This document shows positions 1-60,966 of a stretch of 60,966 bases of DNA, in pieces. Position numbers and translations under genes: made by a program. How positions within the stretch are numbered: position 1 is the stretch's first letter; each line of letters opens with the position of its first letter. The stretch is from Candidatus Limnocylindrales bacterium (GTDB lineage Bacteria > Chloroflexota > Limnocylindria > Limnocylindrales > CSP1-4), in NCBI GenBank assembly GCA_035688935.1, contig DASSMI010000046.1, positions 1 through 60,966 on the forward strand, read 5' to 3'. The notes below the pieces were generated by a model. The model was given only the letters and a program-made list of their open reading frames with translations. It did not search any database and had not been told where the DNA came from.

Positions 1-280
1 CCCGCCCGCCGGCCGGACGATCCGCGGCGTGCTGTCGTTCGACGACATCGAGGGCGGCTGCGCGTTCATCGAGTCGCCCGACGGGTCGCGCTACGAGGTC
101 GTCTACCCCGAAGGCTGGGTCCTGGAGCGAGCGACCGGCCGCCTGCGCGGTCCGGACGGCGAGGACGTCGCGCCGGGCACGCTGATCGAGGTCGAGGGCT
201 CCATCGCGACGGACCGGTCGTCGATCTGCCAGCTGGGTCCGATCGTCTTCGCGACGCGCGTCGTCGCCCCCGCTCCGTAG
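1..280 (+). CDS. hypothetical protein, C-terminal fragment (reading frame open to the left edge of the window)
   Basis: The frame of track ORF 29..280 has no stop back to nt 2. The composition looks like a real protein (EVVYPEGWVLERATGRL...), not Arg/Pro shadow sequence. No family recognised. Confidence 0.4.
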   Translation, partial: PPAGRTIRGVLSFDDIEGGCAFIESPDGSRYEVVYPEGWVLERATGRLRGPDGEDVAPGTLIEVEGSIATDRSSICQLGPIVFATRVVAPAP

Positions 281-347
281 CCGGCCCCGCGCGCGAGTCG
301 ATGGAGCGTCCGCGCACCACTGAATCGACGGCGCGCGATGACCCCGT

Positions 348-376
348 TTGACGTCGTCAGAGCCCCCGCGTACCGT
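348..376 (+). promoter_or_regulatory. candidate sigma70-type promoter upstream of the subtilase gene
   Basis: TTGACG (348-353), a 17-nt spacer, then TACCGT (371-376, TANNNT). It lies about 110 nt upstream of the ATG at 488. GACGTC palindromes sit at 350-355 and about 389-394. Confidence 0.35.
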
Positions 377-487
377 CGTCCCATTCCTGACGTCGCCGAA
401 CGGGAGATCGGTGGACGTCCCGCGCCATCGGTTCCGCGCCAAAGACCCGGCGTGAGCGCGCCTGGCACCAGGAGGAGGCTTCGCCCG

Positions 488-3391
488 ATGAGACGGGTTC
501 CTGCGTTCGTTGCCGCATTCCTCGTCGCGGCATCCCTGTTCGCCGTGCCGGTCCAGGCGGCGTCCGGCAAGGCCGGCGCCCACTACGCGGCCGGCCGCTA
601 CATCGTGACGTTCGCCGACGAACCGGTCGCGAGCTACACGGGAACGACGAAGGGCTTCGCCGCGACGAAGCCTGCGGCTGGCAAGCACATCAACCCCAGC
701 TCCGCGGCCGTCGTCCGCTGGCAGACCCACCTGACCGCGATCCACGACGCCGCGCTGGCGAAGGTCGGCGCGACGAAGATCTACGACTACACGGTCACGA
801 ACAACGGCGTCGCGGTGACGCTGACCGCCGGCCAGGCCGACAAGCTGTCCAGGCTCAGCGGCGTCGTCCGGCTCGAGCGTGACAAGCTCGCCCATCCGGA
901 CACCACGGACTCACCGCACTTCCTCGGCCTCGACGCCGCGGGCGGCCTGTGGGACCAGCTCCCCGGGACGAACGCCCAGTCCGGCGCCGGCATCGTCGTC
1001 GGCGTGATCGACACGGGCATCTGGCCCGAGAACCCGTCGTTCGCGGGCAACACCGGGATCCCCGTCCCGGCGGACTGGCACGGCACGTGCCAGGGCGGCC
1101 AGCAGTTCCCCGACACGACGTGCAACGACAAGCTCATTGGCGCGCGCTACTACTTCGGGGGCTACGGCAAGAAGAACATCGCCAAGGAGAACTACACCTC
1201 CGCCCGCGACTTCGAGGGCCACGGCTCGCACACCTCGTCCACGGCCGCCGGCAACTACGGCGTGCCGGTCTCGATCGACGGCACCTCCATCGGCACCGCC
1301 TCCGGCATGGCGCCGGGCGCGAAGATCGCGATGTACAAGGTCTGCTGGACCGGCAAGACGACGCCGGCCGGCTGCTTCAACTCCGACAGCGTCGCCGCGA
1401 TCAACGACGCCATCCTCGACGGCGTCGACGTCCTGAACTACTCGATCGGCGGGACGACCGAGTCGAGCGTGCTCGACAGCGTCGCCCAGGCCTTCCGCGC
1501 CGCCCAGAACGCCGGCGTCTTCGTCGCCAACTCGGCCGGCAACAGCGGCCCGGGCGCGAGCACCCTCGACCACCCGGCCCCGTGGGTGACCACGGTCGCC
1601 GCGGCGACGTTCCGGCGGGCCTTCCAGGTCGTCGAGCTCGGGAACGGCGCCCGCTACGTCGGCGCGTCGACCACGGCCTCGCTGCCCTCGTTCAAGCAGA
1701 TCGTGACGGCCGGCAGCGTCAAGCTCGCGAGCGCGGCGGTCGCAGATGCGAACCGCTGCTTCGCCGGGACGTTGGACCCGGCCCTGGCCACCGGCAAGAT
1801 CGTCGTCTGCGATCGCGGCGTCAACGCCCGGATCGACAAGAGCTTCGAGGTCAAGCGGGCCGGCGGCGCGGGCATGGTCCTGGCCAACGTCTCGCCGAAC
1901 TCGCTCAACGGCGACTACCACGCGGTTCCGTCCGTTCACATCAACAACACGGACGGGGCCGCGGTGAAGGCGTACATCGCCGACCAGGCGTCGGCGGCGG
2001 TCGCCAGGATCGTGCCGCTCACGGGGGCCGAGCTTGCCGCCGCGCCGCAGGTCCCGGAGATCACCGACTTCTCGTCGCGCGGTCCGTCGACCACGACCGG
2101 CGGCGACATCCTCAAGCCCGACATCGCGGCCCCGGGCAACGACGTCGTGGCGGCCGTCGCGCCTCCCGGCAACCACGGCCGAAGCTTCGACTTCTATTCG
2201 GGCACGTCGATGGCCTCGCCGCACATCGCCGGAATCGGCGCGCTGGTCAAGGCGCTCCATCCCACGTGGCTCCCGTCCGAGATCAAGTCGGCGATCATGA
2301 CCAGCGCTGGTGACACCGTCTCGAGCGCCGGCAACCCGTTCGCGCAGGGCGCCGGCTTCGTCAACCCGAACGGCGCCGCGGATCCTGGCCTCGTCTACCC
2401 GACGACGGCCGGTGAGTACCGCCAGTACCTCGTCAGCCTCGGGGTCCACTTCGCCCCGCCGAACGACACCCTGACGCCGATCACCGCCTCGAACCTGAAC
2501 CAGGCCTCGATCGCGATCGGCGGCATGGCCGGCATCGAGTCGGTGACGCGGCACGTCAAGAACGTCGGCTCGTCGACGGCGACCTACACGGCCGCGGCCA
2601 GCGTTCCGGGCGTCACCGTCTCGGTCACCCCGAGCTCGCTGACGCTGGCACCGGGCGCGACCGGGAACTTCACGGTCACGTTCACCCGCGACACGGCTCC
2701 GCTCGGCGTGTGGAGCATCGGATCGCTCACGTGGACCGACGGCAGCCACGTCGTCCGCAGCCCGATCGCCGTCCAGCCGGTCGCGGTCAGCGCGCCCGCC
2801 GAGATCCACGGCGACGCGAGCGCGAGCGGTTCCAAGGAGTTCCAGGTGAAGCCCGGCTTCACCGGTCAGCTCGACACGGCGATCAGCGGCCTCGTCGGCG
2901 TCACGCCGATCGCCGACAGCGTCGTCACGGGCGCCATCGACACCACGGCGCCGGTCGCCGACGCCGACACCAAGCACTACACGGTCGTCGTGCCGGCAGG
3001 TACCCGCGCCGTGCGGTTCTCGCTCGACTCCGACGACGACACCGCGGATCTCGACCTGTTCATCTATCGGGCCGGGACGCGAGTCGGCACGTCGGCGTCG
3101 GGTGCAGCCGACGAGCAGGTCACGTTGCTCGATCCGGCCGCGGGGACCTATGACGTCTACGTCAACGGGTTCACGACGCCGGGCGGCACGACCTCGTACC
3201 ACCTCGCGAACTTCGTCGTGGCCGCGGCCGATGCCGGCAACGCCAGCATCTCGCCCGACCCGGCGGCCGTGACGGTCGGCGAGCCGATCACGCTGACGGG
3301 CAGCTGGACGGGTCTCGACCCGGCCAAGCGCTGGTTCGGCGTGATCACCTACACCGGCACCACCACGGTGACGTTCTTCTCGGTGGGCTGA
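488..3391 (+). CDS. secreted S8 subtilisin-family serine protease (I9 propeptide, S8 with PA insert, Fn3-like domain, C-terminal PPC-like domain)
   Basis: Catalytic motifs VGVIDTGIW (Asp), HGSHTSSTAAG (His) and GTSMASPHIAG (Ser). PA-type insert (KIVVCDRGVNARIDK). I moved the start to ATG 488: it follows AGGAGGAGG at about 470-478 and yields the signal peptide MRRVPAFVAAFLVAASLFAVPVQA. Confidence 0.9.
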   Translation: MRRVPAFVAAFLVAASLFAVPVQAASGKAGAHYAAGRYIVTFADEPVASYTGTTKGFAATKPAAGKHINPSSAAVVRWQTHLTAIHDAALAKVGATKIYDYTVTNNGVAVTLTAGQADKLSRLSGVVRLERDKLAHPDTTDSPHFLGLDAAGGLWDQLPGTNAQSGAGIVVGVIDTGIWPENPSFAGNTGIPVPADWHGTCQGGQQFPDTTCNDKLIGARYYFGGYGKKNIAKENYTSARDFEGHGSHTSSTAAGNYGVPVSIDGTSIGTASGMAPGAKIAMYKVCWTGKTTPAGCFNSDSVAAINDAILDGVDVLNYSIGGTTESSVLDSVAQAFRAAQNAGVFVANSAGNSGPGASTLDHPAPWVTTVAAATFRRAFQVVELGNGARYVGASTTASLPSFKQIVTAGSVKLASAAVADANRCFAGTLDPALATGKIVVCDRGVNARIDKSFEVKRAGGAGMVLANVSPNSLNGDYHAVPSVHINNTDGAAVKAYIADQASAAVARIVPLTGAELAAAPQVPEITDFSSRGPSTTTGGDILKPDIAAPGNDVVAAVAPPGNHGRSFDFYSGTSMASPHIAGIGALVKALHPTWLPSEIKSAIMTSAGDTVSSAGNPFAQGAGFVNPNGAADPGLVYPTTAGEYRQYLVSLGVHFAPPNDTLTPITASNLNQASIAIGGMAGIESVTRHVKNVGSSTATYTAAASVPGVTVSVTPSSLTLAPGATGNFTVTFTRDTAPLGVWSIGSLTWTDGSHVVRSPIAVQPVAVSAPAEIHGDASASGSKEFQVKPGFTGQLDTAISGLVGVTPIADSVVTGAIDTTAPVADADTKHYTVVVPAGTRAVRFSLDSDDDTADLDLFIYRAGTRVGTSASGAADEQVTLLDPAAGTYDVYVNGFTTPGGTTSYHLANFVVAAADAGNASISPDPAAVTVGEPITLTGSWTGLDPAKRWFGVITYTGTTTVTFFSVG

Positions 3392-3413
3392 CCTTCGATC
3401 CCCTTGCGAACGA

Positions 3414-3446
3414 GCCCGGCGGTCGCCGACCGCCGGGCTCTTCGAT
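3414..3446 (+). terminator. rho-independent terminator after the subtilase gene
   Basis: Perfect 11-bp stem GCCCGGCGGTC / GACCGCCGGGC with a 3-nt loop (3414-3438), followed by TCTTCGATT. Confidence 0.6.
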
Positions 3447-3479
3447 TCCGGGGGAGGTCGACTCGGCTATCCTCGGGTC

Positions 3480-4535
3480 GTGGTCCGCCAGCTCTCCCGG
3501 AAGGTCGCTCTCGCCGAGCTCCACTGCCATCTCGGCGGCGCCGTGACCCCGGCGATCATGTGGAGCATCGCCCACGCCCAGGGGATCAAGCTGCCGACCC
3601 GCGACTACTGGGAGTTCCGGGACATGATCACCGTGTCGGAGCGGCGCAACCGCAGCTTCGACGGGTATCTCCAGCTCTTCCACTGGACGGAGCTGATCCA
3701 GAGCTCACCGATCGCGGTGGAGCGGGCCGTCTACGAGGTCGTCGGCGGGGCCTACCGCAAGAACAACATCACCACGACCGAGCTGCGCTTCAACCCGATG
3801 AAGCGGAACCGCGGCGGCGAGCAGGACCTCGACCACATCATCGCGGCCGCGACCCGGGGGATGGACCGGGCCAGCCTCGAGTACCCGGTGAAGCCGGGCC
3901 TGATCTTCTGTCTCGACCGGGCCTTCCCGTACGAGCTCAACGAGATCATCGTGGAGAAGGCGATCGCGTGGCGCGATCGGGGCGTCGTCGGGATCGACAT
4001 CGCCGGCCCGGAGTCCGCGACCTTCCGCGTCGCCGACTACCGCCGGCTCTACCGTCGGGCGCGTCAGTTCGGGCTCGGGCTGACGGTCCACACCGGCGAG
4101 TCCGGTCCCGTCGAGGAGGTGGCCCGCGTCGTCGAGCTCCTGGAGCCCGACCGGATCGGGCACGGCGTGAAGGCGGCCTACGACCCGCGGGCGATGGCGA
4201 TGATCCGCGAGCGCGGCATCGTCCTCGAGATCTGCCCCAGCTCCAACCTGAACACCCGGGTCGTGTCGGGCTGGGACGAGCTCCGCTGGATCTTCGACAC
4301 CTTCCGCCGCAACGAGGTGCGGTTCACGATCAACACCGACGGGCCCGAGATGCTCAAGTCGTACATCCGCGACGAGATGGCGTCGCTCGGCCGCCTCGGG
4401 ATCCTGACGGTCGAGGACCAGGAGGCCGCGGCCGCGACGTCGCTCGCGGCGTCGTTCGTGCCGAACGTCTCCGACGTCCCACCGGCGCGGCTGGAGCCGG
4501 CGTCGCGCGACGCGGTGGAGCGCGAGGAAGCCTAG
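3480..4535 (+). CDS. add: adenosine deaminase family protein
   Basis: Motifs LAELHCHLGG, HTGESG and TINTDGPEM (metal and catalytic residues of the adenosine/AMP deaminase fold). GTG start. Confidence 0.85.
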   Translation: MVRQLSRKVALAELHCHLGGAVTPAIMWSIAHAQGIKLPTRDYWEFRDMITVSERRNRSFDGYLQLFHWTELIQSSPIAVERAVYEVVGGAYRKNNITTTELRFNPMKRNRGGEQDLDHIIAAATRGMDRASLEYPVKPGLIFCLDRAFPYELNEIIVEKAIAWRDRGVVGIDIAGPESATFRVADYRRLYRRARQFGLGLTVHTGESGPVEEVARVVELLEPDRIGHGVKAAYDPRAMAMIRERGIVLEICPSSNLNTRVVSGWDELRWIFDTFRRNEVRFTINTDGPEMLKSYIRDEMASLGRLGILTVEDQEAAAATSLAASFVPNVSDVPPARLEPASRDAVEREEA

Positions 4536-4584
4536 AGACAGGCCGGACGCGACGGCGCGGCGACCCCCGCCCGGTCACGACGCG

Positions 4585-5301
4585 TCACGCGTCCGAGGCG
4601 CGGTCCTCGATCCGGTACGAGCAGCAGCGGTCGCCGCTGGCGATGTGGCGCTCGCGGACGACGTCGACGCCGAGGACGTCGCGGAACAGGTCCAGCTCGG
4701 CGTCGCACGCGGATCGCTCGCCCCGCGCGACGTCGAGGATCGCGCAGTTGTGCTCGAGGAGCTGGATCGTCCCGTCCGGCCCGAGCCGGGCCGAGGCCAG
4801 GTAGCCCTGGTCGTCCTGGAGGACCGCGAGGGCCCGCACGCGATCGATCAGCGGCGCGTCGCTGCCGACGAGATCGTCGAGCTGGCGGCGGACCCGCTCG
4901 CCGATCTGGCGGCGCCGGGCCTGGAAGACCTGCTCGACCAGGTCGTTCCCGCCGACCGCGCCGATGGCGCTGAGCAGGCCGGCGGCGAGGCCGTCGTAGT
5001 TCGACGGGAAGAGCTCCTGGGCCTCGGGCGTGACGTCGTAGACATGGCGCGGCCGGCCCACCCCGTGCCGGACCGTCTCGCGCCGGACGAAGCCGGTCGC
5101 TTCGAGCGCCCGGAGCTGCTGGAGGACGCCCGTCCGGCTCGCCCCGATCGCGGCCGCGAGCTGGTCGGGCGTCGCCGGGCCGTCGCGGCGGAGCCGGAGG
5201 AGGATGTCGCGGCGCAACGCGCGAGGCGTGGCCGCGTTCGGCGTGGACGGTACGGCCGGGGTGGGAACGGCGGAGGCAGCGCGCTCGGCGGCCGGGTCCA
5301 T
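4585..5301 (-). CDS. ArsR-type winged-helix regulator with SufR-like C-terminal Cys cluster
   Basis: The real gene is only the C-terminal 238 aa of track ORF 4585..6402. The start ATG at 5301-5299 was verified in the DNA. HTH region PATPDQLAAAIGASRTGVLQQLRALEATGFV. Cys pattern C186-x12-C199-x26-C226C227. Confidence 0.7.
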   Translation of the reverse strand: MDPAAERAASAVPTPAVPSTPNAATPRALRRDILLRLRRDGPATPDQLAAAIGASRTGVLQQLRALEATGFVRRETVRHGVGRPRHVYDVTPEAQELFPSNYDGLAAGLLSAIGAVGGNDLVEQVFQARRRQIGERVRRQLDDLVGSDAPLIDRVRALAVLQDDQGYLASARLGPDGTIQLLEHNCAILDVARGERSACDAELDLFRDVLGVDVVRERHIASGDRCCSYRIEDRASDA

Positions 5302-5309
5302 TCCGGAAC

Positions 5310-5365
5310 GGTAGCACCGGCGCTCGGCCGGCGCGTCGTCGGTCGCTCGGGGCCGCGGTGCTACC
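5310..5365. promoter_or_regulatory. 10-bp inverted repeat in the divergent regulator / acyl-CoA dehydrogenase promoter region
   Basis: GGTAGCACCG (5310-5319) and its exact reverse complement CGGTGCTACC (5356-5365), inside the 72-bp divergent intergenic region. Confidence 0.3.
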
Positions 5366-5373
5366 CTCGATCG

Positions 5374-6540
5374 ATGGACTTCGACCTGTCTCCGGAGCAC
5401 GCACTCCTCCGCTCGACGATCCGCGACTTCATGGAGAACGAGGTCGCGGGCGCGATCGACGAGCACGAGCGCGACCACCGCTTCCCGTCCGAGATCGTCG
5501 CTCGGCTCGGCGAGATGGGCTGGCTCGGCATCCCGGTCGCCGAGGAGGACGGCGGCGCGGGCATGGACACGCTCGCGTACGCGATCGCCGTCGAGGAGAT
5601 CAGCCGCGTCTGGGGCTCGCTCGGGATCATCGTGGCCGCCCACACGAGCCTGGGCTGCGGGCCGTTGATGATCGCCGGGACCCCCGCGCAGAAGGAGCGC
5701 TTCCTCCGGCCGCTCGCGAGCGGCAAGGTCATCGGCGGCTACGGGCTCACCGAGCCGGGCGCGGGCTCGGACGCCGGCGGCACGCGGACCACGGCTCGAC
5801 GGGAGACGACGCCGGACGGCGACACGTGGGTCATCGACGGAGGCAAGCGGTTCATCACGAACGCCGGCCAGGCCGGGACGTACATCGTCACGGCGCGGAC
5901 CGGCACGACCGATCGGGGCGATCCTGAGATCAGCGCCTTCATCGTCCCGGCCGACACGCCCGGGTTCTCGATCGGCCGGCTCGAGGACAAGATGGGCCTC
6001 CACGCCTCGGCCACGGGCGAGCTGCTCTTCGACCGGGCCCGGATTCCCGCGGAGAACCTCCTCGGCGAGCAGGGCAAGGGGTTCCGGACGTTCCTCAAGG
6101 TCCTCGACGGCGGCCGGATCTCGATCGCCGCGATGGCGCTCGGGATCGCCCAGGGCGCCTACGAGGCGGCCGCCGCCTACTCGAAGGAGCGCGAGCAGTT
6201 CGGCCGGCCGATCGGGACCTTCCAGGGCGTCGCCTTCATGGTCGCCGACATGGCGACCGAGCTCGAGGCGGCCCGGGCACTCGTCTACCGCGCGGCCTGG
6301 CTCAAGGACCGCGGCCGCGACTACACCGTTGCCGGCGCACAGGCGAAGCTCTTCGCGTCCGAGGTGAGCAGTCGCGTCACGAACGCCGCGATCCAGGTCC
6401 ACGGCGGCTACGGCTACGTCGAGGAGTACAAGGTCGAGCGCTACCTGCGTGACGCGAAGCTCACCGAGATCGGGGAGGGGACGAGCCAGGTCCAGCGGCT
6501 CGTGATCGCGCGGAAACTGCTCGATCTGCGGGTCGTCTGA
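5374..6540 (+). CDS. acyl-CoA dehydrogenase
   Basis: The start ATG at 5374 (MDFDLSPEH...) is in frame with track ORF 4645..6540. Typical ACAD sequence throughout (GYGLTEPGAGSD, QVHGGYGY, EIGEGTSQVQR). Confidence 0.9.
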   Translation: MDFDLSPEHALLRSTIRDFMENEVAGAIDEHERDHRFPSEIVARLGEMGWLGIPVAEEDGGAGMDTLAYAIAVEEISRVWGSLGIIVAAHTSLGCGPLMIAGTPAQKERFLRPLASGKVIGGYGLTEPGAGSDAGGTRTTARRETTPDGDTWVIDGGKRFITNAGQAGTYIVTARTGTTDRGDPEISAFIVPADTPGFSIGRLEDKMGLHASATGELLFDRARIPAENLLGEQGKGFRTFLKVLDGGRISIAAMALGIAQGAYEAAAAYSKEREQFGRPIGTFQGVAFMVADMATELEAARALVYRAAWLKDRGRDYTVAGAQAKLFASEVSSRVTNAAIQVHGGYGYVEEYKVERYLRDAKLTEIGEGTSQVQRLVIARKLLDLRVV

Positions 6541-6639
6541 CGGATCGTTGCCGCGGCATCACGCGCGCGGTTGGTCCGAGGATCGTGCTTCTTCGCTGGT
6601 CTTGGCGCCGCCGGACGTCGCTCGACGACGACTTGCGCG

Positions 6640-7395
6640 TCAGTCGACCCGGTCGAGCCGCACCATCAGCCGGTACTCGCTGTTCGCGCCGACGCAGGTC
6701 TGGAGCGTCATCCCGGGCGAGCTGAGCGACGCCCAAGCCCACGACGCGGCGGTCGTCGGGGCGGTGACCCGCCACCAGATGACGCGGTACTCGTGGACGT
6801 GGCCGCCACCGTCGGCATACCAGACCCGCATCCCCTTGCGGAGCGTGCCCCGGACGTAGGCGTCGTGGAGCGGGCGGAACGTGCTCCAGGCATGCGACAT
6901 CAGGTAGACGTTGTTCCGACCGGCACAGCCCCAGCGGTAGACGCCGGCGTCCGGCGGACGCGTCCGCGAGCACGGGAACGACTGGACCGAGCGATTGATC
7001 CCGAGGCTCGGGATCCAGACCCGGTTCGTCCCATGGAAGCTCGTCGGGGAGGCGCCCGATCCGGTCCCGGACGAGCCGCGGACCGAGACGGACTTCGACT
7101 TCGCCGCAACGGCGAGCGATGCCCCGGACGGTCGCTCCGCCAGCGGGGTGCGGCGGGCGACGACATCGCCGCCGACATCGACCGCGGGGGACGATTCGCG
7201 AGCCGCACCGCGAACGAGCTCCGACGCTCGGTCGGTCGTGCCGGGGATCGCGGCGGCTGAAGCGGGGGCGGCGACGGGGACGACGACGGGAGGCAGGGTC
7301 CGGGCCAACGCGAGACCCGTGATCTCGCCGGCGAGGATCGCCCCCAGGATCGCCGGCAGCAGCAGCCGACGGGGGCGGCGGGGTCGGAAAGCCAT
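6640..7395 (-). CDS. sortase-family transpeptidase (class E/F-like), N-terminally membrane anchored
   Basis: N-terminal TM segment (LLLPAILGAILAGEITGLAL). Candidate His in YLMSHAW, TLQTC catalytic-Cys motif, downstream Arg (YRLMVRL). Confidence 0.7.
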   Translation of the reverse strand: MAFRPRRPRRLLLPAILGAILAGEITGLALARTLPPVVVPVAAPASAAAIPGTTDRASELVRGAARESSPAVDVGGDVVARRTPLAERPSGASLAVAAKSKSVSVRGSSGTGSGASPTSFHGTNRVWIPSLGINRSVQSFPCSRTRPPDAGVYRWGCAGRNNVYLMSHAWSTFRPLHDAYVRGTLRKGMRVWYADGGGHVHEYRVIWWRVTAPTTAASWAWASLSSPGMTLQTCVGANSEYRLMVRLDRVD

Positions 7396-7540
7396 GACCC
7401 GAGCATCCCGGCCGGGCTCGGTCGGCTCCTTGGGTCGGTCGTCCCGACGGACCCGGGACGATGGTGCCTGCTGTCACAACGGTCCGGATGGGTGGTGTCC
7501 GGTCCGGTGTGGATCGGGTCAGTCGGCGGTCGGTCCCGGA

Positions 7541-8017
7541 TCAGCCGCCGGTGCCCGCCGCCCGGACGAGCGCCGACCGAAAGCGCTCCTTGAATGTCGG
7601 CGCCCACGGGCCCTGACCGGCCGCGACGTACGGCGACGCCTCCACCGACTCGAACGTGTCCGGGTCGGTGACGAACTCGGTCGCGCACGTGTCGATCGTG
7701 GAGCGCTTCGTCTCGTACGTCTGACGGTTCCGGAAGATGTACACGTGAATTCGGACCGGCGTGGTCTGATCGGCGCCGGACGCGTCGAACCCGATCGCCG
7801 TCTTCGCGATGTCCGCATCCGCGCAACCGGCGTCGCCGGACACGATGTTCGTCACGGTGATCCCGGCGTCGGTGAGGATCGATGCCATGCCGGGGAAGTC
7901 GGCGGGCGTCGGCGCCGGCGGCGTCCGGGAGATCGTCCCGCACCCGGCGACGACGGACGCGACGAGCGTCACGCCGCCGAGGACACGCGCGATCCGGGTG
8001 AGGGCAACGGGGAACAC
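7541..8017 (-). CDS. hypothetical lipoprotein
   Basis: Lipobox LVASVVAGC near the N-terminus. The composition looks like a real protein. It starts 73 nt downstream of the VWA operon on the same strand. Confidence 0.6.
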   Translation of the reverse strand: MFPVALTRIARVLGGVTLVASVVAGCGTISRTPPAPTPADFPGMASILTDAGITVTNIVSGDAGCADADIAKTAIGFDASGADQTTPVRIHVYIFRNRQTYETKRSTIDTCATEFVTDPDTFESVEASPYVAAGQGPWAPTFKERFRSALVRAAGTGG

Positions 8018-8090
8018 GAGACCGAGCGTACAACGACGGCCCCGGCCGCGCCCCAGCCCGAGGCTCAGCAGCGCGCCCGAGCCCGAGCCG

Positions 8091-11063
8091 TCAGCGCTCG
8101 CGAGCCCGCCGCTTCGCGTCGCGCAGCCGGGACAGGGTGTCGCCGTCGTCGACTGGTCTGGGCGGCGCCGGTGCCGCCGCAGGCGTGGGCGCCGGCGGCC
8201 TCGGGGACGCGGGCAGCTTCCCGGCCGCCGGCCGATCCGACGCCAGTGCGGCCTCGCGTTCGGGCGCCGCGATCGGCGAAGCCGCGTCCGATCGGACGGC
8301 CACGGGCGGGGCCTCCGGGCGCGCCTCGGGTTCGCGCAGCAGCGCCGCCCGCGCCGAGGACCCGGCCGCGCGATCCCGGGCGGCCATCATCGCGCCGACC
8401 TCGACCGTCCGCGGCGCGATCGACCGCCGCCAGCCGCCGCTCAGCCAGCGCCGCGCATCACCGAGCTCTCGTCGCCCGATGGAGACCCGCCTGAGCGCAA
8501 TGTCCAGCGGCCACAGCAGCAGCGCGAGGACCAGGAGCGTCGGCCAGAGGTCGGTCGACGAGCTGTTCGTCTTCAGGTCGTGCCGCCAGACCTCGTCGGG
8601 TGAGGCGATCTCGCGCCCGTCGGTCGCGGAGCGGAGGGTCGCGAGGAACGCCTCGTTCGTGCCGAGGAACCGGTACTCGGCGGGCGTCGGCGCGACGAGT
8701 CCGAGCGTCCGCCCGAGCGGCGTGGAGCCGGGCCGGGTCTGCGAGACGCGGATGACGTACGCCCCGGGGTCGAGCTCGCCGATCGGCGCCTCGTAGACGC
8801 CAGGTGCGATCTGCGCCAGCCCGATCGCCTTCGACGTGAGATCGGGCGTCGTCATCGCCACCGCGGTCGAGTAGAAGTCGCGCGGCGAGCCGTCGGCGTT
8901 GACGCTCTCCACCCGGAGCTTCGTCCGGTTGCCCTCGGTCACGAACGTGGCTTCGATCCCGCCCGTCTCCTCGCCCGGGAACGTCCACGAGACGAGCTGG
9001 CTGAAGAACTTCGTGAAGCCCTGCCAGCCCAGCCACGCCTTCGCCCAGCGGCCGGTCGAGTCGGACGTCCATGCGACGGAGCGGCCCAGGCCGTACTGCC
9101 ACTGCGCGAGCAGCGGATCGTCGCGCGGCGTGACGAGGACCGTCTGCGCCGCCGACTTCGCGGTCGTTCCGTTGTAGCCCAGGAGCTGGGGCAGCGCGTC
9201 GATGCCGCGCAGGATCGGCGACTGCGAGGTGAGGATCGGGTTGAACCGCTCCTCGACGATCTGCTGGCCGGCGACCTGCTGCGTCTCCTTCAGGAAGATG
9301 TCGGGGATGCTTGCCGGGTTCGCGGCGGGATAGAACCGACCGCCGCCGCTCTTCGCGAGCTTCTCGAGGAACGGGTTCGACCCGCCACCGGCGCCGACCG
9401 TCGAGAGCGTGATCCCGGCGGCCTTCATCTGGGCGAGGATCGCGTCGTACTGGCCGGACGTCGACCAGCCGTCGGTCAGCAGGATGATGTGGCGGCGCGT
9501 GGCGGTCGTCCCCTCGAGCGACTTCACCGCCTGGTCGAGCCCGGCGAAGATGTTCGTCTGGCCGAGGGGCTGGATCCCGCCGATCGCGCCGCGCAGGTCG
9601 CCGATCCCGCCGAGGGGCTGTGTCTGGACGACCCAGTGCGCGCTCTCGTCGAACGCGACGACGCCGAGCTGGTCGCGGGCCGTCATCGCGGCCGCGGCGC
9701 GCAGGATCGCCTCCTTGCCGATGTCGACCTTGCGGACGCCGGCGATCCCTGACCCGCCGCCCGGGTTGCCGTTGTTGAACGAGTTGCAGTGGCAGGCATC
9801 CATCGAGCCCGACTTGTCGATGACGACCACGAGCGCGACGTCGGGCTGCTTCTGCTTGTCCTTGACGCCCATGTCGACCGGGAGCGTCTCCTCGACCGGC
9901 GTGTCGGTGTAGCCGCCGGCCCCGTAGCTCTTCGGGCCGCCGATCATCACGAGGCCGCGCCCGAAATCGCGGACGTACTGCTGGATCGCCGCCAGCTGGT
10001 TCGTCGTCATCCGCAGCCGCGAGACGTCGACCAGGACGATCGAATCCCAGGCCAGGAGGCCGTCGACGCCGGTCGGAAGCTGTTCGGGGATGAGCGTGTC
10101 GACCTGCTGGTGCTCGGTCTTCAGTCCCGACACGAGCTCGGCCGCGACCTTCGCGTCGCCGGCCAGGACGAGGACGCGCGGCTCGCCGTTCACGATCGTG
10201 TCGGAATCGGCCCGGTTGTTCTGGCTGAACGTGTCTCGGCCGGCCTCCACCACCGCGCGGAACGTATGGAAGCCGGTCTCCGTGGGCTTCACGAGGAACG
10301 TGACGCGATTCGCGCCGGCGGTCAGGTCGACCGCCTTCGAGGCGATCTGACCGCCATCCGCGTACAGCCGGATCGTCGCCGGCTGGGCGACCGTCGACGT
10401 CACCTCGACGACCGCCTCGAGCTCCTCGCCGATCTTCGACACCGACGGCGTCGTCAGGCGGTTCACGACCACCTCGTCCGCCGCCCCGATCCCGATCGCC
10501 CGCGTCTCGATCTGCACGCCGCGTGCGGCAGCGAGGGCCGCCTCGGTCTGTCCGGACCCGGTCGTGTCGTTGCCGTCCGAGAGGAGGACGATCCGTTTCT
10601 GGGCATCGTCGGGGAACAGTGCGGACGCGAGCCGCAGCGCGGAGCCGATGTCGGTCGCCGTCCGGACCGGCGTCGTCGCGATCCGGTCGACCTCGCGGAC
10701 CTCGGCGGGCAGCCGTTCGACGAGCGCCGATCGTCCGAAGCCGACGATGCCCGCGACGTCGCCCTCGGGCATGAGCTTCACGCTGTCGCGCAGCCACGAG
10801 ACCGCGTCCGCGCGGCCGGGCTCGCCGACCGAGTCGGACAGGTCGAGGACGTAGACCGTCGCCAGCCGATCGACCGGCAGGACGAGCCGGAACCCGGCGA
10901 TGGCGAAGACCAGGGCCAACAGCAGCGCGGTTCGGACCAGCAGCGCGACGCGACGCCGCCCGATCCCGACGCGCCGGCGCGAGGCAAGGTGCAGCCCGAA
11001 CGTCACGGCCAGCGCCGGAACGAGCAGGAGGAGCGCCGCGGGCGCGTCGAAGTCGAAACCCAT
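8091..11063 (-). CDS. large membrane protein with two VWA domains (BatB-like), a C-terminal TM segment and an Ala/Pro-rich tail
   Basis: I moved the start to ATG 11063-11061 (MGFDFDAPAALLLLVPALAV...), which overlaps the upstream stop by 1 nt. Two MIDAS-type motifs: LDLSDSV and VVIDKSGSM. TM segment LWPTLLVLALLLWPL. Tail ends ...LSRLRDAKRRARER. Confidence 0.8.
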   Translation of the reverse strand: MGFDFDAPAALLLLVPALAVTFGLHLASRRRVGIGRRRVALLVRTALLLALVFAIAGFRLVLPVDRLATVYVLDLSDSVGEPGRADAVSWLRDSVKLMPEGDVAGIVGFGRSALVERLPAEVREVDRIATTPVRTATDIGSALRLASALFPDDAQKRIVLLSDGNDTTGSGQTEAALAAARGVQIETRAIGIGAADEVVVNRLTTPSVSKIGEELEAVVEVTSTVAQPATIRLYADGGQIASKAVDLTAGANRVTFLVKPTETGFHTFRAVVEAGRDTFSQNNRADSDTIVNGEPRVLVLAGDAKVAAELVSGLKTEHQQVDTLIPEQLPTGVDGLLAWDSIVLVDVSRLRMTTNQLAAIQQYVRDFGRGLVMIGGPKSYGAGGYTDTPVEETLPVDMGVKDKQKQPDVALVVVIDKSGSMDACHCNSFNNGNPGGGSGIAGVRKVDIGKEAILRAAAAMTARDQLGVVAFDESAHWVVQTQPLGGIGDLRGAIGGIQPLGQTNIFAGLDQAVKSLEGTTATRRHIILLTDGWSTSGQYDAILAQMKAAGITLSTVGAGGGSNPFLEKLAKSGGGRFYPAANPASIPDIFLKETQQVAGQQIVEERFNPILTSQSPILRGIDALPQLLGYNGTTAKSAAQTVLVTPRDDPLLAQWQYGLGRSVAWTSDSTGRWAKAWLGWQGFTKFFSQLVSWTFPGEETGGIEATFVTEGNRTKLRVESVNADGSPRDFYSTAVAMTTPDLTSKAIGLAQIAPGVYEAPIGELDPGAYVIRVSQTRPGSTPLGRTLGLVAPTPAEYRFLGTNEAFLATLRSATDGREIASPDEVWRHDLKTNSSSTDLWPTLLVLALLLWPLDIALRRVSIGRRELGDARRWLSGGWRRSIAPRTVEVGAMMAARDRAAGSSARAALLREPEARPEAPPVAVRSDAASPIAAPEREAALASDRPAAGKLPASPRPPAPTPAAAPAPPRPVDDGDTLSRLRDAKRRARER

Positions 11064-13180
11064 CAGGCGTCGCCTCGGACCGGTCGACGCAGCCGCCCGG
11101 CGATCGCGCGCCAGGCCCGGGTGACGGCATCGCGGTGGTACAGCGCCCACTCGACGGACAGGACGACGAGGATCAGGAGGACGATCGGCGGCCACAGCTC
11201 GTCGCGCGCGTTCGGGCGGCCGGCAGCCGGATCGGCGGCACCGGGCACGGCCGTTGCGCCGGGCGCGGCGGACGCGGTGGCACGGCCGAGCGCCTCGAGC
11301 GCGCTCGCGGAGCCCGGGGCGATCGCCGATTCGTCGACGTCGAACAAGTCCACGGCGAACCGGATCGGGGCGGTCGGGTCGACGCCCTGGCCGAGCCCGC
11401 CGCTCGCGCCGGGCGGCCGATCGCCTGGCGGCGAGGACGGGGTGGCCGACGGCACGCGCGAAGCGTCCGGGCTCCCGGACGACGCCGGCTGCGCGATCGG
11501 CGTCGCGGTGTACACGCCGAGCTGATCCGTCTGGGCGTAGGTGACGGACGTTCCGCCGGTCGCCCCGGGGATGAGATCGACGGAACGGCCGTCCGGCGCC
11601 GTCACCCGGAGACCGACGGCACCGGCTGGGATCGCGAGCGCGACCGGATCGCCGGGTTTGACGGCCGTCGTCGGCGCGGCCGAGCCGCCGAACAGCTCAC
11701 CGGTCAGGTTCGCGAGGAGGATCGGGAACGCGACCTGGAGCGGCAGGTCCGACTCGCGAGGCTCGAACGCCAGGACGGCCGTCGGCAGCCCGGCGCGGAG
11801 TCCGGCGTACAGGAGCGGCGCTCCCTTCGGGCCGGGGATGACGGTTCGTGCCCAGGCCGGGAGCTCCAGCTTCTGCGCCGAGGCGATGTGCGTCGTCGAC
11901 AGGTCGACGTAGCGGAGGATCGGCTCGTCCGTCCCGAGGGTCCCGATGCCCGGGTCCCTGAGCGTTCCGCTGACCTCGCCCAGCGGGCTGCTCCTCGACG
12001 GCGCGATCGCGAGGACCGGAACCGACGGCAGGGTGGCCGGGACGTCGCCCTCGAAGATGATCAGATCCCACTCGGTTCCGTCTTTGCGGACCGCTCCCGA
12101 CGGGTACTCGGCCGGCGTCAGGCCGAAGAGGCGGCTGTTCGGCAGGTAGGACAGCGCCGTCTCGAGGTAGGGGTCGCCTGGCCCCACGATCAGGATGTTC
12201 CGCTGGCGGACCGGCGGCACGATCGCCCAGGCCCGGTCGTCGGTCGCGAGGAGATCCGGGCGACCGTCCGCGCCAGCCGGCGTCGTCAACCGCACGTCGA
12301 CGACCCCGACCGGGTGGTCCGTGTCGCCGATGTTGTCGATGACGACGTCGGCCTTCGCCTGCGGCTCGATCGTGATCGACTTCGACTCGATGAGACGGTC
12401 GTCGCCCCAGACCTCGACCTGGCGGGTCGCGCGCTCGAGGTCGAAGTTGGCGACGCTCACGAAGGCCGAGCTCGAGACCCCCGAACCCGTCGTACGGATC
12501 GCGACGGCGACGATCGCCTGGTTGCGGCTGCCCTTCGGGTCGCCCACCCGGAGGACCTTGATCGGCGCGTCCACCTTCGTCGTGGGCGGCACCGCGAGCG
12601 CCGCGTCGGTCGCGACGAGGACCTGCGCGTCGCCCGACTGGATCGCGAGCTGCTGGGCGAGCGCCAGCGCGTCGCCGAGGTCGCCGCGGTTGACCGTCGG
12701 GCGGATCCCCTCGATCGCCTGGCGGACACGGCTCAGGTCGCTCGTGCCCGTCGCAACGATCCGTGCCGTCCGCCCGGCCTCGATCACGCTCACCTTGCCG
12801 CCGGCCGGCAGGTCGCGAAGCGCCTCGATCGCAGCCGCCTTCGCCTCGCCGAGCCGGTCGGGCTGGACGTCCGTCGCAGCCATGCTCGCCGACGTGTCGA
12901 CGATGACGACCAGGTCGCGGGCGAGGCCGGCAGGTCGCTCGATGAACGGACGCGCCGCGAGGAGCGCCAGCGCGGCGACGAGGAGGAGCTGGACGAGGAA
13001 CAACAGGCTCCGGCGCAGCTTCTGCCAGGGTGCGTTCGCCTCGGTGTCGGCCGCCAGGCGCTGCCAGAGCAAGGTCGATGGGATGATCGTCTCGGTCCGG
13101 CGGAGCTTCAGGAGGTACATCGCAACGACCGCCGGCACGAACAGGAGGCCGAGCAGCGCGAGCGGCGTGGCGAACGGCAT
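11063..13180 (-). CDS. BatA-N-terminal (aerotolerance regulator N-terminal) / VWA domain membrane protein
   Basis: Start ATG 13180-13178 (MPFATPLALLGLLFVPAVVAMYLLKLRR, the typical BatA N-terminus). MIDAS motif VIVDTSASM. 1-nt overlaps with both neighbouring genes. Confidence 0.8.
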   Translation of the reverse strand: MPFATPLALLGLLFVPAVVAMYLLKLRRTETIIPSTLLWQRLAADTEANAPWQKLRRSLLFLVQLLLVAALALLAARPFIERPAGLARDLVVIVDTSASMAATDVQPDRLGEAKAAAIEALRDLPAGGKVSVIEAGRTARIVATGTSDLSRVRQAIEGIRPTVNRGDLGDALALAQQLAIQSGDAQVLVATDAALAVPPTTKVDAPIKVLRVGDPKGSRNQAIVAVAIRTTGSGVSSSAFVSVANFDLERATRQVEVWGDDRLIESKSITIEPQAKADVVIDNIGDTDHPVGVVDVRLTTPAGADGRPDLLATDDRAWAIVPPVRQRNILIVGPGDPYLETALSYLPNSRLFGLTPAEYPSGAVRKDGTEWDLIIFEGDVPATLPSVPVLAIAPSRSSPLGEVSGTLRDPGIGTLGTDEPILRYVDLSTTHIASAQKLELPAWARTVIPGPKGAPLLYAGLRAGLPTAVLAFEPRESDLPLQVAFPILLANLTGELFGGSAAPTTAVKPGDPVALAIPAGAVGLRVTAPDGRSVDLIPGATGGTSVTYAQTDQLGVYTATPIAQPASSGSPDASRVPSATPSSPPGDRPPGASGGLGQGVDPTAPIRFAVDLFDVDESAIAPGSASALEALGRATASAAPGATAVPGAADPAAGRPNARDELWPPIVLLILVVLSVEWALYHRDAVTRAWRAIAGRLRRPVRGDA

Positions 13181-14133
13181 CAGCCGAGCACCCGGCGCCG
13201 CCGCAGCTCGGCGAAGACGAGATCGTTGAGCGGGACGTCGCTCGAGAGATCCACGTACGTCGCCGCCCGGCGCGCCGCGAGATGGGCGAAGGCGGCCTTC
13301 CAGTCGGCCAACCGAGCCTGGTAGGCATCGATCGTCGCGAGGTCGGCCGTGACGTCCACGCTCGCACCCGTCTCGCTGTCGACGAGCCGCAGGTCGCCCT
13401 CCAGCGGCGGATCGAGCTCCTGTGGCGACAGGACGTGGAGGACGATCAGCTCCGATCGCGTCGAGGCGAGCTCGCGGATGACCCGATCGGCCGCGGGGTC
13501 GAGCAGGTCGGAGATCAGGATCACCACGCCACGCCCGGTGAGCTGCGCCGCGGCATGGCGTGCGGCGGCCACGAGGTCGGTCGGTCCCTCCGCGGCCTGG
13601 ATCGCGGAGAGCTCGGCGAGGAGCCTGAGGACACGCCCGGAGCCCCGGAGCGACGCCCGTCGACGTGCGGTCCGGCCGCCCAGGACGCTGACCGCGACCT
13701 TGTCCTCCGAGGCGAGGCCGATGTAGCCGAGCGCCGCGGCCGCCCGCTTCGCGAACTGCAGCTTGTCGGGCGTCCCGCTCGCCATCGAGACCGAGCTGTC
13801 CACGAGGATCGTGATCGTGACGTCCTCTTCCTCGATGAACAGCTTCACGAAGAGCTTCTCGAGACGGGCGAGGACGTTCCAATCGAGCTGGCGGAGATCG
13901 TCGCCGAGGGCGTAGTCGCGGTAGTCGGCGAACTCCACGGACTGGCCGCGTTTCACGCTCCGGCGGCCGCCCTTCAGCCCACCACCGACCGGCGAGCGCA
14001 TCAGGAGCAGAAGCCGCTCCAGCTGGCGCAGGAACGCCTCGTCGAAGACGGTCGGGTCGACGTCCGACGGCAGGAACGTCGGACGCTGGCGCGTCCCGCT
14101 CGACGGCGCCGCCGGCTCCTGGGGCAGAGTCAT
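13180..14133 (-). CDS. DUF58 domain protein (MoxR-associated)
   Basis: Motif VEFADYRDYALGDDLRQLDWNVLARLEKLFVKLFIEE, typical of DUF58. Located directly downstream of MoxR. Confidence 0.85.
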   Translation of the reverse strand: MTLPQEPAAPSSGTRQRPTFLPSDVDPTVFDEAFLRQLERLLLLMRSPVGGGLKGGRRSVKRGQSVEFADYRDYALGDDLRQLDWNVLARLEKLFVKLFIEEEDVTITILVDSSVSMASGTPDKLQFAKRAAAALGYIGLASEDKVAVSVLGGRTARRRASLRGSGRVLRLLAELSAIQAAEGPTDLVAAARHAAAQLTGRGVVILISDLLDPAADRVIRELASTRSELIVLHVLSPQELDPPLEGDLRLVDSETGASVDVTADLATIDAYQARLADWKAAFAHLAARRAATYVDLSSDVPLNDLVFAELRRRRVLG

Positions 14134-14153
14134 CGTGGCCCGGCGCCTGCGGT

Positions 14154-15170
<1,017 letters not shown>

Positions 15171-15201
15171 CCGGGCCTCCGGGTCGTTGGCGTGACGGTG
15201 G

Positions 15202-17235
15202 TCACTGGGTGGGATCGAGGGAGCTGAAGTAGTCGCGGACGTAGTCCTTGACGGACAGCGGCACGTAGTTCCGGTCGAGCGAGGTCAGGGCGTACTGGTA
15301 GAAGTCCGCGAAGACCTGCTGATACGGCGTCAGGGCGCCGTTGTTCTGGCCCTCGCCGCTCTGGTTGCCCGCCTGCGTCTGGCCGTCGCCGCCGGTGCCG
15401 GCGATGTACGACGGGTCGCCCGGCTTCCCGAGCCGGTCGAACGGGGCAAAGATGCTCGAGAGGTCCCCGCCGAGCGTCGCCGCACGATTCGCGCCCGTCG
15501 GCGCGCCCGGGATGCGGTTGCCGCCGATCGCCTGCCCCAGGGATCGCGCGCTCGATCCGCCGCCGCCGACCTGTCCCTGTCCTTGGCCCTGTCCCTGTCC
15601 CTGCCCTTGCCCTTGCCCTTGGCCTTGTCCCTGTCCTTGGCCCTGTCCCTGCCCTTGCCCTTGCCCTTGGCCTTGGCCTTGCCCTTGCCCCTGGCCCTGG
15701 CCCTGGCCCTGGCCCTGCCCCTGGCCCGGCTGGCCGCTTCCGCCCGGCTGACCCTGACCCTGGCCCGGCTGACCGCTTCCGCCCGGCTGGCCCTGGCCCT
15801 GACCCGGCTGCCCGCTCGATCCGGGCTGGCCCTGGCCCTGACCTGGCTGCCCGTTCTGACCCTGCTGCCCGCTCTGACCCTGCTGTGCCCCCGCTTGGCC
15901 GGCGCCCGCGTTGCGTGAGGCATCGGCGAGCGAACGTCGGGTGTCCTGGAGCTGCGACGCGACGCGCGCGAGGTCACGGTTCGTTTGGACCTGGTCCGCC
16001 CCGCCCTGCAGGGCGTTCCCCAGCCGGTCGAGCGCCTCGCGGGCCACTGAGGTGTCGCCGTTGGCGATCGCCGCTGCGGCATCCCGCAACGCCTGGCTCG
16101 CGTCGGCACCGGCGGCCGCCGCATCGGACTGCAGGCCGGCGAGCGCCGCCGCCATCTGCGCTCGTTGCTCCGGCGTCATCGTGTCGAGCTTGTCGCCGAG
16201 CTGCTTCAGGTCGCTCTTCGTGACCTTGGGGTCGCCGTCCTTGTTCGCGTTCTGGTTCCCGGTTGCGGCCCGTGACAGCGACCGCGCCAGGGACGTCAGG
16301 GCGGACGCGCGCTGCTCATTGGCGGGATCGAGCTGCGAATGGAGCGACGCCTCGACCGAACCGAGCCGCGCGAGGTTCGCCTTGAGGTCCTCCGGATGCG
16401 ACCGGAGCTGCGCGACGAGATCCTTCAGATCGGTCGAGAGTCGCGTCCGGGGATCGTCCGGCTTCGCCCCCTTCGCGTCCAGGTCCTTCGCGATCTGTTC
16501 CAGCTTGTCCGCCTGTTTGATGGCCTCGTCACGGTTCGCCCGTGCTTCGGCGATCGCGCGATCCTGGACGTTCGGCAGGAGCGTGAGCGGGACCAGGAGG
16601 AGCGCCGCCGAGAGGGCGACCGCCGCGGGGCGGCGGCTGAGCCGCGGACCGAACAGGTTCGCCGGCGCCGCCCGCAGCGCGCCGAACGCGTCCTCTCGCT
16701 GGCGCCGGACGAACCGCTCCTCTTCGCCGGCGGCGTCGTAGTCGACGAGCGTGGGATCTGCCGTTCCGTCGGACGGCGCCGGCCCGGCGAGCTCGGGATA
16801 GGCCCCCGCCAGCGCGAGCGCGCTCGCGACCCGGTCACCCAGCCGCCCCTCGCGGTCCACGGCCAGCGCGGTCTCGCCGATCCGTGGCCGCGCGCGCACC
16901 GCGGTCGTCAGCCAGGCGGCCACCGCGATCAACCCAACCCCGACCACGAGGCTCGTGAGCGACTCGATCGGGACGGCCCTCGCGATGATGAGCAGCGCTG
17001 CTTCGGCCGCGAGCGCTGCCGCTGCCGCGATCCACAGGCGCCGGACGATCCGTCGAAGCCAGAGCCGCCGAGCGTGCCCCGCGAGCTCGGCTCGGATCCC
17101 GAGGAGCGCCGGATCGAGCGGCCCGTCGGTCAGCCCGCGAGGGTCCGGCGGGATCAGCGCTGCGGTCGGGCCACCCGACGTCGGTCGCAGGACGCCCGGC
17201 CGGCGCAGCCGCGGCAGGACGGGACGGAACCGCAT
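15202..17235 (-). CDS. 2-TM membrane protein with a long coiled-coil region, a Gly/Gln low-complexity tract and a conserved C-terminal motif (DUF4175-like)
   Basis: The real gene is the C-terminal 677 aa of track ORF 15202..18258. Start ATG 17235-17233 overlaps the stop of the permease gene by 1 nt. Two TM helices, then a helical region rich in charged residues, then (GQ)26. The C-terminus ends ...VPLSVKDYVRDYFSSLDPTQ. Confidence 0.7.
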   Translation of the reverse strand: MRFRPVLPRLRRPGVLRPTSGGPTAALIPPDPRGLTDGPLDPALLGIRAELAGHARRLWLRRIVRRLWIAAAAALAAEAALLIIARAVPIESLTSLVVGVGLIAVAAWLTTAVRARPRIGETALAVDREGRLGDRVASALALAGAYPELAGPAPSDGTADPTLVDYDAAGEEERFVRRQREDAFGALRAAPANLFGPRLSRRPAAVALSAALLLVPLTLLPNVQDRAIAEARANRDEAIKQADKLEQIAKDLDAKGAKPDDPRTRLSTDLKDLVAQLRSHPEDLKANLARLGSVEASLHSQLDPANEQRASALTSLARSLSRAATGNQNANKDGDPKVTKSDLKQLGDKLDTMTPEQRAQMAAALAGLQSDAAAAGADASQALRDAAAAIANGDTSVAREALDRLGNALQGGADQVQTNRDLARVASQLQDTRRSLADASRNAGAGQAGAQQGQSGQQGQNGQPGQGQGQPGSSGQPGQGQGQPGGSGQPGQGQGQPGGSGQPGQGQGQGQGQGQGQGQGQGQGQGQGQGQGQGQGQGQGQGQGQGQGQGQGQGQVGGGGSSARSLGQAIGGNRIPGAPTGANRAATLGGDLSSIFAPFDRLGKPGDPSYIAGTGGDGQTQAGNQSGEGQNNGALTPYQQVFADFYQYALTSLDRNYVPLSVKDYVRDYFSSLDPTQ
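15571..15726 (-). repeat. in-frame hexanucleotide repeat encoding (Gly-Gln)26
   Basis: 26 consecutive YTGNCC units on the + strand (GGN-CAR on the coding strand), with mixed synonymous codons. Units 2-9 are nearly duplicated as units 11-17. Flanked at 15727-15850 by three copies of PGQGQGQPG(G/S)SGQ. Confidence 0.9.
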
Positions 17236-18533
17236 CAGGCGAACCTCCGAGCGGGTCGCCGCAGCAGGCGCCAGCGACGGGTGGGTGAGACCAGCTGGAT
17301 CGAGGCAAGGATCAGGACGATGGACAGGACGATCCAGGCTTGCAGGCTTCGCGGCCAGAGGGAATCGCGCCGGACGCCGAACGGCTGCGGGTCCGTCGCG
17401 AAGCCGCCCGCACCGAACCCGATCGCCGGCCGATCGGGGACCGCCTGGATCGGGCCGCCGAAGGTGCCGCCGGGCGCGATGCCGCCGGAGTCGTCCACGC
17501 CGAAGCCCGGGTTCGACGATGGGAAGAAGACGCCTCCGCCGGAGGAGCCGACGCTGATCGCGCCGTTCGTGACGGTATTCAGGCGGCTGCACCAGCCGCC
17601 GTAGCCATCCGAGGCCCCGCAGATCACGTCGTACTGCGCCGCGAACGGATTGAACCAGAGGAACGCCTCGGGCGCGCGACCCTTGATCGGTCCGACACCG
17701 CCGGTTCCGGTCGCGAACCCGCTCGTGCTGCTGACGCCGGCCATCGTGTTCCAGAAGAGGACACCGAACATCGTGCCCAGGGTCAGGAACAGCACCATGA
17801 AGAACGTGACGACGGTCGCGCCCTGCGTCCGCTGCATCAGGGCGGAGATGAACAGCCCGAGCGAGCCGAGCCCGATCGCGGAGACGACGAGGACCGCGTA
17901 CGCGCGGACGACGTCGTCCGGGCCGACGCCGCCGAACACGAAGACGATCGCCGTCAGCGGGATCGACGCGGCGATCAGCAGGAAGACGTAGGCGAGCGCG
18001 CTGACGAGCTTGCCGACGACGATCGCGAGCGACGAGATCGGCGTCGCGGCGAGCATGTCGAGCGTCTGCTTCTCTCGTTCGAGGCTGATCGCGCCGGACG
18101 TGAATGCCGGCGCGAGGAACACGACCAGCAGCGTCTCGACGAGGACGAGGGCGCCGAACACCTCCTGGCCCACGAGCGACGACGCGAACGCGGCCGACCC
18201 GCCCTGGAGCGAGGCGTTCTGGACGTAGGCCCGCTCCGCGACGAGCTGCCATGCCCACGCGAAGCCGCCGAGGAACAGCAGGTAGAACGTGAGGACGACG
18301 AAGGCCCGCCGGCCGCGGACGCGGCCGCGGAGCTCCTTGAGACCGACCGCGATGATCTGCGCGATGCCCGAGCGGATCGCCCTGATCGGGTTGCGTCGGG
18401 GCCGGCGGGGTGCGAGCGGCCGCTCGTTCACGACCTGGGTCCGAACGGCGCCCGGTGTCGTCGGACTGAAGGACCGCTCCTCGATCTCCGGGAGCTCGGC
18501 GGGCTCCGGGACCATCGGATCGTCGGTCATCAC
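17235..18533 (-). CDS. ABC-2 type transporter permease
   Basis: Six or more hydrophobic helices in the layout typical of ABC-2 permeases. 4-nt ATGA overlap with the upstream ABC ATPase gene. Confidence 0.75.
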   Translation of the reverse strand: MMTDDPMVPEPAELPEIEERSFSPTTPGAVRTQVVNERPLAPRRPRRNPIRAIRSGIAQIIAVGLKELRGRVRGRRAFVVLTFYLLFLGGFAWAWQLVAERAYVQNASLQGGSAAFASSLVGQEVFGALVLVETLLVVFLAPAFTSGAISLEREKQTLDMLAATPISSLAIVVGKLVSALAYVFLLIAASIPLTAIVFVFGGVGPDDVVRAYAVLVVSAIGLGSLGLFISALMQRTQGATVVTFFMVLFLTLGTMFGVLFWNTMAGVSSTSGFATGTGGVGPIKGRAPEAFLWFNPFAAQYDVICGASDGYGGWCSRLNTVTNGAISVGSSGGGVFFPSSNPGFGVDDSGGIAPGGTFGGPIQAVPDRPAIGFGAGGFATDPQPFGVRRDSLWPRSLQAWIVLSIVLILASIQLVSPTRRWRLLRRPARRFA

Positions 18534-19495
18534 GCGACCTCCGCCGCTTCGGTGGTGGCCTGGGCCGACGTCACCTGGAGGAAGAGCTCCTCGAGATCGC
18601 TCGCCGCCCTGGCGAACGACGTGATCCGGATCCCGGCGCGGATCGCCGACGCAAGGAGGTCAGCGGCCGCGGCGTCGTCGCCGCGGAAGCCGAGCTCGAT
18701 CTGCCCGTCGTCCAGGATCGTCGCCGAGGCCACCCGCAAATCGGCGGCGAAGTGCATCCGGGCCTCCTCGTGGTCCTGACCGGCCAGGACGCGGACCCGG
18801 AGAACTGCCCCGAATCGGAGCCGGCGCTCGATCTCGGTCACCCGGCCGTGAGCGAGCACCTGGCCGTGGTCGACGATCGCGACGGCGGTGCACAGCTCCT
18901 CGAGCTCCGGAAGGATGTGGCTGCTGATGACGATCGTCTTGCCGAGGGAGCGCAGCTCGCGGAGCAGCTCGCGGAGCTCCACCCGCGCTCGGGGGTCCAA
19001 TCCGGATGCCGGCTCGTCGAGGAGCAGGACCTGCGGGTCGTGGACGAGGGTGTGGGCGAGGCACAGCCGCTGCTGCATGCCGCGCGAGAGGCCCTGGACG
19101 TAGCTGTCGCGCTTGTCGCCCAGGTCGACGAGGTCGAGGAGGTCGCCGATCATCCGACGTCGCTTCGCGGCAGGGATCCCGTAGCACCGGGCGAAGAAGT
19201 CGAGGTACTCCCAGACCTTCATGTCGTCGTACACCCCGAACACGTCCGGCATGAAGCCGAGGACGTGTCGTGCGTCGTCGGGGTTCCGGCGGACGTCGAT
19301 CCCGGCGACCTCGGCGTGGCCCGACGTGGCGGTCAGGAGGGTCGCGAGGATCCGGAGCGTCGTCGTCTTGCCGGCGCCATTCGGGCCGACGAGGCCGAAG
19401 ATCTCGCCCTCGGCCACATTCAGGTCCATCCCGGCGACCGCCAGCGTGCCCGGATAGCGCTTCACGAGGCTCCGGGTGACGACGATGTCGCTCAT
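18530..19495 (-). CDS. ABC transporter ATP-binding protein
   Basis: The real gene is the C-terminal 321 aa of track ORF 18530..21028. Start ATG 19495-19493, with an ATGA overlap. Walker A GPNGAGKTT, signature LSRGMQQRL, Walker B LLLDEP. Confidence 0.9.
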   Translation of the reverse strand: MSDIVVTRSLVKRYPGTLAVAGMDLNVAEGEIFGLVGPNGAGKTTTLRILATLLTATSGHAEVAGIDVRRNPDDARHVLGFMPDVFGVYDDMKVWEYLDFFARCYGIPAAKRRRMIGDLLDLVDLGDKRDSYVQGLSRGMQQRLCLAHTLVHDPQVLLLDEPASGLDPRARVELRELLRELRSLGKTIVISSHILPELEELCTAVAIVDHGQVLAHGRVTEIERRLRFGAVLRVRVLAGQDHEEARMHFAADLRVASATILDDGQIELGFRGDDAAAADLLASAIRAGIRITSFARAASDLEELFLQVTSAQATTEAAEVA

Positions 19496-22002
19496 CGGAC
19501 GGTCCCCTGGATCGACAGGGCGAGGTAGACACTGACGGTGTCCTGGCGCTCGTTGACGAAGCGGACGCGGACCGCGCCAGTCGCCGGATCGACGTACTTC
19601 GCGGCGTCGGCGAGATCGTAGGTGGTTCCCTGGTTGAGGTGCGGGAGACGATGCCAGTGGCCGTCGCCGGACCGATCGAACAGCTCGACCTCCGGCAGGC
19701 CATCGAACTGCTCCGGCGGACGCGGCTTCGGACACGGATCGGGTCGCTTCTTCGGATCGGCCGCGAGGCAGAGATCCGGGATCGGCGCGACCGCGGTCCC
19801 GCCGCTCCCTTGGACCGACGCGTCGGGGCAGCAGCTGAGCGCCAGGCGGACGTGGGTCGCGCTGAGCTGCCCGTCGAACGGGAGCGGCCGATACACGACC
19901 GTCGCCGTCCCCTGTCCGAAGCTCATCTGGGTCGGATCCTTGCTGAAGAAGCCCGCGTCGGACTCGGTCATCGTGGACGTGAGGAGATCGCCCGAGAACG
20001 TCACGCCGCCGCGGATCTTCATCGCGAGCGGGACGTAGTACAGGACGTTGCTCACCCGGTTGGCTGCCTGGCCCTCGACCTCGACGTCGAGGATCGCGTC
20101 GCGGCCCCAGGCGAGCAGGACCGGTCCCTGGCTCGACAGCTTGCCGGAGTTGCCGAACTGCGGGTCGTACGTCAGCTGGTTGATCACGTAGCTCCGCGTC
20201 TGGTCCCGCCGGGCGCTCTCGGTCGTCGTTCCACTGTTGCCGAAGACCAGCTGGCCGAAGATCCGGTCGGCGAGCGGTTGGCCGAACATCGCCTGGTTGA
20301 TGAGAACCATGCGCACGTCGACCTGCCCGCCGGGAGCCAGGTCGTCGAGGACCTTGACGTTGCTGCCGAGCACGATCGCGGGCTTCTCGAGCTTGACCGT
20401 CGATTCGTTCCGTACGGTGCCGGTCAGCGTGCCGTCGACGAGCGCGAGGTCCGCGTGGACCTTCGGGACCGTCGCCTGGGATTCGGCACGGATGGTCCGG
20501 AGCGAGCCGAACCCGACGGCAAGGTTCCGGACGCGCGACGCCCCAGGCGGCTCGGCCTGGAGGATGTCCAGGCTCGCGCCCGTTCCGCCGAAGACGTCGC
20601 CGGAGATCGGCGACGAGAGCAGCGCGCCGCCCGGGACGGCGACCTGGTACGTCCCGCGACTCGGCGAGAACACGCCGAGATAGACCTGCGCGCTGCCTTC
20701 GACGGCGTCCGGCGCTCCGCGAACGATCCCGACCTCGTTGACGATGATGCTGCTGCCGCGGAGCGCCGAGCCGAAGGCATAGGCGCCGAACGCGAATGCG
20801 ACGATCAGGACCGGCATCGTCACCCAGGCCCACTCCCGGCGATCGAGCCGGCGGAGGATGAGGTAGTTGATCGGGCCGATCAGGGCGATGTACCCGAAGA
20901 GGAGCAACAGGAGTCCGCGGAGCGGCGGCAGGGCGAGCGACGGAAGGTTGCCGACCGCGCTGACGATCTGGCTGTCGTCGCTGATTCCGACGCTCCCCTC
21001 CGAGCGCGGCGGGATCAGACTCGGCCACAGCGACCGGATCGCCGTCGACTCGGCGATCCAGCCGACAGTCGGGTCGACGCCCAGGATCGTGACGCTGCCC
21101 GCGCCATACGCCGACTGCGCTGCGATCACCCGGTCGGCGCTCATCGCGAGGACGCGGCCGCGGGTGAGCTCACCGGCCATCGCCGGGACGTCCTTCGCTC
21201 CCTGGGGAGCGGTTCCGATCAGCGTCGCGAGCGAATCGGGTGCGACATCGATCGTCGACGTCGGTCGATAGGGGAGGAGATCGTCCGGAAAGCCCGCCAC
21301 GGTCCCGATCCCGCCGCTCCCTCCGACGATCACGAGCCGTCCTCCCAGGGCCAGCCAGCCGCGCATCGCGTCGAGCTGCTCGTCGCGGAGCTCGGACGCG
21401 TCGACGTCCTGCCAGATCAGGCGGTCCATCGCCGACCAGGCCTCGATCCGTGTCGGCAGGTCGGCGACGGTCAGCGGGACGACGACGGTGGCCGCCTGGT
21501 TCTGAGCCGCCGGAAGATTCAGCGACCCGACGATCCGCGGCGGGTTCTCGGCGATCACGCCGACGACGAGCTGGCCGGGATCGTGGATCGTGACGGGGAC
21601 CTTCTGGCGCAGGACGACCTGCCCATCGCTGACGAGCTGGACCTCGAGCTGCTGCCCGAACGAGGGTGGCTGGGCGTGGAGGATCCAGGTCTTGTCCGAC
21701 GGGCTGTCGAGTTGAACCGCGGTGGAGTAGCGGGTGCCGCCCTGACTGCCGCCCTGGAGCCGGAGCTCGCCACTGACCGAGGGACCGTTGTTGACGAGAT
21801 GGACCTCGATCGCGATCCACGATCCCAGCCGCGCGTGACCCTGGAGGAGGACGCGCGCGGTCATCGTGGGTGCGTCCGCCGCCGCGACGGGAAGTGCCGC
21901 CGGTCCCAGGATCGCGACCGCGATGGCGGCGATCGCCGCGACGACGGCGAGTCTTCGAGGACCGGACGAACGAACCGGGGCGTCGGGAGCGTGACGGATC
22001 AC
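19492..22002 (-). CDS. 836-aa membrane protein: signal peptide, extracytoplasmic N-domain, 2 TM helices, large C-domain (GldG/ABC-auxiliary-like by position, family not confirmed)
   Basis: Signal peptide (LAVVAAIAAIAVAILGPAALPVAAADA). Segment LIWQDVDASELRDEQLDAMRGWLALGGRLVIVGG. TM pair at about aa 385-430. Cys/Pro-rich stretch near the C-terminus. First gene of the operon. Confidence 0.65.
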   Translation of the reverse strand: MIRHAPDAPVRSSGPRRLAVVAAIAAIAVAILGPAALPVAAADAPTMTARVLLQGHARLGSWIAIEVHLVNNGPSVSGELRLQGGSQGGTRYSTAVQLDSPSDKTWILHAQPPSFGQQLEVQLVSDGQVVLRQKVPVTIHDPGQLVVGVIAENPPRIVGSLNLPAAQNQAATVVVPLTVADLPTRIEAWSAMDRLIWQDVDASELRDEQLDAMRGWLALGGRLVIVGGSGGIGTVAGFPDDLLPYRPTSTIDVAPDSLATLIGTAPQGAKDVPAMAGELTRGRVLAMSADRVIAAQSAYGAGSVTILGVDPTVGWIAESTAIRSLWPSLIPPRSEGSVGISDDSQIVSAVGNLPSLALPPLRGLLLLLFGYIALIGPINYLILRRLDRREWAWVTMPVLIVAFAFGAYAFGSALRGSSIIVNEVGIVRGAPDAVEGSAQVYLGVFSPSRGTYQVAVPGGALLSSPISGDVFGGTGASLDILQAEPPGASRVRNLAVGFGSLRTIRAESQATVPKVHADLALVDGTLTGTVRNESTVKLEKPAIVLGSNVKVLDDLAPGGQVDVRMVLINQAMFGQPLADRIFGQLVFGNSGTTTESARRDQTRSYVINQLTYDPQFGNSGKLSSQGPVLLAWGRDAILDVEVEGQAANRVSNVLYYVPLAMKIRGGVTFSGDLLTSTMTESDAGFFSKDPTQMSFGQGTATVVYRPLPFDGQLSATHVRLALSCCPDASVQGSGGTAVAPIPDLCLAADPKKRPDPCPKPRPPEQFDGLPEVELFDRSGDGHWHRLPHLNQGTTYDLADAAKYVDPATGAVRVRFVNERQDTVSVYLALSIQGTVR

Positions 22003-22222
22003 GGGCGCTCCTGGTCTGGGGCTGGAATTGGTCGCAGCATCGACGCCCCGCTCCCCCCAAAAGTTGCGCCATGCGCGCCAGCCCCGGCGCCGGCTCCGCG
22101 GACCGGAGGTTCCGGCCGCGCACGAGGCGCGGCTATCGTACGATGGCCGTCGAGGGCCGCCGGTGGCGACACTCCTCGAGCGCCCGCGCCCGTCACCTGA
22201 TCGTTGCCCTCCCGAGGATGTC

Positions 22223-23539
22223 GTGCCCCTGATCCGACCGTTCCGTGCCCTCCGCTTCGACGCCGACGTCGTCGGAGACCTCGGCTCGGTCGTCGCACCT
22301 CCATACGACGTTCTCTCCGAACACGATCAACGACGCCTCGTCGCACGGCATCCGAAGAACGTCGTCCAGCTCGACGCGCCGTTGACCGAGCCGGGCGACG
22401 CCGACGACGATCGCTACCGGCGAGCGGCTCGGACGCTCGCGGCGTGGCGGTCCGACGGAACCCTCCACAAGGACCCACGCTCGGCGATCTACGTCCAGGA
22501 GCAGACGTATCGCGTCCCGGGGTCCGGGGTGGAGCGCACCCAGCGCGGATTCTTCGCGCGATTGCGCCTCGAGCCGCTCGACGCATCGGCCGGCGTTCGT
22601 GCCCATGAGCGGACGCTCGCGTCCGCGCGCGAGGATCGCTACCGGCTCCTCCGGGCGACCGGCGTGAACACGAGCCCGGTCGTCGGTCTGTACGACGATC
22701 CGAGCGGACGCGCCGGAGCGATCCTCGCCCAGCTCGGGACGGGCGCGCCCGCGATCGACGTCGAGGACGACGACGGGGGCCGACATCGGCTCTGGGTCGT
22801 GGAGGCCGACGGGCCGTCGGCCGATCTCGTGCGCGAGCTGCTCGACATCGCCTCGTCGACGCCGGTGACGATCGCCGACGGCCACCACCGCTACGAGACG
22901 GCCCTCCGCTACCGAGACGAACGCCGGATGAGCCGCTCCTGCGAGGAGGACCCCGCGTTCGACTATCTGCTCATGCTGTTCCTCGCGGCCGACGAGCCGC
23001 TGACAGTCCTGCCGACCCATCGGCTCGTGGCCGGCTTGGGCGACGACGGCGTGGACGCGCTCTGGGCTGGACTTCCCGACCTCTTCCAGGTCGAGCCCGC
23101 TGCGCGTGATGAGCTCGTCGCGGCGTTCGAGGGCTCCACGGCCCGCGGCGGCGACGGTCGGTTCGGCGTGTGGACGCGCGGCCGCGGCGCGCGGCTCACG
23201 GCTCGTCGCACGGCGTTCGAGGCTCTGCTCGGGTCGGGTGGCCCGGCCGCCCGACGGTTGGACGTCGTCGTCCTCGGCGCGGCCCTCGGCCGGCTCGCGG
23301 GCATCGAGCCGGAGGCCGTCGCGACCTCGGACCGGATCCGGTTCACGAAGTCCGCCGTCGACGCGGTTGCGGCCGTCGACCGGCAGCGCGACGGGATCGA
23401 CGCGGCATTCCTGCTCGAGCCGACGCCGGTTGCCTCGATCGCGGCCGTTGCCGGCGAGGGCGACGTCATGCCCCAGAAATCGACCTACTTCTACCCGAAG
23501 GCCCTGACGGGCCTCGTGATCAACCCCCACGAGTGGTGA
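22223..23539 (+). CDS. DUF1015 domain protein
   Basis: N-terminal motif (M)PLIRPFRALRFD. I moved the start to GTG 22223, which follows GAGGA at 22213-22217. Confidence 0.8.
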   Translation: MPLIRPFRALRFDADVVGDLGSVVAPPYDVLSEHDQRRLVARHPKNVVQLDAPLTEPGDADDDRYRRAARTLAAWRSDGTLHKDPRSAIYVQEQTYRVPGSGVERTQRGFFARLRLEPLDASAGVRAHERTLASAREDRYRLLRATGVNTSPVVGLYDDPSGRAGAILAQLGTGAPAIDVEDDDGGRHRLWVVEADGPSADLVRELLDIASSTPVTIADGHHRYETALRYRDERRMSRSCEEDPAFDYLLMLFLAADEPLTVLPTHRLVAGLGDDGVDALWAGLPDLFQVEPAARDELVAAFEGSTARGGDGRFGVWTRGRGARLTARRTAFEALLGSGGPAARRLDVVVLGAALGRLAGIEPEAVATSDRIRFTKSAVDAVAAVDRQRDGIDAAFLLEPTPVASIAAVAGEGDVMPQKSTYFYPKALTGLVINPHEW

Positions 23540-23549
23540 CCGAACTCCG

Positions 23550-24428
23550 ATGACCGAGACGACCCCCGATCAGATCCTCGCCAGGGCCCAGGTTCCGGCC
23601 GCCAACGGGCGGCCGATCCGGAAGGACGAGATCGAGCTGCACGATCGCGGCGTGTACATCGAGTCATGGCTTCCCGAGCGACGGTCGCGGCGGAAGCCGC
23701 TCCTCTTCGTCCATGGCGAGCTCGCGGGGTCGTGGGTCTGGGAGCGCGACCTCGGCTACTTCGCGTCGCGGGGCTGGGAGGGCCACGCGATCAATCTGCA
23801 GAACCACTTCTGGTCACGGACGAGCGACCCCACCGAGCTCGCGTTCGAGACGTACGTCGGAGACGTCGTCGCGGCGCTCAACCGTCTCGGGCCGTCGACG
23901 GTCGTGATCGGCCACGGCATGGGCGGGCTGCTGGCGCTGAAAGCCGCCGAGCAGGCTCCGATCGGCGGGATCGTCCTCCTCTCCCCGGAGCCGCCGGCGG
24001 GCGTCCGACCGCCGGCTGAGCCGCACGAGCTCCGAGAGGTGCCCGACGTGTACGGGCGATCGCAGGTGGGCTGGGCGATCCTGCCGGAGAAGCTCCAGCG
24101 GGACCACCGCGACCTGACGATCGCCGACGTGCTCCGGATCCAGCACCTGCTCGGCCAGAAGCCGCACGAGAGCGGCCGAGCGCGACGCGCCGTGATCGCC
24201 GGGATCGACGTCGATCCGCGGCCGTTCGCGGAGATCCCGCGATTGGTCATCGGCGCCGGTCTCGATCGGACGGTCCCGGAGCCGCTCGCCGAACGCGTCG
24301 CCGAGTGGCTCGGAGCGGACTACGAGCCGTTCGGCGCGCATTCGCACTACGGCCTGATCGTGGGCGAGCACAGTCACCAGCAAGTCGCCGAGGCGATCCG
24401 CGGCTTCCTCGAGGTGAACCGGCTCTAG
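23550..24428 (+). CDS. alpha/beta-hydrolase fold protein with a Gly in place of the nucleophile Ser
   Basis: LLFVHGELAGSWVW (oxyanion region). Nucleophile elbow reads VIGHGMGGLLAL rather than GHSMGG. Candidate Asp (GAGLDRTVP) and His (GAHSHYG) are retained. Confidence 0.75.
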   Translation: MTETTPDQILARAQVPAANGRPIRKDEIELHDRGVYIESWLPERRSRRKPLLFVHGELAGSWVWERDLGYFASRGWEGHAINLQNHFWSRTSDPTELAFETYVGDVVAALNRLGPSTVVIGHGMGGLLALKAAEQAPIGGIVLLSPEPPAGVRPPAEPHELREVPDVYGRSQVGWAILPEKLQRDHRDLTIADVLRIQHLLGQKPHESGRARRAVIAGIDVDPRPFAEIPRLVIGAGLDRTVPEPLAERVAEWLGADYEPFGAHSHYGLIVGEHSHQQVAEAIRGFLEVNRL

Positions 24429-24522
24429 CTCGATCGTCGCCGACCCGGGATGGCGACGATCCGGCTCGGTTGGTATCATCCCGGTCCGGTCGCGACCGAT
24501 GGCGCGTCGCGAGCCGTCCGGC

Positions 24523-24599
24523 GCCGCATTCGTCTAGAGGCCCAGGACACCGCCCTCTCAAGGCGGAGATCACCGGTTCGAATCCGGTATGCGGTACCA
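24523..24599 (+). tRNA. tRNA-Glu (anticodon CUC), CCA encoded
   Basis: Cloverleaf folded by hand. Acceptor GCCGCAT/ATGCGGT (G1-U72 wobble). D arm GTCTAGAGGCCCAGGAC. Anticodon stem CCGCC/GGCGG with loop CTCTCAA. T arm ACCGG-TTCGAAT-CCGGT. Ends A-CCA. Confidence 0.9.
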
Positions 24600-24652
24600 G
24601 CCCCTCGTTCGTCGTCCGTGTCCGCGCGTGCCCGCGGCCCACCGGCCAGCGG

Positions 24653-25057
24653 CTAGCGGCGGGGCGGCCAGAAGAGCGGCTGGTCCTTCTCGTACACCGT
24701 CACGCGGTAGCCATCGGGGTCGGTCATCGTGAACGTCCGGCCGAACGGGCCGTCGAATGGCTCCGTGACGATCGGGATGCCGTCGGCCGCGACGCGCTCG
24801 TAGAGGGCCTCCGCGTTCGCCGCCCGCCACCAGAGCTGGATCGTCGTCGTCGCAGGTGACGGTTCCGGGGCCCCGGGCGGGCGAACCGAGGACACGGCGA
24901 ATGTCGGCCAGCCGACGAAGGCGATGGCGCCGGCCCCGAAGTCGAACGGGTCGCGCACGGCGTTGAGGTACGTCTCGTAGAACTGCGCGGACCGCTCGGC
25001 ATCGGTCACCGCGATCGAGATGAATCCGGGGCTCGGCGTGACGCCAGGATCGGTCAT
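24653..25057 (-). CDS. VOC (glyoxalase/bleomycin-resistance) family protein
   Basis: The real gene is the C-terminal 134 aa of track ORF 24653..27424. Start ATG 25057-25055, preceded by GGAGGA. The sequence FISIAVTDAERSAQFY...FTMTDPDGYRVTVYE is VOC-like. Confidence 0.75.
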   Translation of the reverse strand: MTDPGVTPSPGFISIAVTDAERSAQFYETYLNAVRDPFDFGAGAIAFVGWPTFAVSSVRPPGAPEPSPATTTIQLWWRAANAEALYERVAADGIPIVTEPFDGPFGRTFTMTDPDGYRVTVYEKDQPLFWPPRR

Positions 25058-25111
25058 CGGGTCCTCCGTTCCGGGGCTCGTGCGCCGCGGTCCCTTCCGT
25101 ACACTCGCACG

Positions 25112-26221
25112 ATGACCTCCAACGTGCTGGATCCGCCCGGCCGGCGCCGCCTCGTCATCCTCGCAGAGGGCAATTTCGGCTTCCACCACGGGAAGACCGC
25201 CGTGGGCGTGATTCGATACGGACCCGACGACACCGTCGCGGTCATCGACTCCACGAAGGCCGGCACGAACGTCTCGGCGATCATGCCGGGGCACGACATC
25301 CCGATCGTCGCGACGCTCGACGAGGCGCTTGCGATCGATCCGGCGCGTCGGCCCGACACGCTGCTGATCGGCATCGCGCCGACCGGCGGGAAGCTGCCGG
25401 CGAGCTGGCGCACGACGATCCTCGGTGCGATCCAGGCGGGCCTGGACGTCCACTCGGGCCTGCACACGTTCCTCGGCGACGACCCGGAGCTCGCCGCCGC
25501 CGCGGCCGCCGCTGGCACCCGGATCGTCGACTATCGCCGGCCGCCGGAGCGCTTCGAGACGTCGGTCGGCCGGCGCCACGATCCGGGCAAGCGCGTGATC
25601 CTCACGATCGGGACGGACTGCGCGATCGGCAAGATGTCGGTCGCGCTCGAGCTGCGCCGAGCGGCCGTCGCTGCGGGGCGGTCGGCGTCGTTCGTGCCCA
25701 CGGGCCAGACTGGGATGATGGTCGAGGGTTGGGGCGTCGCCGTCGACCGGCTGATCAGCGACTTCGCCCAGGGCACCGTCGAATGGATGGTCGAGGAGGG
25801 CGAGCGCCGCGGCGATTGGGTCATCGTCGAGGGCCAGGGCTCGATCGATCACCCGGCGTACTCGGCGGTGACGCTGGCGCTCATCCACGGAGCGACGCCG
25901 CACGCGATGGTCCTCGTCCACAAGGCCGGCCAGACCGAGCACGACTTCGACCATCTGCCTGGCATCTCGTTCCCGATCGCCGAGCTCAAACCGTTCATCG
26001 AGCTGCACGAGCGGATCGCCGGCCTCATCGCCCCATCGAAGGTCGTCGCGATCGCGCTCAACACCTGGTCGATCGCGTCCGACGACGACGCTCGGGCCGA
26101 GATCGCGCGCCTCGCCGCGGAGACCGGCCTTCCCGTCGGCGACCCCGTCCGGTTCGGTGCCGGACCACTCTGGGCGACGATCGAGAGCGCCGTCGAGGCG
26201 CTCCCGTGGGTGGCGAGCTGA
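25112..26221 (+). CDS. DUF1611 family protein (DgcN-like)
   Basis: N-terminus LVILAEGNFGFHHGKTAVGVIRYG is typical of DUF1611. Immediately followed by an enolase-superfamily epimerase gene. Confidence 0.8.
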   Translation: MTSNVLDPPGRRRLVILAEGNFGFHHGKTAVGVIRYGPDDTVAVIDSTKAGTNVSAIMPGHDIPIVATLDEALAIDPARRPDTLLIGIAPTGGKLPASWRTTILGAIQAGLDVHSGLHTFLGDDPELAAAAAAAGTRIVDYRRPPERFETSVGRRHDPGKRVILTIGTDCAIGKMSVALELRRAAVAAGRSASFVPTGQTGMMVEGWGVAVDRLISDFAQGTVEWMVEEGERRGDWVIVEGQGSIDHPAYSAVTLALIHGATPHAMVLVHKAGQTEHDFDHLPGISFPIAELKPFIELHERIAGLIAPSKVVAIALNTWSIASDDDARAEIARLAAETGLPVGDPVRFGAGPLWATIESAVEALPWVAS

Positions 26222-26224
26222 CGC

Positions 26225-27286
26225 GTGGCGCTGCATCTGAGCCACGAGGTCCTCCGTCTGCCGCTCCGCGATCCGTTCCGGATCGCGCGCTCGGATCACG
26301 ACGCGGGTCTCACCGTCACGACCGCGATCGTCGAGGTGCGCGACGACCGGTTCCCCGATGTCGTCGGGATCGGCGAGGGCTATCCCGACCGCTTCTACGG
26401 CGAGACCGCCGAGACGATGGCCGTCGTCCTGCCACTGCTCGCCGCGGCCGTGGGCGACGTCGAGCCGACGGCCGCCGGTCTCGCCCAGGCGGACGCCCGG
26501 ATGGCGGCGGCGATCGCCGATCACGGCGGGGCGAAGTGTGCCCTCGACATCGCGCTCCACGATCTCGTCGGGAAGATCACCGGCCGCTCGGTGGCCGACC
26601 TCCTGGGGCTCGACGATCCGATCCCGCCGACCGACTTCACCCTCGGGCTCGATGAGCCGACGGTGGTCGCCGAACGGGCACGTCGCGCGGCGCGGTTCCC
26701 GGCCCTGAAGATCAAATGCGGGGGGCCGTCCGATCTCGCGACGCTCGAAGCCGTCCGCGCGGTGTACGGCGGGCCGCTCCGCGTCGACGCGAACACCGGC
26801 TGGCAGCCCGACGATGCCGTCGCCCTGCTGCCCGAGCTCGAACGGCTGGGCGTGGAGCTCATCGAGCAGCCGTTCCCGGCCCGCCGGCTCGATCAGCTCG
26901 CCTGGCTCCAGGAGCGCTCGAGCCTGCCGATCGTCGCCGACGAGAGCGCCGTGACCATCGCCGATCTCGACGGGCTCGTCGGCGTGGTCGCCGGCGTCAA
27001 CGTCAAGCTCGCGAAGTGCGGCGGGATCGGTCCGGCGCGGGCGATGCTCGAGCGCGCTCGGGAGCTCGGGTTCCGGCGGTTCCTCGGGTGCATGGAGGAG
27101 ACCTCGGTCGCGATCGCCGCGTCCGCGGCCGTCGCATCGCTTGCCGACTGGGTCGACCTCGACGGGTCGCTGCTTCTCGCCGAGGACCCGTTCGAGGGCC
27201 TGGAGCTGGACGACTCGTGCCGGTGGCAACTCTCCGGTCAGCCCGGCCTCGGCGTGGCTCGCCGGGCGGCGTCCCGCGTCGCCTGA
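26225..27286 (+). CDS. enolase-superfamily dipeptide epimerase / N-acyl amino acid racemase (DgcA-like)
   Basis: Motifs KIKCGG, RVDANTGW, IEQP, ADES and VKLAKCGG (metal ligands and the Lys-x-Lys / Lys catalytic pattern of the MLE subgroup). GTG start 3 nt after the upstream stop. Confidence 0.85.
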   Translation: MALHLSHEVLRLPLRDPFRIARSDHDAGLTVTTAIVEVRDDRFPDVVGIGEGYPDRFYGETAETMAVVLPLLAAAVGDVEPTAAGLAQADARMAAAIADHGGAKCALDIALHDLVGKITGRSVADLLGLDDPIPPTDFTLGLDEPTVVAERARRAARFPALKIKCGGPSDLATLEAVRAVYGGPLRVDANTGWQPDDAVALLPELERLGVELIEQPFPARRLDQLAWLQERSSLPIVADESAVTIADLDGLVGVVAGVNVKLAKCGGIGPARAMLERARELGFRRFLGCMEETSVAIAASAAVASLADWVDLDGSLLLAEDPFEGLELDDSCRWQLSGQPGLGVARRAASRVA

Positions 27287-27346
27287 ACGCCGGCTCACGC
27301 CGCCTCTAAGCGCCGGCTCACGCCGACTCCGCAGAACGTCCGTTCG

Positions 27347-27379
27347 TGTGGACAAGTTGGTGGACGACTTCGTGGACAA
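27347..27379 (+). promoter_or_regulatory. three direct GTGGAC repeats at exactly 12-bp spacing (two resemble the high-GC DnaA box TGTGGACAA)
   Basis: tGTGGACaa (27347-27355), gGTGGACga (27359-27367) and cGTGGACaa (27371-27379). Located in the 280-nt intergenic region upstream of the 27567 CDS. Confidence 0.3.
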
Positions 27380-27566
27380 ACCCCCTTCGCGGGCCGTCGC
27401 GGGCGGCATAGGATAGGGGTCCACCGCGAACCGAGGCGCTCCCCGGGAGGGACGGACCCCCGGCGGTGGGACTCAAGGGACACCGGGTTGCTGCTCGACC
27501 ATGCCCGTCGATCGGCTGCCGTTCGTCCCCGGCTGCCACGCGGAGAGACTGGAGGGTCAGCCATCG

Positions 27567-27989
27567 ATGGATCGATCGACCGCGGGCGAACGTGCGTCCG
27601 CCATCACGACCGCTGAGGGCGGGGAAGCCATCGACTTCGTTCGCTTCTGCCACCGGCGGCGGCGGGTCGGCTGGCCGGAGCTCTACGACGAGATGTGCGC
27701 CGTCGCGGGACGCGGGCTCTACCGCGGCTACGGGCCCGAGGAGCTCGCGTCGATCGGAATCGGCTTCGGGCTCTTCCAGATGCCGTCGCTCGCCGGCCTG
27801 GTCGCCCGCGTCGTCGCCGAAGACGCCGAGCGCCGTCGCCGAACCGCCGAGGCGCTCCGGGCCGGCGTCGAGGCCGGACCGGTCGGCGTCGTGGACGTGG
27901 AGCCGGCGGCGCGGCTCGACCCGGAGCCGGCCGAGACCGGCGTCCCGGACCATGGAGCGATCAGGCTGGCGGTCGCCGCCGGAGCCTGA
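27567..27989 (+). CDS. conserved-looking hypothetical protein
   Basis: The composition looks like a real protein (DFVRFCHRRRRVGWPELYDEMCAVAGRGLYRGYGPEELASIGIGFGLF). ATG 27567 follows GGAGGG (27551-27556). ATG 27501 is an alternative start. A strong terminator follows. Confidence 0.55.
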   Translation: MDRSTAGERASAITTAEGGEAIDFVRFCHRRRRVGWPELYDEMCAVAGRGLYRGYGPEELASIGIGFGLFQMPSLAGLVARVVAEDAERRRRTAEALRAGVEAGPVGVVDVEPAARLDPEPAETGVPDHGAIRLAVAAGA

Positions 27990-28024
27990 CGGACCGAATT
28001 CATCTCGTCAGGATCTGACGCGCA

Positions 28025-28058
28025 AGGGCCCCTCATCGGTCAGGATGAGGGGCCCTTT
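28025..28058. terminator. strong hairpin terminator between convergent genes
   Basis: Perfect 13-bp stem AAGGGCCCCTCAT / ATGAGGGGCCCTT with an 8-nt loop, followed by TCGTTCTCTC. Confidence 0.7.
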
Positions 28059-28099
28059 CGTTCTCTCGAGCCGGTCACGCGTTCGCGGCGGCCGGATCG

Positions 28100-28540
28100 C
28101 TACGGGCGACCGGGGTCCGCGGGCTTCCCGGGATCGGCCGGCGCACCGGCGCCGTCCGGTTTGCCAGCGCCGTCCGGTCTGCCGCCGTCCGCGGGTCGGT
28201 GGTCGGCCGCGGTCGCCTGCCCGTGGTTGTCCCTCGCGACCGCCGAGACGTCCGCGCCGCGGTTCGTGTCGGGCGTCGGGTCGTCGCCGGTCGCGACCGC
28301 GGAGACGGCGGCGCCGTGATTGTCGGCGGTCGGCGCGTCGGCCGGGGCGGCGTCGGGGGCGGCGTCAGGGACGTGATCCGTGTCCCGGGCATCGGGCACG
28401 ACCGGAACGGTCCCGCCGGCGTGATCCGCGGCGACCCCGAGGCCGGTGGATGCCGCCGCGGGGACCGATGCTGCGCCGGCCACACCGGTCGTGGCCGCGA
28501 GAACGAGAAGGGCCAGGGGCGCGTTGCGAAGTCGCTGCAT
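28100..28540 (-). CDS. secreted low-complexity Asp/Ala/Pro/Gly-rich protein with NHG-xx-VSAVA repeats
   Basis: Signal peptide MQRLRNAPLALLVLAATTGVAGAAS. Repeats DNHGAAVSAVA and RGADVSAVARDNHG. PDGAGKPDGAGAP tail. Confidence 0.55.
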   Translation of the reverse strand: MQRLRNAPLALLVLAATTGVAGAASVPAAASTGLGVAADHAGGTVPVVPDARDTDHVPDAAPDAAPADAPTADNHGAAVSAVATGDDPTPDTNRGADVSAVARDNHGQATAADHRPADGGRPDGAGKPDGAGAPADPGKPADPGRP

Positions 28541-28648
28541 AGTCGCCTCGCTAGATCCCCGGCGGTGCCGTCAACGGTAGCAACGATCGCCGGATCGGTT
28601 CATTAGCGTGCGCGCGGCGCCGCATGTGGACGGCGCGCCAGCCGGCGC

Positions 28649-28876
28649 TCAGGCGCGGATCTTGCGCCTCGCCATCTCGCCCTCGATCTGGCGCTCCGCT
28701 TCGACATAGCGGTCGATCTGCTCGCGGATCTGGTTCGCCTCGGGCGTGTAGAGATGGACCTGCTGCTGGAGGATGTACGACAGGCGGCGGCTCGTCATCC
28801 GGACGTGGTCGAGGTTCTTCATGAGGACGAGCGGATCCATCGCGGCGAGATCCGACGGGTGGTACATCTCGTTCAT
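28649..28876 (-). CDS. 75-aa hypothetical helical protein
   Basis: Visibly lower GC than its surroundings. Non-shadow composition (many K/E/Q/I/Y/M). Same strand as, and downstream of, the methyltransferase and membrane-protein genes. Confidence 0.55.
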   Translation of the reverse strand: MNEMYHPSDLAAMDPLVLMKNLDHVRMTSRRLSYILQQQVHLYTPEANQIREQIDRYVEAERQIEGEMARRKIRA

Positions 28877-28922
28877 GGCCGCATTCTAGGGTGGCACGGC
28901 CGCTCGGCGGACGGCCGTCCGT

Positions 28923-29291
28923 TCAGCGGCGGAAGCCGGGACGTCGCGGTGCCGGGACGAGGAGCGAGGCTGCCAGCCCAGCCGCCGCCAGGATCGCCAT
29001 CGTCCCGATCATCCACCGAGCGAGCCCGGCGACGCCGAGCGAGAGCTCCACGAGTGCGAGCAGGAACGCGACGCCGTCGGCGGCACGGAGGAACGACGCG
29101 CCGCGGCCCATCTGCCAATCGAGCAGCCCGAACGCCACGATTCCCGACATCGGCAGGACGATGAAGAACGACACCGGGAAGCCGCCAACCAGGCTGATCC
29201 CGCGATCGCCATCTTCGAGCGGGTGCGCGAACAGGCCGATGATCGCGAGGATCGCCACCAGCGACGCGAGGAGCAGGTGGGTCGTGGCCAT
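28923..29291 (-). CDS. 122-aa integral membrane protein (about 4 TM)
   Basis: The real gene is the C-terminal part of track ORF 28923..29753. Start ATG 29291-29289 was verified. Hydrophobic helices LLLASLVAILAIIGLF, FPVSFFIVLPMSGIVAFGLL, GVAFLLALVELSLGVAGL and MAILAAAGLAASLLV. Confidence 0.55.
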   Translation of the reverse strand: MATTHLLLASLVAILAIIGLFAHPLEDGDRGISLVGGFPVSFFIVLPMSGIVAFGLLDWQMGRGASFLRAADGVAFLLALVELSLGVAGLARWMIGTMAILAAAGLAASLLVPAPRRPGFRR

Positions 29292-29314
29292 GACGGACCG
29301 CCCGGCGTCCACCG

Positions 29315-30760
29315 TCAGAGCGCGCGCATCCCGCGCGGAGGCCAGTCCCAGTCGATCGGCGTCGTGGCGGCGGCGATCGCCCGGCGGCGGCCCGCCTCGG
29401 TCGCTCCGAGGACCAGGATCCGATCCGTCTTCGTCGCTCGGCCGGCCTCGGCGCCCCAGAGCTTCGTCATCTTCCGACCCGCCGCGACCTCGTCCCGCGC
29501 GACTCCGGCGAGTCGGTAGCCCTCGGGCTCGGCTGCCCGTTCCCAGACCTGCTCGGCCAGCCCGACCGCGCCGCGCAACGGCCGTCCGCGGTCGGTCTCC
29601 ACGTCGCCGATGACCAGGACGATCACGGCGTCGTCGGTGAGGACCGTCCGGAGGTCGGCCAGGACCTCGCGGAGGAACACGAGATACGGCTCGCGGTGGT
29701 GCGCATCGTCTAGCGTCCGGTCGATCGCTCCGGCATCCTCGCCGAGAAACCACGTCCGGAGCCAGTTGTAGTAGCCGTACTTCACGACCCGGAGGTAGGG
29801 CGGCGACGTCACGACGAGCCGCGCGCGGTCGGGGAGGCCTCGTGCCGCGAGCGTCGCTCGGGCCCGGCCGCCGGCGTCGCGGGCGTCGCCGAGGAGCGCG
29901 ACGCCGGGCGTGCGCGACAGCGGCTCGCGGTGGAGCCGCGCCACCTTCTTCTCGAGCCCCGCGAACACGTCCCGCTCGGGTGACGCGAATGCGGTCCGCG
30001 CGGCGAAGTCACGGACGTACCGGGGCGCCATGCTGAACGTGTTCGGCATCAGCTCGGACAGGTACGACGCGCTCTTCCCGTGGAGGATGCCCGTCAGCGC
30101 GGCGGCCAGGAATCGGTCGACCCGATCGGCGAGATCGAGCGCCGTCCGGACGTGGAGGAGCTGCGCGAGCGTCCGTTCGTGGAAGGCGAGGACGACCTCG
30201 CGCGGGACGGTCTCCAGGCGGCCGTCGGGACGGCGGCTGCCCGCGGCCGGCACGCGCGCGTCGCTCGCGCTCGAGGTCTCGGACGACGCGACGACCTCGC
30301 GGGCAAGGTCCAGCCACGCCGTCGCGGACGCGGCCCAGGTGAGGCGGAGCGCGGCCAGACGGGTGGCGGCCTCGGCGGGCGTGGCCGGCTCGACCTTCGC
30401 CGCGGTCAGGAGGTGCGCGAGCGGGTTCAGGTCGTTGCCGACGCCGATCCGGCCCTCGGCGCATGCCTGGAGCGGCGTCGTCCCGCGCCCGGAGAACGGG
30501 TCGATGATGACGTCGCCGCGCCGCGAGTACCGGCCGATGAACGCGTGCGCGAGCGCCGCCGGGAAGCTCGCCAGGTAGGAGCACATCGGGTGGAGGGCCG
30601 GACCCCACAGGCGCGGCTGATCCTTCCACTCGGGCGCGATCGGGAGCGCGGGGACGAGTGGAGCCTCGAGATCGAGGGCGAGCTGGGTCGCCGGACGGGT
30701 CGTGGGCTCGATCGTCATGTCGGGCGGGCGATCCTCGAGGCTGGAGGGGTCGCGGAGCAT
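29315..30760 (-). CDS. N4/N6 DNA methyltransferase family protein (SPPY type), no adjacent restriction enzyme
   Basis: AdoMet motif I VIIDPFSGRGTT near the N-terminus. Catalytic motif IV VVTSPPY about 250 aa later (order I then IV). Confidence 0.75.
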   Translation of the reverse strand: MLRDPSSLEDRPPDMTIEPTTRPATQLALDLEAPLVPALPIAPEWKDQPRLWGPALHPMCSYLASFPAALAHAFIGRYSRRGDVIIDPFSGRGTTPLQACAEGRIGVGNDLNPLAHLLTAAKVEPATPAEAATRLAALRLTWAASATAWLDLAREVVASSETSSASDARVPAAGSRRPDGRLETVPREVVLAFHERTLAQLLHVRTALDLADRVDRFLAAALTGILHGKSASYLSELMPNTFSMAPRYVRDFAARTAFASPERDVFAGLEKKVARLHREPLSRTPGVALLGDARDAGGRARATLAARGLPDRARLVVTSPPYLRVVKYGYYNWLRTWFLGEDAGAIDRTLDDAHHREPYLVFLREVLADLRTVLTDDAVIVLVIGDVETDRGRPLRGAVGLAEQVWERAAEPEGYRLAGVARDEVAAGRKMTKLWGAEAGRATKTDRILVLGATEAGRRRAIAAATTPIDWDWPPRGMRAL

Positions 30761-30803
30761 ACCAGACGGATTCCGCGCCTCCGAGCGCTCGCCGGCGATC
30801 GTG

Positions 30804-32897
30804 CTACGCGGTGACGACGCGATCCCGGCCCGAGCGCTTCGCCAGGACGAGGCCCACGTCGGCGCGGGCGATCATGTCGGCGAACCGGTCCTCGTCCGCG
30901 CCCATCGCCGCGCAGCCGGCGGAGACCGTCGCCGAGATCACGGTCCCGTCCGGCCCCTCGACCGAGCGCTCGCGGAAGCGCTCGCGGATCTCCTCGGCGA
31001 CCGCATGGACCTCCTCGAGGGTCGCGCCGTCGAGGATCGCGAGGAACTCCTCGCCGCCGTACCGAGCGACCAGATCGGCCGTCCGGAAGCGACCCATGAC
31101 GACCTCGGCGAACGACCGCAGGATCGCGTCGCCGACCTGGTGGCCGTACTGCTTGTTCACGGCCCCGAAGTGGTCGAGATCGAAGATCGCCACGGCGACC
31201 TTCTCGCGACGCTCGACCGGCCGGCGGGCGCGTGCGGCCTCGAGGCGCGCGAGCGCCGCATCGAGGTGGCGCCGGTTGAACAGTCCGGTCAGGGCGTCGC
31301 GCACGGACAGCTCGGTGACCTCGGCATGGAGGAACGTGTTCGTGATCGCGAGCGCGATCAGGCCGCCAACGACGGGCAGCGCTTCGAGCTCATCGGGGCC
31401 GAACGGGCGCCCGACGTCATTGCGGAGGATCGTCACCGCCCCGACGACGACGTCGTCCCGGACGAGGGGCGCGGCGACGCCGGCCATCGTCGGCAGCTCG
31501 TCGCCGCTGGCCGCGAGCGTGGCGTTCGTGGCCGGATCGAACCGCCCGTCGACGACCGGCACGCGGTCGCGGATCGCCCGGCCGGCAAGGCCCTCACCGA
31601 CGCCGATCGGCAACCCGAGGAACCGCTCGTCGGCTCCGGCGACGGCCCGGACGGAGTACGTGCCGGTGCCTCGGTCGAGGATCGTGAGCGCGACCGAGTC
31701 GGCGGCGAAGACGTCGAGCAGCTCGTCGGCGATCGCCTGGTGGACGCGGACCGGATCGAGCGTCGCGTTGACCGCGGTCGCGAACGCGGTCAGCCGCCGG
31801 AAGCGCTCGGCGCGGGCGGCGAGGCGCTCGCGTTCGCGGGCGAGGGCGAGCGCGCTCGCCATGCGCTCGGCCACGAGGCTCATCGTCTCGACGTCGCTCC
31901 GGTCGAGCTGGGCGGACTCGCGGGCCTCGACGTTCATCACGCCGAGGAGCTCGCCGTCGGCGAGCATCGGCGCGCTGACCTCGGAGCGGACGATCCCGGA
32001 CGCGGCTCGGTAGTCCGCGTCGGCCGCGACGTCCGGGACGAACGCGATCTGGCGCGATCGCATCACGCGGCCGATCACGCCGCTCGTGCCGTCGAACTCG
32101 TCGATGACGCTGTCGTAGCCCCGCTGGGCGGCGAGGCGCACCGACGACGATGAGCCGAGGTAGATCGACACGAAGTCGTAGCCGAGGTCCTCGCGGAGCA
32201 GCGACACGATCCGCTCGAGCGTCTCGGGCGCGGGACCGGTGGCGGCGAGCAGCCGGCCGACGCTCTCGACCGCCGCCACCTGGCGACCCCGCCGGCGGTC
32301 GCGCGCCAGCGAGGCGTGGAGACGGCCGACGGTGACCTTCAGGGCCGAGATCGAGCGGCGCGTGCCGATCGAGAGCAGGACGGCGGTGCCTCCCAGGGCG
32401 ACGGCGCGCTGGGCGTCGATCGTCCAGTTCTCCGACGACGCCGTCAGGACGGGGAGAAGGTAGAGCGCGATCGCGGCCGTACCGACGAGGATCGCCTGGC
32501 GCGCGCCCTCGGCGGCGGCGAGGGCGACGATCGGAATGAACAGCGCCGCCGTGGGCCGGAAGTCGCCGGTCCGAAGGAGCCCCGTCGCGACCGCGACGTA
32601 CAGGATCGCGAGGGCGAACCGGGCGATGCCGATCATCGTCCGCTGCGATGCGGACGGCCGAAGATGCGGTGCCGCGAGGGCGGCGATCGCCTGGGCGGCG
32701 AGGAACTCGAGGCTGACGGCGACCAGCCGCCAGACGTCGGTCTGCTCGCCGACCGCTGCGATCGCGAGGGCCGTGACGACGAGGCCGCACGCGAGGAGCG
32801 CCTGCGCATCGTTGGCGAGCCGGCGGATCGTCCGGTGGGCCGGCCACGACCGTCGTCGGGAACGCGCAGCGGGCAGCGGCAACCGAAGGGTCGTCAT
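30804..32897 (-). CDS. membrane-bound diguanylate cyclase (multi-TM, GAF, GAF, GGDEF)
   Basis: GGEEF active site (ARYGGEEF) with an RxxD I-site (RTAD) five residues upstream. Two GAF-like regions. About six N-terminal TM helices. Confidence 0.85.
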   Translation of the reverse strand: MTTLRLPLPAARSRRRSWPAHRTIRRLANDAQALLACGLVVTALAIAAVGEQTDVWRLVAVSLEFLAAQAIAALAAPHLRPSASQRTMIGIARFALAILYVAVATGLLRTGDFRPTAALFIPIVALAAAEGARQAILVGTAAIALYLLPVLTASSENWTIDAQRAVALGGTAVLLSIGTRRSISALKVTVGRLHASLARDRRRGRQVAAVESVGRLLAATGPAPETLERIVSLLREDLGYDFVSIYLGSSSSVRLAAQRGYDSVIDEFDGTSGVIGRVMRSRQIAFVPDVAADADYRAASGIVRSEVSAPMLADGELLGVMNVEARESAQLDRSDVETMSLVAERMASALALARERERLAARAERFRRLTAFATAVNATLDPVRVHQAIADELLDVFAADSVALTILDRGTGTYSVRAVAGADERFLGLPIGVGEGLAGRAIRDRVPVVDGRFDPATNATLAASGDELPTMAGVAAPLVRDDVVVGAVTILRNDVGRPFGPDELEALPVVGGLIALAITNTFLHAEVTELSVRDALTGLFNRRHLDAALARLEAARARRPVERREKVAVAIFDLDHFGAVNKQYGHQVGDAILRSFAEVVMGRFRTADLVARYGGEEFLAILDGATLEEVHAVAEEIRERFRERSVEGPDGTVISATVSAGCAAMGADEDRFADMIARADVGLVLAKRSGRDRVVTA

Positions 32898-33012
32898 CGT
32901 CTCGAAACCCTAGCGGTGCGCGGCTGCCCCGCCTCCGGGACGGAGGTCCCGCCGAACGGTGGTCCGTTTTGTTCAGGCCGACCGATCGTCGCGCTCGCGA
33001 CGCCTGGCTCCA

Positions 33013-33088
33013 TGGCGTCCCCGGCAGGATTCGAACCTGCGACCTGCGGTTTAGAAAACCGTCGCTCTATCCGCTGAGCTACGGGGAC
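33013..33088 (-). tRNA. tRNA-Arg (anticodon UCU), CCA encoded
   Basis: The reverse complement folds as GTCCCCG-TA-GCTC-AGCGGATA-GAGC-G-ACGGT-TTTCTAA-ACCGC-AGGTC-GCAGG-TTCGAAT-CCTGC-CGGGGAC-G-CCA. Confidence 0.9.
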
Positions 33089-33152
33089 TCAGGGATGCCA
33101 GTGTAGGGGCTCGCATTGGGACGACCGCTTTGCCGCGGCCCCGGGCGGTAGG

Positions 33153-33446
33153 TCAGCCGAGGTCAGCGCCTTCCATCTCGAGCTCGTCCGGATCGTCCAT
33201 CGCCTCGTCCGCGTAGCACCACCGCCAGGACTCGCCCGGTTGGATCGTCATCGCGACCGGGTGCCCGCTGTCGCGGAAGTGCGCCGAGGCGTGCTTGTTC
33301 TTCGACATGTCGCAGCAGCCGACGGCCCCGCACGACAGGCACGCCCGGAGATGGACCCAGTCGTCGCCGAGCGCGACGCACTGGTCACAGACGTCCGACG
33401 CCGGCGGGACGGCGCGCGATTCCCAGAGATGCGGACAGGTGCTCAT
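33153..33446 (-). CDS. UBP-type zinc-finger domain protein
   Basis: CDQC...WVHLRACLSCGAVGCCDMSKNKHASAHF...GHP matches the zf-UBP Cys/His pattern. Confidence 0.75.
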   Translation of the reverse strand: MSTCPHLWESRAVPPASDVCDQCVALGDDWVHLRACLSCGAVGCCDMSKNKHASAHFRDSGHPVAMTIQPGESWRWCYADEAMDDPDELEMEGADLG

Positions 33447-33468
33447 CGGCGGCAGCGTACTGCCGGGA

Positions 33469-34950
33469 TCAGCCGTCCGCTGTGACGAGCATGACGTCGA
33501 TCGTGTCGATCGTTCGCGGCTCGGTCAGCTCGATGTCGACGGTCCGCAGGACATTCGACGAGGGCGTTCCGCATCCCGTCAGCCGCAGCTCCCAGTGCGT
33601 CGCAGAGGAATCGATCGCGAGGATCGGCGCGTTGTCGCAGGCCGGCGCGATCCACGACAGCCGGATCTTCGTGGGGCTTGCCTGCCCGAGGGCGTACGCG
33701 GCGGGTGCGGGATCCTGCGGATGGTTGAACGTCGCGTCCTCGGGGTGCGCGACGATGCCGGAGCCATCGAACAGCGCCAGATCGTACCGATGGTCGTCCG
33801 CGTCGATGCCCGTCATCGTCCACGTCGGGAGGCCCGATCCGATCGCGCCCTCCTGGAGCGACGTGTCGATCGCGTCGGCGTCGACGGTCTGATCGAACAC
33901 GAGCTCGATCGCGAAGGCGGACGCGATGGAATCACCCGAGCAGTGGGGCTTGTCGAGCGCGAGCCCGAAATCCGCCGCGATCGTGAGCCGGTAGATCGAG
34001 TCGCACGGCTCGCCGAACCACTCGAGGCGGATCCGCCGGTCGTCCACGTTCGTCGCGGTCAGCGGCTCGCGCGTGCCAGGCTCGTCGGAGACGGTCGCGC
34101 TCGCGAAGTGGCCGGACTGATCCGCGATCTCGAGGATCGTCCGGTCGCCGGGCGTCTCGCGCAGGATGATCGTCGCGTCGGCGGGCGGCGCCGAAGGGGA
34201 CGCCTCGCCCGGGCCGCCCGTGGGAGCGGCGCTGGCCTGATCGAGGGCCACGATCCCTCGCCACGCCGAGACGTCGACCTGGCTCGCGAAAGCGAGGCGC
34301 AGGACGCGATCCAGCGGGAACGTGTCCCCGCTGCACGGCTGTCGGGTGATCGTGATCACCTTGGCTCCTTCGTCGACGAACGCCGCGCCGGTCGCCTCAC
34401 AGCCGAGGCCCATCCACGTGACGATCAGGGCGGCGTCATCCGCCGGGTCTCCCTCGATCCGGACCTCGGTCTCGCCGACGCTGGCGCCGTCCCCGGGCTG
34501 GAGCGATGTCGCGTCGACCAGGAAGCCGCTCGTGTCGCGGACGTCGACGGTCAGCGGGTCGCCCGCCGCGACGAGCATCCGAACCGACCGCGAGAACACG
34601 GCACTGGCGCTCGCGGACGGCGACGCGCTCGCCGTCGACGAGGCGCTCGCCGTCGGCGACGTCGATGGCGCCGGGGGCGCGTCCTCGTTGCGTCGCCCGC
34701 CGCCGAGCAGGGCCAGGCCAAGGGCCACGAGCACGAGGCCGGCCGCTCCGAGCACCAGGCCCGGTCGGAGGCCACCGATCCGGACCGGGCGGGCCATCAC
34801 GTCGCGCCGGAGACTCGCGAACGGGTCCCACCGGCGAGGCGTTGCCCGGGCATGAGCCAGGGCGGCGATCACGGGAGGCTCCGGCGCGATCGTCGGCCCG
34901 TCCCGAAGGAACGCATCGAGGGCGCGGTCGAAGTCGTCGAGGTTCGTCAT
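33469..34950 (-). CDS. single-pass membrane protein (putative anti-sigma factor) with three tandem ~110-aa Cys-pair repeats
   Basis: 4-nt ATGA overlap with the upstream ECF sigma gene. Short cytoplasmic N-domain, one TM helix (LVLGAAGLVLVALGLALLGG) and an Ala/Ser/Pro linker. Then three repeats, each with D-x-SG ... W-x-G/A-x-x-C ... C-(S/G)-G-(D/T). Confidence 0.65.
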   Translation of the reverse strand: MTNLDDFDRALDAFLRDGPTIAPEPPVIAALAHARATPRRWDPFASLRRDVMARPVRIGGLRPGLVLGAAGLVLVALGLALLGGGRRNEDAPPAPSTSPTASASSTASASPSASASAVFSRSVRMLVAAGDPLTVDVRDTSGFLVDATSLQPGDGASVGETEVRIEGDPADDAALIVTWMGLGCEATGAAFVDEGAKVITITRQPCSGDTFPLDRVLRLAFASQVDVSAWRGIVALDQASAAPTGGPGEASPSAPPADATIILRETPGDRTILEIADQSGHFASATVSDEPGTREPLTATNVDDRRIRLEWFGEPCDSIYRLTIAADFGLALDKPHCSGDSIASAFAIELVFDQTVDADAIDTSLQEGAIGSGLPTWTMTGIDADDHRYDLALFDGSGIVAHPEDATFNHPQDPAPAAYALGQASPTKIRLSWIAPACDNAPILAIDSSATHWELRLTGCGTPSSNVLRTVDIELTEPRTIDTIDVMLVTADG

Positions 34951-35507
34951 GCGATGGACTCCCGACCGTTCCCCGTCCGGGAATCGGCTTCGATGGCGGC
35001 GCGAAGCGCACGGGCGGCATAGTGGAGACGCGAGCCGGCGGTCCCGATCGGGACGCCGATCACGTCGGCGATCTCGGCCTGGCTGAGACCCGCGTAGTGT
35101 TGGAGCACGAGGACCGCCCGCTGCTCGGGGGTGATCCGACGGAAGCCGCGCTCGAGCGCGTCGCGGTCGGCGACAGCCCGGATCTCGTCCGGTCCACGCG
35201 ATGGCTCTGCCTCGTCGGGGAGGAGCGAGGCGGTGCCGCTGCCGCGGCCGGCTCGACGGGCCTCCGTCATCGCGGCCCGGACGATCAGGCGGTACGTCCA
35301 GGCGTCGAAGCGGTCCGGATCGCGCAGCCGGGGCAGCTCGTTCCAGATCGTGATCAGGGCACCCTGGAGGGCATCCTCGGCGAGGTGCTGATCACGCAGG
35401 ATCCGATACGCGATCCCGTACAGGCGGTTGGAGGCGAACCGGACGAGGGCGTCGAACGCCTCGTGGTCGCCACCCGCCGCTCGCCGGACGAGCTCTCGTT
35501 GATCCAC
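34947..35507 (-). CDS. ECF-type RNA polymerase sigma factor
   Basis: Region 2 (AFDALVRFASNRLYGIAYRILRDQHLAEDALQGALITIW) and region 4 (LVLQHYAGLSQAEIADVIGVPIGTAGSRLHYA). I moved the start to GTG 35507, 5 nt after GAGGA. The track start at 35579 is a TTG. Confidence 0.8.
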   Translation of the reverse strand: MDQRELVRRAAGGDHEAFDALVRFASNRLYGIAYRILRDQHLAEDALQGALITIWNELPRLRDPDRFDAWTYRLIVRAAMTEARRAGRGSGTASLLPDEAEPSRGPDEIRAVADRDALERGFRRITPEQRAVLVLQHYAGLSQAEIADVIGVPIGTAGSRLHYAARALRAAIEADSRTGNGRESIA

Positions 35508-35674
35508 GCCGATCCTCGGTTGCTGCCGGAACCTCCGGCCGTCAGGAAGGATGAGGCGATCCCGGCGCGCCGTCTTCAATCTTCGTCACGCTGACCGCGG
35601 AACGGGCACCGGGTCCACGCAACGCGGTGGTCGCCCGGCTTCGCTAGGCTGGCAGTCCGGCCCCGCGGCCGGCG

Positions 35675-38065
35675 GTGCCCCCTCTGGAGATCGCGATGCC
35701 CCAGCCCACCGATCCGCGCCCGCTCGACGACGCGGAGCTCGCTCGACTCGATGCGTGGTGGCGCGCCGCGAACTACCTCTCGGTCGGGCAGATCTACCTC
35801 CTGGCCAACCCGCTTCTCACGGAGCCCCTCCGGCCGGAGCACGTCAAGGCGCGCCTCCTCGGTCACTGGGGGACGACTCCGGGGCTGAATCTCATCTACA
35901 CCCACCTGAACCGCGTGATCCTCGCCCGGAATCTCGATGCGATCTGGATCGTCGGCCCCGGCCACGGCGGCCCGGCCGCGGTCGCGAATGCGTGGCTCGA
36001 GGGGACGCTGAGCGAGGTCTACCCCGACGTCAGCCTCGACGAGCCGGGGATGGCTCGGCTCTTCAAGCAGTTCTCCTTCCCTGGCGGGGTCGGGTCGCAC
36101 GTCACCCCCGAGACGCCGGGCAGCATCCACGAGGGCGGCGAGCTCGGGTACTCGCTTGCACACGCGTACGGGGCGGCGTTCGACGCTCCCGACCTCACGG
36201 TGTTCTGTGTCGTCGGCGACGGCGAGGCGGAGACGGGGCCGCTCGCGACCGGCTGGCACGGCAACAAGTTCCTCAGCCCGCGGACGGACGGCGCGGTCAT
36301 CCCGATCCTGCACCTGAACGGCTACAAGATCGCGAACCCGACGATCCTCGCCCGGATCCCGGAAGCGGAGCTGCTCGAATTCGCCCGGGGCAACGGCTAT
36401 GACCCGATCATCGTCGGCGGCGATGAGCCCGAGCCGGTTCATCAGGCGCTCGCCGCCGCGCTCGATGCGGCCCTCGACCGCGTTGCCGAGCTCCAGCGCC
36501 GAGCCCGCGAGGACGGTTCGGACGACCGGCCGATCTGGCCGATGATCATCCTCCGAACGCCGAAGGGCTGGACCGGGCCGAAGGAGGTCGACGGGCTCCC
36601 GACCGAGGGAACGTGGCGCTCCCATCAGGTCCCGTTCGCGAACGTCCGTGGGGACGCCGAGCATCTCCGGCTCCTCGAGGGGTGGCTCCGGAGCTACCGG
36701 GCGAACGAGCTCTTCGACGCCGAGGGGCGGCCTCGCCGCGACGTCCTGGCCGAGGCCCCGCGGGGCGATCGTCGGCTGAGCGCCAACCCGATCACGAACG
36801 CCGGCGGTCCGGACGCGGCCGAGCTCGCGCTGCCGGACTTCCGCGAGCACGCCGTGGCCGTCGACGCGCCCGGCCGGGCCTTCTCCGAAGCGACGCGGGT
36901 GACCGGAGCGTGGCTCCGTGACGTGATCCGGGCGAACCCGCGGACATTCCGGGTCTTCGGGCCGGACGAGACGGCCTCGAACCGGCTCGGGGCCGTCCTC
37001 GAGGCGACCGACAAGGCATGGCAGGAGGCGATCGTCCCAACCGACGAGGATCTGGGTCGGACGGGTCAGGTCGTCGAGGTCCTCTCGGAGCACAACTGTC
37101 AGGGCTGGCTCGAGGGCTACACGCTGACGGGGCGCCACGGCGTGTTCGACTGCTACGAGGCGTTCATCCACATCGTCGACTCGATGGTCAACCAGCACGC
37201 GAAGTGGCTGAAGATGACCCGCGAGATCCCTTGGCGACGGCCGCTCCCCTCGCTCAACTACCTCCTTTCGAGCCATGTGTGGCGCCAGGACCACAACGGC
37301 TTCAGCCACCAGGACCCGGGCTTCATCGACTTCGTGATGAACAAGAAAGCCGAGGTCATCCGCGTCTACCTGCCGCCGGACGCGAACACGCTGCTGTCGG
37401 TCATGGACCACTGCCTCCGCTCGCACCACTACATCAACGTCGTGGTCGCCGGGAAGCAGCCGGCGCTGACGTACCTGGAGATGGATGCGGCGATCCGGCA
37501 CTGCGCCGCCGGGCTGGGCGTGTGGGACTGGGCGAGCCACGGCGTCGGCCAGCCCGATGTGGTCCTCGGCTGTGCCGGCGACGTCCCGACCCTCGAGACG
37601 CTCGCGGCGGCGGCGATCCTTCGGCGCGAGCTGCCGGACCTCCGAGTCCGCGTCGTCAACGTCGTCGACCTGATGCGTCTCCAGCCGCCCGAGGAGCATC
37701 CCCACGGCATCAGCGACGCCGCGTTCGACGCGCTCTTCACGACCGATCGGCCGATCGTCTTCGCCTATCACGGGTATCCGTGGCTGATCCATCGCCTCAC
37801 GTACCGGCGGACGAACCACGACAACCTCCACGTCCGCGGATACAAGGAGGAGGGAACGGTGACGACGCCGTTCGACATGGTCATGCGCAACGACCTCGAC
37901 CGGTTCCACCTGGTCATGGACGTCATCGATCGCGTGCCCGGGCTTGGGCCCCGTGCGGCGGAGGTGCGAGCACGGATGGTCGCGGAGCGGGCGCGAGCGA
38001 ATGCCTACGCGCGCGAAACCGGCGACGACCCGGCCGACATCCGCGACTGGGTCTGGCCCGGTTGA
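35675..38065 (+). CDS. xfp: xylulose-5-phosphate/fructose-6-phosphate phosphoketolase
   Basis: About 796 aa. N-terminus [23 protein letters not shown] and EGGELGYSL are hallmark phosphoketolase motifs. Confidence 0.93.
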
Positions 38066-39225
38066 CGGTCAGCGTCCGCGTCCTCGTCCTGAATCCGGGC
38101 TCCAGCACGCTGAAGGCGACCGTCCTGGAGCCGCCCGATCGATCGGCGCTCGCGACGGTCGAGGTCGAACGAGGAGACGACGCCAGTCGCGGGCGTGACT
38201 CCGGCGGTCGAGCCGTCGAGGGGGCACTCGCCGCGATCCGCGGTCATGGCATCGATGTGGCCGCGATCGGCGCCGTCGGCTACCGGGTGGTCCACGGCGC
38301 GAGCCAGTTCCGGGAGCCGGTCGTCATCGACGATTCGGTCGTCGAGCGGATCGAGGCCCTCGGCACGTTGGCGCCGCTTCACAACGCGGTCGCCGCGGCG
38401 ACGATCCGGGCCGGGCGGGCGGCCGTGCCCGCGGCGACGCACGTCGCCTGCTTCGACACGGCCTTCCATGCGTCTCTCCCGGAGGACGCGGTCCGCTACG
38501 CGGTGCCCGCGCGATGGGTCGCCGAACGGGGTGTCCGCAGGTACGGATTCCACGGGCTCTCGGTCCAATGGGCGACCCGGCGCGTGGCGGAGCTGCTCGA
38601 CCGGCCCCCGCACGAGCTCGGGATCGTCGTCGCGCACCTCGGGAGCGGCTGCTCGGTGACCGCCGTGGACGGTGGCCGGTCCGTCGACACGTCGATGGGG
38701 ATGACGCCGCTCGAGGGCCTCGTGATGGGCACCCGAGCCGGCTCGCTCGATCCGGGCATCATCCTCATGCTGCTCCGCGACCGATCGATGACGGCCGCGG
38801 AGCTCGCCGAGGACCTGGATCACCGGTCCGGTCTGCTCGGTCTGTCGGAGCGTTCCGCCGACGTCCGGGAGCTGCTCGCCGCCGAGGCCGACGGGGACGA
38901 CGCCGCGCGGCTCGCGCTTGCGGTGTTCGTCCGGCGCGCGGCCGCCGGGATCGGGGCGGCGGCGACCGCGCTCCCGCGCGTGGATGTCATCGTGTTCACC
39001 GGTGGCATCGGCGAGCACTCGTCGGAGATCCGCCGGCGAATCGTCGGTCGACTGTCGCCGCTCGGGGTCGACGGCCTGCGCGACGCGGAGCCGGCGACCG
39101 CCGAGTGGGTCCTGGAGGCGCGGTCCGGGCCAGCGATCGCCGTCGTTCGCGCCCGCGAGGATGTCGTGGTCGCCGAGGCAGCGGCGGCGCTGGCCGGCCG
39201 CGGCGCGACGATGTCGCCTCTCTAG
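38062..39225 (+). CDS. ackA: acetate kinase
   Basis: N-terminal motif [12 protein letters not shown], plus FHGLSVQW and typical ASKHA sequence. The only start codon near the N-terminus in this frame is TTG 38062, overlapping the xfp stop (TTGA). Confidence 0.88.
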
Positions 39226-40208
39226 GCGACCGATGCCGACTTCGCCTGTGCGATCAGGCTTGCGGCTTCCTGGATCGGGATGGCGAAGCCGAGGCCTTCG
39301 GCGCTCGCCGCCGTCGCCGTGTTCACGCCGACCACCTGGCCCGCGGCGTTCAGGAGCGGGCCACCGCTGTTGCCCTGGTTGATCGCCGCGTCCGTCTGGA
39401 TCAGACCCTTGAGGGTGACGGGCCGGCCGGTCTGCTCGTCCTGGACCGTGATCGTCCGGTCGAGGGCGGAGACGATCCCCTTCGTGACAGTCTCGGTGTA
39501 CGTCCCGAGCGGGCTGCCGATCGCGATCGCCGTCTGGCCGACCGCGATCCCGTCGCTGTCGCCGATCGTCGCGGGCTTCAGCCCGGTCGCCGCGATCTTG
39601 ACGAGGGCGAGGTCCTGGTCGTCGGAGACTTTCACGACGGTGGCCGGGTACTCCGAGCCATCGGCGAGCGTGGCCTTGAGGCTCGTCGAGCCCTCGACGA
39701 CGTGGCGGTTCGTCAGCGTGTAGCCATCGGCCGTGAGGATGATCCCGGACCCGATGCCGGTCGCGGTGCCGCCGAAGGGTCCGCGCGCCGACTGGATCTC
39801 GGACGTCAGCGTCACGACGGAGTCCTTGGCGCTCGCGACGACGTCCGTGATGTCCTCGTGGGTCACCGTCGTGACGGTCGTGCCGCCGTTGCTGGTGACG
39901 TTCGCATTCGGCGTGGCGGCTGGCGGGCTGACGAGGGCCGCCGGCCGCACGATGCCGACGACGGCCGCGGTCCCGCCCGATGCGAGCACCGCCGACAGCA
40001 GGGCCGCAGCGACGACCGTTCGGCCGCCGCTTCGTCGGCCCCGCGGGGCCGGCGCGGGTGCCACGGCAGCCGCTGGTTGAGCGCTCTGAGCGGCGTCCCA
40101 GCCCGCGGCCGGCGCGACCGGCCGCGTCGGAAATGGGGCGGTCGGCTCGGAAGCGGGATCGGTCGAGCCGGAGGGGTTCGTCGGGAAGGGGGAGTCGTCT
40201 GAGGTCAT
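39222..40208 (-). CDS. membrane-anchored trypsin-like (S1C/HtrA-type) serine protease lacking a PDZ domain
   Basis: Catalytic triad contexts TLTNRHVV (His), DQDLALVKI (Asp) and GNSGGPLLN (Ser). N-terminal TM anchor. The protein ends about 40 aa after the Ser motif, leaving no room for a PDZ domain. Confidence 0.8.
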   Translation of the reverse strand: MTSDDSPFPTNPSGSTDPASEPTAPFPTRPVAPAAGWDAAQSAQPAAAVAPAPAPRGRRSGGRTVVAAALLSAVLASGGTAAVVGIVRPAALVSPPAATPNANVTSNGGTTVTTVTHEDITDVVASAKDSVVTLTSEIQSARGPFGGTATGIGSGIILTADGYTLTNRHVVEGSTSLKATLADGSEYPATVVKVSDDQDLALVKIAATGLKPATIGDSDGIAVGQTAIAIGSPLGTYTETVTKGIVSALDRTITVQDEQTGRPVTLKGLIQTDAAINQGNSGGPLLNAAGQVVGVNTATAASAEGLGFAIPIQEAASLIAQAKSASVA

Positions 40209-40337
40209 GACGCGGGAGTCTCCGGATCAGGCAGGGATCGTGTCACCGTCCATGACACGCTCGGCCCGTGAGATCGTCCTGAGACTGGATTCCGCGTGAC
40301 AACGCGCGCCGGCGCGCTCCGAGGGGTGGGTCGCCGG

Positions 40338-41243
40338 TCAGCCGGGCGCGGAGCTCGCGCTCGGGGCGCCGGAGGGACCCGGCCGGTCGCGCTTCTGATG
40401 CTCTCGGCGGAAGTCGCCCAGCTTCCCGGCGAGGATGCCGGACGCATCGATCGAGCCGTCGCCACGGCGGTCGCCGGCGACGATCACGACGAGGCCCTTG
40501 GCCAGATCCTGCGCTGTCGCGTTCTCCTTGCCCTGGACCCGGATCTTCGTGGTCGGCGCGATGTGGATCGTCACGGTCGCGCCGTCGCGATCGGTGATCG
40601 TGATCGTCCCGTCCGAGGTGGATTGGATCGTGCCGATGACGGTCGGCAGGACGACGTCGACCGCGGTGATCGTGAACGTGCCGTCGTCGCTCCGTCGCTG
40701 GCGGAACCGGATCGCGTCGCCGACATGCAGGTCCGCTGCCGTCGCGGGCGCACCGCCCCTCGTGATCGTCGTCGTCGACGTGAGCTGGATCGTGCGCGTC
40801 CACCCGTCGACCGTTGCGAGGGAGACGGACGAGCCGTCGATCGCCGTGATCGTGACGCCGCCGGCGCCGCGACCGAACCCCTTCCCGGGCCCACCACCGC
40901 CGAAGCCGATGATCGGGCCGAGTCCACCGAACGGCCCGAACACGCCGTGGCCGAACCCGTGACCGTTCCGAGGTCCCTTCTCGCCGCCGGGCCCGGGCGA
41001 GCCGCTCGCGGCCGCGACGCCAGGGTTCGCGCCGGCCGTGCTCGTCGTCCGCGGTCCCGCCCCCATCGCGACGGCGGAGCCGATCACGACGACGAGCGCG
41101 GTGCCGAGGACCAGCCCGGCCCGGATCGCCGAGGTCTTCGACGGCGTGCGGCCGGAGAAGGCGGGAGTCGCGGACGGGTCCCGGTCGCCAGGTGCGCTCC
41201 TGGGTCCGGTGGCATCGCGGGCTGGCGCGGTCGACGTCTCCAT
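40338..41243 (-). CDS. membrane-anchored protein with a Gly-rich linker and repeated DUF5666-like beta domains
   Basis: TM helix (AGLVLGTALVVVIGSAVAMG) and a GFGHGVFGPFGGLGPIIGFGGGGPGKGFG linker. Repeated units follow, such as VTITAIDGSSVSLATVDGW...TTITRGG, TITAVDVVL and TITITDRDGATVTIHIAPTTKI. Confidence 0.6.
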   Translation of the reverse strand: METSTAPARDATGPRSAPGDRDPSATPAFSGRTPSKTSAIRAGLVLGTALVVVIGSAVAMGAGPRTTSTAGANPGVAAASGSPGPGGEKGPRNGHGFGHGVFGPFGGLGPIIGFGGGGPGKGFGRGAGGVTITAIDGSSVSLATVDGWTRTIQLTSTTTITRGGAPATAADLHVGDAIRFRQRRSDDGTFTITAVDVVLPTVIGTIQSTSDGTITITDRDGATVTIHIAPTTKIRVQGKENATAQDLAKGLVVIVAGDRRGDGSIDASGILAGKLGDFRREHQKRDRPGPSGAPSASSAPG

Positions 41244-41316
41244 CCGGCCCCGATCCTACGGGACGGCGGGCGGTGTGTCCTGAGAGCGGTGCGCCGACGC
41301 GCCGCGGGCTCTCGCG

Positions 41317-42747
41317 TCAGCGAGCGTCCGCCGGCTCGCCCGCGTGCCCGCCAGACAGCCGGCCGTGCCGTTCGGCTGCCTCGCTCGGCGGCGCGTCGGC
41401 AGCCGGAAGGCGAACGATGAACCGGGCCCCACCGTCCGACCGGTTGGTCACGATGATCCGGCCGTCGTGGAGGTCGACGATCGACTTCGCGATCGCCAGG
41501 CCGAGCCCGGTCCCGCCGGTGGACTGGCCGGGTGCCCGCCAGAATCGTTCGAAGACGTGGGGCATATCCTCGGCTCGGATCCCGGGGCCGTCGTCATCGA
41601 CCTCGAGGACCGCCTCGCGGGCGTCGGCGCGGACGGTGACGCGGACGCGGCCGTCGCGCGGCGTGTGCCGGATCGCGTTGTCGACGAGGATGACGATCAG
41701 CTGGCGGAGCCTGGCGTGATCGCCGTCGACGATGGCGGGCTCGGGGTCGAGCCCCAGCGTCACGCCGCGGTCGGCTGCCGTCGTGGCGAGCGCGCCGGCG
41801 CCATCTGCCGCGATGTCGCCGAGGTCCACGGGCAGGCGCGTCAGCGAGATCGCGCCCGAATCCGAGCGGGCCAGGAGCAGCAGGTCCTCGACGAGCGAGG
41901 TGAGGTGGCCCACCTCGACCTCGATGTCATCGAGGGCATCCGAGGGAGCCGCGTCCGGCTCGCGCGACCGTCGGAGGTGCTCGACCGAGCTGCGGATCAC
42001 GGTGAGCGGCGTACGCAGCTCGTGGCTGGCGTCCGCGGCGAACTCACGCTGCCGGCGCAGCGCGGCCCGCTGCTGCACCAGGGATTCGCGGATCGGGACC
42101 AGCGCGCGACGGGCATACACCCACCCGAAGACGACGGCCACGGCCACGACGACCAGTCCGCCGCCGAGCAGGACCGTCCGCATCGCATCGAGCGTCTGGA
42201 CCTCCGCCGTGCGGTCCTGGATCACCTGGACGTAGACCGTGCCGAACTCCTGCGAGGTCGCCTGGGTGGTCCGCACGCGGATCGGTAGATCGTCGATGAC
42301 GTCCGTGCGCGTGTCGACGCCATCGGGCGCCGCCTTCGCCGCGTCGATCCCGGACTGGATCGGCAGCCCGTTCGGGACGATCGGGACGCCCGGCCCGACA
42401 TGGATCGCCTGGCCCCCTTCGCTGGCGATCAGCGCGAACGTCCCGCTCGAGCCGCCCCCGAAGCTGAAGCCCTGGCTCGGTCCGATCGGACGCCTGGCGA
42501 ACTCGGCCGTCCGGTTCTTCAGCAGCTCGTCACCGGTCGCCTCGAGGTTGCGGGCGACGACGAGGTAGAGCGACGCACCCAGCACGAGCAGCACGAGGAG
42601 CGTCGAGAGCCCGCTCCACAGCACGAGCCGCAGCCGGACGTTCCGGATGAGCCGGCCATCCGCGGCCAGCGCGCGCTCGTCGGCTGGGGCGACCGAGCCG
42701 GGTTCCGCGGCGACGCCGTCAGGCATTGTTGAGACGGTAGCCGACAC
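41317..42747 (-). CDS. sensor histidine kinase (2 TM, HAMP, HisKA, HATPase)
   Basis: H-box ADASHELRTPLTVI, N-box VDNAIRHTP, G1 DDGPGI, G2 GGTGLGLAI. The start may instead be the internal Met at 42726, giving a shorter overlap with the RR gene. Confidence 0.85.
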   Translation of the reverse strand: MSATVSTMPDGVAAEPGSVAPADERALAADGRLIRNVRLRLVLWSGLSTLLVLLVLGASLYLVVARNLEATGDELLKNRTAEFARRPIGPSQGFSFGGGSSGTFALIASEGGQAIHVGPGVPIVPNGLPIQSGIDAAKAAPDGVDTRTDVIDDLPIRVRTTQATSQEFGTVYVQVIQDRTAEVQTLDAMRTVLLGGGLVVVAVAVVFGWVYARRALVPIRESLVQQRAALRRQREFAADASHELRTPLTVIRSSVEHLRRSREPDAAPSDALDDIEVEVGHLTSLVEDLLLLARSDSGAISLTRLPVDLGDIAADGAGALATTAADRGVTLGLDPEPAIVDGDHARLRQLIVILVDNAIRHTPRDGRVRVTVRADAREAVLEVDDDGPGIRAEDMPHVFERFWRAPGQSTGGTGLGLAIAKSIVDLHDGRIIVTNRSDGGARFIVRLPAADAPPSEAAERHGRLSGGHAGEPADAR

Positions 42748-43396
42748 CGCGAACCGTCTCGATCCGATCGCCCTCGGACCCGAGCTTCGTCCGGAGATAG
42801 TGGACGTAGGCGTCGACCGCGTTCGGCGTGACCGCGACCCCGAACGGCCACGCCTGGTCGAGGAGCTGGTCGCGACTGAGCGCCTGGCCGGGGTGGCGCA
42901 GGAGCGATTCCAGCAGCGAGAACTCGCGCGGGCTGAGGTCGACCTGGCGGTCCCTGACCGTCACCGTCCGGGATGCCTCGTCGAGCGCGATCGGACCGGC
43001 GACCAGGCGCGGGCCGGGCCGCCGGGCCCCGTTCTCCGCCCGACGTCCCAGCGCCCGGAGGCGCGCGGCAAGCTCGTCGTACGCGAACGGCTTGACGAGG
43101 TAGTCGTCGGCCCCGGCGTCGAGGCCGGTCACCCGATCGGTGATCGTGTCGCGCGCGGTGAGCATCAGGATCGCGAGGTCACGCTTCTCGCGGCGGATCC
43201 GGCGGGCGACCTCCAGGCCGCTGATGTCGGGCAGCCCGACGTCGAGGATCACGACGTCGATCCCATTCTCGCCGAGCGCGAGGTCCAGCCCGGTCTCGCC
43301 GTCGGCGGCGATCTCGACGTTGTGGCGGTCCTGTTCGAGGAGGCGAGCGAGCGACCGACCGAGCCGCTCGTCGTCCTCGACGAGGAGGAGCTTCAT
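42719..43396 (-). CDS. OmpR/PhoB-family response regulator
   Basis: The real gene is the C-terminal 225 aa of track ORF 42719..43615. Start ATG 43396-43394 was verified. MKLLLVEDD..., phospho-acceptor context VILDVGLPD, and a winged-helix C-terminus ending TVRGVGYRL. Confidence 0.9.
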   Translation of the reverse strand: MKLLLVEDDERLGRSLARLLEQDRHNVEIAADGETGLDLALGENGIDVVILDVGLPDISGLEVARRIRREKRDLAILMLTARDTITDRVTGLDAGADDYLVKPFAYDELAARLRALGRRAENGARRPGPRLVAGPIALDEASRTVTVRDRQVDLSPREFSLLESLLRHPGQALSRDQLLDQAWPFGVAVTPNAVDAYVHYLRTKLGSEGDRIETVRGVGYRLNNA

Positions 43397-43478
43397 CGTG
43401 TCCGTCCCTGCGTTCGCCGTCGACTGGTGGTCAATCGTCCGCCGGCCCGTCGATCGTGCCAGATGCCGGCGAGGGTGT

Positions 43479-43525
43479 CCCCGCCGTGGACCGGGAGGAG
43501 GAGGGGAGACGGTCCACGGCCGGGG
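43479..43525. other. very stable hairpin / inverted repeat with a 16-nt polypurine loop in a 380-bp intergenic region
   Basis: CCGTGGACCG (43484-43493) and CGGTCCACGG (43510-43519) form a perfect 10-bp stem, extendable to about 15 bp with one bulge. The loop is GGAGGAGGAGGGGAGA. Confidence 0.35.
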
Positions 43526-43776
43526 TTCGACGGCAACGATCGCCGCGACCGATGAGAGCGCCATGAGACGCCGTGGGCCGCGGATGGCGGCCCCGGTTGT
43601 GGGGAGCCGACCCATCCGGGGTACCAGCGACTAGCCCAAAGTACGGCTTGGCGACCCCATCCGCCCACCCATACGCTCTGCCCGTCAGCGAGCCGCAGTC
43701 CACCTCTGGGCACCCCACGGGCGCGCAGGACACGCAACGCAAACGAACGCGACCATAGCGAAGAGGCAACGACCAT

Positions 43777-43971
43777 ATGGGGTCCATGGCCGTCAACGAG
43801 CTCGGGCCGATGCTGACGGCGACCGAAGTCGCCGAGATGCTCCACCTTCACGTCAACACCGTGAAGCGGCTTGGTGACCGCGGCGAGCTCCCGTTCTATC
43901 GGGTCTGCAAGCGCGGCGACCGACGCTTCCGGCTCGACGACGTGATGAAGTTCCTCGCCCAGAACCGCTAG
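43777..43971 (+). CDS. small excisionase/MerR-like (HTH_17, BldC-like) DNA-binding protein
   Basis: 64 aa. MLTATEVAEMLHLHVNTVKRLGDRGELPFYRV...RFRLDDVMKFL matches the excisionase-family HTH pattern. Confidence 0.7.
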   Translation: MGSMAVNELGPMLTATEVAEMLHLHVNTVKRLGDRGELPFYRVCKRGDRRFRLDDVMKFLAQNR

Positions 43972-44061
43972 CCCGTCCGGGGCGGCGATGCCGCCCGCGA
44001 GCCGCTCCGTCTCTCTGAAGCGTCCGTCCGCCGACGGGCGCTTCATGGCGTCCCCGGGCGG

Positions 44062-45357
44062 TCAGACCTGGCGGAGGGCTTCGCCGAAGATCTCGACCGC
44101 CTCGGTGATCTCGGCCGCCGACGCATCGAGCGGCGGGATCCAGCGGATCACGTTGCCGGCGACGCCGCAGGTCAGGACCAGCAGGCCGAGATCGGCCGCC
44201 TTCGCGATCGCCGCCTTCGCCGTGACCGGGTCCGGGGCGCGCGTCTCGCGATCGGTCACGAACTCCACGCCCACCATGAGACCGCGTCCTCGCACGTCGC
44301 CGATCCGCGGTTCCTCGGCCGCGATCCGGCCCAGGCCGGCTCTCAGCTCCGCGCCGCGGGCTGCGGCGTTGGCGATGAGGCCCTCCTGCGCGATCGTCTC
44401 GAGGACCGCGATCCCCGCCGCGCAGGCGACCGGATTGCCGCCGTATGTCGACCCGTGCGCGCTCTTGCCCCAGCGCTCCATGACGTCGCGTGACGCGACG
44501 ATCGCCGACAGCGGAAGTCCGTTCGCGATCGCCTTGGCGAGGACGACGATGTCCGGGGCGATGCCGCTCTCCTCGAAGCCCCACATCCGGCCCGTCCGGG
44601 CGAAGCCCGTCTGGACCTCGTCGGCGATGAGCATGATCCCGTGCTCGTCGCACAGCGCGCGCAGCGCTCGCAGGAACGACGCGGGAGCCGGGTTGTAGCC
44701 ACCCTCGCCACGGACGGGCTCGATGAGCATCGAGCCGACGACCGACGGCGCGATCGAGCTGGCGAGGAGGCCGCGGAGGGCGGCGATCGCGGCCTCGGAC
44801 GCGCGTTCCTCGTCGGCGTCGAACTCCGGATACGCGGCCGGGTACGGAGCGATGTACACGCCGGGCAGGAGGGGCTCGTACCCCGTCCGGTAGTTCAGGC
44901 TGGAGGTCGTGACGCTCGTCGCGCCGAACGTCCGCCCATGGAACCCGCCGCGGAACGCCACGATCCCGGGCCGGCCCGTGACCCGCCGGGCGAGCTTCAG
45001 GGCGCCGTCGATCGCCTCGGAGCCCGAGTTGAGGAACATCACGCTGTCGAGGGACGGCGGCATCGTGCCGGCGATCATCGAGCTGAGCTCCACGACCGGC
45101 TGGGCGTAGCCCATCGCGCCCGTCGGGCCGATCAGCCGATCGACCTGCGCGTGGATCGCCGCGGTGACGCGCGGATGGTGATGACCAAGGGCGGTGACGG
45201 CGATGCCATTGGCGAAGTCGAGGTACGCACGGCCGTCCGTGTCGATGAGACGGTGGCCCTCGCCATGGCTCCAGCTCCGTTCGAAGTAGCGGCCGAGGAC
45301 GGGAGTCAGGTGCGTCGCGGACGCGGCGAGATCGGTCGTGACGGTCGGCTGATCCAT
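44062..45357 (-). CDS. class-III PLP-dependent aminotransferase (4-aminobutyrate/omega-aminotransferase type)
   Basis: Motifs GSEAIDGALKLAR, LIADEVQTGFARTGRMWGF, VVLAKAIANGLPLSA (PLP Lys) and GSTYGGNP. Confidence 0.9.
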   Translation of the reverse strand: MDQPTVTTDLAASATHLTPVLGRYFERSWSHGEGHRLIDTDGRAYLDFANGIAVTALGHHHPRVTAAIHAQVDRLIGPTGAMGYAQPVVELSSMIAGTMPPSLDSVMFLNSGSEAIDGALKLARRVTGRPGIVAFRGGFHGRTFGATSVTTSSLNYRTGYEPLLPGVYIAPYPAAYPEFDADEERASEAAIAALRGLLASSIAPSVVGSMLIEPVRGEGGYNPAPASFLRALRALCDEHGIMLIADEVQTGFARTGRMWGFEESGIAPDIVVLAKAIANGLPLSAIVASRDVMERWGKSAHGSTYGGNPVACAAGIAVLETIAQEGLIANAAARGAELRAGLGRIAAEEPRIGDVRGRGLMVGVEFVTDRETRAPDPVTAKAAIAKAADLGLLVLTCGVAGNVIRWIPPLDASAAEITEAVEIFGEALRQV

Positions 45358-45420
45358 CGGCCGAGTATAGGGAGCGCCCGGGCCGGAGCCCGGGCGCGTC
45401 GGAGGGCGTGGGTCGGCGGA

Positions 45421-45612
45421 TCAGCTGCCGGTCTGGCGCTGCTCCTTCTCCATCGTCGTCCCGCAGCAGCAGGTGAAGTTCGTCATCTGTTGCATCTTCG
45501 CGGGGTCGCCGTGGTGCCGAAGCCGGATCTCGCAGCCGCAGTTCGGACAGACGAAGTCGTCGCCCTCCTGCATCTGGATGCGGCGGGTCTGGTCGGTCTG
45601 CGTCAGGGTCAT
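45421..45612 (-). CDS. 63-aa Cys-rich small protein (possible MymT-like metallothionein / zinc ribbon)
   Basis: The real gene is probably only the C-terminal 63 aa of track ORF 45421..45900. Start ATG 45612-45610, preceded by AGGAAGGAG. Six Cys residues: CPNCGC ... CCCG. Lower GC than the flanking DNA. Confidence 0.5.
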   Translation of the reverse strand: MTLTQTDQTRRIQMQEGDDFVCPNCGCEIRLRHHGDPAKMQQMTNFTCCCGTTMEKEQRQTGS

Positions 45613-45766
45613 GGGAACCGAGCGCTCCTTCCTCGGGGGCCGGACCCATCGTCGCCCCGTCGGCGTGTCGGCTGGGTCAGCCCGCCGGGTTGGGGCTTGC
45701 AGGGCCGTGTCAGGGTCGTTGCAACCGGGCGGCGAGCCGCCTCCATGCCGGGCTAGCATTCGGCCG

Positions 45767-46984
45767 ATGGTCGATTTCGCGCTCACCGACGAGAACCGTC
45801 TCGTACAGGCGGCGGCTCGGGCGTTCGCCGAGCGCGAGATCCTGCCGCACATCCGCCGCTGGGACGAGGAAGGCAGCTTCCCCCGGGAGATGTTCGCCAA
45901 GCTCGCCGAGCAGGGCTTCCTGGGCGCCCCGATCCCCGAGGCGTGGGGCGGCTCGGGGATGGACTACCACTCGTTCGCGATCCTGTGCGAGGAGCTGGAG
46001 CGCGCCGATTCCGCGTTCCGGGTCGTTCAGAGCGTTCACGTCGGTCTGAACTCTCTGGCACTCCTGCAATGGGCGACCGACGAGCAGAAGCAGCGCTGGC
46101 TCGTGCCGCAGGCGAAGGGCGAGAAGCTCGCGACGTTCGGGCTCACGGAGCCGGGTGTCGGCACGGACGCGGCGAACCTCGCGACGACCGCCCGCCGCGA
46201 CGGCGACAGCTACCGGCTGAACGGCAACAAGATCTGGATCAGCCTCGCCGACATCGCCGACCACTTCCTCGTGTTCGCCTCGGTCGACCGGGAGAAGGGA
46301 TGGCGCGGGATCACCGCGTTCCTGCTGGAACGCGGGATGAAGGGCCTCTCCACGGGAACGCTCCACGGGAAGCTCGGGATCCGCGCGGGCAACACGGGCC
46401 TGATCAACCTCGACGACGTCGTCGTCCCGGCGGACCACCGGATCGGCGAGGAGGGCGAGGGCTTCCTGATCGCCATGAGCGCGATCGACCAGGGCCGCTA
46501 CACGGTGGCGGCGGGCGCGGTGGGGCTCGCCCAGGCGTGCCTGGACGCGTCGCTGAAGTACGCGCACGAGCGCTCCACGTTCGGCCAGGAGATCGGGCGG
46601 CACCAGCTCGTCCAGCAGCTGCTCGCGAAGATGGCGGCCGGGACCGAGATGGGCCGGCTCCTCGTCTGGCGGGCCGGCTGGCTGAAGAACCAGGGGCTCC
46701 GCAACACCCGCGAGACGTCGCTCGCGAAGTGGCACGCCACCGACCATGCGGTCCAGAGCGCCCTCGACGCGATCCAGGTCCATGGCGCCAACGGCTATTC
46801 GAACGAGTTCCCGGTCGAGCGGTACCTCCGGAACAGCAAGGCGGCGGTCATCTACGAAGGGACCAGCCAGCTCCACACGATCATCCAGGCCGAGTACGCG
46901 CTGGGCTATCGCCACGACCGGCCCCTCCGCTGCGAGCCGGTCCCCGCCCAGGGTTGGACGCGACCGGTGACCGACCCGCGATGA
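45767..46984 (+). CDS. acyl-CoA dehydrogenase (glutaryl-CoA dehydrogenase-like)
   Basis: Start ATG 45767 (MVDFALTDEN...) is in frame with track ORF 45473..46984. Typical ACAD motifs (FGLTEPGVGTD, QVHGANGYSNEFPVERYLRN, YEGTSQLH). Confidence 0.9.
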   Translation: MVDFALTDENRLVQAAARAFAEREILPHIRRWDEEGSFPREMFAKLAEQGFLGAPIPEAWGGSGMDYHSFAILCEELERADSAFRVVQSVHVGLNSLALLQWATDEQKQRWLVPQAKGEKLATFGLTEPGVGTDAANLATTARRDGDSYRLNGNKIWISLADIADHFLVFASVDREKGWRGITAFLLERGMKGLSTGTLHGKLGIRAGNTGLINLDDVVVPADHRIGEEGEGFLIAMSAIDQGRYTVAAGAVGLAQACLDASLKYAHERSTFGQEIGRHQLVQQLLAKMAAGTEMGRLLVWRAGWLKNQGLRNTRETSLAKWHATDHAVQSALDAIQVHGANGYSNEFPVERYLRNSKAAVIYEGTSQLHTIIQAEYALGYRHDRPLRCEPVPAQGWTRPVTDPR

Positions 46985-47196
46985 CGCTCGCGCCGGAAGT
47001 GATCCGGGCGGGCGTGGTCGTCCTCGTGGTCGCGCTGACGGCGGCATTCCTCTTCGGGACCTGGCACGCCGTCGTCGGCGGTCTGGTGAACGGGAACCCG
47101 CGAGCCGGGACCTTCGGCCTCGCGCTCGCGTCGGTCACGGCGGCATTGCTCGCGGGGATCGCCGCGATCGTCCGCCGGCCGAGCCGCGATGGCTGA
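46981..47196 (+). CDS. 71-aa two-TM membrane protein
   Basis: ATG 46981 overlaps the ACAD stop (ATGA). Its 3' end overlaps the next gene by 8 nt. Two hydrophobic helices: VVVLVVALTAAFLFG and FGLALASVTAALLAGIAAIV. Confidence 0.5.
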   Translation: MTLAPEVIRAGVVVLVVALTAAFLFGTWHAVVGGLVNGNPRAGTFGLALASVTAALLAGIAAIVRRPSRDG

Positions 47197-49261
47197 TCCT
47201 GGTCCGAGCACGTCGACCGCCGGCTGGACCGACGCGGAGCTCGGGACGCTCGCCGAGCTCGCCGAGACCTTCGTCCGGGGCGGATCGGTCCGCCGCGCCA
47301 ACCTCGCGGCCGACGCGCTCCGTCGCGCGACGGATCCGGCTCAGCTCGCCCAGCTCAAGCTCGTTCTGCGAATGCTGGAGTCGCGGCCGGCGAACCTGCT
47401 CCTGACCGGACGGCCGACGGCGTTCCGCAACCGGTCGCCGACCGATCGCGAGGCGGTGCTTCTCGCGTGGGCGACGTCGAGATTGCCGCTCCGCCGGTCG
47501 GCATTCCAGGCATACCGGAAGCTGCTGACATTCCTGGCGTACGCAGACCCCGGTCCACCGGGTGCGCCGAACCCGCTCCACGCCGCGATCGGCTACCGCC
47601 CGGACCGCCCGCCGGTGACGCCCGACATCGCGCCGATCCAGCCGCTCGAGGTCCATGCACCGGCGGACGCCGACCGCCCGCTCACGCTCGAGGCCGACGT
47701 CGCGATCGTCGGGTCGGGCGCCGGGGGCGGCGTCATCGCGGCCGACCTCGCCGCCGCCGGTCGATCCGTCGTCATCCTCGAGGCCGGACCGTACGTCGAC
47801 GAGGCGCACCTTCCGACGAACGAGCTCGACGCCTACTCACGGCTGTACCTCAACCACGGGCTGCTGACGACGTGGGATGGCTCGATCACGATGCTCGCCG
47901 GGTCCGCCGTCGGCGGCGGGACGCTCGTGAACTGGATGACCTCGATCCCGGCGCCGCCCGACGTCCGGCGCGACTGGGCACGCGACCACGGCGTGGAGGG
48001 CATCGACGGGGCCGAGTTCGACACGGACGTCGCCTCGATCGAGACCGATCTGAGCGTCGCCGAGTCGGTCGTCATCCCGCCGAAGGACGACGTGATCCTC
48101 CGCGGCGCGGCGGCGCTCGGCTGGGAGGCGGCCCGGACTCGCCGCAACGCCCGCGACTGTGGCGATTGCGGAAGCTGCCCGTTCGGTTGCCCGCGCGGCA
48201 CGAAGCAATCCGGGATCCGGGTCCATCTCGCCCGCGCGTCGGCCGCCGGCGCCCGGATCGTCGATCGGGCGAGGGTCACGCGCGTCGTGGTCGAGGGGAC
48301 CGCCGTCGCCGGCGTCGAGGCGAACGTCCTCGTCGCCGATCCGGCGACCGGCGAACCGGTCCTCGGGCCGGGCGCCGATCCCGCTCATCCGCGGACGCGG
48401 CGCCTCGTCGTCCGCGCGCCGCAGGTCGTGGTCGCGGGCGGTGCGCTGCGGACCCCCGTCGTGCTGCAGGCGTCGGGCCTCGACCATCCAGCCATCGGGC
48501 GTCACCTCCAGCTCCACCCGGTCTCGGTGGTCGCCGGCGTCTTCGACCAGCCGGTCGAGATGTGGCGCGGGACGATGCAGGCGGCGCGATCGCTCCAGTT
48601 CGGCGCGCCGGACGCCGAGCGCAGCGCCTATGCGATCGAGTCGGCGCCCGGCCATCCCGGCCTGATCGCCCTGGCCCTGCCGTGGGAAGGGACCGACGCT
48701 CACGCCGCGCTCCTGGCCAGGATCGGGAGTGTCGCGCCGCTGGTCGCGATCGCCCGTGATGGCGGTGAAGGGCGGGTGCGGCGGACGAAGGCGGGCAACG
48801 CACGCATCGACTACCGGCTCGATGCCCGCGGCATCGCGACGCTCCGCCACGGGCTCGCCTCGATGGCCGAGCTCGCCCGGGCTGCCGGCGCCCGGGCGAT
48901 CGTCGCGGCCGGGACGCCGCCGGAATGGCACGGCCGCGATGGGTTCACGCCGGGTCGCGACGAGCGCGCGTTCGTCGTGTTCCAGGACAGGCTCCGGACC
49001 TTCGACTTCGCTCCAAACCGCGGGGCCGTCTTCTCGGCCCACCAGATGAGCACCGTCCGGCTGGGCGCGGCGGTCGCGGATCACCCGTGCGACCCCGACG
49101 GTCGCGTCCGGACCCGCGCCGGCGACCCGGTCCGAGGGCTGTACGTCGGCGACGGCTCGCTCTTCCCGACCGGGATCGGCGTGAACCCGCAAATCACGAT
49201 CATGGCCCTGGCCCGGCGGATCGCCCGCACGGTCCTCGCCGAGGGACGCGCGTCCGGCTGA
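47189..49261 (+). CDS. GMC-family FAD oxidoreductase (long-chain alcohol oxidase-like, with N-terminal extension)
   Basis: Rossmann motif DVAIVGSGAGGGVIAADLAAAGRSVVILEAG. The C-terminal GMC region includes DGSLFPTGIGVNPQITIMALA. Confidence 0.85.
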   Translation: MADPGPSTSTAGWTDAELGTLAELAETFVRGGSVRRANLAADALRRATDPAQLAQLKLVLRMLESRPANLLLTGRPTAFRNRSPTDREAVLLAWATSRLPLRRSAFQAYRKLLTFLAYADPGPPGAPNPLHAAIGYRPDRPPVTPDIAPIQPLEVHAPADADRPLTLEADVAIVGSGAGGGVIAADLAAAGRSVVILEAGPYVDEAHLPTNELDAYSRLYLNHGLLTTWDGSITMLAGSAVGGGTLVNWMTSIPAPPDVRRDWARDHGVEGIDGAEFDTDVASIETDLSVAESVVIPPKDDVILRGAAALGWEAARTRRNARDCGDCGSCPFGCPRGTKQSGIRVHLARASAAGARIVDRARVTRVVVEGTAVAGVEANVLVADPATGEPVLGPGADPAHPRTRRLVVRAPQVVVAGGALRTPVVLQASGLDHPAIGRHLQLHPVSVVAGVFDQPVEMWRGTMQAARSLQFGAPDAERSAYAIESAPGHPGLIALALPWEGTDAHAALLARIGSVAPLVAIARDGGEGRVRRTKAGNARIDYRLDARGIATLRHGLASMAELARAAGARAIVAAGTPPEWHGRDGFTPGRDERAFVVFQDRLRTFDFAPNRGAVFSAHQMSTVRLGAAVADHPCDPDGRVRTRAGDPVRGLYVGDGSLFPTGIGVNPQITIMALARRIARTVLAEGRASG

Positions 49262-49275
49262 CGCGGGATGCGGCG

Positions 49276-50283
49276 TCAGGCGGTCGCGGGCACGTCCTCG
49301 TGCTCGTGCCGGTGTCGCGGCTCGCTGGCCGGTGCCTCCGTCATCCGGCTCCGGGCCAGGATGATCAAGGCCACGCCGGCGACGATCACGGCGCCCGCGG
49401 CGAGCTGGACCGGTCCCACCGTCTCGTGGAGCAGCAGCCAGCCGAGGAACACCGCGATGACGGGATTGACGAACGCGTACGTCGTGACGAGCGGCAACGG
49501 CGCGTGGCGGATCACCCAGACGAACGCGGTGAAGGCCACGAGGCTGCCCACGACGGTGAGGTAGCCGGTGGCAGCGATGGAGTCCACGGTCACCGACGCC
49601 GGCTGGAACGCCGCGAGCTCGCCGGTCGCGACCGCGGCGATCGCGAGGACGACCGACCCGCTCAGCATCTCGAGGCCCGTCGCGAAGAACGGGTTCGAGG
49701 GCAGCGACGCGCGGTGGGCGGCGAAGGTCGTGCCGGCGGCCCACAGCATCGGGGACAGGACGATCGCGCCCACGCCGACCGGATCGAGGCTGCGATCGAC
49801 GGCGATCCCCTGGGCGACGAGGCCGACGACCCCGACGAGCGCCGTGCCGATCCCGAGGACCGCCAGTCCGGGGAGCCGCTCCGCGAACAGGACCCGGCCG
49901 TAGACGGCGACCCAGACCGGCATCATCGCGATGAGGACGCCGGCGATGCCGGACGGGACGGTCTGCTCGCCCCACGAGACCAGGCCCATCCCGCCGAACA
50001 TCAGGCACGTCCCGACGATCGCGCAGTCGCGCAGCTCGCGGAAGGACGGCCTGGCGACGCGGCCGCGGGTCGCGATCATCACGGCGCCGATCATCACCAG
50101 ACCGGCGATGGCGAAGCGGATCGCGCCCATCACGAACGGCGGCAGCGACTCGACTGCGACGCGGATCGCGAGGTACGTCGATCCCCAGACGACGTAGAGG
50201 ATCAGGATCGCGGTCCAGACCAGGACGGGCGACGCCGTCTTCAGTGGCCGGGCTGGTGAGTTTGGCTTAGTCGGCTGGTCCAA
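49276..50283 (-). CDS. EamA/DMT-family transporter
   Basis: Ten hydrophobic helices with the typical EamA start WGSTYLAIRVAV. The only plausible start upstream of TM1 in this frame is TTG 50283-50281. The rest of track ORF 49276..50751 is shadow sequence. Confidence 0.75.
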   Translation of the reverse strand: MDQPTKPNSPARPLKTASPVLVWTAILILYVVWGSTYLAIRVAVESLPPFVMGAIRFAIAGLVMIGAVMIATRGRVARPSFRELRDCAIVGTCLMFGGMGLVSWGEQTVPSGIAGVLIAMMPVWVAVYGRVLFAERLPGLAVLGIGTALVGVVGLVAQGIAVDRSLDPVGVGAIVLSPMLWAAGTTFAAHRASLPSNPFFATGLEMLSGSVVLAIAAVATGELAAFQPASVTVDSIAATGYLTVVGSLVAFTAFVWVIRHAPLPLVTTYAFVNPVIAVFLGWLLLHETVGPVQLAAGAVIVAGVALIILARSRMTEAPASEPRHRHEHEDVPATA

Positions 50284-50315
50284 GGCGCCAGTGTAGCCCG
50301 CCGGCCGAGAGCGTG

Positions 50316-51122
50316 CTACGCGACGGCCGCACCAAGCGGACGGCAGTGCTTGCACGGTCGGTACCCCGCGCCGAACGCCGCGCTCGCCGACGGGAAGTGC
50401 TTGAGGTGGCGCTCGGTGACCCGCCGGGCATCCGAGCACGTCGGCATGCAGAAGATCCGGGTCGTGTCCGAGCCGAAGTATCGGACGCCGGCTCGGGCCA
50501 ACGCCTCGAGCTCGTCCGGATCGGCGCCCTCGGCGGTCAGGATCGTCCGCTTGTTGTCCGGCCCTCCCAGCGAGTACTGGCCGATCATCCCGTCGCTCCG
50601 GACGACCCGGTGGCACGGCACGATCAATGGCACCGGGTTGTGGCCGAGCGCCGTCCCGACCGCCCGGACCGCCTTCGGCCGGCCGATCTCCGACGCGATC
50701 CAGCCGTAGGGTCGGACCTGCCCGCGCGGGATCTCGAGCGCCTTCCTCCACACCGCCTGCTCGAACTCGGTCGTGCCGCGCAGGTCGAGGTCGATCCGGA
50801 CCTGGCGATCGCCGGCGAGCCGCCGCTCGATCCTCCGCGCCAGCCCGGCCGGGATCGCGTCGCGGCGCCGGGCGCGCCGGCCGGTCCGGGCGTGGAACCG
50901 CGCCTCGAAGGCGTCGTCGTCGCGCTCCCCGGACACCTCAGAGACGCCGCGGCCGTTCCAGACGACCCGCAACGGACCGAGCGGAGAGTCGAGGATCGCG
51001 TAGTCGTCGGCGAGGCCCACCGCCACGAGTGTCGCGTGAGCGAGACCCGGAGGCGCCGCCTCGCGCAGGCCGGCGAGCGCGGCCTCGGCGCCGGGATCGA
51101 TGGAGTCGGTGGTGAGGTTCAT
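50316..51122 (-). CDS. ogt: O6-alkylguanine-DNA alkyltransferase fused to a C-terminal Ada-type Zn(Cys)4 domain
   Basis: MGMT active site LIVPCHRVV. C-terminal FCMPTC-x27-CKHCRP matches the Ada N-terminal C-x3-C-x26-C-x2-C zinc/methyl-acceptor pattern. No AraC HTH is present. ATGA overlap with the sigma gene. Confidence 0.85.
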   Translation of the reverse strand: MNLTTDSIDPGAEAALAGLREAAPPGLAHATLVAVGLADDYAILDSPLGPLRVVWNGRGVSEVSGERDDDAFEARFHARTGRRARRRDAIPAGLARRIERRLAGDRQVRIDLDLRGTTEFEQAVWRKALEIPRGQVRPYGWIASEIGRPKAVRAVGTALGHNPVPLIVPCHRVVRSDGMIGQYSLGGPDNKRTILTAEGADPDELEALARAGVRYFGSDTTRIFCMPTCSDARRVTERHLKHFPSASAAFGAGYRPCKHCRPLGAAVA

Positions 51123-51694
51123 GCAGGGATCTCCTCCCGTTCACGCGCTTCCGCGGCGAGCAGGGCGGCCCGCAGGGCGGCGAGACCGCGGTGGACATGG
51201 GCCTTGACGGTGCCTTCGGGCCGCCCGACGGCCTCCGCGATCTCCGCGTAGGACATGCCGTCGACATGGCGGAGGACGACGGCGGTTCGTTGGGCGGGCG
51301 TCAGGTCGGCGAGGAGGCGCGCCCACATCTCGCGCTCATCGCGCCGGGCGAGGGGATCGGCGGCCGGCTCCGCGCCCGGATCGAACGCCAGCTCGGTGGT
51401 CTGAACCCGCCGGACGCGGGCCCGGTTGCGCCCGCCGTTCAGGAGGATCGTCGTGAGCCAGCCCCGGAGCCGGACCTCGCGGATCCGGGCGGCCGGCCAG
51501 GCGTCCAGCGCCCGATAGGCCCGGACGAACGCGTCCTGCACGAGCTCCTCGGCGTCGCGCCGGTCGCCGCTCGTCCGCAGGGCGATCGTGTAGAGGCGAT
51601 CCTGGTGAGCAAGGAGAAGCGCCTCGAAGCCGCCGTCGAGGTCGGCTGCGAGGCGCTCGGCGAGCTCGGCGTCGTCGGGTCGTCGATCGTCCAT
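51119..51694 (-). CDS. ECF-type RNA polymerase sigma factor
   Basis: Region 2 (FEALLLAHQDRLYTIALRTSGDRRDAEELVQDAFVRAY) and region 4 (VVLRHVDGMSYAEIAEAVGRPEGTVKAHVHRG). I chose ATG 51694 as the start. GTG 51784, 10 nt after the upstream stop, is an alternative. Confidence 0.8.
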   Translation of the reverse strand: MDDRRPDDAELAERLAADLDGGFEALLLAHQDRLYTIALRTSGDRRDAEELVQDAFVRAYRALDAWPAARIREVRLRGWLTTILLNGGRNRARVRRVQTTELAFDPGAEPAADPLARRDEREMWARLLADLTPAQRTAVVLRHVDGMSYAEIAEAVGRPEGTVKAHVHRGLAALRAALLAAEAREREEIPA

Positions 51695-51794
51695 CGTTGG
51701 ATGGAACACGTTACCGGAGCGATGCGTTGCGACCGCTCCGGTGCCGATCCGCGCCGGCGCCGAGAGGGAGTGGGCCGGCGTCACCGGCCCGCGC

Positions 51795-52232
51795 CTACTT
51801 CACCTCGACGGTGACGTCCTTCATCGTCGTCGGGTGGACGGTGCAGTGGTACGTGTACGTGCCCGGCGCCGTGAACACGAGCATCGCGGTCGCGCCGCCG
51901 GCGATCTGGCCGGTGTCGCACGAGCCATCGTCCATCGTCGCGGTGTGGGGGATCGAATCCTGGTTCGTCCACGCGACGATGTCGCCGACCTTGGCCTGGA
52001 CCGTCGGGGTCCCATACGCCGAATTCTTGATGTCGACCGCCGTCGCGGCGGTCGATCCGGCCGGCGCGGTCGCGCAGGCCTTGGCGGTGCCGCCGCCGGC
52101 GGAGGCGGCACCCGACGCTGCGGCCGGTGAGGCGGCGGCCGGCGCGCTCGGGCTGGGGGTCGCGGCGCTGCCGCACGCCGCGAGGAGCGCGACGAGTGCA
52201 GCCGTGGTCAGGGTGATGCCGAGACGGCGCAT
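51795..52232 (-). CDS. type-1 copper (cupredoxin, plastocyanin/amicyanin-like) lipoprotein
   Basis: Start ATG 52232, preceded by GGAGG. Lipobox LVALLAAC. Copper ligands: His in IPHTA, then C-x2-H-x4-M in YHCTVHPTTM. Confidence 0.8.
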   Translation of the reverse strand: MRRLGITLTTAALVALLAACGSAATPSPSAPAAASPAAASGAASAGGGTAKACATAPAGSTAATAVDIKNSAYGTPTVQAKVGDIVAWTNQDSIPHTATMDDGSCDTGQIAGGATAMLVFTAPGTYTYHCTVHPTTMKDVTVEVK

Positions 52233-52339
52233 GGTGAGCCTCCGAGTTGGGCGATCGACGGTCTGGGGCCGCGATCGATCGGGATGATGGTGCTCCCTAC
52301 GTCTGACCCGCGTCGCTGGTTTCGTCCTATCGTGCGAGC

Positions 52340-53251
52340 GTGGACCCTTCACCCCGCAGCGAGTCCGTGGCGACGGCCGCCCCGGGCCGGTCGTCGGCGC
52401 CGCCGCAGACCGGCCCGCCGGCTGGGCTCCGCGACCTGACGCGAGCCGACGTGCGCTGGCTCGCCTGGCACGAAGCCGGCGCGCATGCCCTCACCGGACG
52501 GGAGGTCCGGGACCTGGGCGACGCATGGATGCTCTACGACGAGACCGACCGCGAGCCGTTCTGGAACCGGATCGCCGGGATCGCCTGGCCGTCGGATCCG
52601 CATGCGTTCGACCGCCGCCTGACCGAGATCCTGGCCCTCTTCGCGGGCCTGGACCGGATCCCGCACGTCTGGCCGTCACCCGGGTACGACGAGCCGGCCG
52701 ATCTGACGGAGCGCCTGCTCGCCCACGGGTTCGTCGACCACGGCGGCGGCATGCTCCTGCTGCTCGATCCGGACCGCGGCCCGGGTCCGATCCCGCCGCT
52801 GCCGGCCGGGGTGACGATCGAGCGCGTCCATCGTCGGACTGGGGCCGAGGCCATCGCGGCCGCGGAGGCGATGGCGGCCGTCCTGGTGACGTCGTTCGCC
52901 GTGGAGCCGGAGCGCCGGGTGGCGATCGAGCTCGAGGCCGTCCAGGGCCTCACCACCGACGCGTACCACGCGGTCATCGTCCGCGTGGATGGCCAGCCGG
53001 CCGCCGTCGCTCGCCGGACGACGTTCGCGGGAGCGAGCTACCTCTCGTCGATCGGGACGGACCCGGCGTTCCGTGGCCGCGGCCTCGGCCGGCTCGTGAC
53101 CGCGATCGCGGCCGCGGACGCGCTGGCGGCCGGGAGCCGCTGGACGTACCTCGGGGTGTTCGAGGACAACACCGTCGCGCGCCGTCTCTACGCCGATCTC
53201 GGGTTCGACCCGGTCGGCGTCGTCGGGCCGGACCTGCTCCTCCGGCCCTGA
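52340..53251 (+). CDS. GNAT-family N-acetyltransferase (two-domain)
   Basis: Acetyl-CoA motif A FRGRGLGRLVTAIA in the C-terminal half. GTG start. Confidence 0.7.
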   Translation: MDPSPRSESVATAAPGRSSAPPQTGPPAGLRDLTRADVRWLAWHEAGAHALTGREVRDLGDAWMLYDETDREPFWNRIAGIAWPSDPHAFDRRLTEILALFAGLDRIPHVWPSPGYDEPADLTERLLAHGFVDHGGGMLLLLDPDRGPGPIPPLPAGVTIERVHRRTGAEAIAAAEAMAAVLVTSFAVEPERRVAIELEAVQGLTTDAYHAVIVRVDGQPAAVARRTTFAGASYLSSIGTDPAFRGRGLGRLVTAIAAADALAAGSRWTYLGVFEDNTVARRLYADLGFDPVGVVGPDLLLRP

Positions 53252-53253
53252 AC

Positions 53254-53694
53254 GTGGCGGACGACCTGGCGTGGCTCGCGGCCCGCGGCGAGCCACGGCT
53301 CCTCGCCGAGATCGTGGCGACGGTCGAGCTCGAGCGGGCGCTCGCGGCGGCTGGCTTCGACGTCCGGCTCGCCGCCCGCGCCGTCGACGACGTCCTCCTC
53401 GGCGCTCGCGTGGTCCTCGTCACGCGCGATTCGGCGACGATCGCCATCGCCGAGCCGTCGACCGAGGGCCGGCTCGCGGCGTCGCTCGCCCGGTCCGGCG
53501 AGGGCGTCGTGGGGCGGTATCTCGCCGCGGCCGTCGATCTCGACACGATCCGGCGGTTGGCGGCCGGGGCGGGCGTCGCGCTGAGCCGGCGCGAGGTCGG
53601 GCCGTTCGGCCCCGAGGTCCTCGTCGCCACGACCCCGGCGGCCGGCCCGCACCTCCTCCTCGTGGATGCCCGGACGGTACCATCGCCCGGATGA
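53254..53694 (+). CDS. hypothetical protein, glyoxalase-like (Glyoxalase_3-type) by appearance
   Basis: The real gene is the C-terminal 146 aa of track ORF 52525..53694. GTG 53254 lies 2 nt after the upstream stop. IAIAEPSTEGRLAASLARSGEGVVGRYL resembles glyoxalase-like domains. ATGA overlap with the next gene. Confidence 0.5.
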   Translation: MADDLAWLAARGEPRLLAEIVATVELERALAAAGFDVRLAARAVDDVLLGARVVLVTRDSATIAIAEPSTEGRLAASLARSGEGVVGRYLAAAVDLDTIRRLAAGAGVALSRREVGPFGPEVLVATTPAAGPHLLLVDARTVPSPG

Positions 53695-54131
53695 CCGACC
53701 GCCAGCCGATCACCCTGCGGGCAGCCCAGCCCGGCGACGCGGACCGGATCGCGGCGCTCTTCACCGACGAGGGATATCCGTCGGGGCCCAGCGACATCCT
53801 CGATCGGCTCCGTCGCTACGGCTCCCCGGAATCGCGGGTGGTCGTCGCCGAGGGCGGCGGGGAGGTGGTGGGCTTCATCGCGCTCCACGCGGTCCCGCGC
53901 TTCGAGCACTCCGACCGTGTCCTGCGGATCATGGCGCTCGTCGTCGACCCCGGTGTTCGCGAACGCGGGATCGGTCGGCTGCTCATGGAGGAGGCCGAGC
54001 GGGTGGGCACGGAGCTCGGCGCCGCGTGGTCGGAGGTCACCGCCGGCCACCATCGGCCCGACGCGCGCCGCCTCTACGAGGAGCTCGGCTACGACGCCTC
54101 CGTCGCGGCCTATCTCCGGAAGCGACTCTAG
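53691..54131 (+). CDS. GNAT-family N-acetyltransferase
   Basis: ATG 53691 is in frame with track ORF 53271..54131. Motif A VVDPGVRERGIGRLLMEEAE. C-terminal LYEELGY. Confidence 0.8.
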   Translation: MTDRQPITLRAAQPGDADRIAALFTDEGYPSGPSDILDRLRRYGSPESRVVVAEGGGEVVGFIALHAVPRFEHSDRVLRIMALVVDPGVRERGIGRLLMEEAERVGTELGAAWSEVTAGHHRPDARRLYEELGYDASVAAYLRKRL

Positions 54132-54134
54132 GCC

Positions 54135-55436
54135 CTGGCGACCGCCTTCCCGCGTCTGCGCCTCCGCGATCCCGCGATCGACCTCGTCGACCTGCCGTGG
54201 GAGCTGCCGCTCGCGCGGTGGCCCGCCGATCAGCTCGCCTTCCGCCACGTTCCCGTCGGCCCGTCGCGACACCTCGTCCGCTTCCTCGTCTCGAGCGGCG
54301 TGCTGTATGCGCTGAAGGAGCTGCCGATCGAGGTCGCCGGTCGCGAGTACCAGGTCCTGCTTCATCTGGAGACGCTCGGACTGCCGACCGTGGAGCCGGC
54401 CGGCGTCGCCGAGGCGCCGGAGCGCGAGAGCGCGATCCTCGTGACGAAGTTCCTGCCGCACTCGCTCCAGTACCGGCGGCTGATGATGCGCCTGCCGCCG
54501 GGACCCAGCTCGTCCCGCGAGCGGCTCCTCGACGCGATGGCGTTCCTTCTCGTCGACCTCCACCGGAGCGGCGTGTTCTGGGGTGACTGCTCGCTCGCGA
54601 ACACCCTCTTCCGCCGCGATGGCGATCGGATCGAGGCCTATCTCGTGGACGCCGAGACGAGCGAGGTCTTCCCGAGGCTGTCCGACGGCCAGCGGAGGTA
54701 CGACCTCGACATCCTGGTCGAGAACGTCGCGTTCGGGCTGGCCGACCTCGCCGCGATGGGCGATCGCTCGGACGCGACCGCGGAGGGGGACGCCGACGAC
54801 GCGATCCACGCCGCAGAGCACGTCCGCCGGCGGTACGACTCGATCTGGGCGCTCATCCACGACGAGCCGGAGCTGCGATCCGACGATCGCCAGGCGATCC
54901 GCAACCGGGTTCGGCGCCTGAACGACCTCGGCTACTCGGTGGATCTCGACGCGGATCCGACGGCGGGCGAGGGCCGCGTCCGTCTCCGGATGGCAGTCAC
55001 CACCCGTCGCTACCACGCCCGCGAGCTCGAACGGCGGACGCGGGTCCGCGCCCTGGAGGGGCAGGCCCGGCTCCTCCTCAACGACGTGAACGAGTACGGG
55101 GCGTGGCTGGAGTGGTACGAGAGCCGGGCGATCCCGGCCGACGAGGTCGCGGAGCGCTGGCTCCGCGAGGTCTATCGACCCACGCTCGCGCGCATCGCCG
55201 AGTCGGTCGGCCCCGACCGCGATCTCGTCCAGGCGTACTGCGACGTGCTCGAGGAGAAGTGGTACCGGTCGGAGCAGCGGGGGAGCGACGTCGGGCTGTC
55301 CGCCGCGATCGACGCGTATCTCGCGCTCGGCGCGCCGTCGCCGGAGAGCACCCGGGACGGCCCGGCCGCCGGCCTCGACCCGATCGACGACGACACCGTC
55401 GAGATCGACCCGCTCGCGGCGACCGAGACCGACTGA
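54135..55436 (+). CDS. DUF4032 domain protein (Kdo/LPS-kinase-like fold); 5' end non-canonical
   Basis: The track ORF starts at GTG 54300. The in-frame upstream peptide ...DLVDLPWELPLARWPADQLAFRHVPVGPSRHLVRFLVSSG looks like the conserved DUF4032 N-terminus. No ATG, GTG or TTG lies between TAG 54129 and 54300; only CTG 54135 is available. Confidence 0.7.
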   Translation: MATAFPRLRLRDPAIDLVDLPWELPLARWPADQLAFRHVPVGPSRHLVRFLVSSGVLYALKELPIEVAGREYQVLLHLETLGLPTVEPAGVAEAPERESAILVTKFLPHSLQYRRLMMRLPPGPSSSRERLLDAMAFLLVDLHRSGVFWGDCSLANTLFRRDGDRIEAYLVDAETSEVFPRLSDGQRRYDLDILVENVAFGLADLAAMGDRSDATAEGDADDAIHAAEHVRRRYDSIWALIHDEPELRSDDRQAIRNRVRRLNDLGYSVDLDADPTAGEGRVRLRMAVTTRRYHARELERRTRVRALEGQARLLLNDVNEYGAWLEWYESRAIPADEVAERWLREVYRPTLARIAESVGPDRDLVQAYCDVLEEKWYRSEQRGSDVGLSAAIDAYLALGAPSPESTRDGPAAGLDPIDDDTVEIDPLAATETD

Positions 55437-55501
55437 TCGCGGGCGGGACTTCGGGCCGAACGGCCCGCGCGGTCCGGGCCGCTCCGTGGCACCATCCGCC
55501 G

Positions 55502-56443
55502 GTGACCAGCCTGACAACGGCCGGTGCGGACCCCGTCATCCGCGTCAGCGGCCTGCAGAAGTGGTACGGCGAGACGCGCGCCGTCGACGGGGTGAGCTTC
55601 GAGGTCCCGGCCGGAACCGTCTTCGGCCTGCTCGGACCGAACGGCGCCGGGAAGACGACGACGGTCGAGGTCCTCGAGGGTCTCCGGACGCCCGACGCGG
55701 GCGATGTCCGGATCCTCGGACTCGATGCCGTCGGCGAGGCCGACGCCCTCAAGGCCCGAATCGGGGTGTCGCTCCAGACCGCCGCGCTCTACCCGAAGCT
55801 CACGGTCGTCGAGGTCCTCGACCTGTTCCGGAGCTTCTACGGCCGGGGCCGCGCCACCGACGAGCTCGTGGGGCTGATGGACCTGGGCGAGAAGCGCACG
55901 ACCCGGACGGCCAACCTCTCGGGCGGTCAACGACAGCGCCTGTCGGTGGCCCTCGCGCTCGTCAACGACCCCGAGCTCGTCTTCCTCGACGAGCCCACGA
56001 CGGGCATGGACCCGGCCGCGCGCCGCGCCCTCTGGGACATCATCCTGGCCCTCAAGGCCGAGGGCCGGACCGTCCTGCTGACGACCCACTACCTCGAGGA
56101 GGCGGAGGTCCTGTGCGATCGGGTCGCGATCATGGACCACGGGAAGATCCTCGAGGAGGGCACGGTCGAGGACCTCGTCGGGCGCCACTTCCAGGAGCGT
56201 GCCGTGCGGTTCGACGCCGTCGACGGCCTGGCCGACGAGCGTCTCGGGGCGATGGCGGGTGTCAGCTCGGTCAAGCGCGAGGACGGCGAGGTCATCGTCT
56301 ACACCCGCGACGTGGCCGCGACGATCGGCGCGGTGCTGGAGGCGTGCGAGGCGCTCGGCTCGGAGCCGAAGAACCTCGCGGTCCGGCGGGCGACGCTCGA
56401 GGACGTCTTCCTCGACCTGACCGGCCGAGCGCTGCGGGACTGA
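55502..56443 (+). CDS. ABC transporter ATP-binding protein
   Basis: GTG 55502 is in frame with track ORF 55103..56443. Walker A GPNGAGKTT, signature LSGGQRQRL, Walker B VFLDEP. Confidence 0.9.
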   Translation: MTSLTTAGADPVIRVSGLQKWYGETRAVDGVSFEVPAGTVFGLLGPNGAGKTTTVEVLEGLRTPDAGDVRILGLDAVGEADALKARIGVSLQTAALYPKLTVVEVLDLFRSFYGRGRATDELVGLMDLGEKRTTRTANLSGGQRQRLSVALALVNDPELVFLDEPTTGMDPAARRALWDIILALKAEGRTVLLTTHYLEEAEVLCDRVAIMDHGKILEEGTVEDLVGRHFQERAVRFDAVDGLADERLGAMAGVSSVKREDGEVIVYTRDVAATIGAVLEACEALGSEPKNLAVRRATLEDVFLDLTGRALRD

Positions 56444-56445
56444 CG

Positions 56446-57528
56446 ATGCGTCCGCTGCTGCTCCTGACCGTCGCCAACATCAAGAGCTTCACCCGGGATC
56501 GCGCGGCGCTGTTCTGGACGCTGGCGTTCCCGCTGATCTTCGTCGTCCTGTTCGGGTCGATCTTCTCGGGCGGCACGAACGAGCGCTCGATCGGCTACGC
56601 GGATCTCGATGCGACGCCGGCGTCCGCGCAGCTGAAGACGGCGTTCGGGTCCGTCACCGGGGTCAAGCTCGTCGACGGCTCCGAGGACGACCTGCTGGCC
56701 CGGATGCGGAAGGGCGAGGTCTCGGCGGTGATCGTCGTCCCGAAGGGGTTCGGCGACACCGTCGCGGCGAAGGCCTCTCCCGCCGACGTCACCGTCTACA
56801 CCGACCCGAGCCAGAGCCAGGCCGATGCCGCGACCCGCCAGCTCGTCGGGTTCGTGCTCTCGGCGGCGAACCAGGCAGCGACCGGCCAGCCGCCGGCGGT
56901 CGTCCCGAGCTTCCAGCCGATCCAGACGAACGACCTGACGTTCATCTCGTACCTGGTGCCGTCGATCCTCGGGATGTCGCTCATGCAGCTCGGGATCTTC
57001 TCGTCGATCCCGCTCGTCGCCGACCGCGAGAAGCTGATCCTCAAGCGGCTCCACGCCACGCCGCTGCGGCGCTGGCAGCTGGTCGGGAGCAACATCCTCA
57101 TGCGGCTCCTGATCGCCGTCTTCCAGACCGCGATCATCGTCAGCGTGGGCTCGGCCGCGTACCACGTCCAGATCGCGGGATCGTGGCTCCTCATCGGGGC
57201 GCTCGTCCTCCTCGGCTCGCTCGCCTTCATCGCGCTCGGCTACGTGATCGCGTCGTTCGCCAAGAGCGAGGAGTCGGCCAACGGGATGACGAGCGTCGTC
57301 CAGTTCCCGCTGATGTTCCTGTCCGGCACGTTCTTCCCGATCGACGCGATGCCCGACGCCCTGAAGACCGTCGCCCGGGCGCTCCCGCTGACGTACCTCG
57401 GCGACGGCCTGCGGCAGGTGATGGTCGACGGCACGCCCTTCGCGCCCCTCTGGGTCTGCTTCGCCTTCCTCGCCGTCTGGCTGGTCGTCTGCTTCGCGAT
57501 CGCGGCCCGCTACTTCAGGTGGCAGTGA
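56446..57528 (+). CDS. ABC-2 type transporter permease
   Basis: ATG 56446 lies 2 nt after the ATPase stop. Large extracytoplasmic loop after TM1, then five more TM helices (ABC-2 layout). Confidence 0.8.
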   Translation: MRPLLLLTVANIKSFTRDRAALFWTLAFPLIFVVLFGSIFSGGTNERSIGYADLDATPASAQLKTAFGSVTGVKLVDGSEDDLLARMRKGEVSAVIVVPKGFGDTVAAKASPADVTVYTDPSQSQADAATRQLVGFVLSAANQAATGQPPAVVPSFQPIQTNDLTFISYLVPSILGMSLMQLGIFSSIPLVADREKLILKRLHATPLRRWQLVGSNILMRLLIAVFQTAIIVSVGSAAYHVQIAGSWLLIGALVLLGSLAFIALGYVIASFAKSEESANGMTSVVQFPLMFLSGTFFPIDAMPDALKTVARALPLTYLGDGLRQVMVDGTPFAPLWVCFAFLAVWLVVCFAIAARYFRWQ

Positions 57529-58408
57529 GCAGCGCGTCGACGTCGATGCGGCTCGGAGCCAGGTCGGCGGACTGAACGGCGGCCGCGGCGACTCGGGCGG
57601 CGATCGCCAACGAGCGCTCGATCGGCAGTCCGTGCAGCTCGCCGAAGACCACGCCCGCCAGGAACGCGTCGCCGGCGCCGTTCGAGTCCACGAGATCGCC
57701 GGGCGCGACGGGTGTTGCCGGGACGTCGATCCAGCGGCCGTCCGCGGTGAGCGCGAGCGCGCCGCGCTCGGCCATCGTGCACACGACGAGCTCGCGGCCG
57801 GCCGCCCGGAGGCGCTCCATGAAGGGCCGCGGATCGCCCAGGCGGTCCGCGCTGAAGAACACCCGATCCGCGGTCCAGAAGTCGTGCTCGTACTCCCGTT
57901 CGCCATCGGTCGAATGGAGGTCCGTCCACGTCCGCTTGCCGAGGCGGCGCGCGATCTCGAGCGTCGGCCGTGCGGCCGGGGTGATCGCGACCAGGACCTC
58001 GTCGGCCGCCGAGATGAGCGACTCGACGTCAGGCCCGGCGAACCGCGCCGCCGGGTCACCGGTGTGGAGCAGGAACGAGATCCGCTGGCCGGCGGCGTCC
58101 ATGAGGTTCACGTGGCGTCCCGTGCCCGTGGGATCGAGGACGGCGCTGACCGTCACACCGGCTGCCTCGAGGCCGGCCCGGACCCGCTCGCCCGGCTCGT
58201 CGTCGCCGATCAGGCAGCGGAGCGTCACGTCGACCCCGAGGCGGGCGAGGTTCATCGCCTTGCCGGCGCCCGACGATCCGATGGTCTCGTGCCACGACGG
58301 CGGGAAGAAGCTTCCCGGCTCGGGCGCCGGGAAGGCGTCGACCCGGATCATCGTGTTCCACGACGCCGCGCCGAACGCGACGACGGTGCCCACGGGCCGA
58401 TCGGTCAC
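57515..58408 (-). CDS. PfkB-family carbohydrate/nucleoside kinase
   Basis: GSSGAGKAMN near the N-terminus. C-terminal DSNGAGDAF anion-hole / catalytic-base motif. Confidence 0.8.
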   Translation of the reverse strand: MTDRPVGTVVAFGAASWNTMIRVDAFPAPEPGSFFPPSWHETIGSSGAGKAMNLARLGVDVTLRCLIGDDEPGERVRAGLEAAGVTVSAVLDPTGTGRHVNLMDAAGQRISFLLHTGDPAARFAGPDVESLISAADEVLVAITPAARPTLEIARRLGKRTWTDLHSTDGEREYEHDFWTADRVFFSADRLGDPRPFMERLRAAGRELVVCTMAERGALALTADGRWIDVPATPVAPGDLVDSNGAGDAFLAGVVFGELHGLPIERSLAIAARVAAAAVQSADLAPSRIDVDALLTAT

Positions 58409-58959
58409 CAGGTCTCGTCGTGGACGATGTCGGCGAGCGCCTGCCGTCCGCCCGCCTTGTTCGGTCGGGCGAGCGCGGTCGGGTCAGCCGGGTAGCCGAA
58501 CGAGAGCAGGTACTCGCAGTGGTGGTCGTCGGGATAGCCCAGGAGACGCCGCGCGAGGTCGTGCTCGTAGACGGTCGCGGGAACGCTCCCGATGCCGAGC
58601 TCCCACGCCACCAGCATCATGTTGCCCGCCGCCATCCCGAGATCGAAGAGGACGGAGAGCGGGCTGTCGGCCGCCTTCGGGTCGGGCGTCACGAGCGCGA
58701 TCGCCACGGCGGCGCCGGCGAGGTGCCCCGCCCACGGCCCGACGGCGGCGAGCTCGCGGAGGTGCTCGCGGTCCCGGCAGACGATGAAGTCCCAGCGCTG
58801 GAGGTTCTTCGAGCTCGCCGCTCGGCGGCCGGCATTGAGGATCCGGACGAGGTGGTCGGGCTCGAGCGGGCGATCGGCGAACTCGCGGACGACGCGCTTC
58901 GTTCGGACGGCCTCCCAGACGGACATCTCGCTTCGTGGGCGGTCGGAACGATCGTTCAT
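58405..58959 (-). CDS. nitroreductase family protein
   Basis: RTKRVVREFADRPL at the N-terminus, and SSKNLQRWDFIV. ATGA overlaps on both sides. Confidence 0.8.
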   Translation of the reverse strand: MNDRSDRPRSEMSVWEAVRTKRVVREFADRPLEPDHLVRILNAGRRAASSKNLQRWDFIVCRDREHLRELAAVGPWAGHLAGAAVAIALVTPDPKAADSPLSVLFDLGMAAGNMMLVAWELGIGSVPATVYEHDLARRLLGYPDDHHCEYLLSFGYPADPTALARPNKAGGRQALADIVHDETW

Positions 58960-60185
58960 CCCGCCAGCTCCGAGCCGAGCTCGGTGTCGTCGAGGCCGGG
59001 CGCGACCGTCTGGACTTCCGGCGGCCGGCCGGGCAGCCGACTGGCGAGCCCCACGAGCGACCGAAATCCACCTGGCTCCAGCTCGACCTGCGTCGGTGGC
59101 CGAACCGCGTCGGGCGGCGGACGGCGGGCGTCGACGGCCTCGGCCCGCGCGGCGGCCTCGTCAGGCGCGAGTGGTCCGTCGAGGGCTCGAGCGAAGAACG
59201 CGGCGACGGTCCGGCGATAGACCGGGAACTCGTAGAGCCACGAGTGGAGGCCGCCGTCGATCTCGAGCGTCTCGGCCGGCCGCCCGGTCGCGGTGACGAT
59301 CTTCGCCAGCCGCCGGAGATGGCTCACCGGGACGACCGTGTCGTCGGTGCCGTGGACGAGGAGCGCCGGCCGGTCGATCCGGGCGAGCGCCTCCGTCGCC
59401 GAGATCCGGACGATCCGGTGGCCGCGCGGATGGAGGTACACGCGCGTCGTCAGCCACGCCAGGGGATAGGCGATGACGTCCGGGAGCGGCAGCCGTGCGA
59501 GCCGGAACGTCTGGCGGGTGAGCCGCCAGGGATCGGCCGGTGCGGACGTCGCGACCACGGCGGCGATCCGCGCCTCCTCGGCCGCGGCGAGGATCGCGCC
59601 GATCGCCCCCATCGAGTGACCGAGGATCGCGCCGGACGTCACCTCGGGCCGCGCGACGAGCGCCCGCCACGCGGCGAGCGCATCGCTGCCGAACTCACCG
59701 GCGGTGATCGGGAGTGACTCCCTGGCGTTCGCACCGTGGCCGCGGACGTCGACCGCGAGGCAGTGGAACCCGGCGGCGTGGAGGAACTGGACGATCGGCA
59801 GCAGGCGGTCGCGGGCGCTCTCCCAACCGTGGACGAGCGCGACACCCGGTCCCGGTGCCCCGTCGTTCGCGGGGACGAACCACGCCGGCAGGACGAGCCC
59901 GTCGTCGGCCGGCGCAGCGACCGCCTCGAACGGGAGGCCCAGGTCGGCGGGCGTGCGCTGCGGCGGACGCGGCGTCGGATAGCCGGCCCGCGTCCGGTAC
60001 ACGAGGGCGAACCGGTACGCGAGCGCGAACGGCGCGGCGGCGAGCGCCGCCAGAACTCCGGCATGACGAGCGGTGGGCACGACCGAATCGGACAGCCGCG
60101 ACCGGACGCCTGTCAAGCGGCCGGGACGTTGCGCGGCCCCTCCCGTGGCTCGCGCGCCCGTCGCCGCAGCGCTTGGCTCGCCCAC
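58956..60185 (-). CDS. membrane-anchored alpha/beta hydrolase
   Basis: Nucleophile elbow GHSMGA and VALVHGW. N-terminal hydrophobic helix AGVLAALAAAPFALAY. An alternative GTG start lies at 60080. Confidence 0.75.
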   Translation of the reverse strand: MGEPSAAATGARATGGAAQRPGRLTGVRSRLSDSVVPTARHAGVLAALAAAPFALAYRFALVYRTRAGYPTPRPPQRTPADLGLPFEAVAAPADDGLVLPAWFVPANDGAPGPGVALVHGWESARDRLLPIVQFLHAAGFHCLAVDVRGHGANARESLPITAGEFGSDALAAWRALVARPEVTSGAILGHSMGAIGAILAAAEEARIAAVVATSAPADPWRLTRQTFRLARLPLPDVIAYPLAWLTTRVYLHPRGHRIVRISATEALARIDRPALLVHGTDDTVVPVSHLRRLAKIVTATGRPAETLEIDGGLHSWLYEFPVYRRTVAAFFARALDGPLAPDEAAARAEAVDARRPPPDAVRPPTQVELEPGGFRSLVGLASRLPGRPPEVQTVAPGLDDTELGSELAG

Positions 60186-60223
60186 CCTCGCGGCAGCCCG
60201 CGACCGACCGATAGACTCGACGC

Positions 60224-60966
60224 GTGGCGAAGCGCGACCCGCACGACGTCCTGGGCATCGAGCCCGGCGCGACCCCGACCCAGATCAAGGCGGCCTGGCG
60301 GCGCCTCGCTCGGACGCACCATCCCGACCTGACGGGCGACGACCCGGCGGCGTCGCAGCGGGCGACGCGCCGGATGGCCGAGATCAACTCGGCGTACGCC
60401 GAGCTGACCCGCGACGGCGGCGCAGCCGCGCGGCGGGCAAGGTCCGGTGCCGCCGACGGTGCCGCCGACGTTCCCTCGGCGGGTGCGACGCGGCGGGGCG
60501 GGCCGCCGAAGGCGAAGGCGACGCGGCCGGTGACCGGCCGCGTGGATCTCAGCGACACCGTCCGCCCGCGGAACCAGACGATCCGACCCGATGGCGCCTC
60601 GAACGGCTCGACGCTCCGGGGCCACGCGCCGTACCGGCCGGCGCCGGCGTCCGCGGAGCCGCCACGCGCCAGCACGCCGACCGGACCACTGGCCCGGTCG
60701 CGTGTCCGCGGGTTCCGCCGTCCCGCGACGCCGCCGCTCGACGAGGCGTTCGCGATGGAGCTGCCCTTCGGCAAGTTCCACGGCCACACGCTCGGCCAGG
60801 TCGCCGCGTTCGAGCCGTCCTACATCGATTGGCTGGCGACGACGATCACGCGCGACCCGGATCTGCTCGCGGCCGCCCGGGCCGTCCGCGACGAGCTCGA
60901 TCGGCAGGGCGTCGTCCGTCGCGCACGGGCCGACCTGGCGAATCGCCGCGCGCCGTGGCCGATGCC
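60224..60966 (+). CDS. J-domain protein with a DUF3820-like C-terminal motif (3' end beyond the window)
   Basis: Not in the ORF track because no stop lies inside the window. GTG 60224. DPHDVLGIEPGATPTQIKAAWRRLARTHHPD (HPD motif). Later LPFGKFHGHTLGQVAAFEPSYIDWL. Confidence 0.75.
   Translation, partial: MAKRDPHDVLGIEPGATPTQIKAAWRRLARTHHPDLTGDDPAASQRATRRMAEINSAYAELTRDGGAAARRARSGAADGAADVPSAGATRRGGPPKAKATRPVTGRVDLSDTVRPRNQTIRPDGASNGSTLRGHAPYRPAPASAEPPRASTPTGPLARSRVRGFRRPATPPLDEAFAMELPFGKFHGHTLGQVAAFEPSYIDWLATTITRDPDLLAAARAVRDELDRQGVVRRARADLANRRAPWPM

What the first reader, a model, noticed from the sequence alone, without database searches (positions are those of the whole stretch)
49276..52232. 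ECF sigma factor co-transcribed with an Ogt / Ada-Zn(Cys)4 fusion in place of a recognisable anti-sigma factor, flanked by a cupredoxin lipoprotein and an EamA exporter
Seen in sequence:
- Four minus-strand genes follow one another with 10-nt, -4-nt (ATGA at 51119-51122) and 32-nt junctions.
- The gene in the usual anti-sigma position has the MGMT active site PCHRV.
- At its C-terminus it has FCMPTC-x27-CKHCRP. This is the Cys4 zinc site of the Ada N-terminal domain.
- It has no AraC-type HTH and no ZAS (HxxxCxxC) motif.

Established knowledge:
- In E. coli Ada, methyl transfer from DNA phosphotriesters to a Cys of this zinc site is the switch that turns on the adaptive response.

Inference:
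- The Ada-type methyl-sensor domain may be wired to an ECF sigma factor instead of an HTH. That would be an alkylation-responsive sigma/anti-sigma pair.
- The linked cupredoxin and exporter genes would then be part of the regulon, or indicate a metal or redox input.
Basis: partly seen in the sequence, partly recalled or inferred. Interest (0 to 1): 0.6.

Follow-up and report, generated by a model that had tools for sequence, protein, structure and literature searches.

The report
Sigma factor paired with alkylation-repair sensor
A soil Chloroflexota bacterium couples a small alternative sigma factor to a single-use DNA-methyl-damage repair protein and an exporter, probably forming an untested alkylation-damage switch; the gene pairing itself is already catalogued.

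Summary
The sequence features are real. An ECF sigma gene overlaps by ATGA a 268-aa protein with a complete MGMT domain (PCHRV) and a C-terminal Ada-type Zn(Cys)4 domain. It has no AraC HTH and no ZAS motif.

One correction: the sigma gene most likely starts at ATG 51694, not GTG 51784. The 100-nt gap to the cupredoxin gene then holds a conserved ECF-type promoter, (T/C)GCAAC-N15-CGTGTT, 10 nt before the start codon (leaderless).

- **Pairing:** sigma and MGMT genes are adjacent in 74 of 75 fetched loci from at least six phyla, and in 45 of 47 cases when searching from the sigma side.
- **EamA exporter:** a conserved third operon gene in this lineage.
- **Cupredoxin:** only a loose syntenic neighbour.
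- **Regulon:** the same promoter sits before a plain ogt paralog in this genome, and before EamA and SDR genes in relatives and actinomycetes.
- **Anti-sigma link:** related MGMT-Ada proteins carry a true ZAS anti-sigma domain, although they pair with a different sigma clade.

The most likely reading is an alkylation-sensing anti-sigma-like partner. This is inferred, not shown. The sigma-MGMT association is already catalogued as ECF122 with unknown mechanism, and this scan has found the same module repeatedly on other DNA.

The parts
51795..52232 (-). Cupredoxin (amicyanin/plastocyanin-like) lipoprotein. It is a syntenic neighbour, probably not part of the sigma transcription unit.
   Evidence: Pfam Copper-bind 1.8e-07; NCBIfam amicyanin 2.8e-14, below cut-off. 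The lipobox LAAC is visible in the translation. It is adjacent to the sigma gene only in the window, L008 and L036. In about 10 other relatives it lies about 1 kb further upstream, and in L043 an opposite-strand gene intervenes.
51772..51790 (-). GC-rich hairpin directly after the cupredoxin stop codon. It is a possible terminator without a U-tract; the evidence is weak.
   Evidence: strand folding gives an 8-bp perfect stem, but z = -1.39 against shuffles. The consensus terminator scan found nothing here.
51705..51731 (-). Predicted ECF-type autoregulatory promoter: -35 CGCAAC (51731-51726), 15-nt spacer, -10 CGTGTT (51710-51705). The start codon follows 10 nt later, so the mRNA would be leaderless.
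   Evidence: It is the only match in the 61-kb window, with 0.01 expected. The motif lies upstream of the sigma gene in 57 of 99 related loci, against 0.013 expected per 240-nt stretch. A start codon lies 8-11 nt after the -10 element in 32 of those 57.
51119..51694 (-). ECF sigma factor of 191 aa (sigma-2 and sigma-4 domains only), with the corrected start ATG 51694. The longest ORF starts at GTG 51784.
   Evidence: Pfam Sigma70_r2 2e-11 and Sigma70_r4_2 6.3e-18. It scores 233.8 bits against the family HMM, against 128.7 for the next ECF in this genome. It sits in a clade of 87 MGMT-linked sigma factors with 100/96 support.
50316..51122 (-). MGMT (O6-alkylguanine alkyltransferase) plus a C-terminal Ada-type Zn(Cys)4 domain, 268 aa. 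It has a 40-residue N-terminal extension with two helices and is the candidate anti-sigma-like sensor. Its start overlaps the sigma stop (ATGA).
   Evidence: Pfam PF01035 4.7e-31 and PF02805 3e-12. Invariant residues are Y139, R153, N162, C170, H171, R172, E198, C225, C229, C257 and C260. The AF2 model has pLDDT 95.3 and pTM 0.88. Foldseek matches M. tuberculosis OGT and E. coli Ada-C at TM 0.77, and N-Ada entries 1u8b and 1wpk. hhalign of the N-terminus against ZAS-type relatives gives 78.6%.
49276..50283 (-). EamA/DMT-family exporter (YedA-like), 335 aa, TTG start 32 nt after the fusion stop. It is the third gene of the operon in this lineage.
   Evidence: Pfam EamA 1e-32 with two repeats; NCBIfam YedA 6.1e-63, below cut-off. 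It lies directly downstream on the same strand in 6 of 6 same-family loci and in 21 of 24 Limnocylindrales-type loci. EamA paralogs elsewhere carry the same promoter in G277 and in Spirillospora.

Best explanation
This is a three-gene operon, sigma / MGMT-Ada(Zn) / EamA, with its own leaderless ECF-type promoter. It probably works as an Ada-independent response to alkylation.

The MGMT-Ada protein would act as a soluble, anti-sigma-like partner of the sigma factor. It would probably bind through its 40-residue N-terminal extension, which resembles the tail of an anti-sigma domain.

Proposed sequence of events:
1. The protein repairs DNA by irreversibly taking an alkyl group onto Cys170 (from O6-alkylguanine or O4-alkylthymine) and/or onto Cys225 of the zinc site (from methyl-phosphotriesters).
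2. This changes or destabilises the protein, and the sigma factor is released.
3. The free sigma factor transcribes its own operon from (T/C)GCAAC-N15-CGTGTT, which replaces the spent sensor and makes the exporter.
4. It also transcribes a plain ogt gene and possibly an AlkA-like glycosylase gene.

Shown here: the gene anatomy, conservation of the pairing, intact catalytic and zinc residues, the promoter motif, and where that motif recurs.

Inferred: sigma binding, release on alkylation, and the substrate of the exporter.
For: Pairing:
- A sigma gene lies directly upstream on the same strand in 29 of 29 Chloroflexota loci.
- The same holds in 74 of 75 genome-contig loci that have upstream DNA. 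These come from Chloroflexota, Actinomycetota, Acidobacteriota, Dormibacterota, Eremiobacterota and Entotheonella.
- Searching from the sigma side, 45 of 47 sigma hits of at least 105 bits have the MGMT gene next door.
- The 4-nt overlap is conserved.

Sigma factor:
- The 87 linked sigma factors form one clade with 100/96 support, apart from 20 other ECF sigma factors of this genome.

Sensor protein:
- PCHR is present in 94 of 98 family members and the Ada Cys4 pattern in 92 of 98.
- The catalytic residues and zinc ligands are invariant.
- The fold is confident and matches OGT/Ada-C and N-Ada.
- The extension is absent from the genome's two plain MGMT paralogs.
- A ZAS (zf-HC2) anti-sigma domain is fused to homologous MGMT-Ada modules in 5 of 43 aligned relatives, in 14 proteins in all, and in loci L096 and L113.
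- hhalign places the window-type N-terminus on the segment just after the CxxC motif (78.6%, E 1.7e-5).

Promoter and regulon:
- The promoter motif is strongly enriched upstream of the sigma gene (57 of 99 loci).
- Genome-wide in G000, the motif with an exact -10 hexamer CGTGTT occurs only before the sigma gene and 7-10 nt before the start of a plain ogt gene. The wider pattern (BGTGTT) adds one more site, on C58, with no plausible gene.
- A one-mismatch copy precedes an AlkA-like glycosylase gene.
- Other lineages carry alkA, a second MGMT gene or a PF09859 oxygenase gene in the operon.
Against: - There is no experimental or structural evidence of sigma binding, and no multimer prediction could be run.
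- The window protein has no recognisable anti-sigma domain by Pfam. The hhalign match of its N-terminus is short and only moderate.
- In the model the two N-terminal helices have high pLDDT, so they may simply pack on the MGMT domain.
- The sigma factors that pair with ZAS-bearing MGMT-Ada proteins (L096, L113) belong to a different ECF clade. The ZAS relatives therefore show what the module can do, not what this protein does.
- The review that lists ECF122 treats it as a group without an anti-sigma factor and with unknown mechanism (PMC8999054).
- The AlkA-like promoter copy has a mismatch and was not found upstream of four orthologues.
- About 42% of related loci lack a recognisable motif under my pattern.
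Confidence: 0.55

Rival explanations
1. The MGMT-Ada protein is only a repair enzyme under sigma control. It is a regulon member co-translated with its regulator, not the regulator. Sigma activity would be set elsewhere, by transcription of the operon or by an unlinked factor.
For: No anti-sigma domain is detected by Pfam in the window protein. ECF122 is listed among groups without a cognate anti-sigma factor (PMC8999054). The genome's plain ogt gene carries the same promoter, so MGMT genes are clearly targets of this sigma factor.
Against: A mere target gene would not be expected to stay translationally coupled to the sigma gene in at least six phyla and in both search directions. The family also keeps an N-terminal extension that plain MGMTs lack. 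Homologous modules are fused to real ZAS anti-sigma domains. A positively autoregulated sigma factor with no inhibitor would have no off state.
Confidence: 0.22
2. The logic is reversed: the protein is a co-activator. The alkylated MGMT-Ada protein would bind the sigma factor, RNA polymerase or promoter DNA and stimulate transcription, as methylated E. coli Ada does once its zinc-site cysteine is neutralised.
For: The Ada-type Zn(Cys)4 site is intact, including the equivalent of the methyl-accepting Cys38. In E. coli Ada, methylation of this site is an activating switch (established knowledge; PDB 1u8b and 1wpk are methylated N-Ada).
Against: There is no sequence-specific DNA-binding module: the AraC HTH is absent. 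Some partners of the same sigma clade lack the Ada-Zn domain altogether (G073, G082, G158, L112, L114), so it cannot be essential for the coupling. ZAS-bearing relatives point to inhibitory binding.
Confidence: 0.13
3. The protein is a thiol, redox or metal sensor rather than an alkylation sensor. The Zn(Cys)4 site would be oxidised or lose its metal, as in RsrA-type ZAS factors, and the cupredoxin neighbour would hint at a copper or redox input.
For: Zn-Cys4 sites are redox-labile in ZAS anti-sigma factors (established knowledge). A cupredoxin lipoprotein gene lies next to the sigma gene in the window. EamA exporters and SDR enzymes in the regulon are not specific to DNA repair.
Against: The full MGMT catalytic set is invariant across the family. 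Promoter-linked or operon-linked genes include ogt, alkA and another MGMT gene. The cupredoxin is not a conserved neighbour and lies outside the promoter unit.
Confidence: 0.07

Closest known systems
ECF122 group of the ECF sigma classification (Casas-Pastor et al. 2021, PMC7826278, as summarised in PMC8999054; example WP_057211282.1 from Cellulomonas sp. Root930)
   Same: It is an ECF sigma factor whose conserved genomic neighbour is a 6-O-methylguanine DNA methyltransferase. No classical anti-sigma factor is known, and the mechanism is listed as unknown. The window sigma factor falls in one well-supported clade with actinobacterial MGMT-linked sigma factors.
   Different: Membership could not be tested with the group's own HMM, and the named example could not be fetched. 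The text I could read does not mention the Ada-Zn domain, the anti-sigma-like N-terminus, the promoter, or the EamA/ogt regulon. The supplement that describes the group is not held.
E. coli Ada and the adaptive response (N-Ada Zn(Cys)4 + AraC-type HTH + C-Ada MGMT; PDB 1adn, 1u8b, 1wpk, 1sfe)
   Same: Both suicide methyl-acceptor modules sit in one protein. The profile matches 1sfe at 4.7e-34 and 1adn at 1.9e-10. The predicted regulon contains ogt and possibly alkA genes, and the system is autoregulated.
   Different: The domain order is reversed, with MGMT first and the zinc domain last. There is no AraC HTH. The output would go through a separate ECF sigma factor instead of direct DNA binding. 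The operon carries an EamA exporter.
Class I / ZAS anti-sigma factors (RsrA, RslA, ChrR; Pfam zf-HC2 PF13490)
   Same: The gene sits immediately downstream of the ECF sigma gene and is translationally coupled to it. Relatives of the protein carry a true HxxxCxxC anti-sigma domain in front of the same MGMT-Ada module. The window N-terminus aligns with the segment after the zinc motif.
   Different: The window protein lacks the HxxxCxxC motif and the first helices of the domain; only two short helices remain. The sensing part would be an irreversible alkyl acceptor rather than a redox-sensitive zinc site or a membrane or periplasmic domain.
M. tuberculosis OGT (4bhb, 4wx9) and other plain Ogt proteins
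   Same: It has the two-domain MGMT fold at TM 0.77 and 35-37% identity, with the same catalytic residues.
   Different: It has an extra 40-residue N-terminus and a 60-residue C-terminal zinc domain, and it is obligatorily paired with a sigma gene. The genome keeps two plain Ogt paralogs besides it.

Membership tests
ECF (group IV) sigma-70 family | Only sigma-2 and sigma-4 domains, about 190 aa, no region 1.1 or region 3 | tested here: met
   Pfam Sigma70_r2 and Sigma70_r4_2 only; NCBIfam sigma70-ECF 70.9 bits, above the 42.9 cut-off. The protein is 191 aa from ATG 51694.
ECF122 | Conserved neighbouring 6-O-methylguanine DNA methyltransferase gene | tested here: met
   Adjacency holds in 29 of 29 and in 74 of 75 loci, and in 45 of 47 cases from the sigma side.
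ECF122 | Assignment by the group-specific HMM or phylogeny of the ECF classification | not testable with these tools
   ECF Hub HMMs are not on hand, the paper's supplement is not held, and the named example could not be fetched. Indirect support only: the window sigma factor shares a clade (100/96) with actinobacterial MGMT-linked sigma factors.
MGMT / Ogt (PF01035) | PCHR active-site cysteine plus the Arg finger, Tyr, Asn hinge and Glu of the catalytic network | tested here: met
   C170, H171, R172, R153, Y139, N162 and E198 are invariant in 91 sequences. Pfam gives 106.9 bits against a cut-off of 27.
MGMT / Ogt (PF01035) | Two-domain alkyltransferase fold | tested here: met
   The AF2 model has pLDDT 95.3. 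Foldseek matches 4wx9 and 1sfe at TMt 0.76-0.77 and E about 1e-12.
MGMT / Ogt (PF01035) | Alkyl-transfer activity | not testable with these tools
   This needs a biochemical assay.
Ada N-terminal zinc domain (PF02805) | Four Cys zinc ligands in the CxxxC...CxxC pattern, including the methyl-acceptor equivalent of Cys38 | tested here: met
   C225, C229, C257 and C260 are invariant. Pfam gives 46.8 bits against a cut-off of 23. The profile matches 1adn residues 23-77 at 1.9e-10.
Ada / AdaA transcriptional regulators | AraC-type helix-turn-helix following the zinc domain | tested here: not met
   There is no HTH_18 or HTH_AraC hit, and the protein ends 8 residues after the last Cys. The NCBIfam Ada equivalog scores 117.7 bits against a cut-off of 345.
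Class I anti-sigma domain / ZAS (PF13490) | HxxxCxxC zinc motif and a four-helix anti-sigma domain | tested here: not met
   There is no zf-HC2 hit and no such motif in the window protein. Only helices 10-18 and 27-34 precede the MGMT domain.
Class I anti-sigma domain / ZAS (PF13490) | Homology of the N-terminal extension to an anti-sigma domain | tested here: inconclusive
   hhalign of N-terminal segments only gives 78.6% probability and E 1.7e-5 over 32 columns, aligned to the part after the CxxC motif of ZAS-bearing relatives.
Class I anti-sigma domain / ZAS (PF13490) | Binding and inhibition of the cognate sigma factor | not testable with these tools
   No multimer prediction is available. 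A single-chain work-around failed at the alignment step.
EamA / DMT transporters (PF00892) | Two EamA repeats (ten-TM DMT architecture) | tested here: met
   Pfam EamA 113.7 bits with two stretches. The NCBIfam YedA equivalog scores 212.8 bits, below its cut-off of 270, so it is YedA-like and not assigned as YedA.

The most novel reading that the evidence does not exclude
A suicide alkyl-acceptor protein is itself the anti-sigma factor. Its regulon would reach beyond DNA repair to EamA exporters and SDR enzymes. The system would then sense and dispose of environmental alkylating electrophiles, or of the S-alkyl-cysteine left by spent acceptors, and would not only mend DNA.
Probability: 0.4. 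Interest if true: 0.75.

Novelty: new member of a known kind. Interest (0 to 1): 0.5.

Why it matters
If the model holds, this would be a second, widespread way to build an adaptive response to alkylation. It is found in Chloroflexota, Actinomycetota, Acidobacteriota and other soil phyla. It uses the chemistry of Ada but sends the signal through a sigma/anti-sigma pair instead of an AraC-type activator.

It would also be an anti-sigma factor inactivated by an irreversible covalent repair event, which no characterised anti-sigma factor does.

The work here gives concrete handles for testing:
- a defined promoter, (T/C)GCAAC-N15-CGTGTT, with a leaderless transcript;
- a small predicted regulon: ogt, an EamA exporter, SDR, and possibly alkA;
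- cultured carriers: Nonomuraea, Actinomadura, Streptosporangium carneum and Spirillospora sp. NBC_00431.

For this window alone the finding is one more instance of a catalogued but unstudied module.

Tried and rejected
1. **Sigma start at GTG 51784 (the 10-nt junction).** Rejected in favour of ATG 51694, because the conserved promoter lies inside the longer ORF.
2. **Cupredoxin as an operon member.** Rejected on synteny.
3. **Single-chain stand-in for a sigma/partner complex.** In L016 the two genes are in frame, so I translated across the sigma stop codon (TAA read as Q) to get one chain. In alignment A4, MAFFT stacked the sigma rows onto the MGMT columns, and 0 of 71 sigma rows were placed correctly. 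I did not fold it.
4. **The look-up of sequencing runs.** I wanted metatranscriptome reads to check the transcription start and co-transcription.
5. **Description of ECF122.** The supplement of Casas-Pastor et al. is not held, and ECF Hub HMMs are not available.
6. **Literature search.** Searches for an alkylation-sensing anti-sigma factor or for Ada_Zn_binding architectures found nothing relevant.
7. **Consensus promoter and terminator scan.** It found nothing useful in 49000-52500. The hairpin after the cupredoxin stop is not significant against shuffles.
8. **AlkA-like promoter copy.** It was not found upstream of orthologues in four relatives, so I keep it only as a candidate.
9. **Exact motif match in G009.** It precedes an unrelated ECF sigma gene with a membrane anti-sigma gene downstream, so it does not belong to this family.
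10. **Sigma-MGMT single-ORF fusions in the representative library (P0248, P0184, P0165).** Noted, but not used as evidence. With an ATGA overlap, a one-base assembly error would create such fusions.


Full report
**Organism and anatomy**

The window comes from a 72%-complete MAG of an uncultivated Chloroflexota bacterium; its nearest named relatives are "Candidatus Limnocylindrales". GC content is about 73%.

Four genes lie in a row on the minus strand:
- a cupredoxin lipoprotein, 51795-52232 (Copper-bind 1.8e-07; amicyanin-like 2.8e-14, below cut-off);
- an ECF sigma factor (Sigma70_r2 and Sigma70_r4_2);
- a 268-aa protein, 50316-51122, with an MGMT domain (PF01035, 4.7e-31, residues 119-199) and an Ada zinc domain (PF02805, 3e-12, residues 213-262);
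- an EamA-family transporter, 49276-50283 (TTG start; EamA 1e-32; YedA-like, below cut-off).

The sigma stop and the MGMT-Ada start overlap as ATGA at 51119-51122. PCHRV and FCMPTC-x27-CKHCRP are present as described. Pfam finds no AraC-type HTH and no zf-HC2. The genome has two further plain MGMT genes that are not next to any sigma gene, and no other Ada zinc domain.

**Correction to the observation**

The 10-nt junction between the cupredoxin and sigma genes depends on the longest sigma ORF, which starts at GTG 51784. Three results argue against that start:
- Homologue alignments start about residue 51 of that ORF.
- Inside the extension lies CGCAAC-N15-CGTGTT (51731-51705), followed 10 nt later by ATG 51694.
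- The motif (T/C)GCAAC-N15-(C/G/T)GTGTT occurs upstream of the sigma gene in 57 of 99 related loci, against 0.013 expected per 240-nt stretch. In 32 of those 57 an in-frame start codon lies 8-11 nt after it.

This is the geometry of an ECF-type promoter that makes a leaderless mRNA. The sigma factor is therefore most likely 191 aa. The real gap to the cupredoxin gene is 100 nt, and it holds the sigma factor's own promoter.

A GC-rich hairpin follows the cupredoxin stop, but it is not significant against shuffles.

**Is the pairing conserved?**

- In a sample of 301 Chloroflexota genomes, the 29 best loci with a full-length MGMT-Ada homologue, from about 50 genomes that have one, all carry a sigma homologue directly upstream on the same strand. 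Mostly they share the same 4-nt overlap.
- A scan of one genome per species returned 80 loci. Of the 75 with upstream DNA, 74 have the sigma gene in place; the exception is a Methylomirabilis contig.
- Carriers come from Chloroflexota, Actinomycetota (Acidimicrobiia, Nonomuraea, Actinomadura, Streptosporangium, Spirillospora, Pseudonocardiales), Acidobacteriota, Dormibacterota, Eremiobacterota and Entotheonella.
- The reverse test also holds. Of 47 sigma hits of at least 105 bits in the Chloroflexota sample, 45 have the MGMT gene next door.
- The window sigma factor scores 233.8 bits against the family HMM, while the best of about 30 other ECF sigma factors in this genome scores 128.7.
- In a maximum-likelihood tree, 87 of 89 linked sigma factors form one clade with 100/96 support, apart from 20 other ECF sigma factors of the genome.

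**The partner protein**

- Across 91 family members the MGMT catalytic set (Y139, R153, N162, C170, H171, R172, E198) and the four zinc cysteines (C225, C229, C257, C260) are invariant.
- PCHR is present in 94 of 98 loci and the Cys4 pattern in 92 of 98.
- A few partners of the same sigma clade lack the zinc domain.
- The AF2 model is very confident (pLDDT 95.3, pTM 0.88). Two short N-terminal helices (10-18 and 27-34) precede a two-domain MGMT fold and a small zinc domain.
- Foldseek finds M. tuberculosis OGT and E. coli Ada-C (TM 0.77), and methylated N-Ada entries 1u8b and 1wpk. A family profile matches 1sfe at 4.7e-34 and 1adn at 1.9e-10.
- Both acceptor sites therefore look functional. 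Activity itself was not tested.

**Is it an anti-sigma factor?**

The window protein has no recognisable anti-sigma domain. It does carry about 40 N-terminal residues that the plain Ogt paralogs lack, with the family motif L..L...AP..L...VL..GLAD.Y.

Evidence linking it to anti-sigma domains:
- Among diverse relatives, 5 of 43 aligned proteins match zf-HC2. In all, 14 proteins, including loci L096 and L113, carry a canonical HxxxCxxC anti-sigma domain in front of the same MGMT-Ada module, again next to an ECF sigma gene.
- A profile comparison of the N-terminal segments alone aligns the window-type extension with the stretch just after the CxxC motif (78.6%, E 1.7e-5, 32 columns).

Two cautions apply:
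- The match is short.
- The sigma factors of the two ZAS-type loci belong to a different ECF clade. The ZAS relatives show that this module is used as the sensory part of anti-sigma factors. They do not show that the window protein descends from the partner of the same sigma factor.

**Regulon**

In G000, the motif with an exact -10 hexamer CGTGTT occurs in only two places:
- before the sigma gene;
- on contig C1, 7 and 10 nt before the two ATG codons of a plain ogt gene.

The wider pattern (BGTGTT) gives one further match, on C58, with no plausible gene. In 61 genomes of the class, the pattern beginning TGCAAC has 6 matches against 3 for the reversed control. Four of the six are sigma loci and one is this ogt gene.

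It returned eight genes:
- the sigma gene;
- the ogt gene;
- a 209-aa HhH-GPD glycosylase gene on C150, whose closest solved relatives are 3-methyladenine glycosylases (2yg8, 6.3e-23);
- five others that show no link to repair.

That last promoter copy was not seen upstream of four orthologues, so it stays a candidate.

In a same-family genome (G277) the motif lies 9 nt before an ogt-like gene and 10 nt before a second EamA gene.

In five actinomycete isolate genomes the exact motif has 9 matches and no control matches:
- 3 before the sigma gene;
- 1 before an EamA transporter gene (Spirillospora);
- 4 before orthologous SDR oxidoreductase genes;
- 1 unclear.

In other Chloroflexota lineages the gene after the partner is alkA (4 of 41), another MGMT gene (2) or a PF09859 oxygenase gene (1).

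**EamA and the cupredoxin**

An EamA gene follows the partner gene on the same strand in 6 of 6 same-family loci and in 21 of 24 Limnocylindrales-type loci with enough DNA. It is not found there in other lineages. It is therefore a lineage-specific third operon gene, and EamA genes recur under the same promoter elsewhere. Its substrate is unknown. Export of an alkylating agent, or of S-alkyl-cysteine from spent acceptors, is speculation.

The cupredoxin is adjacent only in the window, L008 and L036. In about ten relatives it lies about 1 kb further upstream, and in L043 an opposite-strand methyltransferase-like gene sits between it and the sigma gene. It is a loose syntenic neighbour, and nothing supports a metal or redox input.

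**What is known**

- A review of non-canonical ECF sigma factors lists 6-O-methylguanine DNA methyltransferases as the conserved neighbours of group ECF122 and files the group under "unknown mechanism" (PMC8999054, citing PMC7826278).
- I found no paper that proposes or tests an alkylation-sensing anti-sigma factor.
- This scan has already noted and followed up the same module on many other genomes, with the same reading. Here I independently re-tested the pairing, the anti-sigma remnant, the promoter and the extra promoter targets.

**Verdict**

The EamA gene belongs to it and the cupredoxin does not. It is a new member of a catalogued but unstudied kind.

Binding, release on alkylation and induction all remain to be shown.

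Noticed in passing
L096:3333-4229 and L113:3384-4274 (and their upstream sigma genes): MGMT-Ada proteins with a full ZAS (HxxxCxxC) anti-sigma domain pair with ECF sigma factors of a different clade from the 87 other MGMT-linked sigma factors. The MGMT-Ada module seems to have been joined to two separate sigma lineages.
   Followed up: partly
L157:1602-2405, L158:679-1470, L159:668-1462, L160:636-1463: In four Streptosporangiales genomes the exact promoter motif TGCAAC-N15-GGTGTT precedes an SDR oxidoreductase gene; three of the four are clear orthologues. This suggests a detoxification arm of the regulon.
   Followed up: partly
L156:1551-2528 (Spirillospora sp. NBC_00431) and L134 (G277:C4): EamA-family transporter genes away from the sigma locus carry the same promoter. 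This matches the in-operon EamA gene of the window.
   Followed up: partly
G000:C150:4217-4843 (L162:518-1144): An AlkA/Mag-type 3-methyladenine glycosylase gene is preceded by GCAAC-N15-GGGGTT and a GTG start 9 nt later. This is a one-mismatch copy of the sigma promoter, and it was not seen upstream of four orthologues.
   Followed up: yes
P0248, P0184, P0165 (representative library): Single ORFs combine ECF sigma regions with the MGMT domain. They may be natural sigma-partner fusions or one-base assembly errors across the ATGA overlap.
   Followed up: partly
L043:1746-2888 (minus strand): In several relatives a SAM-methyltransferase-like gene lies on the opposite strand between the cupredoxin and sigma genes. 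The window has no such gene there.
   Followed up: no
L120 (G009:C2:370006-373032): An unrelated ECF sigma gene, followed by a membrane anti-sigma-like gene, carries an exact TGCAAC-N15-CGTGTT upstream. This could be chance or a related promoter specificity.
   Followed up: partly
window 52340-53251 (+) and 47189-49261 (+): The flanking genes are a GNAT acetyltransferase gene, divergent from the cupredoxin gene, and a GMC oxidoreductase gene, convergent with the EamA gene. They mark the ends of the minus-strand block.
   Followed up: no
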